A stretch of 64,000 bases of DNA from an uncultured Kiritimatiellota bacterium (GTDB lineage Bacteria > Verrucomicrobiota > Kiritimatiellia > RFP12 > UBA1067). The stretch covers positions 5,471-69,470 of the forward strand of contig CAKURH010000002.1 in assembly GCA_934675625.1 (NCBI GenBank), read 5' to 3'. Under the pieces are notes generated by a model that ran no database searches, was not told where the DNA came from, and saw nothing but the letters and a program-made list of their open reading frames with translations. A program made the position numbers and the translations under genes. Numbering within the stretch: position 1 is the first letter of the stretch; every line of letters starts with the position of its first letter. Below are positions 1-64,000 of this stretch, in pieces.

Positions 1-26
1 TTAGTACCTGAAAACTCACGGCGCAT

Positions 27-35
27 ATTTTACCA
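27..35 (-). promoter_or_regulatory. extended -10 promoter (TGGTAAAAT) for a leftward gene that runs off the window
   Basis: Reverse complement of 27-35 is TGGTAAAAT. ATG (26-24) or GTG (19-17) follow within 0-7 nt. Same architecture as the other TGnTATAAT promoters in the window. The gene body lies outside the window. Confidence 0.35.
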
Positions 36-131
36 AAAAATCCGCCCCCCCACTTGCGCAAAAAACAAAAATTTTGTATCATTCACTCCGTCACTTCAAT
101 AAAGAGGCTCCAAAAGAGGTATCACTAGACT

Positions 132-1259
132 ATGAATAAAGTTCTGCACGTCCTCGTTTACGTGTTTCTGGCGCTTGCCGCCGCCGCGCTCTACTTCGAG
201 CTGCAGCTCAACGCCAAACGCGCCCTTCTGACCGATCGAAACCGGTTGCAGGAAGACTATCTCGTCAAGATCGCGCGCACGATCGAAAAGGGCGACCCGG
301 CGAAAGACCTCTCGCTGGAGATCAAGAAAGACGCCTCGCCCGTCGAGGCCCGCCTCGTCGACTCGCCCGACATGAGCAACGTGCTCGAAGACTACAACGG
401 CGCCCTTGAGCAGACGCGCACGGGCGACGACGTGACCTACAAGTGGGGCGAGAACGAGCGCCGCCAGCTGCGCATGGTCTACGCGACCGACGTCAATGGC
501 GACCCGCTGATGGACGGCAACCAGCCCCTCATGCGCGGGCCGGGGACGGAAGACGAGCTGCTGAACCGCCTCTTCGAGTCCGCCAAGGCCCAGCAGGCGC
601 GCCTCAACACGACGCGCGCGGCGCTCGCCGACCTCCGCGCGAAGCTCGAGGCCGCCGTGACGGAGATCAACCGCCTGAAGCCCGAGGCGCGTCAGGACAA
701 GGTGACGATCACCGAGCTGAAGGCGAAGATGAGCGAGGCCGAACAGGGCCGCGAAAAGGTGCAGAGCGACGTGGCGAAGATCAAGTCGCAGATTGACGAG
801 CTGAACGGCGAGATCGCCTCGAAGAACGACGAGATCCAGAAGAAGGACGAGGAAATCGAGGCGAAGAACGAGGAGATCGCCAAGGCGAAGCAGCTCAACG
901 AGAACCTTCGCAAGATGCTTCAGGCGTCGATCCAGACGCAGGGCACCGCCTCGGCGGCGGGCGCGGGCACGGCCGTCACGTCGCTCCCGGCGGGCGACAA
1001 GGGCAAGGTCGTCGAGGCCGACAACGAGAAGATGTTCGCCGTCGTCGCGTTCTCCGACGAGGCCCTGAAGGAACTCAAGGGCGACGACCTCGCGAAGCCG
1101 CTGCCGTCGATTGACCTCGGCGTCAAGCGCGGCGAGTCGTTCGTCGGGCGCATCCGCCTCCGTCAGGAAGTCAAGGGCAAGCCCTACGTGATCTGCGACA
1201 TCCTCGGCGCGTGGGCGCAGGATTCGCTCGACGAAGGCGACACGGTCTTCGCTGACTGA
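132..1259 (+). CDS. hypothetical membrane-anchored coiled-coil protein
   Basis: 375-aa ORF with ATG start. N-terminal hydrophobic helix (VLHVLVYVFLALAAAALYF) followed by a long K/E/Q-rich coiled-coil-like stretch (KIKSQIDELNGEIASKNDEIQKKDEEIEAKNEEIAKAKQ). Codon usage resembles neighbouring genes. No family recognised. Confidence 0.6.
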   Translation: MNKVLHVLVYVFLALAAAALYFELQLNAKRALLTDRNRLQEDYLVKIARTIEKGDPAKDLSLEIKKDASPVEARLVDSPDMSNVLEDYNGALEQTRTGDDVTYKWGENERRQLRMVYATDVNGDPLMDGNQPLMRGPGTEDELLNRLFESAKAQQARLNTTRAALADLRAKLEAAVTEINRLKPEARQDKVTITELKAKMSEAEQGREKVQSDVAKIKSQIDELNGEIASKNDEIQKKDEEIEAKNEEIAKAKQLNENLRKMLQASIQTQGTASAAGAGTAVTSLPAGDKGKVVEADNEKMFAVVAFSDEALKELKGDDLAKPLPSIDLGVKRGESFVGRIRLRQEVKGKPYVICDILGAWAQDSLDEGDTVFAD

Positions 1260-1417
1260 TGAAAGCCGTCGAACGCATTCTGGCCGGTCTGGCGCTGGCG
1301 CTCCTCGCGGGTTGCCTCGCCGACTCGGCGGAGGATTCGGACCTTCCGTGGGCCTCCAGCCGAAGCTGGGAGGGCATCGCCCCGATTGCGCCTTCCGTGA
1401 TGGATCGGTATGACTAA
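1259..1417 (+). CDS. small putative lipoprotein (52 aa), translationally coupled to the upstream gene
   Basis: Below the ORF-track cutoff. ATG at 1259 overlaps the upstream TGA (TGATG). Translation is MKAVERILAGLALALLAGCLADSAEDSDLPWASSRSWEGIAPIAPSVMDRYD, with a signal peptide plus lipobox LLAGC. Stop TAA at 1415-1417. Confidence 0.45.
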   Translation: MKAVERILAGLALALLAGCLADSAEDSDLPWASSRSWEGIAPIAPSVMDRYD

Positions 1418-1447
1418 AGGGCTGAGAGAGATTGAGAGGTTTGGAAA

Positions 1448-2404
1448 ATGATTGAAAACCAAATCCTCACGGTCAAGGAAGGCGGCGTCCGGCTGGACGT
1501 CGCCCTTCTTCATGCCTTTCCCAACGCGACGCGGGCGTTCATCCGCGAAGCGGTCGCCGACGGGGCGGTGCTCGTCGACGGACGGCGCGCGGCGAAGGGC
1601 CTGAAGCTGCGCGGCGGCGAGACGATCTGCGTGAAGGAGCTGCTCGAGGCCGACGACAACCTCGTCGCGCCCGCCGGGGCCTGTCCCCCATCCCTGTTCG
1701 AAGACGCCGCGCTCCTCGCGTTCGACAAGCCGGCCGGCGTGCCCGTCCAGCCGCTCACCTGCCGCGAGACGGGCACGCTCATGAACGCCGTCGCGACGCG
1801 CTACCCCGACTGCCGCGCGCTCGGCCCGGTGCTGACGCGCCTAGGGGAAAGCCCGCTCATGGCCGGGGCCCTGCACCGCATCGACGCGGACACGTCCGGC
1901 CTCGTCCTCGTCGCGCGCACGGCCGAGGCGTTCGAGAGCCTGCGCGCCCAGTTCGCCGCGCAGACCGTCCGGAAGACCTACCTCGCGCTCGTCGAAGGAG
2001 CCGTCGCCGTCGGCGGCACGCTCGAAAACGACCTCGTCCACGATCCGACGCTCCCGTTCTGCCGAATGATCGACGCGCACCGCAACCGCCTGACGCGCGC
2101 CCAATGCGCGCGGCTGAAGCCGCTGCGCGCCGTGACACAGTTCCGCCCCCTCGCGCACACGACGGTCGAGAGCGAGGTTCGCACCCTTCTGGAAGTCACG
2201 ATCTTCACGGGCGTCACGCACCAGATCCGCGCGCAGCTCGCGCTCGCGGGGCATCACATCGTGAACGACCGCCTCTACGGCGCGTTCGCCGTCGAGGGCC
2301 AGACGGGGCATTGCCTCCACGCCCTCGCGGCGGCGTTCAGGCATCCCGTGTCCGGGAATCCGGTCGAGATCCGGACGCCGCGCCCGGCCTGGGCCGAATC
2401 CTAA
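1448..2404 (+). CDS. RluA-family 23S rRNA pseudouridine synthase (S4-like N-terminus, RluD/RluC type)
   Basis: 318 aa. Catalytic motif HRIDADTSGLVLVART (HRLDxxTSG). Also TYLALVEG and THQIRAQLA motifs typical of the family. Confidence 0.85.
   Translation: MIENQILTVKEGGVRLDVALLHAFPNATRAFIREAVADGAVLVDGRRAAKGLKLRGGETICVKELLEADDNLVAPAGACPPSLFEDAALLAFDKPAGVPVQPLTCRETGTLMNAVATRYPDCRALGPVLTRLGESPLMAGALHRIDADTSGLVLVARTAEAFESLRAQFAAQTVRKTYLALVEGAVAVGGTLENDLVHDPTLPFCRMIDAHRNRLTRAQCARLKPLRAVTQFRPLAHTTVESEVRTLLEVTIFTGVTHQIRAQLALAGHHIVNDRLYGAFAVEGQTGHCLHALAAAFRHPVSGNPVEIRTPRPAWAES
1676..1688 (+). repeat. isolated copy of GGGGCCTGTCCCC inside the pseudouridine synthase CDS
   Basis: Exact 13-mer identical to the copy at 27031-27043. 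It is followed by CAT, as in the copies upstream of dnaK. It encodes GACPP. Confidence 0.7.
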
Positions 2405-2445
2405 CAGAATCCTAACACGCTTCTTATCCGTTCCTCACAGTCATT

Positions 2446-2454
2446 TGCGATAAT
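2446..2454 (+). promoter_or_regulatory. extended -10 promoter TGCGATAAT
   Basis: TGCGATAAT lies 11 nt upstream of the ATG at 2466, predicting a very short leader for the small ORF and Na/Pi transporter transcript. Confidence 0.45.
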
Positions 2455-2465
2455 GCGCGGTGACA

Positions 2466-2591
2466 ATGAACGAGAAGAAGGAGAAGAAGCGTATGCACAA
2501 GGAACTCAGAACCCGAATCGAGGTCATCGCCGCGCTCGCGGCGGTCGCGGCCCTTTACCTGCTGAACTGGCTGGCGGGGAACCTGCCGTAA
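2466..2591 (+). CDS. small putative membrane protein (41 aa)
   Basis: MNEKKEKKRMHKELRTRIEVIAALAAVAALYLLNWLAGNLP: basic N-terminus plus one hydrophobic helix. Sits directly behind a TGnGATAAT promoter and 13 nt before the Na/Pi transporter start. Too short for the ORF track. Confidence 0.35.
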   Translation: MNEKKEKKRMHKELRTRIEVIAALAAVAALYLLNWLAGNLP

Positions 2592-2604
2592 CGGAGCGCG
2601 CACG

Positions 2605-4287
2605 ATGAACGACTACATTCAGCTGACGATCGCCGTCCTCGGCGGCCTCGCCCTCTTCGTCTACGGCATGGGCCTCATGAGCGACGGCCTCAAGGAGACC
2701 GCCGGCGAGAAGATGAAGGCCGCGCTCGGCTACATGACGAAGAACCGCTTCTTCGCGATTCTCGCGGGCACGACCGTGACGGCGCTCATCCAGAGCTCGT
2801 CCGCGACGAGCGTCATGACGGTCGGCTTCGTAAACGCCGGCCTCATCACGCTCCAGCAGGCCATCGGCGTCATCTTCGGCGCGAACATCGGCACGACCGT
2901 GACGGGGCAGATCGTCTCGCTCAAGCTCGACGACCTCGCGCTGCCCGCCGTCACGCTCGGCGTCATCGGCCTCATGGTCGCCAGGCGCACCGTGACGCGC
3001 GGCGTTTGGCGCACGATCCTCGGATTCGGCCTCCTCTTCTTCGGCATGACGATGATGTCGCAGGAACTGAAGGTGCTCGCGAAGGATCCCGGCTTCGTCG
3101 CGTTCTTCTCGCGCTTCGACTGCACGCCGGGCGCGAGCGGCTACCTGCCGCCGCTCGCCGTGCTCGGCGCCGTCGCCGTCGGCACGCTCTGCACGATGCT
3201 CGTGCAGAGCTCGTCCGCCACGATCGGCATCACCATCGCGCTCGCCGAGACGGGCGTCATTTCGCTCTGGACGGCCGTCCCGATCGTCCTCGGCGACAAC
3301 ATCGGCACGACGATCACCGCCGCGCTCGCGTCGATCGGCGGCAACGCGAACGCGCGGCGGACGGCCCTCGCGCACGCGCTCTTCAACGTCTTCGGCACGG
3401 TTCTCGTGCTGATCAGCTTCGGCTTCGTCTTCACGAACGCCGACAAGGTGGCCGCGCCGGCCTTCTTCCACCTCGTCGACCTCTGCACGGACGGCAACGG
3501 CTTCGCGGGCGAGACGCCCGGTCGCCACGTCGCGATGGCGCACACGATCTTCAACGTCGCGAACGTGATCGTCCAGACGCCGTTCATTCCGCTTATCGCA
3601 CGGCTCTGCTCGCGCCTCATCGGCGACGACAAGACGGCGCGCGTCCAGGCGCTGGAGCCGCACCTGCTCGCCGCGCCCGCCCTCGCGCTCCACGCCGTGC
3701 GGCTTGCGCTGGGCGACATGACGCGGCGCGCGTGGACGATTTCCTCCGTCGCGCTCAACAACTGCCTTGGCCGCGCGAACGTGGACGAGGAGTCCGTGCA
3801 GAACGCCGAGAAGGAAATCGACGAGATGCAGGCGCGCATCCGCGACTACCTCGTCGCCCTCTCGCAGCGCAAGCTGACCGAGCGCCAGGCGCAGGCCCTG
3901 CCGGAATTCGTCCACTGCGTCAACGACGCCGAGCGCATTTCGGACATCGCCGTGAAGATCTACCGCAAGACGGCGCGCATCCAGCGGCAAGGGCTCACGG
4001 ACGACCTGATCGAGGAGATGACAGACCTGATTGGCCACCTGCGCACCTTCGCACACGACACCGTGCACGTCCTGCGCAAGGGCGGTGCGCTGACCGAAGA
4101 GCCGGCCGTCGCCGAAGCCGAGATCAAGCGGGCGGCCAAGGCGATCTCGAAGCGGTATTCCGAGGCCCTGTGCGCCGCGACGGACGGCCTGCCGCGCGAC
4201 ACGGCGTTCCTGACGGTGCTTGCCGGCGTCCGGGACGTCTCCCGCCACATCGGCAACATCGCCGAGCGCATTTCCGCACTCGGCTAA
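2605..4287 (+). CDS. Na/Pi-cotransporter II-related protein with C-terminal PhoU-like domain
   Basis: 560 aa. Duplicated signature GANIGTTVT / GDNIGTTIT within a multi-TM N-terminal half. Helical PhoU-like C-terminal half. Confidence 0.85.
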   Translation: MNDYIQLTIAVLGGLALFVYGMGLMSDGLKETAGEKMKAALGYMTKNRFFAILAGTTVTALIQSSSATSVMTVGFVNAGLITLQQAIGVIFGANIGTTVTGQIVSLKLDDLALPAVTLGVIGLMVARRTVTRGVWRTILGFGLLFFGMTMMSQELKVLAKDPGFVAFFSRFDCTPGASGYLPPLAVLGAVAVGTLCTMLVQSSSATIGITIALAETGVISLWTAVPIVLGDNIGTTITAALASIGGNANARRTALAHALFNVFGTVLVLISFGFVFTNADKVAAPAFFHLVDLCTDGNGFAGETPGRHVAMAHTIFNVANVIVQTPFIPLIARLCSRLIGDDKTARVQALEPHLLAAPALALHAVRLALGDMTRRAWTISSVALNNCLGRANVDEESVQNAEKEIDEMQARIRDYLVALSQRKLTERQAQALPEFVHCVNDAERISDIAVKIYRKTARIQRQGLTDDLIEEMTDLIGHLRTFAHDTVHVLRKGGALTEEPAVAEAEIKRAAKAISKRYSEALCAATDGLPRDTAFLTVLAGVRDVSRHIGNIAERISALG

Positions 4288-4294
4288 AGAAATG

Positions 4295-4303
4295 TGCTAT
4301 AAT
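4295..4303 (+). promoter_or_regulatory. extended -10 promoter TGCTATAAT for the mscS-like gene
   Basis: GAAATGTGCTATAAT is followed by a roughly 30-nt leader containing AAGGAG, 7 nt before the ATG at 4336. Confidence 0.6.
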
Positions 4304-4335
4304 CTGCGGACACCCAAAACGAAAAGGAGTCCCAG

Positions 4336-5229
4336 ATGACAAACGAAATGGCAACGGCCGGCGTCTCGCTCGGCGAAAAAGTCTGCTCCGCATTCGACCA
4401 GCGCTTCGGCGCGCCGCAGGACGCCCTGCAGACGGCGCTCGACTGGCTCGCGACACGCGGCGTCTCCCTCGCGTTCGATTTCGTCGGCGCGCTCGCGCTT
4501 CTCCTCGTCGGCTGGCTCGCCACGAAGCTGATCGTCGCGGCCGTCGGAAAGGCCGTCTCGAAAGGCCGCCAGAGGGACACGCTGCTCGCCAGCTTCGTCC
4601 GCAACGCCACGTCCAAGGTCTGCTGGTCGGTGCTGCTCGTGCTGGTGCTCGGCCAGCTCGGCGTCAACGTCGCGCCGATCATCGCCGGCCTCGGCGTCAC
4701 GGGGTTCATCCTCGGCTTCGCCTTCCAGGAGTCGCTCGGCAACCTCGCCTCAGGCCTCATGATCGCCGTCAACGAACCGTTCAAGATCGGGGACTACGTC
4801 ATCGTCGCCGGGAACGAGGGCACCGTCCGGAAGGTCGACATGATGGCGACCGTGCTCGCGACGGGCGACAACAAGAAGATCATCATCCCCAACAAGAGCA
4901 CGTGGGGCAGCCCGATCGTCAACTTCACGGCGCTTGGCCGCCGCCGCGTCGATCTCAAGATCGGCATCGACTACTCGTGCGACGTCGCCAAGGCCATCCG
5001 CATCGCCCGCGAGACGCTGCCGACCGTGCCGGGCGTCCTCGCCGATCCGGCTCCGGCCGTGTTTGTCGCCGCGCTCGACGACAGCCAGGTCACGCTCAAC
5101 GTCCGCCCATGGACGGAAGGCGCGAACTACTGGGCCGTCTACAACGACGTGCAAATCGCCATCAAGACGGCATTCGAGCGCAACGACGTCGCCATCCCCT
5201 TCCCGCAGCTCACCGTCCACACGGTCTAA
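4336..5229 (+). CDS. mechanosensitive ion channel family protein (MscS type)
   Basis: 297 aa with three N-terminal TM helices. Pore-helix region GLGVTGFILGFAFQESLGNLASGLMIAVNEPFKIGDYV is typical of the MscS family. Confidence 0.85.
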   Translation: MTNEMATAGVSLGEKVCSAFDQRFGAPQDALQTALDWLATRGVSLAFDFVGALALLLVGWLATKLIVAAVGKAVSKGRQRDTLLASFVRNATSKVCWSVLLVLVLGQLGVNVAPIIAGLGVTGFILGFAFQESLGNLASGLMIAVNEPFKIGDYVIVAGNEGTVRKVDMMATVLATGDNKKIIIPNKSTWGSPIVNFTALGRRRVDLKIGIDYSCDVAKAIRIARETLPTVPGVLADPAPAVFVAALDDSQVTLNVRPWTEGANYWAVYNDVQIAIKTAFERNDVAIPFPQLTVHTV

Positions 5230-5276
5230 GCGCACGGCGAGAGGGCACGGCGGACTCTGCGCGGCGCCTCGGCGGG

Positions 5277-6014
5277 CTAGGCGAGTTCGCGCGAACGCTG
5301 CGCGGCGGCCGCGAGCGTCTTCGCGACGGTCTTCTTGAACGACGGCGTCGCGAGGAACTTCATGCCCGCCGCCGTCGTGCCGCCCTTCGTGCAGACGCCG
5401 TCGATGAACGCCCTGAGCGGCATCTGCGACTCGCGCAGGAACTTCGCCGTGCCGTACATCGTCTGCTCCGCGAGGAGCCGCGCGACGGACGGCTTCAATC
5501 CCAGCGCCACGCCGCCCTCGACCATCGCCTCCTCCATGTAGGCGAAGTAGGCGGGGCCCGACCCGGAGAGCGCCGTCACCGCGTCAAAGTCCTTCTCCTT
5601 CAGGACGACCGTCGCGCCCGCCCCGCCGAGAATCCGCTCGACCTCGGCGAGGTGCTTCTTCGGCGCACGCGGCCCCGGACAGATCGCGCACATGCCCGCG
5701 CCCGCCCGCAGCGCGAGGTTCGGCATGACGCGGATGAGGTTCACCTTCGCGCCCAGCGTCTGCCGCAGCCGCTTGAGCGTCTTGCCCGCGACGATCGAGA
5801 CGACCGTCTGCCGCGCCGTCAGGAACGGCTTCACCTCCGCCGCGACGGCATCCACGTCCTGCGGACGCACCGCGAGGAAGATGAGCTCGCACGTCTTGGC
5901 GATCTCGACATTGCGGTTGTCGTCAACCGAGGAGAGAATGACGGACGACGGATCGTCCATCGCCGAGAGAATGCCCTGGGCCATCTTGCCCGCACCGAAG
6001 AATCCGATTTTCAT
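5277..6014 (-). CDS. proC: pyrroline-5-carboxylate reductase
   Basis: 245 aa. Rossmann start MKIGFFGAGKMAQ. C-terminal P5CR signature CTKGGTTAAG. Confidence 0.85.
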   Translation of the reverse strand: MKIGFFGAGKMAQGILSAMDDPSSVILSSVDDNRNVEIAKTCELIFLAVRPQDVDAVAAEVKPFLTARQTVVSIVAGKTLKRLRQTLGAKVNLIRVMPNLALRAGAGMCAICPGPRAPKKHLAEVERILGGAGATVVLKEKDFDAVTALSGSGPAYFAYMEEAMVEGGVALGLKPSVARLLAEQTMYGTAKFLRESQMPLRAFIDGVCTKGGTTAAGMKFLATPSFKKTVAKTLAAAAQRSRELA

Positions 6015-6020
6015 GTGGGT

Positions 6021-6050
6021 ATTGTCTCATAATCTCCGTCCGCGCGTCAA
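6021..6050 (-). promoter_or_regulatory. sigma70-type promoter TTGACG-18-(TGa)GACAAT, leaderless proC
   Basis: Reverse complement gives TTGACG (6050-6045) and TGAGACAAT (6029-6021). Only 6 nt separate the -10 from the proC ATG at 6014. Confidence 0.5.
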
Positions 6051-6061
6051 GCCCGGCAACG

Positions 6062-6091
6062 AAAAAAAGGACGTCCCCGAAGGGACGCCCC
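6062..6091 (-). terminator. intrinsic terminator downstream of groEL
   Basis: On the minus strand: GGGGCGTCCC-TTCG-GGGACGTCC followed by TTTTTTT. Lies 30 nt after the groEL stop and before the proC promoter. Confidence 0.8.
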
Positions 6092-6120
6092 TTTTCTGTT
6101 CCGTCATCGACGGATGCGGC

Positions 6121-8123
<2,003 letters not shown>

Positions 8124-8156
8124 GTTTTGTTTTTTCCTTTTTTTTGGGTCGTTTGA

Positions 8157-8219
8157 TGTTTCTAGATGCTCTAGTCGCCCTAGTCTCCCTAGAACCTCTA
8201 GGGAGACTCGAACGGCTAG
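8157..8219 (-). repeat. 7 x 9-nt phased tandem repeat CTAGNNNNN in the dnaK-groES spacer
   Basis: Minus-strand read: CTAGCCGTT CGAGTCTCC CTAGAGGTT CTAGGGAGA CTAGGGCGA CTAGAGCAT CTAGAAACA. Contains the perfect inverted repeat TCTCCCTAGA-ggt-TCTAGGGAGA. Confidence 0.9.
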
Positions 8220-8228
8220 CCGTGAGAC

Positions 8229-10157
8229 TTACTTCATCGTGAAGTCGGCGTCGACGACGTCATCGCCGTTCTTCTTGCCGTCGTCCTTCGGCGGCTCGCT
8301 GTTCGGCGGCGGCGTGCCCGCGCCCGGATTCGCGCCGGCCGCGCCCTGCGCGGCCTGCGCGCTGGCATACATCTCCTGCGCGACGGGCTCCATCGCCTTC
8401 ATGAGCGCCTCCTGCTTCGCCTTGATGTCGGCGATCGGGGCCGGCGGCTGCTTCGCGAGCAGGTCCTTGAGCTCCTTGAGCGCGGCCTCGACCGGCGCCT
8501 TCTTGTCGGCGGCGATCTTGTCGCCCGCGTCCTTCAGCGTCTTCTCGACCTGGAAGGCGAGCCCGTCGGCCTTGTTGCGGTCCTCGACCTCGGCGTGGCG
8601 CTTCTCGTCCTCGGCCGCGTGGGCCTCGGCGTCCTTGCGCATCTTCTCGATCTCCTCCTTCGAGAGACCGCCCGCCGCCGTAATCGTGATCTTCTGCTCC
8701 TTCTGGGTGCCGAGATCCTTCGCCGAGACGTTGAGGATGCCGTTCGCGTCGATGTCGAACGTGACCTCGATCTGCGGGACGCCACGCGGCGCCGGCGGAA
8801 TGCCGTCCAGGTTGAAGTTGCCGAGCGCCTTGTTGTCGCGCGCCATCTTGCGGTCACCCTGGAAGATCGCAATCGTCACGGCCGGCTGGTTGTCCGCCGC
8901 CGTCGAGAAGACCTGCGACTTCTTCGTCGGGATCGTCGTGTTGCGCTCGATGAGCGGGGTCAACACGCCGCCGAGCGTCTCGATGCCGAGCGTCAGCGGG
9001 GTCACGTCGAGCAGGAGCACGTCCTTCACTTCGCCCTTCAGGATGCCGCCCTGAATGGCCGCGCCCATCGCGACGACCTCGTCCGGGTTGACGCCCTTGT
9101 GCGGCTCCTTGTTGAAGAGGCTCTTCGCCTTCTCCTGAATGAGCGGCATGCGCGTCTGGCCACCGACGAGGACGACCTCGTCGACCGTCGAGAGCTCCGC
9201 GTCCGCCATGCACTTGCGGCACGGCTCGGCGGTGCGGTTTACGAGATCCATCGTCAGCGTCTCGAGTTTCGAGCGCGTCAGCGTCGCCGTCAGGTGCTTC
9301 GGCCCCGTCGCGTCCGCCGTGATGAACGGCAGGTTGATGTCGTAGGTCGTCGCGCTCGACAGGGCGCATTTCGCCTTCTCGGCCTCTTCCTTCAGGCGCT
9401 GGAGGGCCATCATGTCGTTGCCGAGGTCGATGCCCTGCTGGGCCTTGAAGTCCTCGATCATCCACTTCATGATCGCCTGGTCGAGGTCGTCGCCGCCGAG
9501 GTGCGTGTCGCCGTTCGTGGCCTTCACCTCGAAGACGCCGTCGCCGATGTCGAGGATCGAGATGTCGAACGTGCCGCCGCCGAAGTCGTAGACCGCGATC
9601 TTCTCGTTTTTCTTCTTGTCGAGGCCATAGGCGAGCGAGGCCGCCGTCGGCTCGTTCACGATGCGCTTGACGTCAAGGCCCGCGATCTTGCCCGCGTCCT
9701 TCGTCGCCTGACGCTGCTGGTCGTTGAAGTACGCCGGAACCGTGATGACGGCCTCCGTGATCTTCTCGCCGAGAAACGCCTCCGCGTCTTCCTTCAGCTT
9801 GCGGAGGACCATCGCGGAAATCTCCTGCGCCGTGTAGATCTTGTCGTTCACCTTCACGGCCGCATCGCCGTTCGGCGCCGCGACGACCTCGTAAGGCACC
9901 ATCTTGATCTCGTCCGTCATCTCGCTGAAGCGACGGCCGATGAAGCGCTTGATGGAGTAGATCGTCGACTTCGGGTTCGTGACCGCCTGGCGCTTCGCCG
10001 CCTGGCCGACCAGGATCTCGCCCGTCTTCGTGAACGCCACGATCGACGGCGTCGTCCGCGCGCCCTCCTTGTTCGGGATGACCGTCGCCTCGCCGCCTTC
10101 CATCACGGCCATGCAGCTGTTCGTCGTGCCAAGGTCAATACCAAGTACTTTTGCCAT
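8229..10157 (-). CDS. dnaK: molecular chaperone DnaK (Hsp70)
   Basis: 642 aa. [26 protein letters not shown]-type motif ([13 protein letters not shown]), and a full substrate-binding domain and lid. Confidence 0.97.
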
Positions 10158-10227
10158 AGTCTTTTCTCAACTTTCTTTCGCCCACCACGGGCGACGCCTC
10201 GTTTCTTGCAAACTCCATGCCAAACAT

Positions 10228-10314
10228 GGGGACAGACCCCAGCCCTTGGGGACATATCCTCGAAACATGGGGACAGACCCCCGGAATTGCGGCCAAATCG
10301 TGGGGACAGACCCC
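10228..10314 (-). repeat. four direct copies of the 13-nt mini-palindrome GGGGTCTGTCCCC (one degenerate) upstream of dnaK
   Basis: Plus-strand GGGGACAGACCCC at 10228-10240, 10269-10281 and 10302-10314, with a degenerate GGGGACATATCC at 10248-10259. On the coding strand each reads GGGGTCTGTCCCCA(T/C)G(T/A)TT. Confidence 0.9.
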
Positions 10315-10316
10315 TT

Positions 10317-10363
10317 GAAAAACAGAAAGTGTGACATTCTGTCGCGACAGAATGTCACACTTT
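10317..10363 (-). terminator. intrinsic terminator (38-bp perfect palindrome plus T-tract) after the 243-aa hypothetical gene; an operator role is not excluded
   Basis: AAAGTGTGACATTCTGTCG/CGACAGAATGTCACACTTT (10326-10363) is a perfect palindrome. On the minus strand it is followed by CTGTTTTTC. It lies 36 nt after the stop at 10399 and about 170 nt upstream of dnaK. Confidence 0.65.
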
Positions 10364-10398
10364 TAGCGCGTGGCACACTACGGTGCCCACCCGTGTCC

Positions 10399-11130
10399 CT
10401 ATTTCATGAAATCGCTGCGCCGACGGCGCACCTTGGCGAGGAAGCTGCTGACCGCCCCGCCCTTTTTCGTCTTCGGCCCAAACGTCAAGGTCTGCTGGGG
10501 CTGTTTCGGCTTCGGCGCGGCGAGACGCGCGCGCAGGTCGTTCACGCTGTCGATGCCGAGCTTCGCGGCGCAGGGCGTGCCGGCCTCCAAGCCCGCCAGC
10601 TCCGGAAAGTCGTCCAGCGGATAGAGGAGCCCGCAGTTGAAATGGTAGATGCTGCGGTTGACGATCGGGAGCAGGATGCGCACCTTCACGCCGAAGCCGA
10701 ACTTGTAGGCGCGCACCTTCACGCGCGCGGCCTCGCGGTTGTGGTAGCGCGCCTCGTCAGGCATCGTGGCGTCCTTCGAGACGAAGAGCGCGTCCATGTC
10801 CTCCTCCAGATAGTAGCGCGGAATGCTCATCTTCCACCGGCGGCAGTCCGGCCCCTGCACCATCACCAGCGCATACCGCTCGTTCGCCTTCGGAATCTCC
10901 TCGTAGGCGACCACGCGCACGATGCACGCCAGCGGCAGGTCGAGCGGCATGATCTCGCCCTCGCCGCGCCGCAGCCGGTCAAGATACGCAATCGCCGCGA
11001 GGTCTTCCGGCGTCTTCTCCGGCTTCTCAGGCCGCTCGGGCCGCTCGGACTTTGGAGTCCGTTTGGCCCGCTTGGGCCTCTTGGGCTTTTCAAAATCTTT
11101 CTGCGCGTCGTTTTCGTCGTTGTCGTTCAT
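10399..11130 (-). CDS. hypothetical protein (243 aa) with highly charged N- and C-termini
   Basis: ATG start preceded by GGAAAGG. N-terminus MNDNDENDAQKDFEKPKRPKRAKRTPKSERPERPEKPEKTPED. Basic C-terminus KTKKGGAVSSFLAKVRRRRSDFMK. Codon usage matches the genome. No family recognised. Confidence 0.6.
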   Translation of the reverse strand: MNDNDENDAQKDFEKPKRPKRAKRTPKSERPERPEKPEKTPEDLAAIAYLDRLRRGEGEIMPLDLPLACIVRVVAYEEIPKANERYALVMVQGPDCRRWKMSIPRYYLEEDMDALFVSKDATMPDEARYHNREAARVKVRAYKFGFGVKVRILLPIVNRSIYHFNCGLLYPLDDFPELAGLEAGTPCAAKLGIDSVNDLRARLAAPKPKQPQQTLTFGPKTKKGGAVSSFLAKVRRRRSDFMK

Positions 11131-11166
11131 GGTCTGCCTTTCCAGTCAATCGCCTCGAAACGAGGG

Positions 11167-11245
11167 TGCACCTGGAGGGACTCGAACCCCCACGCTTGCG
11201 CAGTGGAACCTAAATCCACCGTGTCTGCCATTCCACCACAGGTGC
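11167..11245 (-). tRNA. tRNA-Leu (anticodon UAG)
   Basis: Minus-strand read: GCACCTG acceptor stem, anticodon arm GTGGA-TTTAGGT-TCCAC (anticodon TAG), long variable arm TGCGCAAGCGTG (class II), T-arm GGGGG-TTCGAGT-CCCTC, then CAGGTGC-A. CCA is not encoded. Confidence 0.85.
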
Positions 11246-11256
11246 CGAAAGTCTGT

Positions 11257-11265
11257 ATTATAGCA
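11257..11265 (-). promoter_or_regulatory. extended -10 promoter TGCTATAAT for tRNA-Leu
   Basis: Reverse complement is TGCTATAAT. The -10 ends 11 nt upstream of the mature tRNA 5' end. Confidence 0.6.
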
Positions 11266-11307
11266 AAACCCGCATCTCCCTGCCGACGCCCCTTCAGTTC
11301 GCCCCCT

Positions 11308-13272
11308 TCAGTTTGCGCCAGACGGAAGGATCTCGATCTTGCAGAGATAGACGTCCGCCAACGCTCCCGTCCCGAACGAGGGCATCTTCAGCGTCTTGAT
11401 GAGCCGCAGGGCATATTCGTTTGCGTGTTCGCGATAGTGCTGGAGATTGTAGGCGTGCTGGGAATCGGCCAGGGCGTAGAGCTTGGCGTTCGGGTTCGCC
11501 TTGAGAATCGACCGAATCACGGGAATCGGGTCGCTGTTGGCGGCAAACGTCGTCGCCGTCCGAATGGGGAGCGACATCAGCATCTGGTTGGAACGCTCGC
11601 CGATCACGATGGCGTCCGCCGGCAGGACAGCCTTCAGCTCCTGCGCCGCCTGTGCGTGGAAATGCGTGGGTGCCTTGACCAGTTCGACGGCTGACTGGCG
11701 CCAGTTCGGCGTCGCCAGATAGCAGACGACAACCGAAAGGAAGGCAAACGGGGCCACGGCCGAACGCCACGGAACCTCCGTCCGCAAGCCGAACGCCGCG
11801 ATCAGCAGAACGACGGACACGATCAAGACAACGGCCAGGGGCGCGAAAGCGAGCCCCGCGTCCTGACGCAGGGCCGGCGCCAGGTGAACGGCGGGCAACG
11901 CGGCGAAGACGACCGATGCGGCCACAAACGCCGACACCGTCCAGACCGGCAGGTTCCGCGCGAGGCCGCGCGGGCCGCACAGGAGAAGCAGCGCGGCGAC
12001 GACGGCCGCGACGAACACCATCAGGACGGGCCACGTCAGCCCCCAGACATTCTGGGCCGGGAAGTTGTAGATGCGCGAATAGTAGGGCTGCGCGTCTTGC
12101 GGCGAGACCTGCCACGACGCGAGGAAAAGCAGCCCAACGGCACACGCCGCGACGGAGAGGCCAAGCGCGGGCAACATCTTGCGCCACACGGGAGCCGTCA
12201 CGTCCGCGCCGTCCGCCGTCAATTCGTCAACGGCCGCATCCGTGACAATCGGCAACAGCATCAGCGCCGGCAGAAAGTAATGCGTATACTGCGTGTTCAT
12301 CACGTTGATGGCCGCAACGTAGGCCGGAACGGCCGCGAACAGGAGCGTGTTGCCGTTCAGCCGACCGCCCGCGACACGCCGCAAGAAGAGGATCGCCGGC
12401 AAGATGACAGCAAACGCCGTCGTCACGCCAAGGAGGGCATAGGACGGAACGCGCGGAAAGGCGGACAGTCCCCGGAAATGCGAAGCGAAGTCCCACAGGC
12501 TCGGAAGCGGATAGTGCGTGGTCGTCCGGCGGACGACCTCCCAGATCGTCACGCCCGCGCGCTGCGCATCCGGCCAGACGGCCAAGGCGACGGCCACGCG
12601 GCAGAGGACGATGCCCAGAACGGCCACTGCCGCGAAACACGCCACGTCCATCCACGGACGACAGAACTTCCGCGTCTGCAGAACGCCAGCCGCCACGATG
12701 GGCAAGACGATCCAGACGGACGGCTTGACCAAGACGACAAGGGACACGAGAACGGCGGACGCGAAGAGCCGCCACCGCGTCGCTCCCGTCGCCAGGACGT
12801 AGGCCATGACCGTCAGCGCGCCAATTAGGACGTCGTTGCTCGCCGTCCGCTCGTACGCGATGACCATCGGCACGGACGAAAACGCGAGGCACAGCAGAAA
12901 GGCACGAAGCGCGCCGGACTTCTTCGCCAAGTAGACGTAGGTCGTCAGCCAAGCCAGGCCAGTGAGCGCGAAGAACGGAATGCGCCACGTCCAGGTCGAC
13001 AGGCCGAAGAGCAGGTGCGCCAGATAGCTGAGTCCATGCGTACCCGCCGAGAAGCCGTAGGTGAACGCCTCGGTTCGAGGCAGGTCGACGAAGCACCCCC
13101 ACAACAGCTTTTCCTTTCCGCCGCAGAGGTAGTAGCCCTCGTCCGTCGCGTTGTAGCCGTATTCCCAAATGGCGGGAATGCCCGGATCGCCAGACAGCCA
13201 GAACACGCGCAGGGCGAGGTAGACGACCGCAAAAGCCGACAGGCCAAGCCAGAACTTCAGCCGACGGCTCAT
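11308..13272 (-). CDS. GT-C fold membrane glycosyltransferase (family 39 / ArnT-PMT-like)
   Basis: 654 aa with more than 10 predicted TM helices. An early periplasmic-loop motif YNATDEGYY resembles the DExxY motif of ArnT/PMT enzymes. Family assignment is from general architecture only. Confidence 0.6.
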   Translation of the reverse strand: MSRRLKFWLGLSAFAVVYLALRVFWLSGDPGIPAIWEYGYNATDEGYYLCGGKEKLLWGCFVDLPRTEAFTYGFSAGTHGLSYLAHLLFGLSTWTWRIPFFALTGLAWLTTYVYLAKKSGALRAFLLCLAFSSVPMVIAYERTASNDVLIGALTVMAYVLATGATRWRLFASAVLVSLVVLVKPSVWIVLPIVAAGVLQTRKFCRPWMDVACFAAVAVLGIVLCRVAVALAVWPDAQRAGVTIWEVVRRTTTHYPLPSLWDFASHFRGLSAFPRVPSYALLGVTTAFAVILPAILFLRRVAGGRLNGNTLLFAAVPAYVAAINVMNTQYTHYFLPALMLLPIVTDAAVDELTADGADVTAPVWRKMLPALGLSVAACAVGLLFLASWQVSPQDAQPYYSRIYNFPAQNVWGLTWPVLMVFVAAVVAALLLLCGPRGLARNLPVWTVSAFVAASVVFAALPAVHLAPALRQDAGLAFAPLAVVLIVSVVLLIAAFGLRTEVPWRSAVAPFAFLSVVVCYLATPNWRQSAVELVKAPTHFHAQAAQELKAVLPADAIVIGERSNQMLMSLPIRTATTFAANSDPIPVIRSILKANPNAKLYALADSQHAYNLQHYREHANEYALRLIKTLKMPSFGTGALADVYLCKIEILPSGAN

Positions 13273-13275
13273 GCC

Positions 13276-14487
13276 TTACTTCCGCAGCTTGTCGCGGTGC
13301 GAGAAGAAGATGCGCGTCTTGTTCGCGAAGGACTGCGCCTCGGGGTAGTTCGCGGTGGAGGCGAGCTTCTGGAACTCCTCCAGCGCGGCCTTCTGCCGGC
13401 GGTCGAGGTTCGCGGGCACCTCGAAGACGACACGCGCGTCGAGATCGCCAGCAGCACCGCCGCGCAGCGACGGCACGCCCTTGCCGCGCAGGCGAAAGAC
13501 CTTGCCGTTCGGCGTCCCCGCCGGAATCTTGAGCTGTGCCTCGCCCTCCGGCGTCGGCACGGCAATCGTGCCGCCCAGCGCCGCCGTCACGGGCGAGACG
13601 GGCACGTCCACGAAAAGATGCTGGCCCTCGCGCTCGAAGATGTCGCTGTCGCGCACGCCGATGAGGACGTAGAGATCGCCGGGACGCCCGCCGCGCAGGC
13701 CGCCCGCCCCCTTGCCCGCAAGCCGCAGCCGCGAGCCGCTGTCGACGCCCGCCGGAATCTTCAGCGCGATGTGCTGAGGCTGCGTGACGCGCCCCGAACC
13801 CCGGCACCGACGGCACGGCTTCTCGATGACCGTTCCCTCGCCGCCGCACGTCGGACACGTCTGCTGGATGCGCAGGAAGCCGCCGCCGCCCATGACGACG
13901 CCGTGGCCGCCGCACGTCTTGCACGTCACGCGCCGCGCGCCGTCGGCCGCGCCCGTGCCGCGGCAGTCGGGACACTGTGCCGGAAGGTCAAGGTCAAGCG
14001 TCCGCTCGCTGCCGAACAGCGCCTCGTCGAAGTCGATGTCGAGGCGGAAGGTCATGTCGTCGCCGTCCTGCGGCCCGTTCGGGTCGGCACGGTAGGCGCG
14101 CCCGCCCCCGCCGCCGCCGAAGAGATCCTCGAAGCCGCCGAAACCGCCGCGCGCGCTCCGCGCGCCGCCGCGACCGCCGAAGATGTCGCCGAACATGGAG
14201 AAGATGTCGTCCATGTTCATGCCGCCCGCGCCGAACCCGCCGGCCCCGCCCGCGCCGTTCGCGAACGCCTGATGCCCGAACTGGTCGTAGCGCTGGCGCT
14301 TCTCGGCGTCATGCAGCACGTCGTACGCCTCGGCCGCCTCCTTGAACTTCTCCTCGGCCGCCTTGTCGCCCGGATTGCGATCCGGGTGGTACTTCATCGC
14401 GAGCTTGCGGTAGGCGGACTTGATCTCGTCCGCCGTCGCCGTCTTGGACACGCCCAAGACCTCGTAGTAATCACGTTTCTCTGCCAT
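13276..14487 (-). CDS. dnaJ: molecular chaperone DnaJ
   Basis: J-domain [36 protein letters not shown], a G/F-rich region, and four CxxCxGxG zinc-finger repeats. Confidence 0.95.
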
Positions 14488-14490
14488 GTT

Positions 14491-15165
14491 TTAGGAAGCT
14501 TTCCCCGACGACACGACGACCTGCGCGGCGCGCAGCACCTTGTCCTTCAGCATCCAGCCCTTCTTCGACTCGATCGAGACCTTGCCCTCGGGAATCTCCG
14601 CGTGCGGCAGATGGGCGATCGCCTCCATCCGTTCCGTGTCGAGATCGAGCCCAACGGAATCGAACGGCTCCGCGCCATGATCCTTCAACGACTTCAGGAG
14701 CGTGTCGTGCACCATCTGCACGCCCTTCACGAAGGGGTCGTCGGCCTTGTCCTTCGCGTTCGCGAGCGCGAGCTGGAGGTTGTCGACCGCCGGCAGGACG
14801 TCCTTCAGGATGTCGGCCTCGGCGTAGCGGTACGTGTCCTCACGATCACGCGCCGCGCGCTTCTTGTAGTTGTCGAAGTCGGCGAGCGTCAGAGCGTAGA
14901 GCGTCTTCCAGTCGGGCTCCTTCGGCGTTTCGGCCTTGGGCGGCTCGGCAGCAGACGGCTCGGCTTTCGGCTCGGTTTCGGGTTCGGCGGGCGAGGCGGA
15001 CGCGGACGCAGAAGACGCGCAGGACGGTTCGCCGTCTTCAGTTTTCTTTTCAGAGGGCTTCGCCGTCTCGGCTGTTTCGCCCGAAGTCTCCGCTGTCGTT
15101 TCAGCCTTCTGGGCCTCAGCGGCTTTCGCCGCCTCGGCCGTTTCCTCTTTCTTCTCTTCGCTCAT
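14491..15165 (-). CDS. grpE: nucleotide exchange factor GrpE (with about 85-aa acidic low-complexity N-terminal extension)
   Basis: Core FDNYKKRAARDRED...VLPAVDNLQLAL...GVQMVHDTLLKSLKDHG is typical GrpE. Only 3 nt separate it from dnaJ. Confidence 0.9.
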   Translation of the reverse strand: MSEEKKEETAEAAKAAEAQKAETTAETSGETAETAKPSEKKTEDGEPSCASSASASASPAEPETEPKAEPSAAEPPKAETPKEPDWKTLYALTLADFDNYKKRAARDREDTYRYAEADILKDVLPAVDNLQLALANAKDKADDPFVKGVQMVHDTLLKSLKDHGAEPFDSVGLDLDTERMEAIAHLPHAEIPEGKVSIESKKGWMLKDKVLRAAQVVVSSGKAS

Positions 15166-15225
15166 CGTCCGATTTCCTCCGTGTCACCGTGGCTCCGTGT
15201 GAGAAAAGCCGCGTGCGAAACCGCC

Positions 15226-16458
15226 TTACGCCTTAATCTGCCCGGCCTTCGCGAGCATCTTCGCCTCGACGGACTGGATCTCGGCAAAGCCCTGCGAGCT
15301 GTGCGGATTCAGGCCGTTCGACGCCTCCATCGAGCTGTCGGCCTCGTTGTAAATCGTCGCCTTGAGGCCCTTGAGGCTCTCGAAGAAGATGTTGCCCTTG
15401 TAGAGGCCGAGCGTGACTTCGGCCGTCGCCTTGTCGGCCCAGACCTGAATCGCCGCGCGCGCCGCCTGGGTCGCCGGATCGAACCAGCGGCCGTCGTAGA
15501 TCTGGTCGCTGACGAGCTTCGAGAGCTGCTGGAAGAGGAGCGTCGAGCGACGGTCCATGATGCCCTCGTAGATGTACTTGAGGCCCCAGCTCAGCACCTC
15601 CATGCCCGGCGCCTCGTAGACGCCACGGCTCTTCGTGCCGATGATGCGGTTCTCCAGCGCGTGCTTCATGCCGATGCCGTTGCGGCCGCCGACCTTGTTC
15701 ATCTCCAGCATGACCTCGTACGGCGTCATCTTCTGGCCGTTCACCGCGACGCAGCGGCCCTTCTCGAACTTCAGCGTGACCTTCTCGACCTTGTTCGGGG
15801 CCTTGTCGGGCCACACGCCCATCGTGGGCTTCACGATGCGCATCGACGTCTCCATCGACTCCAGGTCCTCCGCCTCGTGCGAGAGGCCCGCGAGGTTCGC
15901 GTCGGTCGAGTACTTCTTCTTCGTGCCGACGAACGCCGTGATGCCGCGTTCGGCGAGGAACGCGACCATCTGCGTGCGGCCGGGGAACTTCTTCAGCAGG
16001 TCCGCGTCGCGCCACGGGGCGTAGACGCCGAACTTCGGATCCATCACGTTCGTGTAGCGCTCGAAGCGCATCTGGTCGTTGCCGCGCCCCGTCGCACCGT
16101 GGACGAGCACCGTGCAGCCGGCCTTCTTCATCGCCGGGAGGAGCTTCTGCACCGTGACGGCGCGGGCGATGCCCGTCGAGTTCCAGTAGCCGCCGTCGTA
16201 CATCGCCTGGCACTTCACGGTCTCGAAGCAGATGTCGGCCATTTCCTTCGTGACGTCGACGATCGTCGTCTCGACGCCGGTCGGGGCCATCTTCTTCTTG
16301 ATGTCGTTGATGTCCTTCTCGTCCGGCTGGCCGACGTTGGCCGAGAACGCCTTGACGTTCACGCCCGCGTCCTTCAGCACGCAGCAGATGGTCTTCGAGT
16401 CGAGTCCGCCGCTGACGCACACGCCAACGGTCTTGCCCTTGAGGTCTTCGAGTTTCAT
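15226..16458 (-). CDS. argG: argininosuccinate synthase
   Basis: 410 aa. N-type ATP pyrophosphatase motif VSGGLDS. Conserved ENRIIGTKSRGVYEAPG. Confidence 0.93.
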   Translation of the reverse strand: MKLEDLKGKTVGVCVSGGLDSKTICCVLKDAGVNVKAFSANVGQPDEKDINDIKKKMAPTGVETTIVDVTKEMADICFETVKCQAMYDGGYWNSTGIARAVTVQKLLPAMKKAGCTVLVHGATGRGNDQMRFERYTNVMDPKFGVYAPWRDADLLKKFPGRTQMVAFLAERGITAFVGTKKKYSTDANLAGLSHEAEDLESMETSMRIVKPTMGVWPDKAPNKVEKVTLKFEKGRCVAVNGQKMTPYEVMLEMNKVGGRNGIGMKHALENRIIGTKSRGVYEAPGMEVLSWGLKYIYEGIMDRRSTLLFQQLSKLVSDQIYDGRWFDPATQAARAAIQVWADKATAEVTLGLYKGNIFFESLKGLKATIYNEADSSMEASNGLNPHSSQGFAEIQSVEAKMLAKAGQIKA

Positions 16459-16493
16459 GTTGGATTCTCCTTCTGTTCGAAAATCAGGCGCGT

Positions 16494-16502
16494 ATTATAG
16501 CA
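16494..16502 (-). promoter_or_regulatory. extended -10 promoter TGCTATAAT for argG
   Basis: Reverse complement is TGCTATAAT. It is followed by a leader of about 30 nt with AAGGAG before the ATG at 16458. Confidence 0.6.
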
Positions 16503-16540
16503 CGTTCGCCGCGCTTCATCAAACGGGCCCGCGTCCACGC

Positions 16541-18205
16541 TCAGTTCAAGCCCGCGAACGCCCGCAGCGCCGCGACCATCTTCTGCGGATCCGTCTCGGC
16601 GGAAACGCGCGCCTCCAGCGGACACGACGCATTCAGGTCGCGGTTCAGGATCTTCGGCACGAGGCGGTCGGCCGTCGCGCGCACGCCGTGCGCCGCAAGA
16701 AGTTCCTTCGCCTCTTCGCTCATGAGGAGCCCGTGGACGCGGCCCGCCCCGCCGACAATGCAGATCGCCGCCGCCGCACGTCCGATCACCTTGTCCACAA
16801 CGACCGCGCCGCGCAGCTTGCCATCGTCCAAGAGCGTCAGGAGCGGCCGCACGCCGCGTCCGCTTGCGCGCGCGCCGATCACGCCGCCCGTCGCCGTGAC
16901 GGCCGCCGCCGCACCGCGCAGGACGAGCCCCTTCATCTCCGCCATCAGTTCCTCGGCGTCGAACGGACGCACCACGCGCTGACGCTCGAAGCCCTTGACG
17001 AAGATCGCCGGAAGCGGACGCGCCGGGCAGACGTGCTCGCACGCGCCGCAACCGATGCAGACCTCGCGATCCACGACCGGCACGTTGTCGACGAGCGTAA
17101 TCGCCTTGACCGGGCACTTGCGCGAGCACGCCGTGCACGGCACGCCCTCCGTCGCGCGCAGGCAGCGACCCTTCTGCCAGATCGCGTGGCCCATGTGGAT
17201 GTCACGCCGCGCCACGTGATCCAGCACCTTCAGCGCGCCCGCCGGACACGCCGCCGCGCACTTCTGCGGACACGCCACGCGGCAGTGGCTGCGACGGAAG
17301 TCCATCTTCGGCTGTCCGAACGTCTTGAGGGCCGTCGACGGCACGAGGCACTGCTCGGGACACGCCGCGATGCAGGCGTCGCAGCCGACGCAGATCCGGT
17401 TGAAAAGCGCGCGATCCACCGCACCGGGCGGCAGGACCTCCGCCGGACGCGCCGGCACGCCGGGCAGCGAAATCGGCGCGTAGCCGCCGTCCACCGTCTT
17501 CTCCTCGCCGACGAGATCGGCCGCCGCCAGCGCGCCCATGCCCGCCACGACGGCGCGCCGCGTCACGCCCTCGGCGGGTGCGGCGGCAGATGCCGTCGGT
17601 TTCGGCTGCGCGGACGGCTTCTTCGGCACGGCGAAGCACTTGCGGCAGTTGCCGCACCCATCCTTCAGGTCAATCTTGTGCGGATGGCGCGCCTTCTGCG
17701 CGAGCAGGTTGAAGAGCGTCCCCATCGGACAGACCCAGTTGCACCAGAGGCGCCCCGACCCGACTGCCGCAAGGGCGAGGACGGCCACCGCGAGCACGAC
17801 GCCCGGCATGAAGCCGATCAGGGCCTTGCCGAGGATCGCATACGGCGTCACCGCCCAGCCGAGCGTGCCGAAGCCGAGCGCGATCAGCGCCGCCGCGAGC
17901 GCGAAGACGCTCCAGCGGACGACGCGCTGGGCCTTCGTCTCGGGGAGGCGCGTGCAGACGCGGCGGACGTGCGTCTTCGGATGCGTGACGGCGTTCGCGA
18001 CGCTTTGCAGCACGCCGAGCGGACACAGCCAGGCGCAGAAGAAGCGCCCGACAAGCGGCGTCAACAGCAGAACGACGAGGAAGACGAGCGTCGGCGTCGG
18101 CTGAATGCGCAGCGTCTTTGCCGTGGGGAGTCCGTAGAACGCGCCGCAGACAGCGGCAAGCGACCCCATCGCCAACAGCCGCAGAAGATTCTTCTTCATT
18201 TTCAT
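16541..18205 (-). CDS. membrane polyferredoxin (NapH/MauN-like CxxxCP motifs plus 4Fe-4S dicluster domains) fused to a C-terminal DUF1893/TM1506-like domain
   Basis: Start MKMKKNLL at 18205, overlapping the upstream stop (ATGA). TM region with FCAWLCPLG and WCNWVCPMG. Cys clusters CVGCDACIAACPEQC, CPQKCAAACP, CTACSRKCP and CIGCGACEHVCP. C-terminal about 140 aa (LVLRGAAAAVTATGGVIGARASGRGVRPLLTLL...DKVIGRAAA...VPKILNRDLNASCPLE) resembles DUF1893, from memory. Confidence 0.7.
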   Translation of the reverse strand: MKMKKNLLRLLAMGSLAAVCGAFYGLPTAKTLRIQPTPTLVFLVVLLLTPLVGRFFCAWLCPLGVLQSVANAVTHPKTHVRRVCTRLPETKAQRVVRWSVFALAAALIALGFGTLGWAVTPYAILGKALIGFMPGVVLAVAVLALAAVGSGRLWCNWVCPMGTLFNLLAQKARHPHKIDLKDGCGNCRKCFAVPKKPSAQPKPTASAAAPAEGVTRRAVVAGMGALAAADLVGEEKTVDGGYAPISLPGVPARPAEVLPPGAVDRALFNRICVGCDACIAACPEQCLVPSTALKTFGQPKMDFRRSHCRVACPQKCAAACPAGALKVLDHVARRDIHMGHAIWQKGRCLRATEGVPCTACSRKCPVKAITLVDNVPVVDREVCIGCGACEHVCPARPLPAIFVKGFERQRVVRPFDAEELMAEMKGLVLRGAAAAVTATGGVIGARASGRGVRPLLTLLDDGKLRGAVVVDKVIGRAAAAICIVGGAGRVHGLLMSEEAKELLAAHGVRATADRLVPKILNRDLNASCPLEARVSAETDPQKMVAALRAFAGLN

Positions 18206-19458
18206 TTCGCGACCTCCTGGTTCTTGAGCGCGTCGATCCACTCGTCGATGGCCGCGATCTCGCGCGGGATGTTGATCGACTGCGGACAGTGCGGCGAACA
18301 GCGCCCGCACCCCGTGCAGTGGTCGGCGCGGCGCAGCTCCTCCGGCACGGCCTTCGCGTAGGCCCGCAGCACCTCCTTCGCGGACGGCGGCGTCGGCACG
18401 GAGAGGATGGCGTTGCGGAACTGCAGGAGCGCAACGATGTCGAGCCCGTAGGGACACGGCATGCAGTAGTTGCAGCTGTTGCACGGAATCGTGTCCAGCT
18501 TGAGGTACGCCTGGGCCGCGCGCTCCAGCGCGGCCAGCTCGGCGTCGCTGCACGGCTTGAGCGGCGAGAACGTCGCGATGTTCTCCTCGATGTGCTCCAT
18601 CCGCGTCATGCCCGACAGGACGGTCATCACCTTCGGGAACGTGCCGCAGAAGCGCAGGGCCCACTTCGCGAGCGTCGCCTCCGGGTCGAGCGGCGTCAGC
18701 GTCTGCGCAAGCGCGTAATTGTAGCGCGCAAGGCGTCCGCCGAGCAGCGGCTCCATGATGACGACGGGAATGTCCATCTTCGCGAGCGTCTCGTAGAGGT
18801 ACTGCGCGTCAAGGTTCCGCGCGTTCACCTCCTTCGCGTGCCGCCAGTCGACGTAGTTCATCTGGATCTGCACGAAGTCCCACTTGTACTTGTCGTGGCG
18901 TTCGAGGCACCAGTCAAGCGCCGCTTTCGCGCCGTGGTAGGAGAAGCCGAGATTCTTGATGCGCCCCTGCGCCCGGAGCTCCGCGCACCAGTCCGCCGCG
19001 CCGTTCTCGACGTAGCGCTTCGAGAACGTCTCGAAGCCGTTGCCGTTGCCGACGGAATGGAGGAGGTAGTTGTCGATGTAGTCCGTCTGGAGGAACTTGA
19101 GAGAGCGCTCGAACATCTTCTTGCATTCCGCCAGCGGATACTGCTGCGGCGCGAAGTTCGAGAGCTTCGTCGCGATGATGTAGTCCTTGCGGGCGTAGCC
19201 GCTCGCCTTCAGGGCCGTGCCGAGCGCGGCTTCCGACTCGCCGCGGCAGTAGGCGGGCGACGTGTCGAAGTAGGTGACGCCCGCGTCCAAGAGCGTCTTC
19301 ACCTGGCGGTTCAGGAGCGCCTGGTCGATGGCCGAGGCGGTGTAGCCCTCCTTGACATAGTTGTTCGCATGGCCGCCGTCCGTCGTCGGCAGCCGCATCG
19401 CCCCGTAGCCGAGCAGCGACACCCGTTTCCCGTCAACCGTGTAGCGCGATGTCATCAT
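18202..19458 (-). CDS. aldo/keto reductase with C-terminal 4Fe-4S cluster-binding extension (COG1453-like)
   Basis: 418 aa. AKR core (LLGYGAMRLP..., YIDNYLLH). C-terminal cysteine motifs CNSCNYCMPCP and CTGCGRCSPHCP. Confidence 0.8.
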   Translation of the reverse strand: MMTSRYTVDGKRVSLLGYGAMRLPTTDGGHANNYVKEGYTASAIDQALLNRQVKTLLDAGVTYFDTSPAYCRGESEAALGTALKASGYARKDYIIATKLSNFAPQQYPLAECKKMFERSLKFLQTDYIDNYLLHSVGNGNGFETFSKRYVENGAADWCAELRAQGRIKNLGFSYHGAKAALDWCLERHDKYKWDFVQIQMNYVDWRHAKEVNARNLDAQYLYETLAKMDIPVVIMEPLLGGRLARYNYALAQTLTPLDPEATLAKWALRFCGTFPKVMTVLSGMTRMEHIEENIATFSPLKPCSDAELAALERAAQAYLKLDTIPCNSCNYCMPCPYGLDIVALLQFRNAILSVPTPPSAKEVLRAYAKAVPEELRRADHCTGCGRCSPHCPQSINIPREIAAIDEWIDALKNQEVAK

Positions 19459-19498
19459 CGTCGATTCCTTCTGTTGGTGGTTAAGTTCAACGCCCCGT

Positions 19499-19507
19499 AG
19501 TATAGCA
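19499..19507 (-). promoter_or_regulatory. extended -10 promoter TGCTATACT for the AKR/polyferredoxin pair
   Basis: Reverse complement is TGCTATACT. A leader of about 35 nt with GAAGGAA precedes the ATG at 19458. Confidence 0.55.
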
Positions 19508-19587
19508 CACGTGACGTAGAACTGTCAATTATGGGAGTTAGCGTCCCATAACATCTCAATATGGATTCGCGCCGACGGGCAACGCCC

Positions 19588-28021: not shown

Positions 28022-30226
28022 TCACACGCCCCAGATGCGCCGCTGTTCACGGGCCTGCGCCCGCAGCATCGAGAACCCGTTCTCGACGCGGCAGCCCGCC
28101 GCCGCCGCGCGCGCGAGGAGCGGCGTCACCTCCGGCACGTAGCCGAGGTCATAGACGAGCTCCCGCCCCGAAAAGGCGTAGTCGGGAATCGGGTCGACCG
28201 GCGTCGCGTTAATCAGGATGTCGAAGCCCGGACGCGGCGTCCGCCGGTGGAAGACCTCGAACCGCACGCCGAGCGCCCGGAGCGCGACCTTCACGGCCTG
28301 CGCCGCGCCGCCGTCGCCGAGAACCGCCGCCGTCTTCCCCCGCACGTCGCCCGCGAAGGCGACCAGCGCCTCGGAAAAGCCCGCGACGTCCGTGTTGGAG
28401 CCGACGTACTTTCCGTTCACGCACGTGACCGTGTTGACCGCGCCGACCTTCTTCGCCAGCGGGTCGATGCGGTCGAGGAGCGGCATAATCGCCTGCTTGT
28501 GCGGAATCGTGACGGCGAGGCCCTTCATCCCCATCGCCTTCATGAAGGCCAGGGCCTCCGCCGCCGTCTGGGACGGGAACGGCACCATCACCGCGTCCTC
28601 GTCCTCGGCGGCGAACGCGGCGTTGTGAAGTTCGGGCGAGCGCGTCTTCTTCAGCGGCCAGCCCGTCACGCCGTAGAGCGCCGCGTCGCGCGTCACCGCG
28701 CGGAAGCGGTACGTCCGCACGAGCTCCTCCGGCGAGATGTGGCCAATCGCCTCCAGTCCGCCGACCGAGCAGTACGTCCAGAGCGAATGCGTCCGCCCCG
28801 CAAGGACGCGCGAGGCGAGCCCCTGCGCGCCCATCGCGAGCGTGACGTGCGGCACGTCCGTGAGATCCTTTGTCTCCGCGAAAAGCCGCGCGACGTCCGC
28901 CATCGACTTCGGCTGGAACGCGACCTTGGCGATCGCGCCCGCCTTGCCCGACAGCGCGCGGCACTTCGCCGGCAGGTTCTTCACCGGCCCCTTGAAGTCG
29001 TGCACGGGGTTGATGAGCCGCCCGTCGGCCAGCACCGTGTGGTCGATGTCCTGCGTGAAGATGACCGGCACGCCCTTCGGCAGAAGCTTCGGGAAGTCCT
29101 TCGCCCGCGCGCGTTCGGACGGCTTCAGGAGGTCGATGCGCAGTTCCACCATGTCCGTGAAGTAGCGCTGTGACGCATACTGCGCGAGGTCTTCCGCAAG
29201 CGTCGCGCCCGTCAGCGTGAGGCAGATGCGCGGACGCGCCGCCTCGTCCGCGAGAATCGCGTCCGCCAGCACGAGCGCCACCGCCGCCTCGACGACGGGC
29301 ACGGCGCGGCGGACGATGCACGGGTCGTGGCGGCCCTTCATCGCAAGGCGCGCGGGCTTCATCGTCGCGAGATCGACCGACCTCTGCTCCTTGTAGATCG
29401 TCGGCGTCGGCCGCAGCGCGACATGGAACGTGACGGGCATGCCGCTCGTGCGCCCGCCGAGAATGCCACCCTGGCGGTTCGTCTTCGTGCGCACGCCGCC
29501 GTCCGTGCCGACGACAAAGGCGTCGTTGAACGCGCTGCCGAGGAGATCCGGCGCGCGGAGGCCGTCGCCGAAGCTCACGGCCTTCACGCCGGGAATCGCG
29601 AAGAGCGCGGCGGAAAGTTCCGATTCAAGTCCGTCGAAAAGCGCGCCGCCCAGCCCCGGCGGCAGGCCCGTCACCGTGCCGGAAATCCAGCCGCCGACGG
29701 AATCGCCCGCGTCGCGCGCCGCCTCGATCTCGCGCACCATCCGCCGTTCGCCCGTCTGGCCGTGGATCGACTCGACGGACGCCGCGACCGCGATGCCGCG
29801 CGCCGCGAGGAACTGCTTGCAGAGTCCGCCCGCCGCGCAGACGGCCGCCGTGAGGCGCCCCGAATTCTTGCCGCCGCCCGTCGGGATGACGCCCGTCTCG
29901 ACCCACTGGCCGAAGTCGGCGTGGCCGGGACGCGGCACCGTGCGCGCCGCGCCGTAGTCGCGTGGCCGCGCGTCGGCGTTGCGGATTTCGCCACAGACCG
30001 TCTCGCCCGTCGTGACGCCGTCCGCGACGCCCGCCGTGAAGACGACGGCATCCGCCTCGCGCCGCTGGGTCGACAGCCGGTCGCGTCCCGGCGCGCGCCG
30101 TTCCATGAACGCCGCGAGAGCCGCCGCATCGACGGCGAATCCCGTCGGGAACCCCGACAGCACAAACCGAATCGCGCGCGCGTGCGATGCGCCGCGTATG
30201 TCAAGCTTCAAGCATTTTCCGAACAT
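28022..30226 (-). CDS. apparent trifunctional chorismate synthase / 3-dehydroquinate dehydratase (type I-like, short) / shikimate dehydrogenase fusion (AroC-AroD-AroE)
   Basis: 734 aa from MFGKCLKLDIRGASHA at 30226.
- AroC: PRPGHADF, GGILGGRTSG, KGRHDPCIV.
- AroD-like: VELRIDLL, VHDFKGP, AIAKVAF.
- AroE: GVTGWPLKKTRSPELHN, LAVTIPHKQ, GSNTDVAGF, VLGDGGAAQAV.
The frame is uninterrupted. Confidence 0.8.
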   Translation of the reverse strand: MFGKCLKLDIRGASHARAIRFVLSGFPTGFAVDAAALAAFMERRAPGRDRLSTQRREADAVVFTAGVADGVTTGETVCGEIRNADARPRDYGAARTVPRPGHADFGQWVETGVIPTGGGKNSGRLTAAVCAAGGLCKQFLAARGIAVAASVESIHGQTGERRMVREIEAARDAGDSVGGWISGTVTGLPPGLGGALFDGLESELSAALFAIPGVKAVSFGDGLRAPDLLGSAFNDAFVVGTDGGVRTKTNRQGGILGGRTSGMPVTFHVALRPTPTIYKEQRSVDLATMKPARLAMKGRHDPCIVRRAVPVVEAAVALVLADAILADEAARPRICLTLTGATLAEDLAQYASQRYFTDMVELRIDLLKPSERARAKDFPKLLPKGVPVIFTQDIDHTVLADGRLINPVHDFKGPVKNLPAKCRALSGKAGAIAKVAFQPKSMADVARLFAETKDLTDVPHVTLAMGAQGLASRVLAGRTHSLWTYCSVGGLEAIGHISPEELVRTYRFRAVTRDAALYGVTGWPLKKTRSPELHNAAFAAEDEDAVMVPFPSQTAAEALAFMKAMGMKGLAVTIPHKQAIMPLLDRIDPLAKKVGAVNTVTCVNGKYVGSNTDVAGFSEALVAFAGDVRGKTAAVLGDGGAAQAVKVALRALGVRFEVFHRRTPRPGFDILINATPVDPIPDYAFSGRELVYDLGYVPEVTPLLARAAAAGCRVENGFSMLRAQAREQRRIWGV

Positions 30227-30240
30227 CTTTTCCTCTTCCG

Positions 30241-30831
30241 CTAACGGCTCGCCAACGCGAGCTTGATGACCTGCTCGACCGAATCGACGGCAGGGTTCTT
30301 CGCGAGGATGTCCGTCACCATCTTCGCGCTCGTCTCGTCGCTGAAGCCGAGCGCGCGGAGCGCGGCGACCGCATCGGCGGCGACCGGCGAGGCGACCGAC
30401 CCGTCGCCCCCGCGCGCGGCGAACGCGAGCGCGTCCACCTTGTCCTTCAGCTCGACGCAGATCTTCTCTGCCGTCTTCTTGCCGACGCCCTTCACCGCCG
30501 CGAGCCGCTTTGCGTCCCGCGCCGCGATGGCAAGCGCCAGCTCGCCGACGGATGCGCCCGAGAGAATCGCGAGCGCAATCTTCGGCCCGACACCCGAAAC
30601 GCCCGTCAGCTTCACGAAAAGCTCGCGCTCGTTCGCCGTCGCGAAGCCGAAAAGCAGTTCGTCGTCCTCGCGCACGCAATGGTACGCGAGAAGCTTCGCC
30701 TCCGAACCCTCGCGCGGCAGCCTCTCGTAGGTCGAAATCGGAATCAGCAGTTCGTAGCCGACGCCCGCCGCCTCAATCACCGCACGCGTCGGCGCCTTCT
30801 CGACCACGATGCCTCGTATGTAGGCAATCAC
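30241..30831 (-). CDS. ruvA: Holliday junction branch migration complex subunit RuvA
   Basis: GTG start giving (M)IAYIRGIVVEKAPTRAVIEAAGVGYELLIPISTYERLP. HhH motifs LTGVSGVGPKIALAIL / VKGVGKKTAEKI. C-terminal domain III. Confidence 0.85.
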   Translation of the reverse strand: MIAYIRGIVVEKAPTRAVIEAAGVGYELLIPISTYERLPREGSEAKLLAYHCVREDDELLFGFATANERELFVKLTGVSGVGPKIALAILSGASVGELALAIAARDAKRLAAVKGVGKKTAEKICVELKDKVDALAFAARGGDGSVASPVAADAVAALRALGFSDETSAKMVTDILAKNPAVDSVEQVIKLALASR

Positions 30832-30841
30832 GGCACGCGCG

Positions 30842-32179
30842 TCACTCCGCCCCCAGCGCGAGACCGATCTTCGCGAGATCCTGCGCGTCAAGCGCGTAGA
30901 CGGGGTCAATCTCGATCGGGAGGTCCTTCGGAACCGTCACGCCAATCTCGGCGAACCACTTCGTCCACTTCGCCCGCAGGTCGGCCTGGCACGTCGCGGG
31001 CGAGTCATTGCCCTCGGCGTTCTTGACCGGCGAGAACTCCTCCTTCGGATCGAACGCGAGAAACGCCGCGCGTTTCGCCTTCGGCAGGATGTCGAAGATG
31101 AACTTCTCGAACTTGTAGCCGTTGGGCTCCTTCGGCTGGACGATCTTGCCGTCCGCGACGAACGGGATCTTCTTGAACGCGAGGTGGAGCGGCATCGCCT
31201 TCGCGGCCTCGCGGGCGAGGAACGCGCGGTCGAAGACGTGGATCGCCGGCGAGCCGTAGCGGAAGTAGAGCTTGCCGTCCTTCTCGCGCAGGCACTGCTC
31301 CTTCGTCATCTCGGTGTACTCGACCATGCGGAAGGTCTTGCCGAACTGCATCGGGATGCCGACCTTCTCGAACGGGTCGCGCTTCGCGCAGAGCTTGAGC
31401 GAGTACTCCGACTTCTGGAGCACGTGATAGCCGATGAACGCCGGATCGGCGATCTCGACGAGCGGGTTGTCGACCTGGAAGAAGAAGACGGACTTGATGC
31501 CGCGCGCGCGCATGTCGTCCAGCGCGCCCGAGCGACGGAGCGCCGCGAGGAGGCCGCCGTGCCCGTCCGGGCTCATGAAGATGTGTCCGGGACGGTCGAG
31601 GATGATCTTGCCGTCCTTCGTCATGCCGGGCCACATGCCCTGCGTGAAGAAGAAGACGTTCTTCGGGTCGAGCCCGAAGAAGTCGTTCTCCTCAAAGCAC
31701 CGCTGCGTCGCCGCGTTGTTCGCCTCGCTCGTCATCACGTAGAACGGGATCGTCGCGCCATAGCGGATCGACCGCGCGAGAATCTTGCGCGCGTGGAAGT
31801 AGAAGAGCGGCGCGCCGGTGATCGGACCGATCGAGAAGCAGCCCTTCGGGCCGTCGTAGCCGAGGCGCGAGCCCTGCCCGCCCGCGACGAGGAGCGCCGC
31901 GACGCGCCCGGCCCGCAGTTCCTTCTCGCCGGCGGCAATCGCCTTCTTCAGGGCCGCGCCCGACAGCTCGGCGACCTTCGGCGCCAGACCCGTCGAGGAG
32001 TCGAAGCGGTCGCCGCCCGTCTCCAGCGCGGCCGCGCACTGCTTCAGGCTCTTCGGCTCGATCGTCGCGACCTGCGCGAGCAGTTCCTTGCGCTCGTTCT
32101 TCGCGAGCCTCTTCCAATAGGCGAGCACGTGTTCCTGCCCGCACGACTTCAGCAGCCTCTCGGCCTCGGTGTAGTTCAT
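30842..32179 (-). CDS. UDP-sugar pyrophosphorylase, UDPGP family (eukaryote-type UAP/USP-like)
   Basis: 445 aa from MNYTEAERLL at 32179. Signature LLVAGGQGSRLGYDGPKG, SPDGHGG, FFQVDNPL. Confidence 0.8.
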   Translation of the reverse strand: MNYTEAERLLKSCGQEHVLAYWKRLAKNERKELLAQVATIEPKSLKQCAAALETGGDRFDSSTGLAPKVAELSGAALKKAIAAGEKELRAGRVAALLVAGGQGSRLGYDGPKGCFSIGPITGAPLFYFHARKILARSIRYGATIPFYVMTSEANNAATQRCFEENDFFGLDPKNVFFFTQGMWPGMTKDGKIILDRPGHIFMSPDGHGGLLAALRRSGALDDMRARGIKSVFFFQVDNPLVEIADPAFIGYHVLQKSEYSLKLCAKRDPFEKVGIPMQFGKTFRMVEYTEMTKEQCLREKDGKLYFRYGSPAIHVFDRAFLAREAAKAMPLHLAFKKIPFVADGKIVQPKEPNGYKFEKFIFDILPKAKRAAFLAFDPKEEFSPVKNAEGNDSPATCQADLRAKWTKWFAEIGVTVPKDLPIEIDPVYALDAQDLAKIGLALGAE

Positions 32180-32220
32180 CGACTGGTCTCCCGTTTGCTC
32201 TCTCGTTTTCGTTAGTTCCC

Positions 32221-34761
32221 TTACAGACTCCTCGGCAGCTCTTCCAGCGAGTAGCACTCGATCGTGTCGCCGACCTGGAAGCCCTCGTAGTTCGCGAAGC
32301 ACACGCCGCATTCCTGCTGGCCCGTCACTTCCTTCACCTCGTCCTTGAAGTGGCGCAGCGTCTGCACCTTGCCGTCCCACACCTGCGCCTTGTTGCGGAG
32401 GATGCGGAACCGCTCCTTGGCGACGAGCTTGCCGTCGAGCATCTGCGAGCCGGCGATCTTGCCGAGCTTGCCGATGTCGTAGATCGCCTTGATCTCGGCG
32501 TGGCCGAGGACGACCTCCTTGAACTCCGGCGGCAGCAGGTCGAGCATGCAGTTCTTGACGTGATCGAGCAGTTCGTAGATGATGCGGAAGGAGTTGATCC
32601 GGACGCCGTCGTGGCGCGCCTGCTGCTGAACGCCCGCGTCGTTGCCGATGTCGAAGCCGACGAGGATCGCCTTGCCGGCGGCGGCGGACTTGACGTCGGT
32701 GAGCGAGACGTTGCCCGTGCCCGTGCCGATGACGTTCAGGCCGACCTTCTCGGACTTGATCTCGTTCAGCGCCTGCACGATCGCCTCCAGCGAGCCCTGC
32801 GTGTCGGACTTCACGATCACGTTGAGCTCGCGCTTGCCCTCGGCGGCCATCGCGCTCATGAGCGCGTCGAGCGTCGCGGCCTTCGAGGTCGAGAGGGCCT
32901 CCTCCTTCTTCTCCTGCGCGGTCTGCTCGGCGAGCGTGCGCGCGCGCTTCTCGTCGAGCATGACGCGGAACTCGCTGCCGGCCTCGGGCACGCCCGAAAG
33001 GCCCGTGCACTTCACCGGCGTCGCCGGCGGGGCCTCCTTGATGCGGCGGCCGTGGTCGTCGATGAGCGCGCGCACCTTGCCGAAGTGCTCGCCGATGAGA
33101 ATCGCGTCCCCGACCTTGAGCGTGCCGCCCGTGACGAGCAGCGTCGCGCACGGACCGAGGCCCTGCTGCAGCTCGGACTCGATCACGAAGCCGTTCGCGC
33201 GGCGGTTCGGGTTCGCCTGAAGCTCCAGCACCTCCGCCTGCACGAGGATGTTCTCCAGGAGCGCGTCCACGCCAAGCCCCGTCACGCCCGAAACGGGGCA
33301 GCAGATGATGTCGCCGCCCCAGTCCTCCGGCGTCAGGCCCCGCTTCTGGAGCTGCTGCTTGACGCGGTCGACGTTCGCCGTCGGCTTGTCGGCCTTCGTG
33401 ATCGCGACCATGATCTGCACGCCCGTCTGGCGGCAGACCTTGATGCACTCCTCGGTCTGCGGCATGATGCCGTCGTCGGCCGCCACGATGAGGACGGCGA
33501 TGTCGGTGATCTGCGCGCCGCGCGCCCGCATCGCGCTGAACGCGGCGTGGCCGGGCGTGTCGAGGAACGTGATCTTCTTGCCCGCGATCTCGACCTGGTA
33601 GGCGGAGATCTGCTGGGTGATGCCGCCGGCCTCGCCCGCCGCGACGTGCTCCTTGCGGATGTAGTCCATCAGCGTCGTCTTGCCGTGGTCGACGTGGCCG
33701 AGGAACGTGACGACCGGCGCGCGCGGCTTCAGCGTCTCGGGCGCGTCCTCCGGAATGAGGTCGTCAGCGTCGATCGCCTTCAGGACCGGCTTCGCCGCCG
33801 CCTTGTCGCGGGCGTGCTCGATCGTCACCTTGAAGCCGTACTTCTGCGCGACCTTCGTCGCGACATCCGGCTCGACGCGCTGGTTGATGGACGCAAGCAC
33901 CTTCAGGCCCATCAGGTCGGCGATCAGGCGGTTCGGCTTGATGTTGAGCTTCGCCGCGAGATCCTTGACGATCACGGCGCCGCGAATCGAAATCTCCTTG
34001 TTCGCCTCGTCGACGGAGATGCGGCTGCCCTGCTCCATCACCTTCGGCGCCACCACGCGCGGCGCGCCCTTGTCAAAGCCCTTCGCGCCCTCGCGGTCCT
34101 TCCGGCCCTTGCGGTCGTCACGCCCGGCGACGCCCACGGAAATCGTCGGCTTCGGCGGTTTCGGCTTCGGGGCGGCCGCGACGGAAATCGAGATCGTCGC
34201 CGCCGGCCGCGCGTGCTGGAGCGGCTTGAACCCGGCCGCCGTCAAGCCCGTCTTCGCGGCGGAAATCGTCGGCAGGATCTTCGGCTTCACGCCTGGCGCC
34301 ATGCGAATCTTGGGGGCGACCGGGGCAGTCGGGGCGGCTGAAACCGCCCCCTTCGAGACAGGCGCCGCGACCGCCGCCGAGGAAGCCGCCCCTTGCGAGA
34401 CGGACAGCGCGACAGCCACCGACGGCGATGATGACGGCTTCGCCTCGCCCGTCGCCGGTGCCGCGAACGTGACGACCTTGCCTTCGGCCGCGTCCTTCGC
34501 GATCTTCAGGTGCTCGGCGAGCTTCGCCTTCTGCGCGGCGAAGAACGCGGCGTTCAGCTCGGCCGCACGCTTCGTCTTGGCCGCGCGCTTCGCCGCGACA
34601 TCGGCCTTCGGCGCGTTCGCGAGCGCCAGCTTGAGCGCGGCGAGCTCGCCGTCGTCAACCGAACTGATTGCGCTCGTGACCTCGACGCCGGCCTTTTCGG
34701 CAACACGGAGAACCTCAGCACTCGTGACGCCCGCCTCCTTGGCAATTTCACAGACTCTCAT
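32221..34761 (-). CDS. infB: translation initiation factor IF-2
   Basis: 846 aa. G-domain VTFLGHVDHGKTTLMD, DTPGHAAF, TKADK. Conserved C-terminal domains. Confidence 0.97.
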   Translation of the reverse strand: MRVCEIAKEAGVTSAEVLRVAEKAGVEVTSAISSVDDGELAALKLALANAPKADVAAKRAAKTKRAAELNAAFFAAQKAKLAEHLKIAKDAAEGKVVTFAAPATGEAKPSSSPSVAVALSVSQGAASSAAVAAPVSKGAVSAAPTAPVAPKIRMAPGVKPKILPTISAAKTGLTAAGFKPLQHARPAATISISVAAAPKPKPPKPTISVGVAGRDDRKGRKDREGAKGFDKGAPRVVAPKVMEQGSRISVDEANKEISIRGAVIVKDLAAKLNIKPNRLIADLMGLKVLASINQRVEPDVATKVAQKYGFKVTIEHARDKAAAKPVLKAIDADDLIPEDAPETLKPRAPVVTFLGHVDHGKTTLMDYIRKEHVAAGEAGGITQQISAYQVEIAGKKITFLDTPGHAAFSAMRARGAQITDIAVLIVAADDGIMPQTEECIKVCRQTGVQIMVAITKADKPTANVDRVKQQLQKRGLTPEDWGGDIICCPVSGVTGLGVDALLENILVQAEVLELQANPNRRANGFVIESELQQGLGPCATLLVTGGTLKVGDAILIGEHFGKVRALIDDHGRRIKEAPPATPVKCTGLSGVPEAGSEFRVMLDEKRARTLAEQTAQEKKEEALSTSKAATLDALMSAMAAEGKRELNVIVKSDTQGSLEAIVQALNEIKSEKVGLNVIGTGTGNVSLTDVKSAAAGKAILVGFDIGNDAGVQQQARHDGVRINSFRIIYELLDHVKNCMLDLLPPEFKEVVLGHAEIKAIYDIGKLGKIAGSQMLDGKLVAKERFRILRNKAQVWDGKVQTLRHFKDEVKEVTGQQECGVCFANYEGFQVGDTIECYSLEELPRSL

Positions 34762-34765
34762 GGGC

Positions 34766-36052
34766 TTAGGCTTCCTCTCCCTCGTGCGCTTCCGCCGTCA
34801 GCGCGGCCACGGCCTTCGCCGCCGCGTAGACGCCCTTCGCCGTCACTTCGTCAAGGCCCGTCGCGGCGATGAAGCTCGCCTCGTCCTCTTCCGCAATGCC
34901 GTCGACCGTGAGATAGCCCGCGTCAGCCATCTGCGTCGCGACCGCCGTGGAGACGGAGAACATCTCGGCGAGCTCCTTGATGGCTGCGGCCTTCTGATCC
35001 TCGAACGAGGCCGTCGCCATCGACTTCTTCACCTCGACGTGCCAGCCCGTCAGCTTCGTCGCGAGGCGCACGTTCTGGCCACGCTTGCCGATCGCGAGCG
35101 AATACTGGTCGGCCGCCGCCGTGCAGCGCACCGTGTTCGGCACCGCCGGGTCGATCTCGATGGACTCCAGCTTCGCCGGCGCGAGCGCCTGGGCGACGTA
35201 CTGGCGGATGTCCTCGTTCCAGCGCACGATGTCGATCTTCTCGCCGGAAAGCTCGTTGACGATCGACCGCACGCGGCTGCCGCGCTGGCCGACGCACGCG
35301 CCGACCGGATCGACCGACTCGTTCGACGTGCGCACCGCGAGCTTCGCCCGGTAGCCGGGGTCGCGGCTCACGCCCATGATTTCCACGACGCCGTCGGCAA
35401 TCTCGCTCACCTCCAGACGGAACAGCGCCTCGACGAACTTGCCGTCGGCGCGCGAGAGCGTCACGGACGGCCCCTTCGCCTCGGGGTCGACGCGCTTGAT
35501 GATCGCGCGGATCGGGTCGCCGACCTGATAGTCCTCCGTCGGGATGCGCTCCTTGGCCGGCAACACCATCTCGGTCTTGCCGACCGTCACGTAGGTGTCG
35601 CGGTGGACGACGGCGGAGACCGTGCCGGACACGATGTCGCCGACGCGGTCGCGGTATTCGCTGAAGGTGTTCGTGCGCTCGGCCTCGCGAATCTTCAGGT
35701 TGATCATCTGCCGCGACATCTGCGCCGCAATGCGGCCAAGGCGCGACGCCGGCATCTCGACCTCGATCGTCTCGCCTTCCGCCACGGGGTTGCCGTGGTT
35801 GTAGCGCGTCGCGCGCGCCGTCGAGATGAAGCCGACGCCCGTGTCTTCGTCGGACACGACCAGCGTGTCGTAGACGTGGAGTGAAAGATCCTTGCGGTCA
35901 ATGGCGACGCGCAAGTCGTTCGTCACGGTTGAATTCTTGCGGGCCGCCTGGGCAATCGCCTGCTCAATCGCCGTCAAGACGATTTCGCGGCTCACGCCAC
36001 GCTCACTCTCAATGTGCTGCACGACCGCGAGCAGCTGACTGTTCATCGCCAT
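34766..36052 (-). CDS. nusA: transcription termination/antitermination factor NusA
   Basis: 428 aa. N-terminal domain, S1 (GDIVSGTV...), two KH domains (GACVGQRGSRV, AIGKRGQNVRLA), and an acidic C-terminus. Confidence 0.95.
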   Translation of the reverse strand: MAMNSQLLAVVQHIESERGVSREIVLTAIEQAIAQAARKNSTVTNDLRVAIDRKDLSLHVYDTLVVSDEDTGVGFISTARATRYNHGNPVAEGETIEVEMPASRLGRIAAQMSRQMINLKIREAERTNTFSEYRDRVGDIVSGTVSAVVHRDTYVTVGKTEMVLPAKERIPTEDYQVGDPIRAIIKRVDPEAKGPSVTLSRADGKFVEALFRLEVSEIADGVVEIMGVSRDPGYRAKLAVRTSNESVDPVGACVGQRGSRVRSIVNELSGEKIDIVRWNEDIRQYVAQALAPAKLESIEIDPAVPNTVRCTAAADQYSLAIGKRGQNVRLATKLTGWHVEVKKSMATASFEDQKAAAIKELAEMFSVSTAVATQMADAGYLTVDGIAEEDEASFIAATGLDEVTAKGVYAAAKAVAALTAEAHEGEEA

Positions 36053-36128
36053 TTTTCACTCCTTTTTTCTGTCAAAAATCAAAACACGCCCTTCGGTCGA
36101 TCCGCTGGATCACCGAAAAGACACGCAT

Positions 36129-36157
36129 AGAATACCCTTTCTGTCCGAAAATGTCAA
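36129..36157 (-). promoter_or_regulatory. sigma70 promoter TTGACA-17-TATTCT for the nusA-infB operon
   Basis: Reverse complement gives TTGACA (36157-36152), a 17-nt spacer, and TATTCT (36134-36129). This predicts a leader of about 70 nt ending in AAAAGGAG before the nusA ATG. Confidence 0.55.
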
Positions 36158-36178
36158 TGCGGCCCCGTTCCGACGGAC

Positions 36179-37051
36179 TCAACCTCCCAAAAGCCGAAGG
36201 TAGGCGCGCACGAGCGCAGTGCCACCGAACATCCAGACGAGGCAACCGAGACAGATGTACGGGCCGTAGGGGATTTCGACGAACCGCCCGAACTTCGTCT
36301 TTGACAACGCGACCATCGAAAGCCCCACAACCGAGCCGAAGACGGACGAGAGCATCAGCGTGACAAGCACCGCCACCGGCCCGAACAGCGCGCCGACCGC
36401 CCCCATCAGGAAGACGTCTCCGAGCCCCATCGCCTCGCGCCTGAACGCCTTCGAGCCGAGAAAACGAATCAGCCAGAGGAGTCCGAAGCCGAAGGCCAAA
36501 CCCACAAGCGAATTCACGAGCGGCGACAGACGCACGAGCAAAGGTTCGTCGCAACCGTCAGCAAAGCCGAAGGCCGTGAAGACGAGAGCCTCCGCCACGC
36601 CGAGGATCATGCCGCCGACCGTGACGAAGTCCGGCAGCAGCTTATGGTCGAAGTCGATCATCGAACCGACGATCATCAGGGAAATCCAGATCCACATGAT
36701 GACCAAATGCAGCACGAGCGGACTCCACAGCGGCTCGTTTCCGACGAGGGCCAGTCCAAACTTCTGGAACGCCGCGAGAAAGAGGCAGCCGCCGAGCAGT
36801 TCGACGAGAATGTAGCGCGGCGAAATCGGCGCGCGGCAGTTCGCGCACTTTCCGCGCAGGGCGAGCCATGAGAGAATCGGGATGTTCTGATACCAGCGAA
36901 TCGCCGCGCCGCAGGTCGGGCAGTGCGACGGGGGGCGCACAATCGACTCACCGCGCGGCACGCGCCAGATGACGACGTTCAGGAAGCTCGCGACGCACGC
37001 GCCGAATGCAAACGAGAACAGCGACAAGATGTGGAAAAGGCCGAAATCCAC
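36179..37051 (-). CDS. pilD: prepilin peptidase (A24 family, type IV leader peptidase/N-methyltransferase)
   Basis: 290 aa, GTG start. N-terminal CxxC...CxxC (HCPTCGAAIRWYQNIPILSWLALRGKCANCRAPI). Multi-TM body with the conserved Asp-containing motif GLGDVFLMGAVGALFG. Confidence 0.85.
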   Translation of the reverse strand: MDFGLFHILSLFSFAFGACVASFLNVVIWRVPRGESIVRPPSHCPTCGAAIRWYQNIPILSWLALRGKCANCRAPISPRYILVELLGGCLFLAAFQKFGLALVGNEPLWSPLVLHLVIMWIWISLMIVGSMIDFDHKLLPDFVTVGGMILGVAEALVFTAFGFADGCDEPLLVRLSPLVNSLVGLAFGFGLLWLIRFLGSKAFRREAMGLGDVFLMGAVGALFGPVAVLVTLMLSSVFGSVVGLSMVALSKTKFGRFVEIPYGPYICLGCLVWMFGGTALVRAYLRLLGG

Positions 37052-37055
37052 GGTT

Positions 37056-52652: not shown

Positions 52653-53793
52653 CAAATGCGCGCTTCTTGTCGCGGTAGGAATGGATGCCGACTGAAAGGA
52701 TCGTTCCTACCGCGAAGAACGCGCTCAGGAGGTTCGTGCCGCCGTAGCTGAAGAACGGCAGGGCCATGCCCTTCGTCGGCAGCGCCTTGCAGACGACGCC
52801 GAGGTTGAACATCGCCTGGAAGAAGATGATGAACGCCATGCCGACGACGAGGAAGCGTCCGAACCGGTCGGACGCCTTGCGGGCGATGTAGACCGAGAGC
52901 GCGAAGAACGCGCAGAAGAGCAGCACGACCGCCACGGAGAAGACGACGCCCAGCTCCTCCGCGCCGACGGCGAAGACGAAGTCCGTATGCGCCTCCGGCA
53001 GATAGAGGTACTTCTGCATCGACTCGCCGAGCCCCGCGCCCCAGATCTGGCTGTTGCCGATCGCCGCGAGCGCCTGGTTCGCCTGATACGCCGCGCGCTT
53101 GGCCGCCGCGTCCATCACCGGCGCGCCGGCCGAGTCGGACGAGCCGCCGAAGAACGCCGCGAGCCGCGCCATGCGGTTCGCGTTCGTCGCGACCTTGAAG
53201 GCGACGACGCCCACGCCCATCAGGCCGATGGGGAACAGGTAGCGGAGGCGCGTCCCGGCGACGAACATCATGAGCAGGCCCGCGAACCCGACCACCATGA
53301 CCGAGCCGAAGTCCGGCTCCAGCAGGATCGGCACGGCCAGTCCGCCGATGAAGACGACCGGCCAGAACGCCCCCTTCCAGAAGAGCTCGACCTTCCAGCC
53401 GAGCCTGTCCAGCCACGCCGCGAGGAGGATGACGACCGAGAGCTTCGCGAACTCGCTCGGCTGCAGGCGGAGCGGCCCGACGGAGATCCAGCGGTGCGAG
53501 CCGTTGATCGCCTTGAAGCCGAACACGGCGACGAGCAGCACGATTACCGCGACGTAGAACAGCCACGCGAGCGAGATGTGGTCGCGCCAGCGCCGGTAGT
53601 CGAAGAGCGCGACGCCCACGGCGAGCACGATGCCGACGCCGAGGTAGGCGAACTGGCGCTTGATGAAGAAGTAGGCGTCCCCGTGATGGAGACGCATCGC
53701 GTTCGCCGCGCTCGCGCTCGACAAAACGATGAGGCCCAGCGCCACGAGACACGTGACAACCAGGCCCAACCAGAAAAGTGCGGACTTGCGCAC
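52630..53793 (-). CDS. ftsW: FtsW/RodA/SpoVE-family peptidoglycan glycosyltransferase (FtsW by context)
   Basis: 387 aa, GTG start, 10 TM helices. Signature LPEAHTDFVFA, and FFSYGGTNLL at the C-terminus. Confidence 0.85.
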   Translation of the reverse strand: MRKSALFWLGLVVTCLVALGLIVLSSASAANAMRLHHGDAYFFIKRQFAYLGVGIVLAVGVALFDYRRWRDHISLAWLFYVAVIVLLVAVFGFKAINGSHRWISVGPLRLQPSEFAKLSVVILLAAWLDRLGWKVELFWKGAFWPVVFIGGLAVPILLEPDFGSVMVVGFAGLLMMFVAGTRLRYLFPIGLMGVGVVAFKVATNANRMARLAAFFGGSSDSAGAPVMDAAAKRAAYQANQALAAIGNSQIWGAGLGESMQKYLYLPEAHTDFVFAVGAEELGVVFSVAVVLLFCAFFALSVYIARKASDRFGRFLVVGMAFIIFFQAMFNLGVVCKALPTKGMALPFFSYGGTNLLSAFFAVGTILSVGIHSYRDKKRAFVSKVVLR

Positions 53794-53799
53794 GAACGG

Positions 53800-54837
53800 T
53801 TACTGCTGCGCTTCGGCCGGAAGCTTGATCGTCTGCCCGGCCTTGAGCGTGTCGCTCTCGCCGAGGTTGTTGAGCTCGCGAATCTCGGACGCGCTCACGC
53901 CAAACTTGACGACGATCGCCGTGATGTCCTCGCCCTCCTGAACCGTGTAGGCAAATGTCGCAGGCGCGGCCGTCGCCGCCGCTTCAGCCGCCGGGGCCTC
54001 CGTCGCCGGAGCCGTCGTCTCGGCCGTCGGGGTCGCCGCCTCGGGGACCGCCGGCTGCGCCGGTTCGGTCGTCGGCGTCTGCGCGACGGCCTTCGGCTCC
54101 GCCGTCTTCGTCGCCTTCGCGGGCGTCGTCGCCGACTGCTTCGCGGGCGCCGCCTTCGCGACCGCCTTCTCCGCCGGGATCTTCAGCTTCTGGCCGACCT
54201 TCAGCGTGTCGCTCGTCAGTCCGTTCATCGCCTTGAGCTGGCGGATGTTGATGCCGTTGCCGTAGGCGATTGCGCCCAGCGTGTCACCGCTCTTGACGAC
54301 GTACTCCTTCGTCGCGCCCGCGTAGGGAGCCGACGACGCGGCCTTCGCGTTCGTCGCCGTCGCCTTGCGGACGACCGGCGCCTTCTGCTCGCCGACGTCA
54401 ATGCGGCCGGGCAGCTTCAGCTTCTGGCCGACGCGGATCAGGTCGGACTTGAGGCCGTTCAGCTGCTTGATCGACTGAATCGTCACGTTGTACTTCTTCG
54501 AGATCTTCGCGAGGTAGTCGCCGTTCTGGACGACGTAGATCGTGTACTCCGGCTCGACCGGCTTCACCTGCACGGGCTTCGGCGTCACGACGCACTGGCA
54601 GTCGGCCGCCCCGCACGAGCAGGGGCTCGTGTGCCGCGTTCCGGGCGGGCACGCGCAACGCGGCGCCTCGACGGGCCGAACCTCCTGCGGCGGAGGCGGC
54701 GGGGGCGTCGTCTCGACGGGTTCGGCGTTCTTCACCTCGTTCTGAGACGGCGTGTGCGCACGCTTGAAATCAGGATCCTTACAACCGGCGACGACCGCGA
54801 CGGCAGCCGCACCGAGCACCATTCCGAGCTTCTTCAT
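53800..54837 (-). CDS. lipoprotein with three LysM domains and a Cys-rich linker
   Basis: Signal/lipobox MKKLGMVLGAAAVAVVAGC. Cys cluster CACPPGTRHTSPCSCGAADCQC. Three LysM repeats (YVVQNGDYLAKISKKYNVTIQSIKQLNGL..., YVVKSGDTLGAIAYGNGINIRQLKAMNGL..., YTVQEGEDITAIVVKFGVSASEIRELNNL...). Confidence 0.8.
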   Translation of the reverse strand: MKKLGMVLGAAAVAVVAGCKDPDFKRAHTPSQNEVKNAEPVETTPPPPPPQEVRPVEAPRCACPPGTRHTSPCSCGAADCQCVVTPKPVQVKPVEPEYTIYVVQNGDYLAKISKKYNVTIQSIKQLNGLKSDLIRVGQKLKLPGRIDVGEQKAPVVRKATATNAKAASSAPYAGATKEYVVKSGDTLGAIAYGNGINIRQLKAMNGLTSDTLKVGQKLKIPAEKAVAKAAPAKQSATTPAKATKTAEPKAVAQTPTTEPAQPAVPEAATPTAETTAPATEAPAAEAAATAAPATFAYTVQEGEDITAIVVKFGVSASEIRELNNLGESDTLKAGQTIKLPAEAQQ

Positions 54838-55932
54838 TTATTCTGTCTTTCCTTTTTGGACGAGTCGCGCGAAGACTTCCCCGCGCTCCCCGAAACTTTT
54901 AAACTGGTCAAAACTCGCGGTTCCGGGGGACAGCAGAACCGTCTCGCCCTTCTCCGCCTCGCACATCGCCCGCGCGACCGCCCGTTCCAGCGTCCCGCAG
55001 ATCTCGCAATCCACAGACGCCGCCCAGGCCGCCGAAAAGGCTTCTGCACAATGGCCGATAAGATACACTTTTTTGACCCGCTCTGTCAAGGTGGGTCGGG
55101 CGATTTTCGGATCGTCGCCCTTGGGGAGCCCGCCCGCGATCAAACGGACGCGCCCCGCGCACATTTTCACGCCCGCGACAAGCGCGGCGACGGACGTCGC
55201 CTTCGAGTCGTCGACGTAGGTGACGCCGTCCATTTCCGCGACCGTCTGGAAGCGATGCGGCAGCGGCTCGAATGACTGGAACGCACGGCGGATCTGCGCG
55301 TCGTCCAGCCCCGCCGCGCGCATCAGCCCAATCGCCGCGATGCCGTTCGCGCGCAGGATCTCGTTGTCAAAGTACGATCCCGCCAGCAGTTCCTGCCGAC
55401 ACCGGGCATGCAAGCCGCACGCCGCCGACGTCGGCTCCACACGTTGGCACGCGAACCCCAGCAGCTTGCGCTTGAGCCCGTGATAGACCGCGACGGAGCC
55501 GTGGCGGTCGAGGTGGTCTTCCTGCAAGTTGAGGACAGCCGCCGCCACGAACGTGTCCGGCGCGAGCGTCGTCGTCTCCAGCTGGAAGGACGAGACCTCG
55601 ACGACCGCCCAGCCCGGCGGCTCGCCGAGGAGGTCGCAGACGGGCCGCCCGTAGTTGCCGCAGGGGACGGCGCGTCCGTCCGTGAGGTTGATCGCGTCCG
55701 CGACCAGCTTGACGACGCTCGACTTGCCCTTCGAGCCGGTCACGGCAAGCAGCTGCCAGCCGCGCCGCTTCAATTCCTCGCAGCCGAGCTGCAGTTCGCT
55801 CTTGACGGGCACGCCCGGACTTGTGACAACGAGATCGTAGCCCTCGGCAAAATCGACGGCATAGCCGCGGCGGCGAAGCTCCGCCGCCGCCGCCGTGCCG
55901 CTCTTGCCCTTGCCGAGGACGAGCGCCTTCAC
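54838..55932 (-). CDS. murD: UDP-N-acetylmuramoylalanine--D-glutamate ligase
   Basis: 364 aa, GTG start abutting the upstream stop. VTGSKGKSS (P-loop), YVDDSKATS, SPGTASFDQFKSFGERG. Confidence 0.85.
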   Translation of the reverse strand: MKALVLGKGKSGTAAAAELRRRGYAVDFAEGYDLVVTSPGVPVKSELQLGCEELKRRGWQLLAVTGSKGKSSVVKLVADAINLTDGRAVPCGNYGRPVCDLLGEPPGWAVVEVSSFQLETTTLAPDTFVAAAVLNLQEDHLDRHGSVAVYHGLKRKLLGFACQRVEPTSAACGLHARCRQELLAGSYFDNEILRANGIAAIGLMRAAGLDDAQIRRAFQSFEPLPHRFQTVAEMDGVTYVDDSKATSVAALVAGVKMCAGRVRLIAGGLPKGDDPKIARPTLTERVKKVYLIGHCAEAFSAAWAASVDCEICGTLERAVARAMCEAEKGETVLLSPGTASFDQFKSFGERGEVFARLVQKGKTE

Positions 55933-57312
55933 TTACTTCGCCTCGCGCACGATGTCGCGCCCCTCGTAGGCCGGCGGCACGTAGCCGTGCTCCGAGCCCT
56001 GCACCCAGACGACCTTCTTGTTGCCGGGAATGTTGTTCCAGAGCTTCGCGAGCCCCATCGGAGGACAGCAGTAGTCGCCGAGGCCCGCGCGCGTGATGAT
56101 CGTCAGGCACGTCGCCGGAATCCGCTTCGCGAAGTTCGCCGCATCGTAGTAGCCCATCGCCTCCGTCCACGGAATGTACCAGCCATCGCTCGAAAGATTG
56201 AGCGACTTGTCCTTGCGGAGCTTGCCCGACGTGTACATGTCGCAGCACCAGGTGATGCCGCTCTCGGCGCGCGTCACGCCCTCGCCGCACCCGGCCGCCC
56301 AGATCGTCTGGAGCCCGCCCTGGCTGCCGCCGGACGCGATGAGGTCGCGGCCGTTCCAGCCCTCGACCGTCTTCAGGTACTGGAGCGCGCGCTTCACGCG
56401 CAGCACCATGCCGTTGAAGTAGGCGACCTCGGGGTCCTCGTTCTGCTTCGCGTCGAAGGCGTAGGAGCAGTCATGCGAGCGGATCTCCCAGCGCAGCGCC
56501 TTCGTGTCCGCATTCGTCGCGCCGAACGCGGGGAGCTTCAGCCCGTGCGCGTTGATGTTGAGCACGATCTCGTGGTCGCGCGCCCAGCCCGGCGCCTCGT
56601 GCGTGCAGCGGTCGCCGCTGTAACCGTGCGTCTCCAGCCGCGCCGGGAACGTCTTCCCCTCGGCGACGGCCGTTGGAACCGAGAGGTAGCCCGTAACCGG
56701 ACGAAGCCCCGCGCAGCGGATCTCGATCGCGTAGATCTTCGCCCGCTTGTTCGCGCAGGGAATCTCGATGCGCTCGGCCTTCAGCGGCACGCGGTCGAGG
56801 CGCTTGTACTGCCCGTCCCAGAAGGCGTCGAAGTCCGTCGGCTCCGGATGCGTCGCGAGCGTCTCGATGTCCGCGCCCGCGCCGCCGTCGAAGAAGACCT
56901 CCTTCTTCGCGCGCTCGAAGGCGTTCATCGCCTTCTTGCCCTCCGGCGTGTTGGGGTCGCCCGTGAACTGCTTGCGGTAGCGCTTGCCGGCCTTGTCGAC
57001 GACCGCCGCGTAGAGGCGCACGAAGCCGGGCTTGTCGATCTTCGTCGCGTAGGTGAACGGCGTCTTCCCGTCAAAGGGCGCCTTGCCCTGGTCAACCACG
57101 CCGTCGTCGCCCGTCCGCCGCCAGTCGAGGAACCACTCGCCCGCCGCGAGTTCCCCGACGTCCTGCGGCGTCAGCGTGAACGTCATCGTCTCGCCGGCCT
57201 TGTAGTCGATCGGCGTCTTGTCCGTCGTGCCCTTGATCCAGGCCGTGTCGAGCGGCCCTGCGAAAACCTGCGCCGCCACGAGCGCAGCCAACGAGAGAAT
57301 CAGTCGTTTCAT
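55933..57312 (-). CDS. secreted acetylxylan esterase / cephalosporin-C deacetylase-like (CE7/AXE1) family protein
   Basis: 459 aa. Signal peptide MKRLILSLAALVAAQVFA. HGYSGD. Nucleophile elbow GGSQGG. C-terminal GDYCCPP...SEHGY. Confidence 0.75.
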   Translation of the reverse strand: MKRLILSLAALVAAQVFAGPLDTAWIKGTTDKTPIDYKAGETMTFTLTPQDVGELAAGEWFLDWRRTGDDGVVDQGKAPFDGKTPFTYATKIDKPGFVRLYAAVVDKAGKRYRKQFTGDPNTPEGKKAMNAFERAKKEVFFDGGAGADIETLATHPEPTDFDAFWDGQYKRLDRVPLKAERIEIPCANKRAKIYAIEIRCAGLRPVTGYLSVPTAVAEGKTFPARLETHGYSGDRCTHEAPGWARDHEIVLNINAHGLKLPAFGATNADTKALRWEIRSHDCSYAFDAKQNEDPEVAYFNGMVLRVKRALQYLKTVEGWNGRDLIASGGSQGGLQTIWAAGCGEGVTRAESGITWCCDMYTSGKLRKDKSLNLSSDGWYIPWTEAMGYYDAANFAKRIPATCLTIITRAGLGDYCCPPMGLAKLWNNIPGNKKVVWVQGSEHGYVPPAYEGRDIVREAK

Positions 57313-57355
57313 GTTTTCCTTGTTATCGTGATTTGATGATTTTCAGATGCCGAAT

Positions 57356-57364
57356 AGTATAGCA
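57356..57364 (-). promoter_or_regulatory. extended -10 promoter TGCTATACT for the esterase-murD-LysM-ftsW operon
   Basis: Reverse complement is TGCTATACT. A leader of about 37 nt with AAGGAAAAC precedes the ATG at 57312. Confidence 0.55.
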
Positions 57365-57436
57365 CAGTCCGCCCCGTCTCCGCAATCGCCACGCCCCGTT
57401 CTCTGCGCGGCAGTCTGCTTTTCTAACGACGACTTA

Positions 57437-57445
57437 TGCTATAAT
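57437..57445 (+). promoter_or_regulatory. extended -10 promoter TGCTATAAT, leaderless MFS gene
   Basis: TGCTATAAT followed by 6 nt (ACGCCC), then the ATG at 57452. Confidence 0.6.
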
Positions 57446-57451
57446 ACGCCC

Positions 57452-58708
57452 ATGAAGAAACTCGACTACAAGTGGACGGCGCTCGCTTTGCTGTGGGTTG
57501 CCTTTTTCCTCCAGCAGGGCACGCGTCAGCTCTTCGGGCCGTCCGTGCCGGCGATCTGCGGCTCGCTCGGCATCGACAAGGTGGCGATCGGCGTCGTCGG
57601 CACGGTCTTCGCGATGACCTACGGCATCTGCGTGCCGTTCGCGGGGCTGACGGCCGACCTCCTGAGCCGCAAGTGGATGGTGACGGTTGGCGTGGCCGTC
57701 TTCTGCCTCGGCATCTTCCTCTCGGGCTTCGTCGCCTCGGTGGGGCTCTTGATCGTTACGTACGGCGTCCTGAATGGACTCGGCCAGACGTTCTACTACC
57801 CGTCGGCGAGTTCGCTCATTTCGCAGCTCCACAGGGACTCGCGCGCGACGGCGATGTCGATTCTCCAGCTCGGGCTCTACATCGGCATCGTCGGCTGCGG
57901 CGGGCTCGCGGGCTTCCTCGCGGGCAAGGGCGGCGACCACTGGCGGCTGCCGTTCTGGATCTTCGGCGGCCTCGGCCTCGCGTGGGCCGTCGCGCTCGCG
58001 CTCTTCCTGCGCAACACGCAGCCCGCGACCGCCCCGACGGCCCAAGCCGCTCAAGCAACCTCCAAGCCCCGCATCCGCGAGGCGTGCGCAGCCGTCTTCG
58101 CGAAGCCGACGGCGCTCTGCGTCGCGTTGGGCTTGGCGATGATGATCTATGTGGACATCGGCTTCAAGAACTGGATGCCGTCGCACCTGCAGGGCTCGTT
58201 CCTCGACAGCTGCCCATTCCTGAAGCAGTGGGCGGGGCTTCACGCCGTCCTCTGGCACTACCTCGGCGCGATTCTCGGCATCCTGGCCGGCAGCCGCTTC
58301 GGCGACCGGGTGGTGAAGGGGCGGCCCGGCATCCGCCTCGAACTCGGCATGGTCGGGCTGGGGCTCGCGATTCCGTTCATCGTCTGGATGGCGCTGACGC
58401 CGTCGTTTGTCCTCTGCTGCGTCGCGATGTTCGGCTTCGGCGTCTTTCGCGGCGTCTACGACTCGAACTTCATGGCGTCGTTCTTCGACGTCGTGAACCC
58501 GCGCTACCACGCTTCGGGCGTCGGCATCATGATGTGCATCGCGTTCCTCTTCGGCTCGCTGTCCTCGACGGTGCTGCCGTGGATCGCGAAGGCCCTCGGC
58601 GGCAACATGTCGTATTCGATGGCGTCGCTCGCGGGCTTCTACCTCGTCGGTGCGCTGATCCTCCTCGTGGCGCGCACGGCGTTCCTGAAGCGCGACCTCG
58701 TGTCCTGA
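57452..58708 (+). CDS. MFS transporter
   Basis: 418 aa from MKKLDYKWTALALLWVAFFLQQG. 12 TM helices. Loop 2-3 motif GLTADLLSRKW. Confidence 0.85.
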   Translation: MKKLDYKWTALALLWVAFFLQQGTRQLFGPSVPAICGSLGIDKVAIGVVGTVFAMTYGICVPFAGLTADLLSRKWMVTVGVAVFCLGIFLSGFVASVGLLIVTYGVLNGLGQTFYYPSASSLISQLHRDSRATAMSILQLGLYIGIVGCGGLAGFLAGKGGDHWRLPFWIFGGLGLAWAVALALFLRNTQPATAPTAQAAQATSKPRIREACAAVFAKPTALCVALGLAMMIYVDIGFKNWMPSHLQGSFLDSCPFLKQWAGLHAVLWHYLGAILGILAGSRFGDRVVKGRPGIRLELGMVGLGLAIPFIVWMALTPSFVLCCVAMFGFGVFRGVYDSNFMASFFDVVNPRYHASGVGIMMCIAFLFGSLSSTVLPWIAKALGGNMSYSMASLAGFYLVGALILLVARTAFLKRDLVS

Positions 58709-58799
58709 CCTGAACGAACGGCTTCGCGCCTTGTTCTCAATCTCCTCGCCCCCTTACATGCACGCGCGGCAACGGCCTTTGCACTTGTGCGAAAATGTA

Positions 58800-58808
58800 T
58801 GCTATAAT
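58800..58808 (+). promoter_or_regulatory. extended -10 promoter TGCTATAAT (with TTGCAC -35) for the TRL-like lipoprotein gene
   Basis: TTGCAC-18-TATAAT. The upstream context GAAAATGTATGCTATAAT resembles the mscS promoter. It predicts a 5' UTR of about 105 nt. Confidence 0.55.
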
Positions 58809-58917
58809 ACAGGCGCTTGGCGGGCTTGACGATCGGCGCCAGAACACTGCGACGGGTGTCGCGCGTCTGCGCGTTCGACGGACGGCCTCCGAGAAAAACA
58901 AAAGGAGAATAAATCAA

Positions 58918-59232
58918 ATGAAGAAACTCATGGCGGTTGCCGTTCTGGCGGCGTGCGCTTCCGGTTGCGTGATGACTCGCGACAGCAAGATCTGCTCGGC
59001 GCTCACGCTCGACGTGAAGAGCCCCGACACTCGCTTCATCGACAACAGCGTCAAGCCGGAGAAGATGGGCGTCGCGAAGGCGTCGGGCATCATCTGCTTC
59101 TGCGAGGGCGATGCGTCGATCAAGGCCGCGATGGAGAATGGCGGCATCAAGAAGATCCACCACGTCGACTACAAGGTCAAGAACATCCTCGGCATTGTCG
59201 CGGACTTCACGACGATCGTCTACGGCGAATAA
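58918..59232 (+). CDS. TRL-like small lipoprotein
   Basis: 104 aa. MKKLMAVAVLAACASGCV (lipobox). C-terminal pattern GVAKASGIICFCEGDASIKAAMENGGIKKIHHVDYKVKNILGIVADFTTIVYGE matches my memory of the TRL family. AAAGGAG lies 9 nt upstream. Confidence 0.65.
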   Translation: MKKLMAVAVLAACASGCVMTRDSKICSALTLDVKSPDTRFIDNSVKPEKMGVAKASGIICFCEGDASIKAAMENGGIKKIHHVDYKVKNILGIVADFTTIVYGE

Positions 59233-59254
59233 GAGAAGCGCGCACAGCGCCAAT

Positions 59255-59974
59255 CTATGCGGGCCGCAGCGGAACAGACCCCGCTGCGGCCCGCCCGCCT
59301 TTTTCACCGAGCCCTCGCGGCGCGGACGCCAATTGCGCGCGGATCGCGTCCGTCAGCCGCACGGCGGCGGCATGCGGCGAGCCGTGCGCGACCGGCGGCG
59401 GAATCGGCGCGGACATCCGAAACGAGAAGACGACGCGCCGCGATCCCATGTCCCACGGACGCTGCCCCTTCGCGAGAATCCGCCGCGTCAGCGTCTCGCG
59501 GATGCAGACGACCGGCGCGCCCGCACGGATCGCGAGCTGGGCCGCGCCGCGCCGGAGCGGATGCTGCCCCCCGCCCTGCGGCGAGCGCGTCCCCTCGGGG
59601 AAGACCAGCACGTTCCATCCCGCCCGCAGGTACGGCGCGGCGGTCTCCGGCAGGCGCGCGTCGTCCGGCAGCGCGGTCGCGCGGACGATCGCCGTCAGGA
59701 ACGGGTTGCCCCTGAGCGCGTGCTTGGCGACGTAGAGCGTGCGCGGCAGGAGCGAGACGATCAGCACCACGTCGATGAGCGTCGGATGGTTCGCGACGAT
59801 GACCGCGCCGCGCACGGCCTTCGCGGCGGCCCGGTCGGCGACGTCGAAGACGAGGTCGGTTCCGCCCGAACGGACGGAATGCGTGACGACCTCGAACCCG
59901 TCAGCGACAAGGGCCGCGGCAATCGACTTCCCGATGCCGCGGCTCGAACCGGTTACGATGACTTTCCGGCTCAC
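59255..59974 (-). CDS. chimeric ORF: N-terminal fragment of an SDR (FabG-like) fused to a lysophospholipid acyltransferase (PlsC/LPLAT) domain
   Basis: The first 55 aa or so, (M)SRKVIVTGSSRGIGKSIAAALVADGFEVV, are a Rossmann TGxxxGIG motif. The sequence then runs directly into IVANHPTLIDVV (HX4D) and VFPEGTR (LPLAT blocks I and III). GTG start. The C-terminal tail is encoded by the terminator hairpin. Confidence 0.6.
   Translation of the reverse strand: MSRKVIVTGSSRGIGKSIAAALVADGFEVVTHSVRSGGTDLVFDVADRAAAKAVRGAVIVANHPTLIDVVLIVSLLPRTLYVAKHALRGNPFLTAIVRATALPDDARLPETAAPYLRAGWNVLVFPEGTRSPQGGGQHPLRRGAAQLAIRAGAPVVCIRETLTRRILAKGQRPWDMGSRRVVFSFRMSAPIPPPVAHGSPHAAAVRLTDAIRAQLASAPRGLGEKGGRAAAGSVPLRPA
59261..59304 (+). 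terminator. intrinsic terminator after the TRL-like gene (shared with the convergent gene)
   Basis: GGGCCGCAGCGG-aacagacc-CCGCTGCGGCCC is a perfect 12-bp stem, followed by GCCCGCCTTTTT. Confidence 0.75.
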
Positions 59975-60031
59975 GGAACTTACTTCTTGGATTTGCGTTG
60001 TGTGTTGACTTGGTGAACCAAAACTGCGGTA

Positions 60032-60040
60032 ATTATACCA
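60032..60040 (-). promoter_or_regulatory. extended -10 promoter TGGTATAAT
   Basis: Reverse complement is TGGTATAAT, about 57 nt upstream of the GTG at 59974. Confidence 0.5.
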
Positions 60041-60045
60041 AATTT

Positions 60046-60528
60046 TCAGAGCGTCGCGGCGAGGGACGCCAGCGACGTGCCGTCGCCGGGCTGGAACGCC
60101 GTCAGCGTCCCGGCGGCGACGACCGCACCGGCGGCGTCGCGGATCGTGCAGTCGAAGGAGCCGAACTCCTCGTCCTGAAACGTGCAGACCGCGCGCACCC
60201 GGTAGCGTTCGCCCGCCCGGAACGCCGCGACCTTCACGTCCAGCCGCCGCGAGCCGAGCACGAAGCCGACCTGCGGCGCCAGCCCCTTCCGACGGCGCAG
60301 AAGCCCCACGCAGAGCGCCATCGTCTGCGCCATGTACTCCAGCGCGACGCAGGACGGCACGCCGCCCAGCGCCGTCTCGAAGAACGGCGCCTGCGGCGTC
60401 ACGTCGACAAACGCCTCGACGGCGTTCTCCTCCGTCGGCGGCCCATACCCCGACAGCAGCACCATCGGCGCGGCCTGCGGTAGCAGGTCGGCCAGCGACA
60501 CCCGGCCCTCATTCGCCCTCTCGCTCAT
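60046..60528 (-). CDS. hotdog-fold thioester dehydratase-like protein (ApeP/FabZ-like)
   Basis: 160 aa. Central VALEYMAQTMALCVG helix followed by beta-rich FVLGSRRLDVKV...YRVRAVCTFQDEE...FDCTI. Assignment is by fold-like pattern only. Confidence 0.55.
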   Translation of the reverse strand: MSERANEGRVSLADLLPQAAPMVLLSGYGPPTEENAVEAFVDVTPQAPFFETALGGVPSCVALEYMAQTMALCVGLLRRRKGLAPQVGFVLGSRRLDVKVAAFRAGERYRVRAVCTFQDEEFGSFDCTIRDAAGAVVAAGTLTAFQPGDGTSLASLAATL

Positions 60529-60548
60529 GCTCTCGTGCGCGCACCCGC

Positions 60549-60583
60549 AAAAACAGGCGCGGGCTCAGGGAAGCCCGCGCCTG
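60549..60583 (-). terminator. intrinsic terminator after the HU gene
   Basis: Minus-strand read: CAGGCGCGGGCT-TCCCTG-AGCCCGCGCCTG, a perfect 12-bp stem followed by TTTTT. Confidence 0.8.
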
Positions 60584-60624
60584 TCCAGCGACGCGCATCT
60601 GCGCGTTCGCGCGCTTGCGGCGAC

Positions 60625-60936
60625 TTACTTCTTCGGCGGAACGAGCGCGTCCTTCGCCGCCTTGGCGAGACGGAACTTCGCGACCTTGCACGCGGGTTTC
60701 TTCTTCTCCTCGCCCGTCTGCGGATTGCGAACCATGCGCGCGCCCTGCTTCTTGATCAGGAGCTTGCCGAGGCCCGGGATGACCCAGCCCTTCTCGTTCT
60801 GGCGGGCGCCCTCGTACGCGAGCTCGATGAGCTTCTCGTAAACGGCGACGGCCTGCTTCTTGCTGATTTCGCCGGCGTCGGCGAGGGCCTGCATGATGCC
60901 GCTCTTCGTGGTCGGGACGGGTTGTTTCTTAGCCAT
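60625..60936 (-). CDS. hup: HU/IHF-family DNA-binding protein with Lys-rich C-terminal extension
   Basis: 103 aa from MAKKQPVPTTKSGIMQALA. Arm motif GARMVRNPQTGEE. Confidence 0.85.
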   Translation of the reverse strand: MAKKQPVPTTKSGIMQALADAGEISKKQAVAVYEKLIELAYEGARQNEKGWVIPGLGKLLIKKQGARMVRNPQTGEEKKKPACKVAKFRLAKAAKDALVPPKK

Positions 60937-61003
60937 GTTTTCTTGATCCTTTTTTGAGTCAGTACTGACGCACGCAGGAACCGTTCCCACGTGTCCAGTG
61001 CGT

Positions 61004-61032
61004 AATATATCAATATTTTCGGGGGTGCGCAA
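61004..61032 (-). promoter_or_regulatory. candidate sigma70 promoter TTGCGC-17-TATATT for the HU gene
   Basis: Reverse complement gives TTGCGC (61032-61027), a 17-nt spacer, and TATATT (61009-61004). The predicted 5' UTR contains the 12-bp palindrome GTCAGTACTGAC (60958-60969). Confidence 0.4.
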
Positions 61033-61094
61033 GGGGGCGGACGAAAAAAGTCCAATAAAGACAACGGTCGGCGCACCAAGCGGCGCACGGGATT

Positions 61095-64000: not shown

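Follow-up and report, generated by a model that had tools for sequence, protein, structure and literature searches.

A phased CTAG repeat array with a predicted stem-loop between dnaK and groES in an uncultured Kiritimatiellota bacterium

What does a run of short, evenly phased CTAG repeats do between two chaperone genes? The locus that raises this question lies in a 64,000-nt stretch of DNA from an uncultured Kiritimatiellota bacterium, and the whole of this stretch is referred to here as the window. Three chaperone genes are located on its minus strand, namely, dnaK (8229-10157; 642 aa; Pfam HSP70, E 2e-260; TAA stop at 8231-8229), groES (7836-8123; 95 aa; Pfam Cpn10, E 3e-33; ATG at 8123-8121) and groEL (6121-7755; 544 aa; Pfam Cpn60_TCP1, E 2e-80). 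The minus-strand read after the dnaK TAA matches the preliminary description of this DNA exactly, with seven 9-nt units at 8219-8157: CTAGCCGTT CGAGTCTCC CTAGAGGTT CTAGGGAGA CTAGGGCGA CTAGAGCAT CTAGAAACA. CTAG heads six of the seven units, as described, and the seventh head is CGAG. The units run head-to-tail and constitute the direct-repeat family D1.

The 9-nt CTAG array between dnaK and groES is real and non-random. CTAG occurs 17 times in the window, compared with approximately 50 occurrences under a Markov expectation and approximately 198 under a mononucleotide expectation. Eleven of these 17 sites are inside the dnaK-groES and groES-groEL spacers, where they are spaced by 9 or 18 nt only. 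The pattern CTAG-N5-CTAG-N5-CTAG matched four times in the window, each time in one of the two chaperone spacers, and was absent from 100 dinucleotide shuffles. Lag-9 autocorrelation was compared over the 19 spacers in the window with lengths of 40-300 nt: it reached 0.50-0.51 in the two chaperone spacers and did not exceed 0.38 elsewhere, the latter value being that of the nominally periodic spacer 2405-2604. The groES-groEL spacer holds a sister array (7765-7818, minus strand), which reads CTAGAAGTC CTAGAATCA CTAGAACTT CTGGAACGG CTAGAACAA CTAGAAAGG. Units 1-4 of the sister array form a weaker hairpin, in which a CTGG unit is paired by G.U (z -2.25 with CTAGs fixed), and its last unit holds an SD-like AAAGG. 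CTAGAA arrays homologous to this sister, with 5-8 units, were found in L020, L021 and L023. The sole phased CTAG-like site of the window beyond the two chaperone spacers is a degenerate two-unit remnant (aaCTCGaac aaCTAGaac; 43421-43439, minus strand; TRF period 9) in the spacer between rpoB and rpoC, which were identified by Pfam.

Three other contigs (L012, L013 and L015) carry the array, and all have it unchanged. L012 is identical to the window throughout, and L013 and L015 differ from it in other parts of the operon and have their centre in common. The comparison of the window with L013 revealed 0 changes in 185 spacer nucleotides, versus approximately 20 events in the adjoining 915 coding nucleotides. 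L015 was dropped as independent evidence of conservation, being a recombinant or chimeric contig with the central segment of L013.

The preliminary description placed a perfect hairpin with a 10-bp stem inside the array. The hairpin and its GGT loop (8194-8196) are present, and the stem proved longer: the perfect core comprises 12 bp (8197-8208 with 8182-8193, AGTCTCCCTAGA / TCTAGGGAGACT) and lies within 23-nt arms (8197-8219 and 8171-8193) that are 83% complementary and give approximately 21 bp. The stem-loop as a whole (8171-8219, minus strand), which was recovered by MFE folding and as the inverted repeats I1 and I2, begins 10 nt past the dnaK stop and is formed by the first six units. An alternative register pairs 8162-8183 with 8198-8219. 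The MFE of the dnaK-groES spacer was -34.4 kcal/mol, with z -4.3 relative to shuffles and z -3.2 when every CTAG was kept fixed in the shuffles. No U-tract follows the stem, the 3' flank of which reads AGGGCGACUAGAGC, and the window's own hairpin is without sequence variants. In a G.U strand-asymmetry test, sense and antisense strands folded equally well (16 vs 22, p 0.22), and G.U usage thus gives no evidence for an RNA hairpin over a symmetric DNA. Array-only leaders, the sense strand of which is A+C-rich, fold far worse as sense than as antisense.

The last units of the array run into an A/C-rich and weakly structured groES leader (8124-8156, minus strand), in which an SD-like AAAGGA is located at 8140-8135, 11 nt before the ATG. 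This leader is mostly unpaired in the MFE and centroid folds, save one marginal 2-bp helix, and the AAAGGA and AUG of groES lie outside substantial predicted helices in both. A leader of the form ..aaaggaaaaaac..ATG recurs in relatives. A distance of 48 nt separates the end of the hairpin from the groES ATG downstream, and an RNA thermometer of the ROSE or fourU type was rejected on these grounds.

The gene layout suggests that dnaK, groES and groEL are transcribed as one polycistronic mRNA, with dnaK first and groEL last. A site scan found no sigma-70-like promoter and no hairpin-plus-U terminator in the dnaK-groES or groES-groEL spacer, and the earlier idea that dnaK and groESL share one transcript fits the locus because both spacers are free of such sites. 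Canonical terminators with U-tracts are present after groEL and at the gene upstream of dnaK (~10326-10363). The intrinsic terminator that closes the operon (6062-6096, minus strand; GC hairpin and U-tract) reads aaaaggggcgtcccttcggggacgtccttttttt, the spacer containing it (6015-6120) folds with z -3.3, and the terminator scan near groEL flagged its complementary-strand counterpart only, at 6072-6087. This terminator is an example of what genuine terminators of this organism look like; the -10 boxes of the organism are TATAAT-like. The 8171-8219 stem was rejected as an intrinsic terminator, given that it has no U-tract and that the spacer received no terminator-like call. The direct adjacency of dnaK and groESL, which had been regarded as an unusual gene order, is no oddity of this genome, since dnaK is upstream of groES in the close relatives too: this order was observed in every close relative examined but L021, the scaffold of which has an assembly gap, and in 46 of 80 distant relatives.

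CTAG at a 9-nt phase had also been proposed as the selected feature. For arrays of this type the proposal holds in that fixed-phase CTAG is conserved: the core is kept in 50 of 53 units, with 1.86-2.0 bits per core position and 0.2-0.65 bits at the other five positions, in a set of arrays located through GroES and not through any CTAG pattern. It does not hold at the level of the locus, where neither CTAG nor the 9-nt period is conserved at the dnaK-groES-groEL spacers across relatives. Relatives with identical or 97-99% identical GroES have TCGA-, CTAC-, GGAAGAA-, GTTTGGAA- or CTCAAGTC-type arrays, or none, and the array periods in the chaperone spacers of relatives are 7-10 nt. An absence of 9-nt periodicity from relatives with the same gene order had been named as evidence against the proposal; 9-nt CTAG is kept in L021, L023, L026 and L027, many relatives have other periods, and some have none. 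The recurrent cores are palindromic tetramers, namely, CTAG and TCGA in this clade and TTAA in distant relatives, and non-palindromic units occur too.

The layout is shared more widely than the sequence. A hairpin just after the stop, followed by an A/C-rich and G-poor leader, recurs across the clade in most arrays and is built from unrelated sequences. Nearly all array- or hairpin-bearing spacers of relatives fold with z -3 to -7.7 irrespective of unit sequence, stems of 30-50 bp are found among them, and one alignable relative hairpin has double (compensatory) changes at two stem pairs. Copy number differs among samples L244-L251, the spacers of which range from 92 to 172 nt between identical flanks; it also differs between L014 and L016-L019 and among L020, L021 and L023. 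The element is dispensable, because some lineages (L158-L163, L003 and L022) are without any array or hairpin; bare spacers of 18-64 nt occur in some lineages. In distant relatives, dnaK is followed by a GC hairpin that lacks a U-tract and then by a G-poor leader, and 14 of 68 groES-groEL leaders are periodic, versus 0.7 expected. The groES-groEL spacer of L165 forms a stem of approximately 30 bp from (GCTAGTS)n / (GACTAGC)n heptads, and the gene of a 23S-rRNA-intervening-sequence protein (PF05635, E 2e-40) lies inside this stem.

Gut and rumen Bacteroidales have abundant CTAG-N5 arrays in the untranslated spacers of their ordinary operons (genome hits: ~100/120 Bacteroidales, plus gut PVC bacteria). 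Their units number from 4 to more than 20 at a spacing of 8-9 nt, and they are positioned past stop codons, within operons and ahead of terminators, not at promoters. The array-bearing operons of Bacteroidales include the butyrate pathway, an ABC transporter, methylmalonyl-CoA mutase and era-der. In consensus the unit reads TCTAGA-AAA, a tandem palindrome. The arrays tend to be symmetric under reverse complementation, and the sense strand is A-rich in most of them (44 vs 15). Higher-order repeats of 18 and 27 nt are found within arrays; exact 5-mer copies amount to 13% at lag 2 vs 5% at lag 1, a difference that is not significant per array (16 vs 13). In the orthologous crotonase / 3-hydroxyacyl-CoA dehydrogenase spacers of two Bacteroidales species (L039 and L117), the CTAG phase is kept and the 5-mers and unit counts differ. 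Many other 6-9-nt arrays flank the CTAG arrays in Bacteroidales spacers, and in L055 an ORF lies between inverted array-containing repeats. CTAG frequency outside arrays is 0.73 per kb. Pairing beyond that of CTAG itself is absent from three of the four CTAGAA-type groES-groEL arrays and from approximately three quarters of the Bacteroidales arrays, and therefore a hairpin cannot explain the whole class. When a viral collection was scanned for the pattern, almost all matches were ordinary 3-codon coding repeats. A full-text literature search found no description of phased CTAG arrays, which appear to be previously undescribed.

The array is best read as a lineage-specific tandem repeat with a palindromic CTAG core and five variable bases. 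The explanation that we favour, at a confidence somewhat short of even, is a palindromic-core tandem repeat built by slippage, which provides a stem-loop between cistrons and a leader with little structure within a dnaK-groES-groEL polycistron. The stem-loop in the transcript would then be an intercistronic processing or stability element. It may be a double-stranded target of RNase III, like those of rRNA intervening sequences and phage T7 early mRNA; a stem of approximately 20 bp or more within a transcript, as expected of an intervening-sequence-like RNase III site, is present here with its ~21 bp. Alternatively, it may be a barrier to 3' exonucleases, like REP hairpins. Under either option the message levels of dnaK and groESL could differ, and the units further downstream would serve to hold the initiation region of groES open. 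Neighbouring palindromic cores 3-6 nt apart could pair as a minimal hairpin and favour replication slippage; arrays would expand and contract quickly because of this pairing. Units would keep the core because only intact cores go on being copied, because pairing is selected, or for both reasons. On the slippage reading, the 9-nt CTAG phase would mainly reflect the way in which the element arises. Slippage leaves unexplained the near-perfect CTAG (50/53) in genomes that otherwise avoid this tetramer.

Another explanation, which we consider unlikely, is that a trans-acting factor recognises CTAG, or CUAG in RNA, at a constant interval of 8-9 nt, the array being its multivalent platform and the hairpin secondary. 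The reader could be a small single-stranded-RNA-binding protein, for example, a Bacteroidota RRM-1 protein coating the spacer, or a dimeric DNA-binding protein that polymerises on tandem palindromic boxes in the manner of MetJ (8-bp met boxes). The near-invariant core with five varying bases is the pattern that a short recognition motif leaves, the L039 and L117 spacers hold their phase despite different 5-mers and unit counts, and the distribution over Bacteroidales and gut PVC bacteria suggests a shared reader. The avoidance of CTAG outside arrays, evident from its frequency there and from its scarcity in the window, and the tandem palindrome of the consensus point the same way. Binding to a UAG repeat of 8-nt period has been observed for RbpB of B. 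thetaiotaomicron, which shifts three tandem GUAGGAUA units with a Kd of 5.1 uM and does not shift a C/U-rich control (bioRxiv 10.1101/2021.04.27.441718). However, close relatives swap in wholly different units, a change that a sequence-specific reader could accommodate only by co-varying, and a single-stranded-RNA motif does not need reverse-complement symmetry. The positions after stops, in operons and before terminators are unlike those of MetJ or TrpR operators, which are sited at promoters; no RRM gene was found in a search of the window and the related loci, and the literature search found no link between RRM-1 proteins and CUAG arrays. A wider version seems comparably doubtful: (CTAG-N5)n and its TCGA/TTAA cousins would be an unrecognised class of cis-elements in operon spacers, read by a dedicated factor shared by gut Bacteroidales and gut PVC bacteria, and this factor would set the relative expression of neighbouring cistrons with unit number as a rapidly evolvable dial. 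Candidates for a dedicated factor are an RNA-binding protein, such as one of the RRM-1 family, and a CTAG-specific DNA-binding or DNA-modifying protein.

The array may instead be a functionless, self-propagating minisatellite that slips wherever untranslated DNA tolerates it, with the hairpin and CTAG conservation as by-products, and we regard this as rather unlikely. The head-to-tail units are those of a VNTR or minisatellite, copy number is hypervariable, unit families are fully replaced between lineages sharing the same GroES, and the bare spacers and the flanking 6-9-nt arrays of Bacteroidales are in keeping with it. The arrays also have no coding role, because TAG falls evenly into the three frames set by the upstream ORF (24/23/23); backup stop codons were rejected on the same count. 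Against this reading, a lag-9 autocorrelation of 0.5 is reached by the two chaperone spacers only. Most lineages of the clade have arrays or hairpins in precisely this pair of spacers, and the distant groES-groEL leaders are periodic far above expectation, which points to selection or a very local hot spot. The compensatory changes in one relative's hairpin and the unchanged spacer between the window and L013 also count against it. A spacer of 100-350 nt that served no purpose should be lost through the deletion bias of bacterial genomes. Small mobile insertions (MITE-like, REPIN-like or IVS-like cassettes) that landed in the chaperone spacers are improbable, although several observations recall them: presence/absence polymorphism at identical GroES (L001/L002/L006 vs L003-L005), a purine-rich hairpin family that occupies the dnaK-groES spacer of one lineage and the groES-groEL spacer of another, the protein gene inside the array-built stem of L165, and the flanked ORF of L055. 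Nevertheless, the 64-kb window has no further copy of the CTAG array except the 2-unit remnant, array-independent terminal inverted repeats, target-site duplications and a nearby transposase were not found, and it is improbable that many unrelated families all targeted the same two spacers. Heat-shock transcriptional control, through a repressor operator or an internal heat-inducible groESL promoter, is suggested by the position of the array in a chaperone operon. CtsR operators in Firmicutes are tandem direct repeats, and the core of the TrpR operator or half-site is CTAG. This reading is largely refuted by context and we hold it to be very improbable. The window gave 0 matches to the CIRCE / HrcA operator (TTAGCACTC-N9-GAGTGCTAA, up to 3 mismatches) and 0 to the HAIR / HspR operator (CTTGAGT-N7-ACTCAAG, up to 2 mismatches), and the spacer is without a promoter-like site in an organism with TATAAT-like boxes. 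The same array type occurs in non-stress operons of Bacteroidales, where arrays do not adjoin chaperone genes except in L029, and unrelated sequences take the place of the array in relatives. The array is not a heat-shock signal, and a heat-shock regulon element was rejected.

Other known classes were also considered and rejected. Rfam models gave no hit at the gathering threshold, and at E up to 10 gave chance hits only (e.g. miRNA-precursor models), far below threshold. REP or REPIN elements were rejected for want of dispersed copies in the 64 kb, and a MITE for want of a flanking duplication or additional copies in the window. A tandem operator of the MetJ or TrpR type would share the tandem palindromic cores, but no promoter-like site is present and the arrays lie within operons. 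In a TRAP- or HutP-type target the UAG triplets would be 2-4 nt apart; here they are 6 nt apart, with no terminator/antiterminator alternative. The Bacteroidota -7 box is TAnnTTTG, and three array units equal the -33/-7 spacing. The T-rich strand of the consensus unit, TAGATTTT, is near this box, but promoter mimicry seems unlikely: the sense strand is A-rich in most arrays, and the boxes of this organism are of the TATAAT kind. Neither pairing to the 3' tail of 16S rRNA nor Rho rut sites, with YC at 9-nt intervals, would explain an invariant CTAG or the G-rich 5-mers of this array.

If functional, the arrays would be a general and easily tuned device that sets the relative output of genes inside operons. 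Their hosts are very abundant gut bacteria (Prevotella, Bacteroidaceae and Muribaculaceae) and poorly known gut PVC lineages. To our knowledge, Bacteroidota are without Hfq, ProQ and CsrA, and little of their post-transcriptional control has been mapped. A regular expression is enough to recover the arrays, and the question of function is directly testable because they occur in cultured strains, among them the array-rich Prevotella jejuni DSM 26989, Prevotellamassilia timonensis Marseille-P2831, Prevotella sp. tc2-28 and P. conceptionensis. Even if functionless, they are a clear natural case of hairpin-driven minisatellite dynamics in bacteria, are usable as strain-typing markers and are a likely hazard for short-read assembly. 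For this window, the tempting reading as a new heat-shock operator has been removed as wrong.

Several known systems resemble these arrays in part. The (U/G)AG targets of TRAP and HutP likewise present repeated UAG triplets with variable spacers in mRNA leaders, and the binding of the Bacteroides RRM-1 protein RbpB to its three-unit UAG repeat of 8-nt period in vitro is similar. TRAP and HutP targets have a spacing of 5-7 nt and a defined repeat number tied to an antiterminator, whereas CTAG arrays are spaced by 8-9 nt, range from 4 units to more than 20, show reverse-complement symmetry and have no attenuator. MetJ met-box arrays and tandem TrpR sites share tandem palindromic boxes, an 8-9-bp spacing and a CTAG core; those operators are located at promoters with full-length boxes conserved, whereas CTAG arrays are in operons and 3' UTRs with variable spacers, and we know of no cognate protein for them. 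REP/BIME and other intercistronic palindromes (the E. coli malE-malF REP, ERIC and Correia) stabilise upstream mRNA or are cut by RNase III or RNase E, and the outcome of REPs is differential expression within an operon. The likeness lies in transcribed, untranslated spacers just past stops within one operon and in stable stem-loops without a U-tract. REPs, however, are imperfect palindromes of 30-40 nt that share a conserved GTAG, lie scattered in hundreds of copies and owe their mobility to RAYT transposases; the array consists of tandem 9-nt units, the palindromic core of which is 4 nt long, and it is not scattered over the 64-kb window. The RNase III stems of rRNA intervening sequences and phage T7 early mRNA are likewise approximately 20 bp or more and belong to long, highly expressed transcripts, and the likeness to rRNA intervening sequences extends to the L165 protein gene enclosed by an array-built stem in the homologous groES-groEL spacer. 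The host here is a chaperone mRNA, the stem consists of short tandem repeats, and cleavage is putative. Bacterial VNTRs and minisatellites share short head-to-tail units, copy-number variation among strains (here, in relatives) and higher-order duplications. Unlike VNTRs, the CTAG arrays keep a near-invariant core tetramer while the rest drifts, are confined to untranslated spacers and often form two complementary arms.

On the minus strand, the genes of the locus were ordered as grpE (14491-15165), dnaJ (13276-14487), a 654-aa ORF, tRNA-Leu(UAG) (11165-11245), a 243-aa ORF, dnaK (8229-10157), groES (7836-8123) and groEL (6121-7755). Neither ORF had a Pfam match, and the 243-aa ORF near dnaK had an N-terminus rich in K/E/P. 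The tRNA, a decoder of CUA codons, thus sits inside the chaperone cluster, with dnaJ on one side and dnaK on the other. Terminators composed of a hairpin and a U-tract were found for groEL (about 6062-6096) and for the gene upstream of dnaK (10326-10363), and the -10 boxes of this organism resemble TATAAT. Neither chaperone spacer contained a promoter-like or terminator-like site; we infer that dnaK, groES and groEL form a single transcription unit, so the single dnaK-groESL transcript considered in the preliminary description is likely.

The 105-nt dnaK-groES spacer (8124-8228) held seven units of 9 nt at 8219-8157, six starting with CTAG and one with CGAG, exactly as first read. The window has a G+C content of 66.5% and strongly avoids CTAG (17 occurrences in 64 kb, where a Markov model predicts ~50), and 11 of these 17 were located in the dnaK-groES and groES-groEL spacers at spacings of 9 or 18 nt only. 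The pattern CTAG-N5-CTAG-N5-CTAG (N5, five variable bases) had four matches in the window, all in the chaperone spacers, and none in 100 shuffles; lag-9 autocorrelation was 0.50-0.51 in the two chaperone spacers and at most 0.38 in every other spacer of the window. The embedded perfect hairpin was present and larger than originally reported, with a 12-bp stem (AGTCTCCCTAGA / TCTAGGGAGACT) and a GGT loop within arms of 23 nt each (8171-8193 and 8197-8219); a second pairing is possible in a shifted register. The spacer folded with a z of -4.3 against dinucleotide shuffles and of -3.2 against shuffles with all CTAGs fixed, indicating that the variable 5-mers of both arms are complementary as well. 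The observation of array and hairpin is therefore solid.

Several other features of the window were recorded. The dnaK-groES spacer equals 35 codons with no in-frame stop from the dnaK TAA to the groES ATG, and readthrough of the TAA would join DnaK to GroES in one fusion; this stop-free frame, with a chance of about 1 in 5, is probably a coincidence. In the rpoB-rpoC spacer (43396-43464), two degenerate units (aaCTCGaac aaCTAGaac) remain of an array of this type, and they include one of the six window CTAGs that lie elsewhere than in the chaperone spacers. The 12-nt motif GGTCTGTCCCCA was dispersed, with eight occurrences against 0.45 expected: three exact copies and a diverged fourth upstream of dnaK (10227-10312), three 21-nt tandem copies and a fourth ~240 nt downstream within an aroK/aroB fusion ORF (26758-27065), where the tandem copies are an apparent in-frame insertion, and one copy inside a TonB-dependent receptor gene (50154-50165). 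The motif may represent a small mobile repeat or serve in regulation. The rough ORF call of this receptor (49225-51306, minus strand) overlaps an AdoCbl-II (cobalamin) riboswitch at its 5' end (51221-51293); the true start therefore probably lies beyond the riboswitch, in an ordinary arrangement.

The window GroES was found without any change on 197 contigs, chiefly in gut metagenomes of humans and animals; many GroES clusters were 92-99% identical to it. Genomic contexts were taken for nine near-identical clusters, and dnaK-groES-groEL was kept in all except the locus L021, where an assembly gap breaks the scaffold upstream of groES; genes beyond the operon varied. The spacer sequences of close relatives were very diverse. 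CTAG-N5 arrays with a 9-nt period occurred in the window and in L012/L013/L015, L020, L021, L023, L026 and L027. Units with a TCGA core appeared as ATTCGAYA / TAATCGAA / TTTTCGAA every 8 nt (L014-L019, L025, L149-L157, L252-L258), and TCGACRGCNN recurred every 10 nt (L244-L251). In other loci, CTACCAAA faced TTAGGTGG (8 nt; L001, L002, L006, L008), GGAAGAA faced CTTCTTCC (about 7 nt; L014-L019, L020, L024) and GTTTGGAAR faced CCCAAACCT (9 nt; L148, L150-L152, L156), and L026 and L027 had a CTCAAGTCN hairpin with a 9-nt period. Plain GC hairpins (L001-L006 and L008-L010, L022) and bare spacers of 18-64 nt with no array (L158-L163) showed no period. One repeat family could lie between dnaK and groES in one lineage and between groES and groEL in another. 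Unit number varied among samples with identical flanks; L014 and L016-L019 differed by single ATTCGACA units, and the groES-groEL spacers of L244-L251, (TCGACRGCNN)n, measured 92, 102, 132, 143, 152 or 172 nt, making this hypervariable VNTR usable as a strain marker. The CTAG phase, proposed earlier as the selected feature, was conserved within this array type, whereas the locus itself conserves neither CTAG nor the 9-nt period.

What persisted was the architecture. With CTAGs fixed, nearly all spacers with arrays or hairpins formed a strong stem right after the upstream stop (z -3 to -7.7), irrespective of unit sequence, and one alignable GC hairpin among relatives showed compensatory double changes at two pairs. 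The exceptions, with z about 0, were the CTAGAA-type groES-groEL arrays of L020, L021 and L023; the fourth array of that type, in the window, had a z of -2.25, and all four keep CTAGAAG as the first unit and a later CTTCTAG. Among 80 distant GroES relatives (57-89% identity, mostly environmental), dnaK lay upstream of groES in 46, so this gene order is a clade trait and not the oddity it had first seemed. Their dnaK-groES spacers typically comprised a GC hairpin with no U-tract and, after it, a leader poor in G and rich in A/C, and 14 of 68 groES-groEL leaders were significantly periodic against 0.7 expected, with heptads ACTTAAT/ACTTAAA reaching the ATG, CTCGAAA x4 and CCCTGAA as examples.

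Such arrays may arise by replication slippage. Palindromic tetramers are among the recurrent cores, with CTAG and TCGA seen in this clade and TTAA in distant relatives; units without a palindrome are present too, most of them as complementary arms of hairpins. With unit periods of 7-10 nt, neighbouring palindromic cores are able to pair in a 4-6-bp stem with a 3-6-nt loop, which is expected to stabilise slipped replication intermediates, thereby favouring gain or loss of unit pairs. Hypervariable copy number and the 18-nt ABAB higher-order repeats of many arrays are consistent with this model; exact 5-mer copies amounted to 13% at lag 2 against 5% at lag 1, though counted per array the excess was not significant (16 vs 13). 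Also in line with the model, unit positions 5 and 9 were complementary more often than expected (0.53 vs 0.36), and arrays therefore tend to reverse-complement symmetry. The model would explain why periods stay within this range, why cores are palindromic and why turnover is fast; alone, it gives no explanation for the retention of CTAG in 50 of 53 units (1.86-2.0 bits, against 0.2-0.65 bits at the remaining positions).

One genome per species was searched for four CTAGs spaced 9 nt apart, which returned at least 120 loci. Among the 120 listed, ~100 were gut or rumen Bacteroidales (Prevotella, Bacteroidaceae, Muribaculaceae, Paludibacteraceae), including the cultured Prevotella jejuni, P. conceptionensis, Prevotella sp. 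tc2-28 and Prevotellamassilia timonensis; a few were Kiritimatiellia, Victivallales and Verrucomicrobia MAGs, and those from other phyla were ordinary perfect tandem repeats. By rough gene calls on the matches listed, 102 of 136 arrays were intergenic, with median distances of 25 nt to the preceding stop and 36 nt to the following start; where both flanks were called, 65 were co-directional, 14 convergent and 7 divergent. The mRNA-sense consensus of these matches was CTAG-A-a-a-a-t, a TCTAGA palindrome each 9 nt, in genomes where CTAG is otherwise scarce (0.73 per kb). Flanking genes were ordinary operon partners, such as crotonase and 3-hydroxyacyl-CoA dehydrogenase, an ABC ATPase and two permeases, two methylmalonyl-CoA mutase subunits, era and der, or an MFS transporter and galactokinase. 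Orthologous crotonase spacers of two species (L039, L117) shared the CTAG phase and differed in 5-mers and unit counts; several arrays stood after a stop codon and before a canonical terminator, and about a quarter (18/75) paired beyond what CTAG alone provides. This spread identifies a general inhabitant of transcribed, untranslated spacers, not a heat-shock device. Full-text literature searching gave no account of phased CTAG arrays for either Bacteroidales or PVC bacteria. Base composition, the sources of the samples and the named PVC matches bearing similar arrays point to a gut PVC lineage, probably Kiritimatiellia, as the origin of the window.

Individual matches were also distinctive. 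A Bacteroidaceae MAG (L029:673-703) had a four-unit CTAG array in its own groES-groEL spacer, parallel to the window, and was the only listed Bacteroidales match adjoining chaperonin genes. Giant arrays of 400-450 nt, far above the typical 4-10 units, were present in an uncultured rumen bacterium (L085:3972-4411, 8-nt period) and in Verrucomicrobia UBA3783 (L109:5493-5900, 9-nt period). At L055:137-2011, a 424-aa ORF without a Pfam match lay between inverted copies of a CTAG array and ~40 nt of flank, so that a long hairpin, if formed, would hold the whole gene in its loop. Other 6-9-nt tandem arrays (units aggagtta, aatgcaca, actactca, ttaact) often shared the Bacteroidales spacers (L042, L052, L054, L062, L068, L129, L137); in L042 and L129 they flanked the CTAG array as complementary arms.

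The main alternative, a trans-acting reader of phased CTAG/CUAG, gives the best account of the invariant core and of the taxonomic distribution. RbpB, a single-RRM protein of B. thetaiotaomicron, offers a lead, since it binds UAG-repeat RNA in vitro, namely three tandem GUAGGAUA units (bioRxiv 10.1101/2021.04.27.441718); however, the motif reported from its CLIP-seq is a different, 41-nt sRNA one (PMC11697453), and the strand symmetry of the arrays ill suits a single-stranded-RNA motif. We consider such a reader less likely than the role of an intercistronic stem described below. A functionless minisatellite, with which the rapid turnover would agree, is about as likely as the reader, and two lines argue against pure neutrality: the hairpin-plus-leader recurs at exactly these two spacers despite complete sequence turnover, and the window and L013 differ by no substitution in 185 spacer nt against ~20 events in the 915 coding nt next to them (Poisson P about 0.02 if the coding rate applied). 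L015 was discarded as independent evidence of conservation: compared with the window (6000-10400), its outer dnaK and groEL are 10-14% divergent and its spacers identical, and it carries exactly the sequence of L013 over the central ~1.8 kb, a sign either that lineages recombined across the chaperone operon or that the metagenome assembly is chimeric. A heat-shock operator, which the position between chaperone genes might suggest, is unlikely, with no CIRCE or HAIR operator anywhere in the 64-kb window. Also rejected was a terminator or RNA thermometer identity, because the array hairpin lacks a U-tract and stops 48 nt short of the groES start codon, and neither the SD-like AAAGGA (8140-8135) nor the groES AUG lies in any substantial predicted helix. 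No Rfam family matched the array spacer, even at relaxed thresholds, and by their defining tests the element does not qualify as a REP, a MITE, a terminator, a thermometer or a known operator.

The most economical function would be the classical role of an intercistronic stem. The stem may serve as a processing or decay-barrier element, leaving dnaK and groESL message levels free to differ, with an open initiation region for groES downstream. The sense strand of the chaperone spacers is A+C-rich, and the sense RNA of array-only leaders folds much less well than the antisense, supporting the open-leader part; hairpins showed no sense bias in the same test (16 vs 22, p 0.22), which leaves RNA-level action by the stem putative. 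In one distant relative, L165 (GroES 76% identical), the groES-groEL spacer (989-1549) has a ~30-bp stem of (GCTAGTS)n / (GACTAGC)n heptads enclosing a 23S-rRNA-intervening-sequence protein gene (PF05635, E 2e-40). Intervening sequences of rRNA, excised by RNase III, have this layout, and L165 thus carries an IVS-like cassette in an mRNA spacer. For the array itself, a mobile IVS/MITE-like cassette is unlikely. The element itself behaves like a VNTR and would work like the known intercistronic palindromes.

Follow-up and report, generated by a model that had tools for sequence, protein, structure and literature searches.

The repeats that stand upstream of dnaK in this uncultured gut bacterium are, with a probability that we put at about 85%, REP units of a REP/RAYT system, carried as passengers in the spacer between an enhancer and its promoter, and not the operator of a heat-shock regulator. 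In this reading they are copies of a selfish repeat that is spread over the whole genome. REP stands for repetitive extragenic palindrome, and RAYT for REP-associated tyrosine transposase; the latter is a domesticated HUH/Y1 enzyme of the IS200-like kind, which acts on single-stranded DNA and is encoded here in the same genome. We assign the repeats to such a system because the dispersed family, the enzyme, and the linkage between enzyme and repeat together constitute a REP/RAYT ('REPtron') signature (PMC3116915, PMC3479197, PMC6006769). The family is previously undescribed and ordinary in kind. The window analyzed here, a stretch of 64,000 nucleotides (C2:5471-69470), was taken from a 3.59-Mb metagenome-assembled genome of a gut member of the Kiritimatiellia (G000; 64.7% G+C, 176 contigs). 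By its DnaK relatives, the lineage belongs to gut or rumen Kiritimatiellia.

The dnaK repeats and the elements that surround them

Rechecking of the coordinates placed exact copies of GGGGACAGACCCC at 10228-10240, 10269-10281 and 10302-10314 of the plus strand, as originally predicted, and a degenerate fourth copy, GGGGACATATCCT, with three mismatches, at 10248-10260 (Table 1). The four units, which read GGGGTCTGTCCCC along the dnaK strand, share a single orientation, are spaced 20, 21 and 33 nt apart, and lie 71–157 nt 5' of the dnaK ATG (10157, minus strand). Across the window, 12 matches to the 13-mer with no more than two mismatches were detected, while 1.9 were expected and none of 100 shuffles reached 12. 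Unit 3 is a degraded unit, as is shown by one of the strain contigs compared below (L138), which has GGGTCTGTCCCC at this place, just one 5' G short of the 13-mer, and not ATATGTCCCC. Single-strand folding of the whole dnaK array was no better than that of shuffled sequences (z −0.5).

Table 1. Features of the window, with positions counted from its first nucleotide
Feature	Position	Strand	Remarks
dnaK coding sequence	8229-10157	-	Pfam HSP70
groES, then groEL	7836-8123, 6121-7755		Follow dnaK; Pfam Cpn10, Cpn60
dnaK 5'-UTR hairpin	10178-10194	-	TCGCCC-gtggt-GGGCGA; covariation
Putative sigma-54 (−24/−12) promoter of dnaK	10207-10222	-	TGGCATggagtTTGCA (TGGCAT-N5-TTGCA); fits consensus
REP unit 4	10228-10240	-	Exact match; ends 5 nt upstream of −24 element
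REP unit 3, decayed	10248-10260	-	Three mismatches
REP unit 2	10269-10281	-	Exact match; missing from two-unit strains L132, L133
REP unit 1	10302-10314	-	GGGGTCTGTCCCC on dnaK strand; exact match; most distant from promoter
38-bp perfect palindrome, probable enhancer (UAS)	10326-10363		TGTGACA / TGTCGCGACA / TGTCACA boxes
Single copy in ORF 1448-2404	1676-1688	+	Variant GGGGCCTGTCCCC
Single REP copy in aroB	26759-26771	-	Read as R-G-L-S-P
Three-unit REP array in aroK-aroB fusion gene (26554-27987)	27010-27064	-	In-frame; encodes ...PGTDPQNVGTGPKNWGPVPK...

Consistent with the original prediction, neither a CIRCE element nor a sigma-70 promoter was found upstream of dnaK (a sigma-70 scan of positions 9900-10700 returned nothing), and no HrcA was detected in the genome. 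However, the repeats are not the only conspicuous candidate regulatory DNA of the region, as had been supposed, because a sigma-54 promoter directly next to the last repeat had been overlooked. The corresponding word, GGCAC-N5-TTGC, recurs at a fixed 46–56 nt from the dnaK ATG in 15 of 19 other orthologous regions (DnaK 73–93% identical), and the genome encodes rpoN as well as two enhancer-binding proteins (bEBPs; C43:29314-30846 and C21:34700-36121), which we read by eye as one GAF-type and one REC-type (receiver). Genome-wide, the sigma-54 word is not in excess (16 matches versus 28 for the reversed control); the signal is specific for the 5-nt spacer, and 12 of the 16 matches are intergenic (p 1.6e-7), so that the support for this word comes from its position, spacing specificity and conservation, not from its genome-wide count. 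The intergenic matches precede genes that, read from their N-termini, are gltB-, carB-, glnB- and small-heat-shock-like. We infer from these sequence data that transcription of dnaK is sigma-54-dependent. An earlier candidate, CCCCATGT within the unit as a sigma-32 −10 box, was given up when relatives turned out to conserve the sigma-54 element.

Two further elements accompany this promoter. The 38-bp palindrome on the far side of the repeats is a probable enhancer for a sigma-54 activator, and possibly doubles as the terminator of the upstream gene; we attribute it to dnaK because, where relatives have a different upstream gene, TGTnnCA-type palindromes or repeats again precede the sigma-54 promoter of dnaK. 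In the leader, each of the six pairs of the hairpin is preserved by a two-sided change in at least one of 11 relatives. This hairpin could stabilize the mRNA, or could act upstream of the ribosome-binding site in the manner of an RNA thermometer. Elsewhere in the genome, a candidate small heat-shock protein gene (G000:C120:2304-2639, read from its N-terminus) has a sigma-54-like promoter upstream (C120:1826), which is preceded by TGTCCCG, GCGACA and TGTCGCA boxes. Taken together with the promoter and enhancer of dnaK and the lack of HrcA, this gene suggests a sigma-54/bEBP heat-shock regulon in gut Kiritimatiellia.

Variation of the array among close relatives argues against the proposal that the repeats are regulatory DNA for dnaK-groESL. 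Among strain contigs that agree exactly in GroES, carry the same palindrome and have almost the same promoter, the number of units is two (L132, L133), four (the window, L131) or five (L134, L137, L138); unit 1 was found in L131, L134, L137 and L138, and not as such in L132 or L133. Furthermore, the array is missing or swapped in relatives that retain the promoter, the palindrome and the UTR hairpin. No REP array was found upstream of dnaK in L001–L005 or L007–L011, an inverted REP pair occurs there in L006, and an unrelated repeat of the CCCCTCAAG family occupies the same spacer in L135 and L139. In these last two, CCCCTCAAG and CCCCTCGCG units form a long inverted structure (L135:860-1060, L139:880-1065). 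The enhancer-promoter spacer of dnaK seems to be a hot spot that takes up several families of repeats. Measured from the centre of the enhancer, the −24 element lies 69, 123 or 144–145 nt away in the strains, and 90 nt (L002, no repeat), 209 nt (L139) or 290 nt (L135) in the relatives.

A dispersed repeat family and its RAYT genes

The original prediction had allowed that the repeat might be a REP-like element scattered over the genome, and this was borne out. The further copies that it named in the window exist (Table 1), and a genome-wide count of the core word GGGGYCTGTCCCC, which is followed by (A), yielded 231 exact copies at 137 loci (112 forward, 119 reverse), as compared with about 1.4 that we estimate from base composition and none for the reversed control word. 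Arrays of two to five units make up 54 of the 137 loci. Neighbouring units show a sharp spacing peak at 21–24 nt; approximately 50 pairs have the same orientation and 15 are 'divergent' inverted pairs, and no convergent neighbours at less than 30 nt were found among the genome-wide copies. The spacers vary in both sequence and length (8–14 nt), although the 13-nt core is exact. In the flank profile, the 3' A after the core (67%) is the sole conserved base, and no conserved tetranucleotide tag (GTAG or CGTC) was seen. The unit is symmetrical at 10 of 13 positions (5 of 6 pairs), and a lone unit folds into a 4-bp stem (−3.9 kcal/mol); inverted doublets of the form GGGGACAGRCCCC-N8-9-GGGGYCTGTCCCC, of which 15 are present at 21–22 nt spacing, give hairpins with 13-bp stems.

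REP copies lie outside called genes more often (44%) than the share of non-coding DNA (15%) would predict (p 6e-25), and 56% lie within called ORFs, a split that rests on a crude home-made gene caller. The term 'extragenic' suits the family poorly because of this latter fraction. Intergenic regions that bear REPs have a median length of 425 nt, as opposed to 71 nt for all intergenic regions. Counts of GGGGYCTGTCCCC over 24 congeners range from 0 to 94. Two non-coding stretches of 1.2–1.4 kb are packed with REPs (G000:C33:12847-14063 and C93:13148-14560), each having nine exact copies plus degenerate ones that together form large inverted blocks.

Other kinds of mobile element were also considered. 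No REP doublet was found in IMG/VR phage contigs. A larger mobile element beside the inverted doublets, proposed since the AT-rich flanks looked alike by eye, was rejected because no conservation of the flanks showed up in BLAST. Mini CRISPR-like arrays and transposon ends of the Tn7 or Mu type were likewise set aside: the loci are too numerous, the spacers measure only 8–14 nt, no associated genes lie near the arrays inspected, and linkage to RAYT accounts for the family.

The genome contains only two Y1_Tnp genes, at C8:44018-44920 (P0001, 300 aa) and C21:5152-6027. Both score above the Pfam PF01797 (Y1_Tnp) cut-off and match the NCBIfam model REP_Tyr_transpos ('REP-associated tyrosine transposase') with E-values of 5e-19 and 2e-20, at scores of 69–73 bits, which are under the equivalog cut-off of 80 bits. 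The HUH-motif residues H61 and H63, and Y173 (in YxxxNPVRAG), are invariant across 43 homologues, several of which are annotated by JGI as 'REP element-mobilizing transposase RayT'. The best fold match to an AlphaFold model (AF2) of P0001 (pLDDT 78) is 4ER8, E. coli TnpA-REP with a REP hairpin (E 9e-6, TMt 0.74); IS200/IS605 transposases rank after it, and a sequence-only PDB search gave a marginal match to 4ER8 (E 0.096). In P0001 a helical region is inserted, and the C-terminal domain is conserved.

These genes and the repeats are closely associated. Within 1.6 kb, the C8 RAYT gene has 10 REP copies, oriented oppositely on either side: five minus-strand copies (four before the gene, one inside) and five plus-strand copies (one inside, four after). 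Two in-frame copies lie in the C8 gene and two in the C21 gene, all in a predicted disordered linker (residues 199–237, pLDDT <50). At 50% identity or more, every one of the 10 RAYT loci, which come from 8 other genomes, lies within 1.5 kb of exact REP copies, while loci with less than 45% identity almost never have them nearby; REPs also flank the RAYT genes of L125, L126 and L207. Congeners with a close RAYT homologue have a higher motif count (median 19.5 versus 3, p 0.002). Moreover, 5 of 80 metagenome loci picked solely for the REP doublet contain a RAYT homologue, where we estimate that about 0.25 would be expected, and several of these five directly adjoin REPs. Counting against a cognate link, the REP-rich congener G011 (65 copies) has a single, 5'-truncated RAYT homologue; in G014 (42 copies), RAYT fragments are found at contig ends only.

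Several observations concern the surroundings of RAYT genes. On a metagenome contig with 51% G+C (Ga0209345_10002116, positions 2520-3284; L216), the same REP doublet stands directly upstream of a RAYT gene; its product shares just 23% identity with P0001, so that quite distant RAYT lineages may have the 13-mer in common. CTTAAG boxes form five clusters of three or four with a period of about 11–12 nt (G000:C8:45013-45051, C21:5034-5072, C24:31007-31045, C119:1545-1572 and C136:1-39). Two of these are directly upstream of the two RAYT genes, the others lie in promoter-like regions beside a TATGGCATA-like word, and in G020 (L126) the RAYT gene likewise has a related array, of CTTAAG/CTTGAG, in front of it. 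The clusters may represent an operator or promoter module that these regions have in common. A large gene downstream of the C21 RAYT gene has a long poly-G tract (G000:C21:6187-6203) in its leader or at its 5' end.

By analogy with E. coli TnpA-REP, the RAYT would recognize, cut and spread the small hairpin-forming REP units, so that catalysis on REP units is the activity that we would ascribe to it. New units would accumulate beside existing ones, about two helical turns apart, and arrays gain and lose units. In dnaK-groES-groEL, one such array lies in a spacer, presumably dispensable, that separates the enhancer palindrome from the sigma-54 core promoter; control of this operon would most likely consist of enhancer, sigma-54 promoter and 5'-UTR hairpin. 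The array itself is presumably neutral, and the main effect that it might have as a passenger, a possible regulatory side-effect, would be to alter the enhancer-promoter distance.

Copies within genes and comparison with described systems

Within ORFs, 33 of 43 REP spacings are multiples of three, as compared with 21 of 45 in intergenic regions (p 0.005), where units are spaced 21–22 nt apart. Sixty percent of the in-ORF copies translate as G-T-G/D-P or G-S/P-V-P. The array in the aroK-aroB fusion gene lengthens a variable loop of the protein by about 20 residues, an insertion that is missing from 11 orthologues. Rickettsia palindromic elements (RPEs) are palindromic repeats of 100–150 bp that are likewise inserted in-frame in protein genes and translated. 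We know of no dedicated transposase for RPEs.

The system resembles the E. coli REP/BIME and TnpA-REP 'REPtron' (4ER8, PMC3479197) in having a high-copy short palindromic unit that occurs in arrays, an enzyme gene of low copy number with units in inverted orientation on its two sides (here at C8), and a common HUH/Y1 fold, 4ER8 being the best structural match to P0001. However, the Kiritimatiellota unit has only 13–14 nt, a 4-bp stem and no GTAG tag that we could see; its arrays are mostly direct repeats at 21–24 nt, unlike the BIMEs with their alternating Y and Z REPs; over half of its copies lie in ORFs; the enzyme is longer (300 aa) and carries the inserted helical region and the conserved C-terminal domain; and the host belongs to a different phylum, Kiritimatiellota. 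With the REPIN-RAYT system of Pseudomonas fluorescens (PMC3116915, PMC3337134) it shares inverted doublets that form hairpins and strongly differing counts in related genomes, although direct-repeat arrays here outnumber doublets by about 50 to 15, and the doublet loops are 8–9 nt long and not tens of nt.

The conserved tetranucleotide that this family lacks, a 5' GTAG or CGTC tag, defines two REP super-families, not REPs as a whole (PMC3733652). REPs inside the tnpA-REP gene, as in both RAYT genes here, are known from TnpA-Y1 subclass 2.4 and related enzymes (Quentin et al. 2018, PMC6006769), so that insertions into RAYT genes have already been described; in unrelated genes, in-frame REP insertions are tolerated in loops (PMC6006769). 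Our literature search found no paper that ties Kiritimatiellae to REP/RAYT.

Alternative explanations and implications

REP arrays lie just upstream of 3 of the 12 intergenic sigma-54-like promoters (p 0.0016, uncorrected for spacer length), and the TGTCCC within the REP core is a box that also occurs where enhancers are presumed to lie, in front of the small heat-shock protein gene and of dnaK in L139; on both counts, REPs may be functionally tied to sigma-54 promoters. A further REP array, at G000:C43:9071-9196, stops 4 nt before a second sigma-54 promoter, TGGCACGGGCTTTGCA, which precedes a putative glutamate-synthase subunit gene (read from its N-terminus only). The C43 and dnaK junctions have the same geometry (...GTCCCCacgtTGGCAC versus ...GTCCCCatgttTGGCAT).

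The dnaK array could have been co-opted, as a copy-number-variable, phase-keeping spacer or as a place where an architectural protein docks, and tune dnaK-groESL between strains. This is compatible with a REP origin, and we regard it as unlikely. The distances in the strains differ by 54 and 21–22 nt, approximately five and two helical turns, in keeping with phase-keeping, as is the intergenic unit spacing of 21–22 nt; three repeat contents have come to occupy the same spacer, REP in two arrangements (window, L006) and the CCCCTCAAG family (L135, L139), and the arrays at sigma-54 promoters point in the same direction. E. coli BIMEs bind IHF and gyrase. Recruitment of Integration Host Factor is listed in PMC3479197 among REP-linked functions. 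However, the strains provide only three independent length states, for which multiples of about 21 nt would be expected from gain and loss of units alone; the distance appears only loosely constrained, given relatives with 90 nt and no repeat or with 209–290 nt; and long spacers are tolerant landing sites, as the lengths of REP-bearing intergenic regions indicate. Equally doubtful is the more general proposal that in gut Kiritimatiellia the RAYT builds phased arrays, by placing each new unit about two helical turns (21–22 nt) from one already present, and that at sigma-54 promoters these have been co-opted as phase-keeping, strain-variable spacers. If it were true, the 13–14-nt REP units inside genes would lengthen surface loops in steps of seven or eight codons, and arrays at sigma-54 promoters, dnaK-groESL included, would tune chaperone expression and might serve as extra TGTCCC activator boxes.

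Growth of the minisatellite type, through replication slippage or recombination and with no transposase, would make the RAYT association incidental. Perfect tandem duplications do occur (at C33:32474, with four 23-nt units, at C26:23163, 69 nt long, and within the C21 gene, 42 nt long), but the spacers between neighbours almost all differ while the core is exact, slippage could not seed 137 separate loci, and RAYT genes are linked to the repeat in 8 other genomes and on metagenome contigs as well; we thus consider this quite improbable. Slightly less probable still is a dedicated operator or enhancer for a dnaK heat-shock regulator, bound cooperatively by a repressor or a sigma-54 activator. 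Units phased about two helical turns apart that abut the −24 element, the TGTCCC box in the core and the lack of HrcA would all fit such a role. Yet the same 13-mer is found at 137 loci, including in-frame positions within the aroKB and RAYT genes, the unit number differs in near-identical strains, the array is missing where promoter, enhancer and hairpin are kept, and the gene behind the second REP-bearing sigma-54 promoter (C43) is the putative glutamate-synthase subunit gene, not a chaperone gene. As for the 'uptake-signal-like' option of the original prediction, a DNA uptake signal as in Neisseria or Pasteurellaceae would likewise be a short, exact, over-represented word, present in equal numbers on both strands. 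Such a sequence should, however, occur about once per kb and fairly evenly, while this motif occurs once per 15.6 kb, is strongly clustered in phased arrays, has patchy counts among congeners and not a genus-conserved distribution, and is tied to RAYT genes, which leaves this option hardly credible.

Reading the dnaK repeats as passenger REP units removes a false lead, in that these eye-catching repeats would not be a heat-shock operator. It also brings to light the likely real control of dnaK-groESL in uncultured gut bacteria, namely a sigma-54 promoter, a palindromic enhancer and a covarying leader hairpin, with no HrcA; such sigma-54 control would be more notable biology than the REP array itself. 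For the repeat family, the result is a compact REP/RAYT system in a phylum for which none is described in the literature searched. Its direct phased arrays and frequent in-frame insertions in housekeeping genes could serve as strain markers, and the in-frame insertions represent a natural experiment on insertion-tolerant protein loops.
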